In this document: positions 1-35,175 of the stretch, piece by piece
How the letters are laid out: every line of letters starts with the position of its first letter
How positions within the stretch are numbered: position 1 is the stretch's first letter
Assembly (NCBI RefSeq): GCF_004010195.1
Contig: NC_057758.1
Location: forward strand, 3,055,307 to 3,090,481
DNA length: 35,175 nucleotides
Origin: Chiloscyllium plagiosum
Lineage: Eukaryota
Direction: 5' to 3'
Made by a program: the position numbers and the translations under genes
Notes under the pieces: generated by a model
What the model saw: only the letters and a program-made list of their open reading frames with translations
What the model was told of the DNA's origin: nothing
Databases searched by the model: none

Positions 1-340
1 GGAATAGAGTGGGAGGGGGAGAATAGCGAGAATGAGAGGGGACAATAGCGATTTGAGGGGAGACAGACAGTATGGGTGTGGAGGTGAGAGTGTGGGGGAG
101 AGAGAGTATGGGGCGACAGAGGGGTGGAGAGAGGGGGAAAGAGAGTGCCAGAGGGAGTCACTAAAGAAGAGAGTATGGGAAAGAGTGATGGGGATGAGAG
201 CGTGAGTAGGGGCAAGGAGAAATTGTGGGAGTTAGAGAGAGAAAGTGGGGAGAGACAAAGACTATGGCGAGAGAGAGAGTCGGGGGAGAGACAGGGAGTC
301 GTGGGGAGAGATAGAGAGATAGTGGTGTGGACAGAGAGTG
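1..340. repeat. GA-rich low-complexity tract
   Basis: Almost entirely purines with degenerate (GA)n/GGAGAG units; the ORFs called here are compositional artefacts. Confidence 0.85.
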
Positions 341-909
341 TTTCCTCGTGATTTCTTTTTGTCCTGCACCATCACGATACATTTTGTTTGCCCTTTATTC
401 TTAACTGTTCATACACACATCGAACCTTTTGGGACAGCCCTTGTTAGCTGCCAGTCTTCTTCTCAGAATTCCTCTTTGTTTCTGTATTATGCTTTTACGC
501 CTCAGTTTTAACCTTCTGTCTTCCACTTGGATTTCAATTGCATTTCCTCCCTAATACGTGTCGTTAATTTACATTTCATCCTTTATCTTGGCTCCTTTAT
601 CAACCGTGGTGATGTGCATTTGTTTTTTGTCCAATCTTTCGAATGTAAGAAAATATATCTTAATTACAACTTAGTCATCTCCTGTTTAAACGTAGCTATT
701 TGCTTAGTTGCAGCCTCTTCCACCAACCTCTCAATCCAATCTTTCTGGCTCCCATACACACCGAGTTCAATGTGTCTCTCTACCAAGTCTAACTATGCAT
801 TGAGCAATGTTCTCTGTCATCAACCTGAGCCTTCTGATTTAATTATCACTGTTTCCTAAATATGTTCCCAATTGTCTCACTTGGTCCACCTTATTTCAAA
901 GAGTCTAAC

Positions 910-1132
910 TGTCTTGATTGGAACCAGATGGATCTTGTTGACTATGAGATTCTTGATTGATGTTAACCTGGGGACAAAGAGGAAGAAGCCCTGGCTGATC
1001 CAATTAACAGGCGATTTAGTGTTTCCTCAGTTCAGGGGACTGGCTCCGAGCTGGCTTGCCATAGCCAGTGTACTGTGCACAAAAATATGGGTGACTTGGT
1101 GACGGTATAACGGCGGCTTTGCAGTTATTTCA
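910..1132 (+). mobile_element. Solo LTR of an LTR retrotransposon
   Basis: Begins TG (910) and ends CA (1132), flanked by a perfect 5-bp TSD CTAAC (905-909 and 1133-1137). Removing it rejoins the host CR1 sequence. Strand is inferred from resemblance to shark LTRs I recall. Confidence 0.75.
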
Positions 1133-1207
1133 CTAACAGTGCATCAATTGGTCTTGGACTGGACCCAGGCTGTTGTCAGAAGCTCTCCTGTGTACAATAT
1201 CAGGGCA

Positions 1208-1292
1208 CTCCTCTCTCTCTCTCTCTCTCTCTCTCGCTCGCTCTCTATCTCTCTCTCTCTCTGTTTCTCTCTCTGTCTGTCTGTCTCTCGCA
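1208..1292. repeat. (CT)n / (CTGT)n microsatellite
   Basis: Directly visible tandem CT repeats. Confidence 0.95.
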
Positions 1293-2276
1293 CTCTGTCA
1301 CTTACAGTGTAATTGTTCCAATCTATGACTAGGTGATTATTACAATAACTTTATAATTTCGGATCTCATTCTAATTCCTCTGCAACGTCTGTTCTGTTCA
1401 TCCCTCGCACAAGTCCATAGACCAATGTAATTGCACCGGTCTTAAATCCTTCAAGATTATCTAATTGATTCTGTCCTTCAACAGTCTGGAGCCTCCTTTT
1501 TCCCCCGCAATAAAATACCACCCTTTACCAGCATGGCAACCTTGCCTCCTTCCCTCTATCCCCTATATTTGCTCAGCACTTTGTACCAGTTATATTTCAT
1601 AACCAATCCTGCCCTTCTTTACACCTCAATCTCTCTGTTTGTGTGTGCTGTCAACTGTAATCTAAACTCTACCTTGTTGGACACCAGATATTTGGACAGT
1701 TAATATTGTCCAAACTGTGGGTTATTCACAGAAATACAGTGTATACAGTACCTGTAGTGTGGGCCAACTGATCGTGCAGCATTTGAGCTGTACTCAGTTA
1801 AGCAATGCCCGCAGCATTATAATAGCGACAGTTTGGGAGACTAACGTTTGGACATTCAGCTGTGAGCAACGGACGTGTTGACCATACTAATGTATTGTTC
1901 ACCGTGTGAAAGACTGACAATCTTCACTGATCTGTGTATAGACCCTGGGTATTGATCACTCGAGCGCACAATGAAATGTAAGATCCTTTCCAGCTTATAC
2001 CCTGGGACAATCCAGCTTGGGTTGAAATCTAAGACACTGAATGTAGTCTTATAACCAGTGAGGTTTAGTTAGAGCCAAATATTTAACTCATTGATCAACT
2101 GAACAACAATTAAAAATTGTTTCCCCTCACAAACTTGAAGTGGAAATATTTCTGTCAATAGTGTGCACTTGCAGGTTTTTAGTCTGCTGTTGTCTCCTTG
2201 TGGAGCGTTCGTCTCCAGCTGATGCTCACCAACTGGGTTACCCTAAAAGACCAACGAATGACCGTCAAGTTACTGC

Positions 2277-2345
2277 GGGCTCATGTGGTGCTTTGGTAGT
2301 GTCCTATCTTTAATCCAGGAGGACAGGGCTCATCTCCTACATCTC
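2277..2345 (+). mobile_element. Degenerate tRNA-derived SINE head
   Basis: gggctcatgtggtgctttggtagtgtcc...ccaggaggacagggctcatctcc resembles decayed Pol III A and B boxes of a tRNA-derived SINE. Confidence 0.4.
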
Positions 2346-2794
2346 CTATCAGACCCAGGAAGCAGAAAACCAAATGGAGGCATTCTTTTGTTCAAAATGA
2401 AGTGTGGCTGTTGTTTGTTGAAGTCATCATGACATGGGGCAAAGCCAGCAGCATTCTGTTTATAATTCCACTGCAATTCGGCAGAATGACGTATATAGGT
2501 CTTTGAAAGAGCATGGGAGGTTATGCCTACACCATCATTTCTCTTTTTCCAATGATTTTGTTGTGACTGCCATTTCCGATTATGTATCTGCTGCTAACTT
2601 TGCATGATATGACTGAGTGTGCTTCCAGCTCCCCCTTCGCATGTCCAGATACAGCTAACCAATCTTGAAAGCAAATTTCCTCATTCACTAACTCAACCTA
2701 ATCCCAGTTCCCATTGGAGTATCTTTACCTATTCCGGACCCTCCTCAACCTCAATCATTTCTTCGAGGCAGACCGCAAGATTTACACCCAGTAC

Positions 2795-4900
2795 TGTTGA
2801 ACTCGATCTGCCACTCCTCAGTCTAGCTCTGCATTCTGTTAATATCTTGCTGCAGCCTGCCACAGCCCGCGACACTATTTACAATACTAAGATTTTTGTC
2901 ATTGGCAAGTTACAAACCCACATTTGCACTGCTTCATTTACAGAAATTACAAAAAGCAGAACGCTACAGGCATCATTGGTCACCAGCATCCGTGCGGAAT
3001 ACTTTCCATTCACTAACATTCACTGTCTTCTTTCGGCTTGCCAATTCTGTATTCAGACAGCCAAATTTCCCTGCATCCCAAAGCTCCTAACTTGCTAAAT
3101 GAGCCTACTGTGGGAACCCTATCAAATGCCTTACTAAAATCAATATACGCCACATCCACTGTTCAACCTTCATCAACGTGTCTCGTCACATCCTCAAGGG
3201 ACTTGATAAGGCTTGTGAGGCATGAGCTGCCACTCACAAGGCTAGCCTGACTATCTTTAATAACCTATGTTTTTCAAAATAGTCATAAATCCTATCTCCC
3301 AGAATCCATTGCAGTACCTTATCACAGATGTAAGACTGACAAGTCTGTAATTTCTAGGGATTTCGCTATTCCCTTTCTTGAACAGAAGAACAATATTAAC
3401 CTCCCTCCGATCATCAGTACACTCCTGTGGAGAGTGAGGAGGCAAAGGTCGCTGCCAGAGCGGCAACAATCTCATTCCTTGTGTCCCGTAGTAACCTTGG
3501 ATATATTAGGTCCAGTCCTGGGGACATTTCTATCTTGATGCTGCCCAGAATTTCCGGCAGATCCACGTTCTTTATATTAATTTGTTCAAGCCTATTAACC
3601 TGGCCTGTGATGTTCTCAATGTCAACAAGTTCCCTCTCTCTCGTGAATACTGAAGCAAAATACTCATTCAAGGCCTTCCTCTCCCTCGTTGGACTCCAGG
3701 CACAAGTAACCTCCACCATCCATTATTGGTCATACCCTCTCTCTGATCATTCATTTATTCCTCAAGTAAGAGTAGAACGGCTTTAGGTCTTAGATCAGAG
3801 CGGTGTTGGAAAAGCACAGCAGGTTAGTCAGCATCCGAGGAGCAGGTAAATCGACGTTTTGGGAAAAAGCCTTTCATCAGGAGTGCTTTTCCTTAATCCT
3901 GCCCACAAAGGTTTTTTTCTCCTCCACCTAGCTATCCGCGGTCCTTTTCTGAGTTCTTTCCTAGCTACCCTATAATCCTTTAAAGCTGTGACAGGTCATT
4001 GCTTCCTCAACCTTACTAAGGGTCCGTCTTCATCTTGATGAAGAGCTCTTCTTCTCTTGTCATCCAAGGCTCATTCACCTTCCCATTCTTTGTCTTAGGG
4101 CTGCTTAAATTGCCTCCCCATTTCTGTTATGCATTTCCTGGAGAATAGTTGGTCCAAATTTATACTCCACAGCTCCTGTCTAATAGCAGTATGATACACC
4201 AAACTCTCCCCCTCCCCAAGTAAATACCTTCCCATTCTGTCTGTTCCTATCCCTCTGTAATACTATGGTAAAAGTGAGGCAGTTGTGATCACTGTCACCG
4301 AAAGAGACTCCCACCAAGAGATCTGAAACCTGGCTGTTTCATTGCCTAGCACCAAATCCAATATGACATCCTCCTTCGTCGGCCTATCTGCATATTGGAT
4401 ATGGAATCCCTCCTGGACACACCTATCAACATCGGCTCCATCCAGACCATCTGCACTAAGGAGATTCCAATCAATATTGGGAAGTTGAAGTCATCCGTTA
4501 CATCTGCACCTTTCCAAGATCTCCTTTCAAATCTGTTCTCATTGATCTGCTTCTATTTGGGCGGCGAAAGGGGGTATGGCGGGGGGGTGGGGGTGGGACG
4601 GGGGGAGATGGTTGTTATAGGAAACACCCAATAGAGTGACGGCTCCTTTCCAGTTGCTGACTTCCGCCCATACTGATTTAGTAGACAAGCCCTCCTCAGC
4701 AACCTTTTTTCTGCAGCGGAGATGCAATGTCTAATTAACAATGGCACTTTCCCATTTCTTTTATCCCTTCCATGTTCTTATGAAAAGATCTAAACCCTGG
4801 AATATCCAGCAACCTTTCCTATCCCAGTGAAATTCACTATGGCCACAACATGCAATTCGTCTGCCCATGCTCTTCGCATTGACGTAGAGCATGAGGATGG
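2795..4900 (-). mobile_element. CR1 LINE ORF2 (endonuclease to reverse transcriptase), degenerate
   Basis: Minus-strand ORF pieces LYVNAKS (EN start), SVWAEVSNWKGAVTLLGVSY, ALNEYFASVFTRE...SPGLDLIYPRLL and NIVLLFKKGNSEIPRNYRLVSLTSV are collinear with the 507-aa CR1 ORF at 12122-13645. Confidence 0.9.
3789..3882 (-). mobile_element. Short PLE pseudo-LTR fragment with a decayed hammerhead core, inserted in a CR1
   Basis: Same motif as 17119-17212. The reverse complement reads CTGATGA-AAGGCTTTTTCCC-AAAAC-GTC, with core G12 mutated. Confidence 0.8.
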
Positions 4901-5104
4901 AAGTTGACATTGAGGAAGCTGCGACATCTTGGCCTGAATGATCCATCCTTGTCAGATTCCCTTCTCCAAGGCTGTTAGAGAGGAAGAAAGCTGGATCCGG
5001 TCTGTGTTCTTTGCTAATAAAATGGACTGACATGAGCCCAGGGTGCATGATGCGTTCTAACCGAAGAACACATGAATACATAGAGCAGAACTGCATTCAA
5101 TGCC

Positions 5105-5790
5105 CTCAGTGTGGTCTGACTGAAGGATTTGGAGACCACAACTGGAGTTTGTCCTGAAAGGTGCCAAACTTCTCCGACGTTGTTGGAGCTGCGCCAGTCG
5201 AGGTAATGGGAGAATATTCACCATACTTCTTATTTATGACCTGTAGATTATGGACAGGTTCTGGGCAGTGAATATGTGAGTTACTCATTGCAGTTTTCCT
5301 AGCATCTGACCTGAATTCGTAGCCATAGTCTAATGATGATCATAAATGCCTTGTCGATCGCCAGAAAAAAATGTAATGGTGATGCCTTTAATGAATACGT
5401 TCTCTCTTAATGGTGAACCTCATGAAATTGATAGTCGGGTGTTCAGTGGTAGTAATGCCATTGAATATCAAGGGCTGATGTTTAGATTCTCGCTTGTTGG
5501 AGATGGTCATTGTCTGGCATTTGTGTACGGTTCCTTGTTTTTGTTAACCCAAAGATGGACACTGTTGCCTTTGAACATTGACTGTTTCAATATCTGAGGG
5601 GCCGCTATTGGTATTGAACATTGTGCAAATGTCCTCACTTCTGCCCTGATGATGGAGAGAAGGTCGTTGATGAAGCACTGAATGTGGATAGCTTGAGGAA
5701 CTCCTGCAGACCTGAGATGGTTGACGTCCAACAACCACAACCATTTTCCAATGTACCAGGTATGACTTCAACAAGCAGAGTGCTTGTCAA
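5105..5790 (-). mobile_element. Second LINE family (CR1/L2 group), RT C-terminal fragment
   Basis: Minus-strand pieces CFINDLLSIIRAEVRTFA and EYSPITSTGAAPTTSEKFGTFQDK resemble non-LTR RT domain 4/5 and post-RT motifs, but differ from the dominant CR1 family here. Confidence 0.7.
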
Positions 5791-6394
5791 TTAAGTTTAA
5801 TGTATTTAACACGTGAAATCTGGCGTGGAAAGCCTTTCCGAATAAGTACATATGAATATTATAAAATGTGCACTTATCGTTTGCCTCCATCATCGGAGAG
5901 AGGCAAATAGCTCATGGGAGAAAGTGGCTGATCGTGGAAGCACTTCGAATTGAGGATGTACTTAGAAGTCTTTCAACTCTAACGGTCTGGGATCGCCGTA
6001 TATTTTGGGGTGTGGAACTATGCGGACCCTCCGCCTCTGTCCTGTTTTCTAATCAAACACAACCATTCTGTGTGGGAGATGGTTTGAGATCAGATACGCT
6101 AGATGTGGAATAACAGAGCTTAAGCTATCGCGCACTATTCAACCCATGCATGCTGTTCCTGCTATTTAGCTTGCATGCATTTCTTGATTAAATCCTCACC
6201 AATTTCAACTATCGTGCTACCGCCCCACAGTGTCTCAAGGACATCCAGTTGTGGAATTGATTGCTTTGCTTTGAAGTAGATTTGACCGACGTCATGAACA
6301 TCACCAAATGGCCCAAAGCAGCAGACAACAGCAGCTGAAATCAACATGTACTGAGTCCCAGAATAGGACAGGAGAACAAGAAATCGTGAAGGAT

Positions 6395-6830
6395 GAGAGA
6401 CAGAGAGCGCACGTGAGCGAGAGAGAGAGGGAGAAAGAAAGATGGGCATTGTTAAGAAGGAGTGTAACATTGACAACACTTTAACAAGAATTCTCAGGGT
6501 GCACAGAACATAGCATATCCGAGGGCTGTACAATGAGAGATTAAATGTTATTACAGTCTTCTTCTCACTATCTTTGTATTACCTCGTCCGGTATCTCTCT
6601 CGATTGCTCTAACTTCCTCTGTGTCTCCATATTTTTAGCAGCAGCTCATGCATGCTGTTCCTGCTGTCATGCAGAGAGAGAGCTGAGAGAGAGAGAGAGA
6701 GAGATAAAACAAGAAAGAGGGTGAGAGAGAGATGGACAATATAAATGTGGACAGAATGAAACGTACAAGGAAATGAAAATGTCACAGGGAAGGATTCAGA
6801 GAGAGAAACAGGGAAAATGAGAGAGATACG
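6395..6830. repeat. GA-rich low-complexity region with (GA)n tracts
   Basis: (GA)n runs at about 6395-6440 and 6672-6735. Confidence 0.7.
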
Positions 6831-7117
6831 ATAAGGGATTAATCCATCCCTGAAGAACTAAGTGTTCGAAGTAATGAAGTATTGATCCAAAACCACCTGA
6901 AGAAGTTTGAATGATTCATGTTTTGGGTGATTGATGCATTTCCTGCATGACGAGGTGATTGCTGTGATGAGGCATTAATCCATCACGACTGGAGGAGTAC
7001 ATGATTGATGTTATCACGGTTTGATCCATTCACCAAGACAACTGGGTAATCGATGTGGGCAACCTCAGAGATACACAAATACAGATACAAATACAGATAC
7101 ACAGACACACATATTCA

Positions 7118-7925
7118 AAAGGCCCACAACACACTGCAGTACACCAGAACTGCAAAAAGAGGAAGAAGAACACCAATACAATGTATTTGCCAAAAACAGA
7201 CACCGCCACAATGTCATCAACAGATGCCTAAGGGAAAGACAACGGAATGAGAACATGCCACAACCCAAAGGACTAGCCACACTACCATACATCAAAAACA
7301 TTTCCGAACTGATAGCCAGACTTCTGCGACCACTAGGACTCATAACAGCACACAAACCAACAGCCACTCTTAGACAACAACTCAACAGGATGAAGGACCC
7401 GATACCCAGCATGAGCAAAACCAATGTAGTGTACAAAATCCCATGCAAGGACTGCACAAAACACTAGATAGGACAAACAGGAAGACAGCTAACGATCCGC
7501 ATCCATGAACACCAACTAGCCACGAAATGACACGACCAGCTATTCTTAGTGGCCACATACTCAGATGACAAGCAACATGAGTTCGACTGGGACAACACTA
7601 CTATTATAGGACAAGCCAAACAGAGAACAGCCGGGGAATTCCTAGAGGCATGGCACTCATCCACTGATTCAATGAACAAGCACATCGACCTGGACCCAAT
7701 ATACCGGCCACTGCAGCGGACAGCTGGAACTGACAACCGGAAGCGGCAGATATAAAACACTATAAATGCCGGAGGAAAGATCACAGAAGCGCTTCACAGG
7801 AGGCTCCCAAGAACTGAGGATGTCACCTAGACAGGGGACGAAACGTCTGCAACACAAATTCCCAGCTCGGCGAACAGAGCCACAATAACGAGCACCCGAG
7901 CTACAAATCTTCTTCCAAACTTTGA
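7118..7925 (+). mobile_element. 5'-truncated Penelope-like element (Poseidon-like) with GIY-YIG endonuclease and 3' pseudo-LTR
   Basis: LATLPYIKNISELIARLLRPLG...VVYKIPCKDCTKH*IGQTGRQLTIRIHEH...EFLEAWHS, with in-frame stops. Flanked by an 11-bp direct repeat ACACATATTCA (7107-7117, 7926-7936). Confidence 0.92.
7811..7850 (+). ncRNA. Minimal hammerhead ribozyme motif in PLE pseudo-LTR
   Basis: CTGAGGA (7814-7820), T, stem II GTCACCT/AGAC/AGGGGAC, then GAAAC-GTC; predicted cleavage after 7847. Stem I has one mismatch in this copy. Confidence 0.75.
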
Positions 7926-8726
7926 ACACATATTCACAAATACGCTTCCCTCCAAGACACAAATATGTCCCGTGCGAGGCAAAGCTAGTCGCACACAGTT
8001 TCTCATCCCTATTTACAGAAGTTATAACTTGGGATATTTTAAAATGCACATCATTTGGTCCCCTTGACTGACGTGGTCTAAAACCATTCTTCAAATTATC
8101 TTCAGTTACAGCGTCGTAGAGTCCTACTGTACGGAGACAGGCTGGTTTGTCTTAATTGGTCAATGCTTATAAAAAGAAATCCATCAACGCCACATTCATT
8201 TCCCTGTACTTATCCCATATCCTTCTAAACCTTTCCTATCCATGTGTTTGTTCAAAACTTTTTAAAATGTTGTTAATGTACCCGTCTCAACAACTTCTGC
8301 TGGCAGCTCATTCCATATGCGTACCACTCTCTGTGTGAAAACGTTGCCCAACAACTTCCCTTTTCTGCAGTCCCTTCAATTTAAACTGATGTCCTCTAAT
8401 CTTTGGTTCCTAAACCTTGGAAAATTACTTAATGCTTTCACCCTATCCATGCCTCTCATGATCTTATGCACTTCTATAATATCCCCTCTCAGCCTCCTAT
8501 ACTCGAGGTAAAAAAGCTCAAACTTGTCCAACATCTTCTGTTAACTCAAACCCTTGGATCCAAAAATCTTGGACATTTCTTCTGCATTCTTTCCAGTTCA
8601 ATAATATAATTCCTATTGAAAAGTGACCAAAACTGAACACAATCCTACAACCGCCTCCTCAAAAACGCCCTGTCCAACTACAGCATAACTTCCCAACTTC
8701 TGTGCTCAATGCCCTGACTGATAGAG

Positions 8727-9709
8727 TTGAAAAGTGTGGTGCTGGAAAAGCGCAGCAGGCCAGGCAGCAACCGAGGAGCAGGAAAATCGACGTTTCGGGC
8801 ATAAGCCTTTCTTCCGGAATGAGGCTGGTGTGCCAGGCGGGCTGAGATAAAAGATGGGGGGAGAGTTTGAGGGAGGGGCGCTGGGAATACGAGAGGTGGA
8901 AGGAGGTGAGGGTGAGGATGATAGGCCGGAGAGGGGGTGGGGGCGGAGAGGTCGGGAAGAAGATTGCAGGTCTGGAGGGCGGTGCTGAATCCGGAGGTTG
9001 GGACTAAGATAAGATGGGGGGAGGGGAAATGAGGAATCTGGAGACATCTACATTCATCCCGTGTGGTTGGAGGGTTCCTAGGCGGAAGATGAGGTGCTCT
9101 TCCTCCAGGCGTCGTGTGGCCAGGGTCTGGCGATGGNNNNNNNNNNNNNNNNNNNNNNNNNNNNNNNNNNNNNNNNNNNNNNNNNNNNNNNNNNNNNNNN
9201 NNNNNNNNNNNNNNNNNNNNNNNNNNNNNNNNNNNNNNNNNNNNNNNNNNNNNNNNNNNNNNNNNNNNNNNNNNNNNNNNNNNNNNNNNNNNNNNNNNNN
9301 NNNNNNNNNNNNNNNNNNNNNNNNNNNNNNNNNNNNNNNNNNNNNNNNNNNNNNNNNNNNNNNNNNNNNNNNNNNNNNNNNNNNNNNNNNNNNNNNNNNN
9401 NNNNNNNNNNNNNNNNNNNNNNNNNNNGGTGGAAGGTGAGGACCAGTGGGGTTCTGTCCTGGTGGTGATTGGAGGGGCGCGGTTCAGGGACGGAGGTGCG
9501 GGAAGTGGAGGATATGCAGTGGAGAGCATTGTCGACTATGTCAGAGGGAAAATTGCGGTCTTTGAAGAAGGAGGGCAGTTGGGCTGTTCGGTAGTGGGAA
9601 ACGTCGATTCTCCTTCTCCTCGGGTGCTGCCTGGCCTGCTGTGCTTTTCCAGCACCAAACATTTCAACTCAGGTCTCCAGCATCTGCAGTCCTCACTTTC
9701 TCCTAGTTC
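8727..9709 (-). mobile_element. Penelope-like element (second, Neptune-like family) with inverted pseudo-LTRs; spans the assembly gap
   Basis: Perfect 16-bp TSD GCCCTGACTGATAGAG (8711-8726, 9710-9725). Minus-strand protein remnants FFKDRNFPSDIVDNAL...DRTPLVLTFH and RRLEEEHLIFRLGTLQPHGMN (PLE endonuclease C-terminus). Terminal repeat present in opposite orientations at about 8727-8820 and 9598-9705. Confidence 0.85.
9137..9427. other. Assembly gap (291 N)
   Basis: Run of N bases. Confidence 1.
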
Positions 9710-9997
9710 GCCCTGACTGATAGAGGCCAGTATGCCAAAAGCTTCTTCACAGTGACTCCACTTTCAGAGAACCGTGAACGTGAACTCCAAGGTCCCTCTG
9801 ATCCATTGCACTTCTTAATACCCTACCATTCATCATTAAACTCCAACCTTGATTTAACTTCCTAAGTGCAAGACCTCACACGTTTCAATATTCAATACCA
9901 TATGCCGTTTCTCAGCCCACTTCCCCAGCTGTTCAAGATTCTGCTCCAATACCGGTAACCTTCATTACTAAACACAATAATTCCTGGTTCAGTGTCT

Positions 9998-10285
9998 GAT
10001 TAGATTAGATTACTTACAGTGTGGAAACAGGCCCTTCGGCCCAACAAGTCCATACCGACCCGCCGAAGCGTAACCCACCCATACCCCTACATTTACCCCT
10101 TTTTTAACCTAACACTACGGGCAATTTAGCATGGCCAATTCACCTGACCCGCACATCTTTGTGACTGTGGGAGGAAACCGGAGCACCCGGAGGAAACCCA
10201 CACAGACACGGGGAGAATGTGCAAACTCCACACAGTCAGTCGCCTGAGTCAGGAATTGAACCCAGGTCTCTGGTGCTGTGAGGCA
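9998..10285 (-). mobile_element. HE1-like V-SINE (tRNA-derived head, CR1-related tail)
   Basis: The reverse complement has a B box (ctgggttcaattcctg), the V-SINE core tgtgtggagtttgcacattctccccgtgtctgtgtgggtttcctccgggtgctccggtttcctcccacagtc, a gggccgaagggcctgt tail also seen at CR1 3' ends here (13891-13906) and (TCTAA)n terminal repeats. Confidence 0.9.
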
Positions 10286-10619
10286 CTTTTACCAATTTAC
10301 CAGTCATGCCTTGTACGTTCTCATCCAAATCATTGATATAGAGAACAAACATCAATGGGCCCAGCACTGACCCTGGAGTCATCCAAATGAGTCACATGCC
10401 TCCAGTCAGACAAGGGCCCTTAAACTATTATGCTCTGCTTCTACCATTAATCCAAATGTATATCCAATTTGCCAGCTCTTCCTAGAATCCAATTGATCTA
10501 ACCTTCTCGAGCACCCTACCACATGGAACTTTATCAAAGGCCTTACTGAAATTCATATAGACTATATTTACTGCACTTTCCTTGTCAACATTCCTGGTCA
10601 CTTCATCAAACAACTCTAA

Positions 10620-11310
10620 ATTCTCCTCTTAAATACTTAATTCGTGAATTACCGGCCTCCATTTGCAGCAGTGAGAGCGGTGAGAGCGTGTATAGGGAGA
10701 TGGCCAGGAAGGGAAGCTTCCCTCTTAAAGACTGACTTCCTGAATAAGTGGATTGAAGGCTCAACGACAGTGGGCTAAGTCACAGGGATTATTGGGCACA
10801 TGAACTGATATATTCGGACCGTGGTTAAACCGAAGTCGCTATACATGTCCTCCGGCTCTGAAAAAAAGACAGTGTGTGGTGGCTATGTAATGTCAAGCCT
10901 TTTTTTGTATTGTTAAATCTTTCTTGGCAATTTAAAGCAGGGGGAACGAAGCTAGGGAAGTTGCATGCTCCTTTTGCAGGATGTGGGATGTAAGGATTAT
11001 CACTGGTGTCACTGCTGACTGCATGTGTGAGAAGCGCACCCAAATCCAGCTCTTCACAGATTACATTAGGGAACTTGATCTGGAGCTGGATGAACTTCGG
11101 ATCACTCGGGAGGCTGGGGGGATTAATAGAGAAGAAGTATGGGAAGGTAGTCACATCTAATGTACCGGATAATTGTAGCCGGGACCGTCAGGGGAGGGAA
11201 AGGCAATAGGCAAACAGTATATGGACTGCCTGCGGCCGTTTCCCTCAATAATAACTATATCGTTTTGAATACTGTTGGGCGGGGCAGCAATCTACCAGGA
11301 GAAAGGACAC
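10620..11310 (+). mobile_element. CR1 LINE 'B', 5' UTR and ORF1 N-terminus (zinc finger / leucine-zipper region)
   Basis: From 10960 it reads VACSFCRMWDVRIITGVTADCMCEKRTQIQLFTDYIRELDLELDELRITREAG, a CxxC...CxK(C>R) motif followed by heptad leucines, typical of CR1 ORF1. Confidence 0.8.
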
Positions 11311-13955
11311 GAGGACAAGGGTAGGTCCGATCAAGGACAGTAGTGGGAGACTGTGTATTGAGTCGGAAGAGAGAAGTGAGGTCTTGAATGAGTACTTTTC
11401 TTCAGTATTTATTTACAAACGAGAGGGACCGTATTGTTGAAGAGGAGAGTGTGAAATGGATTGGTAAGCTAGAGGAGATATTTGTTAGGAAGGAAGATGT
11501 GTTGGACATTATGAATAACTTGAGGATAGACAAGTCCCCCGGGCCTGACGGGATATATCCTCGGATTATGTGGGAAGCAAGAGAGGAAATTGCAGTACCG
11601 TTGCCAATGATCTTTTCGTCTTCACTGTCAACAGGGGTGGTGCCAGGGGACTGGAGAGTGGCGAATCGGTAATGAACCGGGACAAGTGGTGGGCTTGTTA
11701 GTGGGTGAACATTTTGGTGATGGTGACCACAATTCTGTGACTTTCACCTTGGTTATGGAGAGAGATAGGTGCGCCCAACAAGGTAGATTTTATAATTGGG
11801 GGAAGGGAAATTACGATGCTGTAAGGCAGGATTTGAGGAGCATACGTTGGGAGCATAGGCTGTCAGGGAAGGATGTGGTGGAAATGTGGAACTTTTTCAA
11901 AGAGCAGATACGTCGTGTCCATGATATGTATGTACCTATCAGGCAGGAAAGAAATGGTCGTGTGAGGGAGCCTTGGTTGACGGGAGAGGTTGAATGTCTG
12001 GTAAAGAGGAAGGAGGAGGCTTACATAAGGTTGAGGAAACAGAATTCGGACAGAGCAGTGGAGGGATACAGGATAGCCAGAAGGGACCTGAAGAAAGGGA
12101 TTAGGAGAGCTAAGAGAGGGCATGAAAAATCGTTTGGCGGATAGGATCAAGGATAACCCTAAGGCATTTTATGCGTATGTGAGAAACATGAGAATGACAA
12201 GAACGAGTGTAGGTCCGATCAAGGACAGTAGTGGGAGACTGTGTATTGAGTCGGAAGAGATAGGAGAGGTCTTGAACAAGTACTTCTCTTCAGTATTTAC
12301 GAACGAGAGGGACCGTATTGTAGAAGAGGAGAGTGTGAAATGTACTGGTAAGCTAGAAGAGATACCTGTTAGGAAGGAAGATGTGTTGGACATTTTGAAC
12401 AACTTGAGGATAGACAAGTCCCCCGGGCCTGACGGGATATATGCTAGGATTATGTGGGAAGCAAGAGAGGAAATTGCAGTACCGTTGGCAATGATCTTCT
12501 CGTCTTCACTGGCAACGGGGGTGGTACCAGGGGACTGGAGAGTAGCGAATGTTGTGCCCCTGTTCAAAAAAGGGAATAGGGATAACCCCGGGAATTACAG
12601 GCCTGTTAGTCTTACTTCTGTGGTAGGCAAAGTAATGGAAAGGGTACTGAGGGATAGGATTTATGAGTATCTGGAAAGATACTGCTTGATTAGGGACAGC
12701 CAGCATGGATTTGTGAGGGGTAGGTCTTGCCTTACAAGTCTGATTGAATTCTTCGAGAAGGTGTCCAAGCATGTGGATGAGGGTAGAGCAGTGGATGTAG
12801 TATGCATGGATTTTAGTAAGGCATTTGATAAGGTTCCCCATGGTAGGCTTATGTGGAAAGTCAGGAGGCATGGGATAGTGGGAAATTTGGCCAGTTGGAT
12901 AGAAAATTGGCTAACCAGTCGATGTCAGAGAGTGGTGGTAGATGGTAAATATTCAGCCTGGAGCCCAGTTACAAGTGGAGTTCCGCAGGGATCAGTTCTG
13001 GGTCCTTTGCTGTTTGTAATTTTTATTAATGACTTAGATGAGGGAGTCGAAGGGTGGGTCAGTAAATTTGCAGATGATGCGAAGATTGGTGGAGTTGTGG
13101 ATAGTGAGGAGGGCTTTTGTCGGCTGCAAAGGGACTTGGATATGATGCAGAGCTGGGCTGAGGAGTGGCAGATGGAGTTCAACCCTGCCAAGTGTGAGGT
13201 TGTCCATTTTGGAAAGACAAATAAGAATGCGGAATACAGGGTTAACGGTAGAGTTCTTAGTAAGGTGGAGGTGCAGAGGGATCTTGGGGTCTATGTTCAT
13301 AGGTCTTTGAAAGTTGCCACTCAGGTGGATAGAACTTGTAAGAGGGCCTATGGTGTATTAGCGTTCATTAGCAGAGGGATTGAATTCAAGAGTCGTGGAG
13401 TGATGTTGCAGCTGTACAGGACTTTGGTTAGGCCACATTTTGAGTACTGTGTGCAGTTCTGGTCGCCTCACTTTTGGAAAGATGTGGAAGCTTTGGAGAG
13501 GGTGCAGAGAAGATTTACCAGGATGTTGCCTGGAATGGAGAATAGGTCGTACGAGGATAGGTTGAGCGTGCTAGGCCTTTTCTCATTGGAACGGAGAAGG
13601 ATGAGGGGTGACTTGATAGAGTTGTATAAGATGATCGGGGAATAGATAGAGTAGACAGTCAGAAACTTTCCCCCCGGGTACAACAGAGTGTTACAAGAGG
13701 ACATAAATTTAAGGTGAAGGGTGGAAGGTATAGGGGAGATGTCAGGGGTAGGTTCTTTACCCAGAGAGGGGCATGGTATGCGCTGCCTGTGGGAGTGGCA
13801 GAGTCAGAATCATTAGCGAACTTTAAGTGGCAATTGGATAGGTACATGGACGGGTGCTTAAGCTAGGACAAATGTTCGGCACAACATCGTGGGCCGAAGG
13901 GCCTGTTCTGTGCTGTATTGTTGTATGTTCTATGTTCTATGTTCTATCTATATTC
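11311..13955 (+). mobile_element. Young 5'-truncated CR1 LINE 'C' with an extra 5' copy of an internal segment
   Basis: Nearly open ORF2 from 11668, 3' UTR and a (TTCTATG)n-type tail at about 13922-13958. Segment 11321-11666 repeats about 12209-12550. Confidence 0.95.
11668..13645 (+). pseudogene. CR1 ORF2 remnant: end of APE endonuclease, linker and reverse transcriptase (frameshifts near 12135 and 13638)
   Basis: The 152-aa ORF (GEHFGDGDHN) overlaps a 507-aa ORF with NYRPVSLTS, QHGF, DFSKAFDKVPH, GVPQGSVLGPLLF, FADD and YRTLVRPHFEYC. The EN N-terminus is missing, so the element is non-autonomous. Confidence 0.93.
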
Positions 13956-16860
13956 TATGAGCCTGGCTATGTGGTTCAGAAAGTAAGCGAGAAGAATAGG
14001 AGAGCAATAGTGTTAAGAGATACAATGTTCAGAGAAACAGACATGAGATTCTGTGGTTGTGATCGAGACTCACATCTGGTATGTTGCCTCCCGTATGCCA
14101 GAGTCAGGAATGTTTTGGATAGGGTCTGCAGGATTCTTAAGGAAGAGGAAGAGCAGCCAGAAGTCGTGGTGCACATCGGTATCAATGATAATGTTCGGGA
14201 AAGGGAGAAGGACGTGAGAAGAGAGTACAGGGAATTCAGCTGGAAGCTAGAATTCAGGACGAGCAAAGTCGTAATCTCGAGATTGCTACCACGTGCTAGT
14301 GAGTCTAGGGTTAGAGAGCGAGTGCAGCTGAACAAGTGTCTGCAGGGCTGGACTCGGAGGGAGGGCTTCAAATATGTGTATCATTGGGATGTCTTCTGGG
14401 AAATTTGAGATCTGTAAAAGAAGGGCGGGTTTCCGCTGAACTGAAATGGCACCAATATCCTAAGCGGGAGGTTTGCAAAAGATTTTTGGGAAGATTTCAA
14501 ATAGATAGGCTGGAGGTGCGAACTACAAATCGGATGATGATTAAGGCAGTGACCAGCCAGATGCAGTGTGCAGAGAATCTGTGAGTAGGCGTAGGCACTT
14601 GATAGGGCAACGGTGAAGTAAGTGTGATGGGTTGAAGTATGTCGGTTTTAATTCAAGATGTATCAGTATTAAATGTGACAAATTCAGAGCATGGATCAGT
14701 GCTTGGAACTATAATGCTGTGTCCATTGCAAATATTTGGATATCACATAGGCAGGAATGTTTGTTGGATAATCCAAGGTTAAAATGTTTCAAAATGAATG
14801 GCGGTCGGTGGTGGCGGGAGGAGTGTGGTGGCGGGTGTGGGAATGGAGGGTGAAGGTAAAAGATGTGGAGGAGTGGTATTGCTAATCAGGGATAGCATCA
14901 CAACTGCAGAGCGGGACGCATCGAGGAGGGTTTTCTCCAGAGTCAGTGTGCTTGGAATTCAGAAACAGGAAAGGAGCACTCACTTTATTGGGAGCTTTCT
15001 TCAGGGCCCTCAAAAACAACGGAGAGGCAGGGGAGCAGATTGGGAGGCAGATTTTCAAGAGGTGCAGAAGTAAGACAGTTGTTGTCATAGGATCTTTAAT
15101 TTCCCTAATATTTATTGAAACTCCATTATTCAAACGGATTAGAATTAGCATTATTTGTCAGTTGTGTTCAGGAAGGGTTCCTTATGCAATATATAGATCG
15201 GCTGACTCGAGGAGAAGTCATATTGAATTTGGTGGGAGGCAATGAAACATGCCGGATGTCAAATCAATCGGTGGGAGAGCATTTTGGTGATAGTGATCAA
15301 AATTCCCTGATATTTACTCTACCCATAGATAGGAATAGGAGCAGACGGTATGAGAAAGTATTTAAATACGGGAGGGGGAATTGCAATTTCATTAGGCAGT
15401 AACTGGTACGCCTAAATGGGAATGGATGTTCCCTCAGGGAAGTGAACAACAGAAATGTGGAGGTTGGTTAGGAAGCACTTGCTCATAGTGCTAGACAGTT
15501 TTGCCCCAGTGAGGCAATGAAGGGATGGTAGACTGAAAGAACATTCGTTGGAAAGGGATATGGAGCATCCAGTCAAATTGAAGAAAGAAGATGACTTAAG
15601 GTTCATGAAGCAGGAATCTGACAGGGCTTTGAAGGATTAAAAGGGAGCTAGGAAGGAACTGAAGAATTGACTTAAGAGGGATATAAGGGAACATGAAAAA
15701 GTTTTAGTTGGTAGGACTAAGCAAAAACCTTAGGCATTGTACATTTATGAGAGGAACAAGATTATGGCCAGAGTGAGGGTATGATTAATCAGGGATAGTT
15801 GAGGGAATTTGTGCCTGGAGTTGGAGGAATTATGGAGACCCTTAATGAATACTTTGCTTCAGTGTTCACAAATGAGAGTGTCCTTGACTTTTGTGAGTAC
15901 AGATTCAAATAGACTGATGTGCTTGAACATCTTGATGTTAGGAAGGAGGCTGCGCTAAAAATTTGGAAAACATGAGGATGGGTAAATCCCCTGGGCTGGA
16001 TGCAAAATAACCGAAGTTACTACAGAAAGCGTGAGAAGAGATTGCTACGTCTTTGGCGATGATCGTTGCGTCCTCACTGTCCACTGGGGCAGTGCCAGAT
16101 GATTGGAGGATGGCAAATGTTATTCCCTTGTTCAAGACAGCGATTAGGGATAATCCTCGGAATTAAAGACCAGCCAGTCTTACATCAGTGGAGGCCAAAG
16201 TATTGGAGATGATTCTGAGAGACAAGATTTTAGATTATTTTAAAACCATAATTTTATTTGACATAGTCGTCATGGTTTTGTGTGGGACAGGCTTGCCTCA
16301 CAAACATTATTGACTTCTTTGAGGACGTGACAAAACATATTGATTAAGATAGAGCGGTGGATGTGGTGCATATGAATTTAGCAAGGTGTTTGATGAGTTT
16401 TCCATGGTAGGCTCAATCAGAAAGTAAGAAAGCATGGGATGTAGGGAAATCTGCTTTCCTGGATACACAGTTGGCTGTCCCACAGGAGACAGAGTGCTGT
16501 GGTCGATGGAAAGTATTCAGCCTGGAGCTTGGTGGCCAGTGGTGTCCACAGAATCGGATCTGAATGAGGAAGTAGATGGGTGAGTCGTAAGTTTGCCGAT
16601 GATACGAAATTTGTTGAAGTTGTGGATGGTGTGAAGGGCTTCTGTGGGTTGCAACGGGGCTTTGACAGGGTGTAGGACTGGGTGATAAGGGGCGGGTGGA
16701 GTTCAATCTGGGAATGTGTGAAGTGAGTCACTTTGGAAGTTCCGATTTGAATGTAGAATACAAGGTACAAGGCCGGAATGTTAGCAGTGTGAATCAACAT
16801 CCACATGTCCGTAGATAGCTCAAAGTTGTCAGAAACGTTGATAGGGCTGTTAAGTGGGCA
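13956..16860 (+). mobile_element. CR1 LINE 'B', middle part: ORF1 SGNH-esterase-like domain and degenerate ORF2
   Basis: RRAIVLRDTMFR...VCCLPYARV...PEVVVHIGINDN matches CR1 ORF1 esterase blocks (GDS-, LPGA-, HIGTND-like). It is followed by EN pieces (KYVGFNSRCI, GGVVLLIRDSI, VGEHFGDSDQN) and a broken RT. Confidence 0.88.
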
Positions 16861-17176
16861 CATAGAATATAGAACATAGAACAGTACAGCACAGAACAGG
16901 CCCTTCAGCCCACAATGTTGTGCCGACCACTGATCCTCATGTATGCATCCTCAAATTTCTGTGACCATATGCATGTCCAGGAGTCTCTTAAATGTCCCAA
17001 TGATCCTGCCTCCACAACTGCTGCTGGCAACGCATTCCATGCTCTCACAACTCTCCAACCAGCTTAAAACTATGACCCCTCGTGTTCGTCATTTCTGCCC
17101 TGGGAAATAGCCTGTGACTCTGGATCAGTGGTGCTGGAAGAGCACAGCAATTCAGGCAGCATCCGAGGACAGGCAA

Positions 17177-17212
17177 AATCGACGTTTCGGGCAAAAGCCC
17201 TTCATCAGGAAT
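17177..17212 (-). ncRNA. Minimal hammerhead ribozyme motif (inverted partner)
   Basis: Exact reverse complement of the 17217-17252 motif. Confidence 0.75.
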
Positions 17213-17216
17213 TTTT

Positions 17217-17252
17217 ATTCCTGATGAAGGGCTTTTGCCCGAAACGTCGATT
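17217..17252 (+). ncRNA. Minimal hammerhead ribozyme motif
   Basis: CTGATGA (17221-17227), A, stem II GGGC-TTTT-GCCC, GAAAC-GTC; predicted cleavage after 17248. Stem I is weak. Confidence 0.75.
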
Positions 17253-18202
17253 TTGCCTGTCCTCGGATGCTGCCTGAATTGCTGTGCTCTTCCAGCACCA
17301 CTGATCCAGAATCTGGTTTCCAGCATCTGCAGTCATTGTTTTTACCTAATAGTCTGTGGCTATCGACTCTACCTATGCCTCTCATTATCCTGTATACCTC
17401 AATTAGGTCCCCTCTTCTCCTCCTTTTCTCCAATGAAAAATGTCCGAGCTCAGGCAACCTCTCCTCATAAGATAAGCCCTCCAGTCCAGGCAGCATCCTG
17501 GTAAACCTCCTCTGAACCCTCTCCAAAGCATCCACATCTTTCTTCTAATAGGACGACCAGAGCTGGACACAGTATTCCAAGTGCGGTCTAACCAAAGTTT
17601 TATAGAGCTGCAACAAGATCTCACGACTCTTAAACTCAATATCCCTGTTAATGAAAGCCAAAACACCATATGCTTTCTTAACAACCCTGTCCACTTGGGT
17701 GACCATTTTAAGGGATCTATGTACCTGCACCCCAAGATCCCTCTGTTCCTCCACACTGCCAAGAATCCTATCCTTAATCCTGTACTCAGCTTTCAAATTC
17801 GACCTTACAAAATTCATCACCTCGCATTTATCTCGGTTGAACTCCATCTGCCACCTCTCAGCCCATCTCTGCATCCTGTCAATGTCCCGCTGCAGCCTAC
17901 AACAGCCCTCTATACTTTCAACGACACCTCCAACCTTTGTGTCATCTGCAAATTTGCTGACCCAACCTTCAATCCCCTCATCCAAGTCATAAATAAAAAT
18001 TACAAACAATAGAGACCCAAGGACAGAGCCCTGTGGAAACCACTCACTACATACTTCCAGGCAGAATATTTTCCTTCTACTAACACTCGCTGTCTTCTGT
18101 TGGCCAGCCAATTCTGTATCCAGACAGCTATGTTCCCCTGAATCCCATTCCTCCTGACCTTCTGAATGAGCCTACCATGGGGAACCTTATCAAATGCCTT
18201 CA

Positions 18203-21115
18203 AATATAGAACGTAGAATATTGATCATTACCACGTAGTACAAGCCCTCGATGCTGCACCGAACTGAGGAACCAACCTGACGCCTTTCTATCTTACACTA
18301 GTCCATTTTCGTCCGTATGTTTATTCAATCACGAGTTAAATGCCCTTGAAGTTGGTGAGCCGACTACTGTTGAAGTCAGTCCGTTCCACACACCACTACT
18401 CTCTGAGTCAAGAAACGACCTCTGCCATCTGTCCTATATCTATCACCCTTCAATTTAAAGCGATGTCCCCTCGTGTTAAACATCACCATTCCAGTTAAAC
18501 GACTGTCAATGCCAACCCTATCTGAACCTCTGATTACATTATGTGTCTCATTTAAGTCACGTCTCAACCTTCTTCTCTCGAACGAAAACAGCCTCAAGTC
18601 TCTCAGCCTTTCCTCACAATACTTTCCCTCCAGACCAGGTACAATCCTAGTAAATCTCCTCTGCACCATTTCCAAAGCTTCCACGTCCTTCCTTTAATGC
18701 TGTGACACGATCTGTACAGAATACTCCAAGTGCTGGTGCACCGGAATCTTTTGCTGCTACAGCATAATCTCGTGGCGACGAAACGCAATCCCTCTACCAG
18801 TAAAAGCTAACGCATCGTATGACTTCTTAACTGCCCTATAAACCCGGGTGGCAACTTTCAGGGACCTATGTACATGGACACCGAGATCACTCTGCTCATC
18901 TATGCTCCCAAAAGTCTTACCGTTAGCCCAGTACAATTTATTCCTGTTTCTCCTACCAATGGGAATCACCTCCTACGTTTTCGCATTAAACTCCATTTGC
19001 TACCACTCAGCCCAGCTCTGACGGTTATCTATGTCCCTCTGCAATCTGTAACATGCTTCGGTACTATCCTCAACTCCATTGACGTTAGTATCATCCGCAA
19101 ATTTACTAACCCATCTTTCTATGCCCTCATCTCGGTCACTTATCAGAATGATAAGAAGCAGTGGCCCCAAAACAGATCCTTGCGGTACACCACTAGGAAT
19201 GGAACTGCAGGATGAACATTTCCCATCAACGACCACCCTCTGTCTACTTTCAGTTTGCCAACTTCTGATCCAAACAGATAAATCGCCCTCAATCCAACGC
19301 CTCTGCATTTTATGCAGGAGGCTATTGTGGGGAAACAATCGCATTATTGAAATCCATATACAACACATCGACCGCTTTAACCTCATCCACTCGTTTGGTC
19401 ACCATCTTAAAGAACTCAATAAGGTTTATGAGGCACGACGTCACTTCGCAAAACCATGTTGACTATCCCTAATCGACTTATTCCTCTCTAGATGATCATA
19501 AATCCTATCTTTTATAACCATTTCCCAACACTACACACAAACAAAGTAAGGCACACTGGTCTATAATTATCACTTTTGTCTCTAAACACTTCTCCTTTTG
19601 AACAAGGGAACGATATTTGATTTTCTCCATTCTTCTGTCGTTATTTCTGTAAACAACAGCGAAATGAATATCAAAGCAAAAGGCTCTGCAATCTCCTCCC
19701 TCACTTCCCAGAAAATACTCAAATAGATTACATCTGGCCGAGGGAACTTATCTATTTTCACACTTTCCGGAATACCTAACACCTCATCCATGTGTATCGA
19801 AATGCCATTTCGGCTGGGTATCCTGTATCTCAGTATTCTTCTGGAAAACAGTGTCCTTTTCGTGTGTGAACAATGAGGAAATATATACATTTAGCACTTC
19901 CCCTATCACCTTGGACATCACACACAACTTCCCACTACTTTCATTGATTGGCCCTAATCTTTCACTCGTCATTCTTTAATTCCTGATATACCGACAGAAA
20001 GATTTTGGGTTTTCATTGATCCTCTCTGCCAACGACGTCACATGCCATTCTGGGCTCTTCCTAGCTCTCTCATTAGGTCTTCAGTGGCTATCTTGTAACT
20101 CTCAAGCGCCCTAACGGAGCCTTCACGTCTCATCCTAACATAAGTCTTCTTCGTCTTGACAAGAGATTCAACTTATTTAGTAGACTGCGGCTCCCTGGCT
20201 CGACCACTTTCTCCCTGCCTGACCCGCAGCAGCTTTTCCTCGAAAAGCTCCATATTTCAATTGTGTCCATCCCTCCAGTTTCCTTCCCAATCCTATGCAT
20301 CCTACAACCTGCCTAATTGCATCATATTTGCCTATACCCCAACCATAATTCGTGTCCTGCGTTACACAGCTAACCATTTCCATTGCTAAAGTAAACATAA
20401 CTGAATTGTGCTCACCATCGCTAAATTGTTCACTTCCCACCAAGTCTAACACCTGGCCAGGTTCATTACGAAGTACCAAATTCAATGTGGCTTCGCCCCT
20501 TCTTGGCTCGTCGACATACTCTGTCATGAAACCATCCTATACGGGTTGTACAAAAATCGGCACGTGTAAAGTACTCGAACTATCGACTTTCCAATCAATG
20601 TTTGGAAAGTTAAAGTCCTCCATTAAATCAACCCTGTTGCTTTCACTCCCATCCAGAATTGTCTTTGCTATCCTTTCCTCTGCATCTCTGGAACTATATG
20701 GAGGCCAAGAGAAAACTGCCAACAAGGTAACCTCCCCTTTCCTGTTTCTAGCCTCCGCCCATACTACCTCAGTAGTCGGGACTTCAAACATCCTGTATGT
20801 CACCGTAATACTGTCCTTGACTAACACCTCCCTATCTTTTACCATATTCTCTGTTCTTTGTCAAACATCTAAATCCAGAACCTGCAACAACCATTAATGT
20901 ATCTGCTCTATCCATGCCTCCAAAATAGCCATAATATAGAAGTCCCAAACACCAAACCCTGCTGCAAGTTCATCCACCTTACTCCAGATGCTCCTGACAT
21001 TGAAGTAAACTCTCTTCAAACCACCTTCCTGCTTGTCGGTGAACTCTTGTGAACTTGAAACCATATTGCTGACCTCACTTCTCTCAACCTCCTGGACACT
21101 GGAACTAAAATTTAG
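18203..21115 (-). mobile_element. CR1 LINE 'D', almost the whole ORF2 plus 3' end, degenerate
   Basis: Minus-strand pieces LKRVYFNVRSI, EVVWAEARNRKG...DFNFPNIDW, GSEQFSDGEHN, GVPQGSVLGPLL...FADDT and RGHRFKLKGDRY; tail at about 18203-18220. Confidence 0.92.
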
Positions 21116-21713
21116 GTTGGCTTTCATTAGGAGGGGGATTGAGTTTAACAACTGTGGCGAGATGCTGCAGTTCGATAGAGCCCTGGTTCGACCACACTTG
21201 GAATATTGTGTTCAGTTCTGGTCGACGTTTTACCGGAATGATGTGGAAGATTTAGACAGATTGCAGAGATTATCACGATGCGGTCTTGACTGGAGGACAT
21301 GCCTTATGAAGAAAGTTTGACAGAGCTCAGGCTTTTCGACTTCAGAGCCAATAAGAATGAGAGGTGACTTAATAGATTTTTGCAAGATGTTGAGAGATAG
21401 CCAGAAGTTTTTTTTTTCTCAGGGTGGAGATGTCTATCATGAGGGGGCATAACTGTCAGCTGAATCGAAGAGGTTTAAGGAGAGATGTCAGAGGCAGGTT
21501 CTTTACACAGGTTACGGTGGGTGCGTGGTCTGCACTACCAACAGTGGTAGTAGAGTATGATACATTAGGGACATTTAAGCGACTCTTGGATAGGCACATG
21601 CAAGTTGGTACAATGAAAGTCCTGTAGGTTAGTTTCATCTCAGAGTATGATAGAAGGCCGGCACAGCAGTGAGGGCCGAACGGTCTGTGTGTTACAACAC
21701 TGTGCTATGTTCT
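21116..21713 (+). mobile_element. CR1 LINE 'B', 3' part
   Basis: LAFIRRGIEF...ALVRPHLEYCVQFWS and RRDVRGRFFTQ; ends ctatgttcta. It resumes where B breaks at 16860 (DRAVK.A). Confidence 0.88.
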
Positions 21714-21995
21714 AACAAATTTGTGAGGCATGATCTCCCACTCACAAAACCTACTCTTAATGAAAACCTGCTTTTCCAAATGCTTTCATTTCTTTACTCT
21801 CAGAATCTTCTCAAGTAACCTATCACCCACAGATGTTAAGCTTACTGCTCCTGACATCCATGGATGTACTTCGCAGCCCTTCTTTAATAAGTGCAAAACA
21901 TTCACTATCCAAAGTCTTCCAGGAGCTCACTCGTGGCGAACAACGATGCAAAAACTATCAGCCAGGTTTACCATAATTTCTTCGCTGTTAATTGG
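21714..21995 (-). mobile_element. CR1 LINE 'A', 5' part
   Basis: caaatttgtgaggcatgatctccc directly continues ...catcaaacaactctaa (10619), matching the reverse complement of GRSCLTNLLEFF. TCTAA occurs at both junctions. Confidence 0.8.
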
Positions 21996-22479
21996 TTAAT
22001 TGGTGCCAGTGGCAACGATGTTACAGGCATTTGCAATTGCTTGTAAATTTGGCACTGGTCTATATTCAGAAACATGTGCTCTCGCCATTTTTGGGATTCC
22101 ACATAATGCTTTTTATTTCCACAGAGTCAGAGTATGTGGTGGACAGGTGAAATATAGCGGCTTATGTGGGTAACTGAATCAACAATTCATAAAATGGGTA
22201 TTTATAATATGCAGACAGAATCTCAGATACATTTTGCATATTCTAAATGCGATAGATAGAGCTGAATGATCCAACAATAAATAGATCATATCACTGAAAA
22301 TGAATTCAATTGCTTCAGCCTTTGGATATACTCTGACGTGCTGTGCTCCTCAATCATTGAGAAAGGAGATATTTATGGAATATCTCCCTTCCTTTGGCTG
22401 TTTACTTTTCCATCTCCAGTCACAGCTGGAATTGTAGAGAAGAGCTTTGATCGGATACATTTGTATGGAAACACTGTAT

Positions 22480-23145
22480 GTTCAAAAGCAGCAAGACACA
22501 GAGAAAAGTCAGGCTTGTGCTGACAAATGGCAGAGGAATTTAGTGTCAGACCGTGTTCAGTAAAGTCCTAATTCCAATAAAATGAAATCAAAACTCGACC
22601 CGTCCCCACCAACTTGACGTTCCCATCACTGAATATCGTACAAGTAATATCCTGTGTTGACGATTCATTTTTAGAAGAACCTGAATAACAACATATATCC
22701 TGGTGTTACATCAGCGGGTCAGAGTCTGGGTATTCCATAGCTAAAAATACTTAATTCTACCTAGGATACAGTTGGCCATTTGATCAATAATGTGCCCAAC
22801 ACTTGAAAAATGACACTCTGCTCCATCCCCAGAGGGGCAGCAGTGTACACCATGTACAATATGCATTGTTGCTGCTCACAAAGATCCCTTTGGCAGCACT
22901 CTCTGTAGCCATGATTAGTGATAAGAGAATAAAAGAGACGGCAGATGCAGTGATAACTTGATGTTCACTTTCAAACCAGAACGCATCATGACTTAGGACG
23001 ACATCAGCGTTCTTTCACAATAATGGGGACAAAACTCTGTACATTGCTTCCTGACATCACTGTCCCATGTTCTGACACAAGCACAGAGTGCAGTGCCTCA
23101 CATGAGGGAGTTCATTACCACTTCTAAAGGGCAATTCATGTGAGG
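22480..23145 (+). mobile_element. Second LINE family, very degenerate 3' portion
   Basis: cagcaagacacagagaaaagtcaggcttgtgctgacaaatggcag resembles QQDLDNIQAWADKWQ. Downstream gcagcagtgtacaccatgtacaatatgcattg...cacttctaaagggcaatt resembles the 3' part of a shark LINE I recall. Confidence 0.55.
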
Positions 23146-23164
23146 ATTATATGGTACTTTGAAA

Positions 23165-23377
23165 AAACGGGCGTGCAGTAATGGAAAATCACAGCCGATC
23201 AGGCAGCAACTGAGGACCAGAAGATTCGACGTTTCGGCCTTAAGACCTTCATCAGGAAGGGCTTATGCCCTAAACGTCCGTTCTCCTGCTCCTCGCATGT
23301 TTTCCGACCTGCTATGCTTTTCCAACAACGCACTCCCGACTCTGATCTCCAGCATCTGCAGTCCTCACCTTCTCCTA
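23165..23377. mobile_element. Older inverted PLE pseudo-LTR pair
   Basis: Same architecture as 17119-17347 but diverged. The minus strand at 23228-23255 retains CTGATGA-A-GGTC-TTAA-GGCC-GAAAC-GTC; the plus copy is truncated and mutated. Confidence 0.8.
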
Positions 23378-23565
23378 CCTTGAGAATGTACAACACTCAG
23401 TGACGGAACCAGAACTAGCACAGAGGAGCACCATATTTGATACATATGCTGTCGCTTTATAGGATGAGATGTCGTACAGAAGCAAGTGAACACTTGATAC
23501 AGAATCAGGTGTAGAGCGATGGAATCTGCACCAGTGACCGAGATGTGGGTCATTTCATTAGGTGA

Positions 23566-24194
23566 TCAAAGTTTGGGTGAAGATTTGTAGCTCGGGTGCT
23601 CGTTGTTGTGGTTCTGTTCGCCGAGCTGGAAATTTTTGTTGCAAACGTTTCGTCCCCTGTCCAGGTGACATCCTCAGTGCTTGGGAGCCTCCTGTGAAGC
23701 GCTTCTGTGGTGTTTCCTCCGGCATTTATAGTGGTCTAATCCTGCCACTTCCGGTTGTCAGTTTCAGCTGTAGTGGCCGGTATATTGGGTCCAGGTCGAT
23801 TTGTTTGTTGATGAAGTTTGTGGATGAGTGCCATGCTTCTAGGAATTCCCTGGCTGTTCTTTGTTTGGCTTGCCCTATAATGGTAGTGTTGTCCCAGTCG
23901 AATTCATGTTGCTTGTCGTCTGCGTGTGTGGCTACTAAGGATAGCTGGTCGTGGTGTTTCGTGGCTAGTTGATGTTCATGGATGCGGATCGTTAGCTGTC
24001 TTCCTGTTTGTCCTATATAGTGTTTTGTGCAGTCCTTGCATGAGACTTTGTACACTACATTAGTTTTGCTCATGCTGGGTATAGGGTCCTTCGTTCTGGT
24101 GAGTTGTTGTCTGAGGGTGGCTGTTGGTTTGTGTGCTGTTATAAGTCCTAGTGGTCGCAGTAGTCTGGCTGCCAGTTCTGAAATGCTCCTGATG
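23566..24194 (-). mobile_element. 5'-truncated Penelope-like element (same family as 7118-7925), GIY-YIG region open
   Basis: 159-aa ORF 23726-24205 with VVYKVSCKDCTKHYIGQTGRQLTIRIHEH...REFLEAWHS. 12-bp TSD TAGGTGATCAAA (23559-23570, 24195-24206), partly overlapping the element end. Confidence 0.93.
23641..23680 (-). ncRNA. Minimal hammerhead ribozyme motif in PLE pseudo-LTR
   Basis: The reverse complement reads GCA-CTGAGGA-T-GTCACCT-GGAC-AGGGGAC-GAAAC-GTT-TGC, with stem I GCA/TGC. Confidence 0.75.
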
Positions 24195-24257
24195 TAGGTG
24201 ATCAAATTATCTGTAAAAAAAAAGGAATCTCCATAGATTTCAGAGACAGTAAAGACT

Positions 24258-24545
24258 TTAAATCTTCTCGCTGTTTAATGCATTTAACAATTTGATTAAA
24301 AGACAGTTCAGCATATTCTTCAACTGCTCGTTGAAGTTAGTGTCAGTCTGAGCATAACGACAACATTTTTTGCAGCAACTCAGCAACTGCAGCACAAAAC
24401 CTATTTCACATACAAGGTCAGGCGTCCATGTGGGACTGAAACCAAAGAAATACATGCATCTCCATATCGGATAAACCAACAGCATTGTCCATAACAAGAC
24501 AAAATTCCCCGAGATAACAACAGTAAAACAGTTGGTTTTCTTCCA
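24258..24545 (-). pseudogene. GPR139-like: Truncated GPR139-like GPCR fragment (TM6, TM7, C-terminal tail)
   Basis: RKPTVLL, then a frameshift, then VISGNFVLLWTMLLVYPIWRCMY...EIGFVLQLLSCCKKCCRYAQTDTNFNEQLKNML. This aligns by eye with RKSIVLLFVQSANFILL*TMLMVYSLW...EIDFMLQLLSCCTNTLIYAVTQIMFRDQLKHML at 31765-32030. Confidence 0.85.
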
Positions 24546-24745
24546 TTATTCACGTTCATCTCCTTCTGTTCAGCTCGCGTGGCTAACATCACAAGTGATT
24601 GCACAACGTTACTGTGAGTCCTCAAAGACATTCTTCGAAGCACAAAGCAAATGGGTAACCTGAGAAATTAAAAGGTTTTCGCCGAAAAAAATCTACTGCT
24701 TTTGCAGCTAATTGGGGAGGTTAGCAGAGGGTGTTATTGCACTGC

Positions 24746-24784
24746 AATAGGTTTTGTGCTGCAGTTGCTGAGTTGCTGCAAAAA
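24746..24784 (+). repeat. 39-bp exact inverted copy of 24367-24405 (GPCR TM7 sequence)
   Basis: aataggttttgtgctgcagttgctgagttgctgcaaaaa is the exact reverse complement of 24367-24405. Confidence 0.95.
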
Positions 24785-24899
24785 CACAAGAAAACCAGAC
24801 AGAGAGAGAGAAAGTTTGAGATATATAAACCCTCATCCTTTGATCCATCACATTTTCATTCATTCATTCAAATTGTGTCCCATTGCAGGCAGATGATCT

Positions 24900-25362
24900 G
24901 TCTCTCATGCACGCATGCACACGAACAGAGACACAGACATATATGCATACACCCAAGCAGAGGCACAGACACAGCTACATACAGTGGCACGCAAGCATAC
25001 ACGGCCAGAAAAATCACAATTGTATGTGCGCATACATAACCAAATATACTCACACCAACAGGCACTCACAGACACATACATATAAACAGACAGACACTCA
25101 GTGTGTCTCGGCATGTTATCAGTGAAGAAGCCAATCGCTTTAATAAACTCAAGTTTATTTCCCTATCTATGTATGTCTTCAATTGGTGCTCAGGCAGGCA
25201 GAGAGCTTTAGATTAATCGTATTTTAATTCATTCGTTCAAAATACACCTTATTTCTATCTATCTCTCTTTCTCTCTGTCTCTTTCACTTCTCTCTCACAG
25301 TCACACACACGTACATCAAGACACACATACAAGCGCATACACACACACACACACACACACAC
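24900..25362. repeat. CA/CT-rich low-complexity region ending in (CA)n
   Basis: Degenerate CA repeats, with a pure (CA)n at about 25339-25362. Confidence 0.8.
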
Positions 25363-25364
25363 TA

Positions 25365-25756
25365 CATGTATGAAGAGAGGTTGGCGAAGCTCATGGTGAT
25401 TCCTTTGGACCCGATTGAGTGGAATCCTGTTTAAAGTGTATTTGATTTGGAGAGTTAAGATGCAACCGCTTCGCTTAATCGGTTTTTCAAGAACAAAGAT
25501 AGCGTCATTTTGTGGAGAAGGGCAGGTAGATCAACAGGATTGATGGAATACTTCTGAACTCAGAGAGTGATGGAGTTCCAGAATGCTTTGTGCGGGAGGA
25601 TAGCTGAGGCAGGAAAACAACAACCTTTAAACAAAAAGAAACACGTGCAGTCCCATGCCTGGTGTGGGAAAGTGAGCTCATGTAGTTTTAGTGCATGTTT
25701 GGCAGCAGATACCTGAAGGGCTGAAGGGTTTCTTCGGAAGTCTGTGACTCCATGAA
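25365..25756 (+). mobile_element. Very old CR1 3'-end fragment
   Basis: tatgaagagaggttggcgaagct (YEERLAKL), actcagagagtgatggagttccagaatgct (TQRV..NA) and a gggctgaagggt...tgtgactccatg tail. Confidence 0.55.
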
Positions 25757-25899
25757 TTCGTGGTTCTGCCTGAGGTTTCAGGAATCACATCAGATCCAGT
25801 CTCTGTGCAAAATAATGAGTATTTTAGAAATTTGACAATGAACAAAGAAGTCATTTCAGTCATCGTGTATTCACTGACTCCTAAAAGGGATACCCAGCT

Positions 25900-26410
25900 A
25901 GTCCAACTCTGCAGCCGTCTCTCTATCGCCTTCTCCATTCATCACTTCCAAATAAATCTGAAATTCTCTTCTTAAATCTCCTATTGAATCCACCACCACC
26001 ACGCTCCCTGGCAGTGCATTCCAATTGCTAACAACTCTGAGTAATAGCACCTTAATGGTACAACATGGGGGCAGCGTAGAAGCTGAGCGACCTGGGGATT
26101 TATGTCCATATTTTCGGAAAGTGGCTCAGCAGTTTGAAGCATTTGTTAAGAAGGACATTGTAAATCCTAACAACTCTCGGCTACAGAGCTTTCTACTTGC
26201 CTCACTCCTTGCTCTCTTGCTAACAGTCTTGAAATTATAATCCCATTTACTGACCTGCCAACAACTGGAAACAAAATATCCTTCTTTACACCGCCAATAT
26301 TATTCAGAAATTTCAATACCTCAATGAAGTTACATCTTCTCTGCTCCGAGGAGAACAAGCCCAATTTCTCTGGTCTCTCCTTCTGTATAAAATCCTGCAT
26401 CCTTGGTAGT
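25900..26410 (-). mobile_element. Old CR1 3'-end fragment
   Basis: ORF piece ERPEKLGLFSSEQRRCNFIEVLKFL...LFPVVGRS parallels DRLSVLGLFSLERRRMRGDLIELYKMI. Confidence 0.7.
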
Positions 26411-27404
26411 TAGTACGCACTGACGTTACTGAGCACCGGCGGTGGATGGGGTGACTTTGTTTGGGAAGTCACTTACTCGCACAATCCTTCCAAGCCTCAG
26501 ACCTGCTTTTGTCACCTTTGTGTTTGTGTGGCAATATTTGTGCTGCATTCAGTTTCAGATCAAGAGTAACGCAGAGAACATTAATAGAACGTGTTCTGAG
26601 GTGGAGAGAAGCTCCTGTCTTCAATAGCGTGAATTTGAGTCTTCTTGACGACAGCTCCCCATGTGTGTTAGAACAGCCCTGCTGGTAGACATGTTTCAGG
26701 AACTGTATTCATTGATAACTGGGGAGTGTTATAGGGTTACGCGTCAGAAAGTTATGTCATTTGAAGGAAATTTGCAATCTTTAATGTTAACTCACTGACA
26801 TATTTCCCCTTCCCATTTAAGTGATTTCCAAATGTTGATTCTCAGTAAATATTAGTTCCCTTGTGCCAGGATATTCTGCACTATCCAGATAATTCTGTAA
26901 TGGTGTTGTAGATGGGGTGATGTTGGGGCGACTCAAGACCAACGTTGACAAAATGGTTGCTTGATGGTTTTCCAAATAACACAAGATGGCTGAAAGTGTC
27001 TGTCAGTTAAATGCAGCAGACAGGCGCAACTAAACTTGCTGTCTTTATATGAATGCATTAGAGAAGATGAGATTCTCCCTTGGAAGAAACATTAGGGAGG
27101 TTATTCAGCTCTCCACAGACAGGAGTTCTCATTATATAGAATTTAAAAAGGGACTTTTCTGAAAGGCAGAGTTTAACAGCTGTGCAAACTTTGATATTTA
27201 CTAAAACGTAGAAGGAGCGGTCTGATGCTACTGTGTTCAGAACTGTTTAGGTAATTGTAAAATTAGGAAGGCAAAGAGCAAGTTAAATGCGCAATTGCAT
27301 TCCTTAAGGAAACGTTTATCGGCAATAAAGAGTACTAATATACTGAACGGGACGATAACTTACTGAATCATGTAAATACGATTTCGAACAATAACAAAGG
27401 ATGG

Positions 27405-30170
27405 TTAAACATGGGACTGAGATATAATTTCAATTACAGAAACATTGTTCATGGATGGACAGGACTGGCAGCTTAAAGTTGCAGCGTGCAAATGCTACAG
27501 GAAGGACAGAAAGGGAGGCAAGAGAGGAAGGGGTGTGGCGTCTTTGATAAGGGATAACATTACAGCTGTACGTAGGGAGGGTATTACCGGAAATACATCC
27601 AGGAACGTTATTTGGGTGGAACTGAGAAATAAGAAAGGGATGATCACCTTATTGGGATTGTATTACGGATCATATAACAGTCAGTGGGATGTTGAGAATT
27701 AAATTTGAAAGGAGATCTCAGTTATCTGAAAGAATAACAGGGTGGTTATGGTTGGGGATTTTAACTTTCCAAACATAGACAGGGACTGCCATATTGTTAA
27801 TGGTTTAAATGGAGAAGAATTTGTTAAGTTTATGCAAGAGAAGACTCTGATCCAGTATGTGGAATTGCCAACAAGAGAAGGTGCAAAGCTACTCTTGGGA
27901 AATAATGCAGGGCAGGGGACTGAGGTGTGAATGAGGCAGAACTTTTGGCCCAGCGACGATATTTCTATTAGTTTTAGAATAGGGATGGAAAAGGATAGAC
28001 CAGATCTAAAAGTTGAATTTCTAAATTGGGCGAAGGCCAATTCTAACAGTATTAAGCAAAAACTTTCAAATGCTGATTGGGCAGATGTTCACAAGCTAAG
28101 AGACGGCTGGAAAATGGGAAGTCTTCATACATGAGATAATGGGAGTCCAGAGAAAGCATATTTTTGTTGTGGTGATAGAAAAGGCTGGTAAGCAAAGGGA
28201 ATATGGATTACTGAATAAATTGAGGTTTGATTAAGAAAAAAAAGGAAACATGTAGCAGGTATTGACAGGATAGATCGAGTGAATCCTTAGAAGAGTATAA
28301 AGGCAGTCGTAGTATAGTCAAGAGAGAAATCAAGAGGCCAAAAAGGGGGCATGAGATAGTTTTGCCAAATAGAATTAAGGAGAATCCAAAAGCTTTGTGC
28401 AAATACATTTAGGGCAAAATGATAACCAGGGAGAGAATAGGGCCCCTCAAAGGTCAGCAAGGTGGCATTTCTGTGGAGCTGTAGGAGATGGGGCAGACTC
28501 TAAACGAGTACTTTGCATCAGTATTTACTGTGGAAAATGTCATGGAAGATATAGAAAGTGGGAGAATAGATGGTGACATCTCAAAATATGTCCATATTAA
28601 AGAGGGGGGAAGGGCTGGATGTCTTGAAATGCATAAAAATGGATAAATCCCCCAGATCTGATCAAGTGTATCCTAGAACTCTGTGGGAAGCTAGGGAAGA
28701 GTTTGCTGGACTCTTACTGTGATATTTGTATCATCATTAGTCACCAGTGAGGTGGCGAAAAACTGGAGGTTGGCTAACGTCGAGCGACTGTTTAAGAACG
28801 TTACTAAGGACAAGAGAGGGCATTATACACCAGTGCCCTTGGCGTCGGTGGCGGGCAGGTTGTTGCAGGGAATCCTTAAGGGCAGAATGTACATGTATTT
28901 GTAAATGTAAAGACTGATGATGGATAGTCAACATGTCTTTACGTAGGAACTCATGTCTCACAAACTTGATTGAGCTTTTTGAAGAAGGAACAAATATGAT
29001 TGACGAGAGGAGAAGGGTGGACGTGATCTATATGGACTTTAGTAAGGCATTCGAGAAGGTTCCCCATGGGAGACTGGTTAGCAATGGAGAACTAGCCGTT
29101 TAGTTACATACCTGGTTCAACGGTAGAAGACAGAGGGTGATAGTGGAGGGTTGTTTTTCAGACTGGAGGCCTGTGACCAGTGGAGTGCCACAAGGATTGC
29201 TGCTGGGTATAGTACTTTTCATCATTTCTGTAAATGATTTGGATGTGAGCATAAGAGGTATAGTTAGTAAGTTTGCAGATGATACTACAATTTGAGGTGT
29301 AATGGACAGTGAAGAAGGTTACCTCAGGCTTCAACGGGATCTTGATCAGATGGGCCAATAGACTGAGAAGTGGCAGGTGGAGTTTAATTTAGATAAATGC
29401 GAGCAGCTGCATTTGGGGAAAGCAAATCTTAGCAGGACTGAAGCACTTAATGGTAAGGTCCTGGGGAGTGTTGCTGAACAAAGAGCTCTTGGAGTGCAGG
29501 TTCATAGCTTCTTGAAAGTGGAATCGCAATTAGATGCGTTGGTGAAGAAGGCGCTTCCTGTGCTTCAATTTGTTGTTCAGAGTAATGAGTACAGGCGTTG
29601 GGAGGTCATGTTGCGGCTATAGAGGACATTGGTTACGCCACTGCTGGAATATTGTGTGCAATTCTGGTCTCCTTCCTATCGGAAACATGTTGTGAAACTT
29701 GAAAAGGTTCCGAAAATCCAAGGATGTTGCCAGGATTGGCGGATTTGAGATTTGGGGAGATGTTCAATAGGCTAGGGCTGTTTTCCTTGGAACGTCGGAG
29801 ACTGAGGGGTGACCTTATAGATGTTTATAAAATCATGAGGGGCATGGATAGGATTCATAGACAAAGTCTTTTCCGTTGTGTAGGGGAGACCAGCAGTAGA
29901 GGGCATAGGTTTAGGGTGAGAGGGGAGAGATATAAAACAGCCCGAAGGGGCAACCTTTTCACACAGAGGGTGGTACGTGTACGGAATAAGCTGCCAAATG
30001 AAGTGGTGGAGGCTAGTGAAGGCATCTGGATGGGTATATGAATAGGAAGATTTTGGAGTGATATGGGCCAAGTGCTGGCAGGTGGGACTAATTTGGGTTG
30101 GAATATCTGGTCGGACTGGACGAGTTGGACCGAAGGGTTTGTTTTCGTGCTGTACATCTCTATGACTCAA
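27405..30170 (+). mobile_element. CR1 LINE, ORF2 (EN to RT) and 3' end, degenerate
   Basis: GQDWQLKV...RKDRKGGKRGRGVASLIRD, VGDFNFPNID, DFSKAFEKVPHG, FADD (about 29272-29283) and LGLFSLERRRLRGDLI; tail tctatgactc. Confidence 0.93.
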
Positions 30171-31145
30171 CTACTCTCTAAATGGGGCAGAGAGTGAGGG
30201 TTGGCCGCATGGTGACTGTAGGCAGCAGAAATCATGACTCGGCAAATATTAGTATTTGGGAACTTAAGTGCAGATGTTGATAATTCGACCAAATTTGTAC
30301 ATCCGAAGATGGAGGTAACACGAAAGGACAATATATAAAATACGGAATGATGTCGTGGTTGTCCCATTTTTTTGTGGTTCTGAATGGGTTTCGTTTAATG
30401 GCTTAAGAAAGTAGCAAAATGTTAGAATGTCACTCTTTCCCGTGGAATTCCTAAAGATTTTTCTGTTTAGAAAACAGATTTAGTAATTTAGAGTATTTGG
30501 AGAGAGAACAGCAAAGATATATTTTAAAATGAAACGTCAGCTTAACAGGAGTTAAGTAACACGGGTCAGAAAATGAAGTTGTAAGTCAGAGAGCCTGTTG
30601 CTTTTTTGTCTCAAGCTGAAGTTAGAGAGTTATTGTTCTCCACTTGTCAACTATAGATTATATTATTGTTGATTTATAGAATTGATAACAATTGATAGAA
30701 TTTAATGTCCTTCTTAATCTGCCATTCTCAAGTTAGTACAGAAATTGGAAAGAGTTCTTCCTGAAAAACAGATATTGAGCTTATTGGTCAAAATTCTGAA
30801 TTTCGCTGGGGTATCCAAAGCATCATTGACTTTCCGCTCTGAGCTGCCATAAGAGAGAATTTCTGCTTCATTTGAAAGCTGGATAGACTGTAGCTACTGG
30901 CCTCTGTTACATATGTGGAAATAAAGTTTTGAAGGAGCTAAGGAACGCAGGACTAAAGGCTCCACTATCATATTTCTCCCCAAAATAGATCTTCTTGCTA
31001 TTTGATTTTGAGCTTCTCCAGTGTTATAGAAGTTGCACTCATCCATGCAAGGAGTGAGACACCTTGGTGTTCAAAGTTTGTGAGAAGATTTGTAGCTCGG
31101 GTGCTCGTTGCTGTGGTTCTGTTCGCCGAGCTGGAAGTTTTTGTT

Positions 31146-31185
31146 GCAAACGTTTCGTCCCCTGTCTAGGTGACATCCTCAGTGC
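31146..31185 (-). ncRNA. Minimal hammerhead ribozyme motif
   Basis: The reverse complement reads GCA-CTGAGGA-T-GTCACCT-AGAC-AGGGGAC-GAAAC-GTT-TGC. Confidence 0.72.
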
Positions 31186-31419
31186 CATACTTTTGTTGAT
31201 GGAGTTTGTGGATGAGTGCCATGCTGTTGATGGAGTTTGTGGATGAGTGCCATGCTACTCATGGCACTCATCCACAAACTCCATCAACAAACACATCGAC
31301 CTGGACAATATACCGGCCACTACAGCGGACAGCTGAAACTGACAACCGGAAGCGGCAGGGACAGGCCACTATAAATGCCGGAGGAAACACTACAGAAGCG
31401 CTTCACAGAAGGCTCCCAA

Positions 31420-31459
31420 GCACTGAGGATGTCACCTAGACAGGGGACGAAACGTTTGC
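31420..31459 (+). ncRNA. Minimal hammerhead ribozyme motif
   Basis: GCA-CTGAGGA-T-GTCACCT-AGAC-AGGGGAC-GAAAC-GTT-TGC; predicted cleavage after 31456. Confidence 0.72.
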
Positions 31460-31764
31460 AACAAAAACTTCCAGCTCGGCGAACAGAACCACAGCAACAC
31501 CTTGGTGTGAGTGGCAGTCAGGGGGTAAGTTACTTTTTTTTATAGAATACATGGGCTTCCTGATAATATCGCAGCCAAAGCGTGGATGCCATTGACTCAG
31601 TAAAATGTCTGATCAATGGTAACACCTGGTATTTTCTCAACAGCTATTGACGCATAAAAATCCAATTGAGAGCCTGAGGGAGATACTGCAAGTATCTACT
31701 GGAAATGTTTCATTTATAAAGTCAAGTGAGAATCAGTCCAATCTTATTCTGTGTTTTTTTATGC

Positions 31765-32649
31765 TCATCGCCTCATCGAACATATTGCATGATATTTCAG
31801 CATGTGTTTCAACTGATCTCGGAACATAATCTGTGTTACAGCATAAATAAGAGTGTTTGTGCAGCAACTCAGGAGCTGCAGCATGAAATCTATTTCATGT
31901 ACAATTTCAGACGTCCAAAATGATACATCACTGAATAAATACATTTGCTCCCATAGGGAATAGACCATTAACATTGTTCACAACAATATAAAATTAGCTG
32001 ACTGTACAAATAGTAAAACAATGGATTTCCTTCGACTCTGCACTTCTGGATCTTTGGGATTCTTCTCGCTTCTGTAGGCCCGAAGTCTCCTGCGCGCTCT
32101 ACTGGCTTTTAAAATGTGTTTGACAGTGAAAGCATTCAGAAACAGAATCAAGACAAATGGAACACATGGGGTCAGAATGTAATGCAGAAAATCAATTATT
32201 GTCCACAACAATGTCATGGCAATAGCCCCTTCTGTATAACAAAACCAGCGAGCTCTATCAAGAATGTACGTACATGAAGCACCAGAAAATATTCTTTCAG
32301 CAGCTCAGTACTGCTACTGTTCCCAGAACCATAGCTGCTGTTCTCTCATTGAAATATTTACGTTTCAGCTTCTGATAACACATGGCCACAGATCGATCAA
32401 AGGTGAAAGTGGCGGTGAACCAGACAGAACAGTCAGTGGCTGCATAAAGCAGGATGGCGTGGATATTGCACACAGGGATGGAATACAGGAAATAAAACTG
32501 CTCCTGATAAACAATCGGAATGAGTCTCAATACCACGTCGACGACAATGGCCAGTAGATCCGCCACTGCCATGGCCTCCAGGCAACGACTGACTGATCCA
32601 GAGAGACCACGTGATCTGCGAAAGAGGATGAGAATCGCCATGATATTAG
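31765..32649 (-). pseudogene. GPR139-like: GPR139/GPR142-like class A GPCR, complete large second coding exon, disrupted
   Basis: A splice acceptor ctctcaccctcgcAG (AG at 32651-32650) precedes a phase-1 (A)NIMAILIL, as in GPR139 exon 2 (ANILTVIIL). Motifs: TM2 LEAMAVADLL, TM3 CSVWFTATFTFDRSVAMC, TM5 LTPCVPFVLILFLNAFTVKHI, TM6 RRKSIVLL and TM7 LQLLSCCTNTLIYAVTQ. Lesions: TGA at 32297-32299, a frameshift at about 32258-32275 and TGA at 31978-31980. Confidence 0.9.
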
Positions 32650-32915
32650 CTGCGAGGGTGAGAGGTACATGCCTGTTACTTTATTCCCTTTATGCCCTCG
32701 ACAATGATTTATTTTCAAAATTCCATCATTTTCGCACACTTCCCAGAAATCAATAATTCACTGAGTATTTAGTTGCCTCTCTGTATTCTCGAAGTATTGT
32801 CTACAAACCCTGAATTATTCTAATAAACTCGGGCAAAGAAGACACCAAGAAATGAGTTTATTGATCGATAAAGAGAATGGATAGGATAATTCATAGGAGA
32901 CAGTGGTTTCCGGTT

Positions 32916-33037
32916 GAATGGCTTTTGCCCGAAACGTCGATTTTCCTGTTCCTTGGATGCAACCTGACCAGCTGTGCTTTTCCAGCACCACTCTAATACA
33001 GGCTCGGGTTTCCATCATCTGCAGTCCTCTCTTTTAC
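32916..33037 (+). mobile_element. Single PLE pseudo-LTR fragment (hammerhead 5' core missing)
   Basis: gaatggcttttgcccgaaacgtcgattttcctg...ccagcaccact...catctgcagtc matches 17226-17345. Confidence 0.85.
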
Positions 33038-33449
33038 TGTTGTGATATTATACCGATTCATAATCATTTCGAGGATGTAGTGAATGCTTTTCCTTATGAT
33101 TACACTTTCAATAAAGCTTTTCTAAAGTGGTCAGTTCAGTTGTTATTCTGGTCTCTGCTTTGAGGTTCTGAACGTTAAGGTCTTGATGGAGTATCCTTAC
33201 TTCACAGTGTTAATGTTTTGCTTTGGAAAAGCGAGGATATCCGTTATCCATGGTTTGCTGTGATTCACCTTAAATGTCAGTACTCACAAGACACATTTCT
33301 AAGAATTGTCTATAGCTTGCAGTTAATGTTATGCCAGCCATTCCTTGGTAAAAACACAAAACGAGCACCTCTCAACGATATTGAGAGTGTTTTTTTGTTT
33401 TAGGGAATGAAGGACTGACCTGAGAATCTGAAAGCGATCAAACTTAAGC

Positions 33450-34010
33450 TCATAGTATTGGAATTGTGCATCACAGAAAGAGGCCTATCAGTTCAACTCG
33501 TCTATGCTGACCAGATAAACCAAATTAAACCAGTCGCATATGCCAGCATTTCGGCCAAACACCTGCAAAACTTCTATTTGTGCAGTCATGCAGATGCATT
33601 TTAAGTATTGTAATTGCACTAATTTCCACAACGTCATCTGAAAGCCCATTCTATATATTCACACACTGCCCCCTACAACTTCTTTTTCTGTACCTCCTCG
33701 ACCCCACCACAAACGCTGAAGAAGGATTACACCCGAAACGTCGACTTCTCCACTTCCTGATGCTGCTTAGCTTGCTGTGCTCTTCCAGCCTCCTGCCATT
33801 CCATACACGCAGCATCCTCTGCGTGATTAAAAAAAAGTCCCTGGTGTCCCTTTTAACTATGTAAACTTTCACCTTGAAATTGTTTCCTCTACTTTTCAAT
33901 TTCTTACCCACTGAGAAAATGGGCTTGGCTGGTCACTTTATTCGTGACTGTCATGGTTTTAAAAAAAGATCCACAAGGTAATCCTCAGCATTCAAAGCTC
34001 CAGCCTTTAT
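33450..34010 (-). mobile_element. Old CR1 3'-end fragment interrupted by a PLE-derived piece
   Basis: KSRGNNFKVKV...RDTRDFFLITQRMLRVWN on the minus strand. The 3' UTR at about 33465-33580 resembles the reverse complement of 30040-30165. Confidence 0.7.
33665..33797 (+). mobile_element. PLE-derived fragment with a variant hammerhead core
   Basis: CTGAAGA (33716-33722), A, GGAT-TAC-ACCC, GAAAC-GTC, followed by the pLTR-like gatgctgc...gctgtgctcttccagc. Confidence 0.7.
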
Positions 34011-34259
34011 TAATAGCTTAAATACCTCAACTTGTAATGGTTATCCGAACCCTTAACACCACGAGGTTAACGGTGTCCTCCACTATCCCATTTGTTGGCT
34101 TTATGATCAAAACACGATGAGAAAATTGAATTCTCAGTGAACAGCATAGACGTAAAATATTTGACTTGAAATACAATAGAAATCCTGGTTAGTACAGTAA
34201 ATTCCCAAACAACAATCTATTTAGTTATTTGCACACTTCTACCCTATCTATAGTTTTCA

Positions 34260-34420
34260 TCTGGATGTACTGGTTTCCTCCCAACGTACAGAAATGAGCA
34301 GGTTAGATGGAGTAGGCGTGCAAAATGCGAGGATAGGGAGGAGATATGTTCTGCACTTCACAGTGATGGCGCAGACTCGGTGAGCTGAATAACCTCTTTC
34401 TGCACTTTCGGTATCCTACG
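34260..34420 (+). mobile_element. Degenerate V-SINE remnant
   Basis: ggtttcctcccaacgtacagaaatgagcaggttagatgg...gcgcagactcggtgagctgaataacctctttctgcac resembles the core and tail of the SINE at 9998-10285. Confidence 0.55.
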
Positions 34421-34783
34421 TGAGCCAACTGAAACAAATAAAAAGAAATAAAACTGCAAATGACACTCCAGGGTTTAGATTTAAAACAAAATTTCATGTT
34501 CCTGTGAAATGTCCTGATGAGTCCAGGGGAAAAGTCTTCAAGAACAAGTGTCCTTTCTTTCAAAAACAATACTGATTAGACTGAGCAGCAGGTTATTATG
34601 CAGCAATTCCTGCAGCAATCAGGAGTCAAAGGAGAATTAAAGAAAATGAGTGGAGCAAACTCATGATGGTGACGATTTAGCTTTTAATATCTCAGTTTGT
34701 GTTAGTGAGAATGTAAACTCTACATAGCCGCCATAATGTACTATTCTCCCTCACTTTCATCAAACCTCTTTCACGACACCATT

Positions 34784-35175
34784 GTAGGCAAAGTAATGGA
34801 AAGGGTACTGAGGGATAGGATTTATGAGTATCTGGAAAGACACTGCTTGATTAGGGACAGCCAGCACGGATTTGTGAAGGGTAGGTCTTGCCTTACAAGT
34901 CTTATTGAATTCTTCGAGGAGGTGACCAAGCATGTGGATGAGGGTAGAGCAGTGGATGTAGTGGACATGGATTTTAGTAAGGCATTTGATAAGGTTCCCC
35001 ATGGTAGGCTTATGCGGAAAGTCAGGAGGCATGGGATAGAGGGAAATTTGGCCAATTGGATAGAAAACTGGCTAACCGGTCGAAGGCAGAGAGTGGTGGT
35101 AGATGGTAAATATTCAGCCTGGAGCCCAGTTACAAGTGGAGTTCCGCAGGGATAAGTTCTGGGTCCTCTGCTGTT
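34784..35175 (+). mobile_element. Young 5'-truncated CR1 RT fragment (same subfamily as 'C'); runs off the window end
   Basis: VGKVMERVLRDRIYEYLERHCLIRDSQHGF...DFSKAFDKVPHG...SGVPQG is nearly identical to 12623-13013. Confidence 0.95.

Follow-up and report, generated by a model that had tools for sequence, protein, structure and literature searches.

Within the window, i.e. the whole stretch of 35,175 nucleotides of Chiloscyllium plagiosum DNA analyzed here, a LINE is split by a short palindromic insertion, whose parts are listed in Table 1 together with related insertions elsewhere in the window. As described in the first-pass annotation, the insertion contains a perfect palindrome around a TTTT loop, the two arms of 94 bp matching exactly by reverse complement; if a single mismatch at 17118 is allowed, they reach 97 bp (17116-17313). 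The element as a whole is asymmetric, since the tail that follows the sense arm has no mirror partner, a feature overlooked in the first pass. Between the target site duplications (TSDs) lies a discrete unit of 228 bp if the TSD is taken as 14 bp, or of 231 bp if it is taken as 11 bp, and the locus itself presents neither an ORF body nor a tandem array. The inverted arm stops at the fixed tail-less boundary of its family. Three of the four loop T's (17214-17216) correspond to the natural upstream sequence of the sense strand, as given by the loose-end consensus at 17214 in X1 and X3 of the public DNA data, and at least one T is untemplated or slipped. The loop has no self-complementarity.

Table 1. 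Features of the palindromic locus and of related insertions (positions are those of the window; PLE, Penelope-like element; TSD, target site duplication).
Feature	Position	Strand	Remarks
Host LINE, 5'-truncated (RT C-terminus and 3' end), split by the insertion	16860..18200	-	RVT_1
Left TSD	17106..17119	.	14 bp, 2 mismatches; or 11 bp (17106-17116), 1 mismatch, with the arm from 17117
Inverted arms	17119-17212 / 17217-17310		exact reverse complements, 94 bp; repeat comparison
Inverted tail-less PLE pseudo-LTR end	17119..17212	-	starts 4 nt upstream of C3
Minimal hammerhead motif, inverted arm	17177..17212	-	C3 at 17208
Loop TTTT	17213-17216		head-to-head junction of the arms
Sense tailed 5'-truncated PLE copy (pseudo-LTR end)	17214..17347	+	starts 7 nt before C3
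Minimal hammerhead motif, sense arm	17217..17252	+	descriptor scan and comparison with PMC4209133
Sense-arm motif: core	17221-17227
Sense-arm motif: extra A	17228
Sense-arm motif: helix II	17229-17240
Sense-arm motif: GAAA	17241-17244
Sense-arm motif: palindromic ACGU	17244-17247		predicted cut after 17248
One-sided tail	17311..17347	+	37 nt; 34 nt if the arm is taken to 17313
Right TSD	17348..17361	.	agrees with the uninterrupted LINE form
Sister insertion, family of the palindrome	8711..9725	.	16-bp perfect TSD, above all 60 random controls
Older palindromic sister copy	23155..23386	.	arms 55/82 identical; no spacer
Second, unrelated PLE family, same layout	31059..31508	.	12-bp perfect TSD

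The TSD-like flank of 14 bp reported in the first pass is present with two mismatches, and an equally good boundary gives an 11-bp TSD with one mismatch and an arm of 96-97 bp with one mismatch. Judged by sequence alone the 14-bp repeat is weak, as 3 of 60 random boundary pairs score as well, and it is backed by two further observations. An uninterrupted LINE joint from 17105 to 17348, with five letters fitting both sides, occurs in all three public DNA runs (2, 4 and 2 contigs), and the 242 bp that it skips equal the element plus one TSD (228 + 14 or 231 + 11). In addition, the translation of the right flank ends in ...GRVDSHRL and that of the left flank begins with SHRLFPRAEM..., so that the S-H-R-L codons are duplicated. 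The records that join 17105 to 17348 probably represent paralogous LINE copies rather than an empty orthologue. Since they follow the right-hand copy of the target, both TSD differences sit in the left copy, and one of these, at 17117, has the letter expected from the arm. Both mismatches between 17106-17119 and 17348-17361 are synonymous third-codon changes (Ser, Arg) in the frame of the host LINE, which may be fortuitous (about 1 in 9) or due to a patch derived from a different LINE copy. Furthermore, a microhomology of 1-4 nt is observed where the end of a tail-less arm overlaps the TSD, at 8724-8726 and at 17116-17119, and target and element letters are intermixed at 17117-17118; the overlap possibly corresponds to primer-template annealing at that start site.

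The host LINE, likewise overlooked in the first pass, is recognized by a match to RVT_1 (E = 3.2e-10, 17548-18171), the only label obtained from the profile search, and we take it to be CR1-like. Its reading frame is continuous across the insertion site, and it is colinear with a copy at 12818-13667 (74%) and 13852-13942. Between 11600 and 21600, LINE copies of either orientation are nested, one of them (12092-13645) with an open RT frame of 517 aa, and the host copy appears to sit within another LINE fragment.

Both arms read CUGAUGA-A-GGGC(UUUU)GCCC-GAAAC-GUC. A descriptor scan found seven sites with core and helix II in the window against 0.4 expected from 30 resampled sequences, and two of the seven are these arms. 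The features known from minimal hammerheads of PLEs are present, namely the core C3-A9, G12-A14, A15.1, U16.1 and H17, the extra base 9/10.1, the G10.1-C11.1 pair and the palindromic 15.2/16.2 positions. Helix I of the sense-arm motif is weak, with 2 bp, a U.U and an A-U pair against about 4-5 bp in the minimal hammerheads of PLEs, and there is no intramolecular helix III. Rfam returned no match at gathering score across the window, and none of the 18 rows of an E-value scan of 16900-17600 (E <= 10) is a hammerhead model. Most of these rows are matches to miRNA families; those at 17116-17313 were rejected, as all of them fall below gathering and reflect the hairpin alone. At the CpG of the ACGU palindrome (17245, 17246), C>T or G>A changes account for 7-16% of the depth in the DNA runs, as expected for decaying copies.

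The first-pass view of two back-to-back ribozyme units holds insofar as each arm carries the motif, but the two motifs lie on opposite strands, 13 nt apart and head to head, so that no transcript carries two ribozymes, the dimer needed for cleavage cannot form in cis and, in either direction, transcription reaches the antisense arm before the sense arm. The RNA of 17106-17361 is predicted to fold at -211.1 kcal/mol (z = -29), a stability reached by none of 200 shuffled sequences. In equilibrium predictions for 12 transcript lengths, the probability of helix II stays at about 1e-14 throughout, compared with 0.998-0.999 in an isolated arm. Read-through from either strand is thus predicted to let the antisense arm zip up the ribozyme as it emerges, in line with the block to cleavage that had been proposed in the first pass. 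Even for a single arm, the fold with helices I and II (-5.3 kcal/mol) compares with -11.4 kcal/mol for an inactive monomer fold. Free cofolding of two monomers yields an inactive duplex at -24.6 kcal/mol, while the ACGU/ACGU pairing contributes only -1.7 kcal/mol, values that speak neither for nor against dimer cleavage. In our reading, the ribozyme motif is a passenger here, which would require a second sense copy to form helix III. For the DNA, a hairpin of -132 kcal/mol was computed, a value that is uninformative on extrusion in chromatin.

The palindrome is not the sole member of its family in the window, as the unit has nine matches at six loci. Inverted pairs are present at three loci of this family, and their junctions differ in all three. 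The insertion at 8711-9725, tied to the palindrome by 86% identity over 86 nt, has a long inverted tail-less arm that runs more than 750 bp upstream, into RT/EN coding sequence of a PLE, and a short tailed arm that begins within the hammerhead, at GAAAC; the arms are identical at 67 of 73 positions. The only N gap of the window (9137-9427, 291 bases) lies inside this long inverted arm. At 23155-23386, one of the arms begins 3 nt ahead of C3 and its partner within the core, and the TSD is not above chance; TSD searches at four family loci (3787/3884, 23165/23378, 32906/33040 and 33712/33800) gave nothing that exceeds chance. The 3' ends of the family fall into two classes: all four tail-less arms end near the position equivalent to 17310-17313, and all four tailed arms about 34-40 nt beyond it, the ninth arm (33716) being too diverged for its 3' end to be placed. 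Among 13 arms from this and a second family (boundaries set by eye), six begin 2-7 nt before C3 and none at the cut site, two begin inside the motif, four continue upstream and one is unclear.

The identity of the element was approached through the coding fragments of the sister copy at 8711-9725. The fragments on either side of the N gap match one retrieved protein, P0015, in the right order, at residues 136-191 (48% over 56 aa) and 334-375 (52% over 42 aa). According to this match, about 140 codons are missing at 9137-9427, which exceeds the stated length of the gap. The Atlas clusters nearest to P0015 carry HTH_animal, GIY-YIG and RVT_1 (score 0.95), and an Atlas search with the 43-aa fragment gave unnamed clusters only and a GIY-YIG lead at 0.79. 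Pfam matched neither coding fragment of the sister copy nor P0015, a homologous-protein search with the 56-aa fragment returned nothing, and the top relative, P0001, has no match to the C-terminal fragment. The sole Pfam match among the nine retrieved relatives, of P0004 to FAM212 (E = 0.081), was rejected. By eye, P0015 presents C-x4-C-x2-C followed by a GIY-YIG-like motif that contains two inner cysteines. In the accessible part of Craig et al. (2021, PMC8557442), a CX2-5CxxC linker before GIY-YIG is given as a marker of the Neptune/Nematis clade. This Neptune-like linker is seen in the relative P0015, the window's own linker region falling within the N gap, and the family of the palindrome is probably Neptune-like as judged from sequence. 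Via the sister copy, the terminal repeat is located downstream of an ORF with RT and C-terminal GIY-YIG. Together with the anatomy of the insertion, this RT/GIY-YIG-type coding sequence supports the PLE origin suggested in the first pass.

The same layout is found in a second, unrelated PLE family at 31059-31508, where two hammerhead motifs stand head to head, the arms are identical at 79 of 79 positions and a 36-37-nt tail is present on one arm. Given this case and the three different junctions of the first family, the palindrome is neither unique nor a fixed propagating unit. The junction of the second-family insertion holds a filler (31186-31290) composed of a 31-bp tandem duplication and a nested inverted repeat of 65-100 bp that is copied from the element's own nuclease-coding end, which suggests repeated template switches. 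Longer copies of this family at 7009-7930 and 23566-24274 show GIY-YIG-like coding ends followed by an intact hammerhead motif, although the Pfam match of the nuclease to GIY-YIG (E = 0.024) is below the cut-off, and the copy at 7814 continues beyond the tail. Elsewhere, at 31978-32680 on the minus strand, a rhodopsin-family GPCR sequence lies in two overlapping frames (7tm_1, E = 2.7e-07 for 32300-32680); it is either a frameshifted gene or an assembly error.

Public DNA runs were used to assess abundance and junctions. A 701-bp stretch that includes the flanks collected 76,353, 33,023 and 45,571 records in three runs, about half of which fit both arms; the best runs contain only 0.56 of the sampled words and may come from other species. 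No listed contig piece of the three runs spans the palindrome's own junctions or loop. Among the joints listed, at least seven further distinct junctions from left to right arm were found (six among 15 of 190), which are read as head-to-head junctions of other copies, with internal deletions as an alternative. In X3, the joint from 17213 to 17301 reaches a depth of 938.8 over four contigs and that from 17163 to 17228 a depth of 788 in one, far deeper than the other junctions shown, a depth that is not to be read as copy number; these may be recurrent or amplified junction forms. The loose ends in X3 are heterogeneous, with an agreement of 0.35 at 17211 and 0.49 at 17214, consistent with many copies ending there. 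The one RNA run compared (X22) gave 0 reads for the stretch, which is uninformative on transcription.

The first-pass annotation had contrasted the perfect arms with the imperfect TSD and considered arm-to-arm conversion. With 0 of 94 mismatches in the arms against 2 of 14 in the TSD, the contrast is significant (Fisher p = 0.016), and an insert of the age of the host LINE would show 0/94 with a probability of only about 0.002, both of which favor maintenance of identity after insertion by gene conversion between the arms or by cruciform repair. However, the equally good alternative boundary gives 1/97 against 1/11 (p = 0.19), and the insert may be young: in X3, departures from the majority letter affect 14 of 445 positions in the flanks against 1 of 228 in the element (p = 0.026, 40 of 42 rows), which suggests that the insert is younger than the host LINE, an age estimate that rests on paralogue majorities, possibly from different species. 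Near 17170-17172, the palindrome copy departs from most family contigs in X1 and X13. Moreover, the element stays near the majority letter of the high-depth X3 subfamily, while conversion would spread private changes to both arms. The palindromes of this family do decay, since the arms at 8711-9725 are down to 67/73 next to a perfect TSD, the reverse of the pattern at the palindrome, and the sister without a spacer is down to 55/82. Conversion is therefore not needed to explain the arms, and we regard it as very unlikely.

Taken together, we consider it likely (roughly 0.8) that the palindrome is a single, relatively young, dead-on-arrival insertion of an EN-bearing PLE, cut down to its hammerhead end, in the presumably CR1-like LINE. 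This reading draws on the succession of TSD, inverted tail-less arm, tailed arm and TSD, on membership in a PLE family and on junctions that vary by copy, and it agrees with the truncation-plus-inversion branch of the first-pass interpretation, as an inverted tail-less copy joined to a tailed copy between TSDs is the published PLE pattern. Here, the RT-endonuclease of the PLE would make a staggered cut 11-14 bp wide, and both 3' ends would prime cDNA on PLE RNA, the distal start site giving rise to the tail and the proximal one to an end without it. Both cDNAs would halt at the hammerhead's front edge and then be end-joined head to head across the short T run; the arms would be identical because of their common source and the little time available for divergence. 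Within the PLE reading, two primed cDNAs are moderately favored, fold-back of one cDNA or antisense self-priming is considerably less probable, and a small remainder falls to other routes.

That a single cDNA reached the 5' end of its template and folded back on the AT-rich junction, or that an antisense template primed itself, would leave the PLE identity unchanged, and at the palindrome alone it is compatible with a tailed arm that is longer at both ends, with the inverted arm wholly contained in it and identical to it. Junction palindromes were taken as self-priming on an antisense template in the available portion of Arkhipova et al. (2013, PMC3846280). On the other hand, only about 1 bp is available for priming here, so that extra T's would be needed. 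The constant position of the tail-less end, in turn, matches initiation of RT at a defined site. Of the four inverted loci, two (8711-9725 and 31059-31508) have arms that each carry sequence absent from the other, the tail on one side and the upstream body on the other. These two insertions require two separate RNA-derived copies and cannot have formed by simple fold-back. Priming from both cut ends is accordingly favored by the two preferred 3' ends and the private sequence of each arm, and fold-back at the palindrome seems rather doubtful. It should be considered that the identity evidence on junctions comes from n = 3 inverted copies of the palindrome's family.

The first pass had also considered a non-autonomous ribozyme mini-element; such a palindromic element, multiplied as one unit, would resemble retrozymes or MITEs. 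A discrete 228-bp unit with a TSD, the very large family suggested by the 76,353, 33,023 and 45,571 records (flanks included) and the two high-depth foreign junctions in X3 would fit such an element, and non-autonomous PLE derivatives are known from the accessible part of a recent preprint (bioRxiv 10.64898/2026.07.22.740005). Nevertheless, different inversion points in each copy, named in the first pass as speaking against a self-propagating unit, are what the window presents (3 of 3 inverted copies, a small number), with at least seven more distinct junctions among the joints listed. Retrozymes are head-to-tail tandems and the palindrome is head-to-head, and the -211 kcal/mol hairpin would hide its ribozyme and RT start region; we assign the mini-element a very low probability. 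An assembly artefact is hardly more probable, whether as a fold-back chimera or as a genuine insertion with arms homogenized to the high-copy consensus in the course of assembly or polishing: another family copy in the window contains an N gap, copies of the family are extremely abundant and none of the independent records crosses the loop, but the mirror ends at 94-97 bp and is followed by the tail and by the correct continuation of the LINE with a duplicated target, the net length agrees with the 242-bp skip in all three runs and the loop is not self-complementary. Since a chimera would not lead, by way of a tail and a target duplication, back into the proper flank, a pure artefact is barely credible, and most of the small probability left to artefacts falls to homogenized arms.

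A more far-reaching version of the preferred PLE reading is improbable as a whole, although somewhat less so than conversion, a mini-element or an artefact. It would regard such stubs, which occur in very high numbers, as the genomic record of a PLE-specific double priming on short RNAs that are headed by the front edge of the hammerhead, combined with a dsRNA brake. A dimeric RT-endonuclease would prime both ends of the staggered cut from two RT start sites, read-through would generate perfect dsRNA against the ribozyme and the RT-start region of active copies, and some junction forms would perhaps be amplified secondarily. Inverted-repeat hairpin transcripts are a general source of siRNAs in Drosophila according to the accessible text of PMC7334843, which provides no link to the palindrome locus. 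In the openly accessible literature, no report of shark PLE stubs of this kind was found, and nothing specific on twin priming or hairpin siRNAs of PLEs. If hairpins feed small-RNA silencing, a by-product of transposition would limit its own element.

The palindrome is real and ordinary for the PLE class, and its layout has already been described. As one among very many truncated PLE insertions, the single locus is of little weight; it represents a clean minimal example for a question that the cited papers leave open, the origin of inverted, tailed PLE insertions. With young, TSD-flanked copies from this genome, double priming could be contrasted with fold-back genome-wide, and it could also be seen whether the copied RNA starts at the hammerhead. 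In the accessible portion of Craig et al. (2021, PMC8557442), typical PLEs present an adjacent inverted 5'-truncated copy, a pLTR, a 30-40-bp tail at one end and a TSD, and inverted pLTRs with a tail and TSDs of 8-10 bp are shown in the part of Arkhipova et al. (2013, PMC3846280) that was available. Like EN+ PLE insertions, the palindrome has a head-to-head inverted copy, a tail on one arm only (34-37 nt), a TSD of variable length (about 10-16 bp) and another retroelement as its target; unlike them, it consists of two pLTR ends alone (228 bp), with arms 4 nt apart.

For the minimal hammerheads of PLEs, the available text of Cervera and De la Pena (2014, PMC4209133) reports monomers without cleavage, dimers with low cleavage, a 2-bp helix I in D. 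virilis and pairs of motifs located on opposite strands at a distance of about 100-700 bp. Compared with the hammerheads in that text, the palindrome differs in a helix II of 4 bp and a helix I of 2 bp, a U.U and 1 bp, and its dual motifs are spaced by 13 nt instead of 100-700 bp; cartilaginous fish are not mentioned in the accessible part of that paper. The PAc protein of the Anolis Poseidon element, as far as the accessible sections of Frangieh et al. (2024, PMC11167929) describe it, nicks and extends both strands in vitro. RT begins at two internal positions located 3' of the hammerhead, which delimit a tail of 30-40 bp; hammerhead cleavage needs the protein and is dispensable for insertion. 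Two RT start sites fit the two fixed 3' ends of the palindrome's family, although PAc belongs to the Poseidon clade and the family looks Neptune-like, and head-to-head joining is not shown for PAc in those sections. Finally, the non-LTR retrozymes of animals are tandem elements that have been reported in the one chondrichthyan sampled, according to the accessible part of the preprint (bioRxiv 10.64898/2026.07.22.740005). Like these, the palindrome is short, non-coding, hammerhead-bearing and pLTR-derived; unlike their head-to-tail tandems, which can form dimeric ribozymes, it comprises a single pair, head to head, in which each strand has one sense ribozyme.
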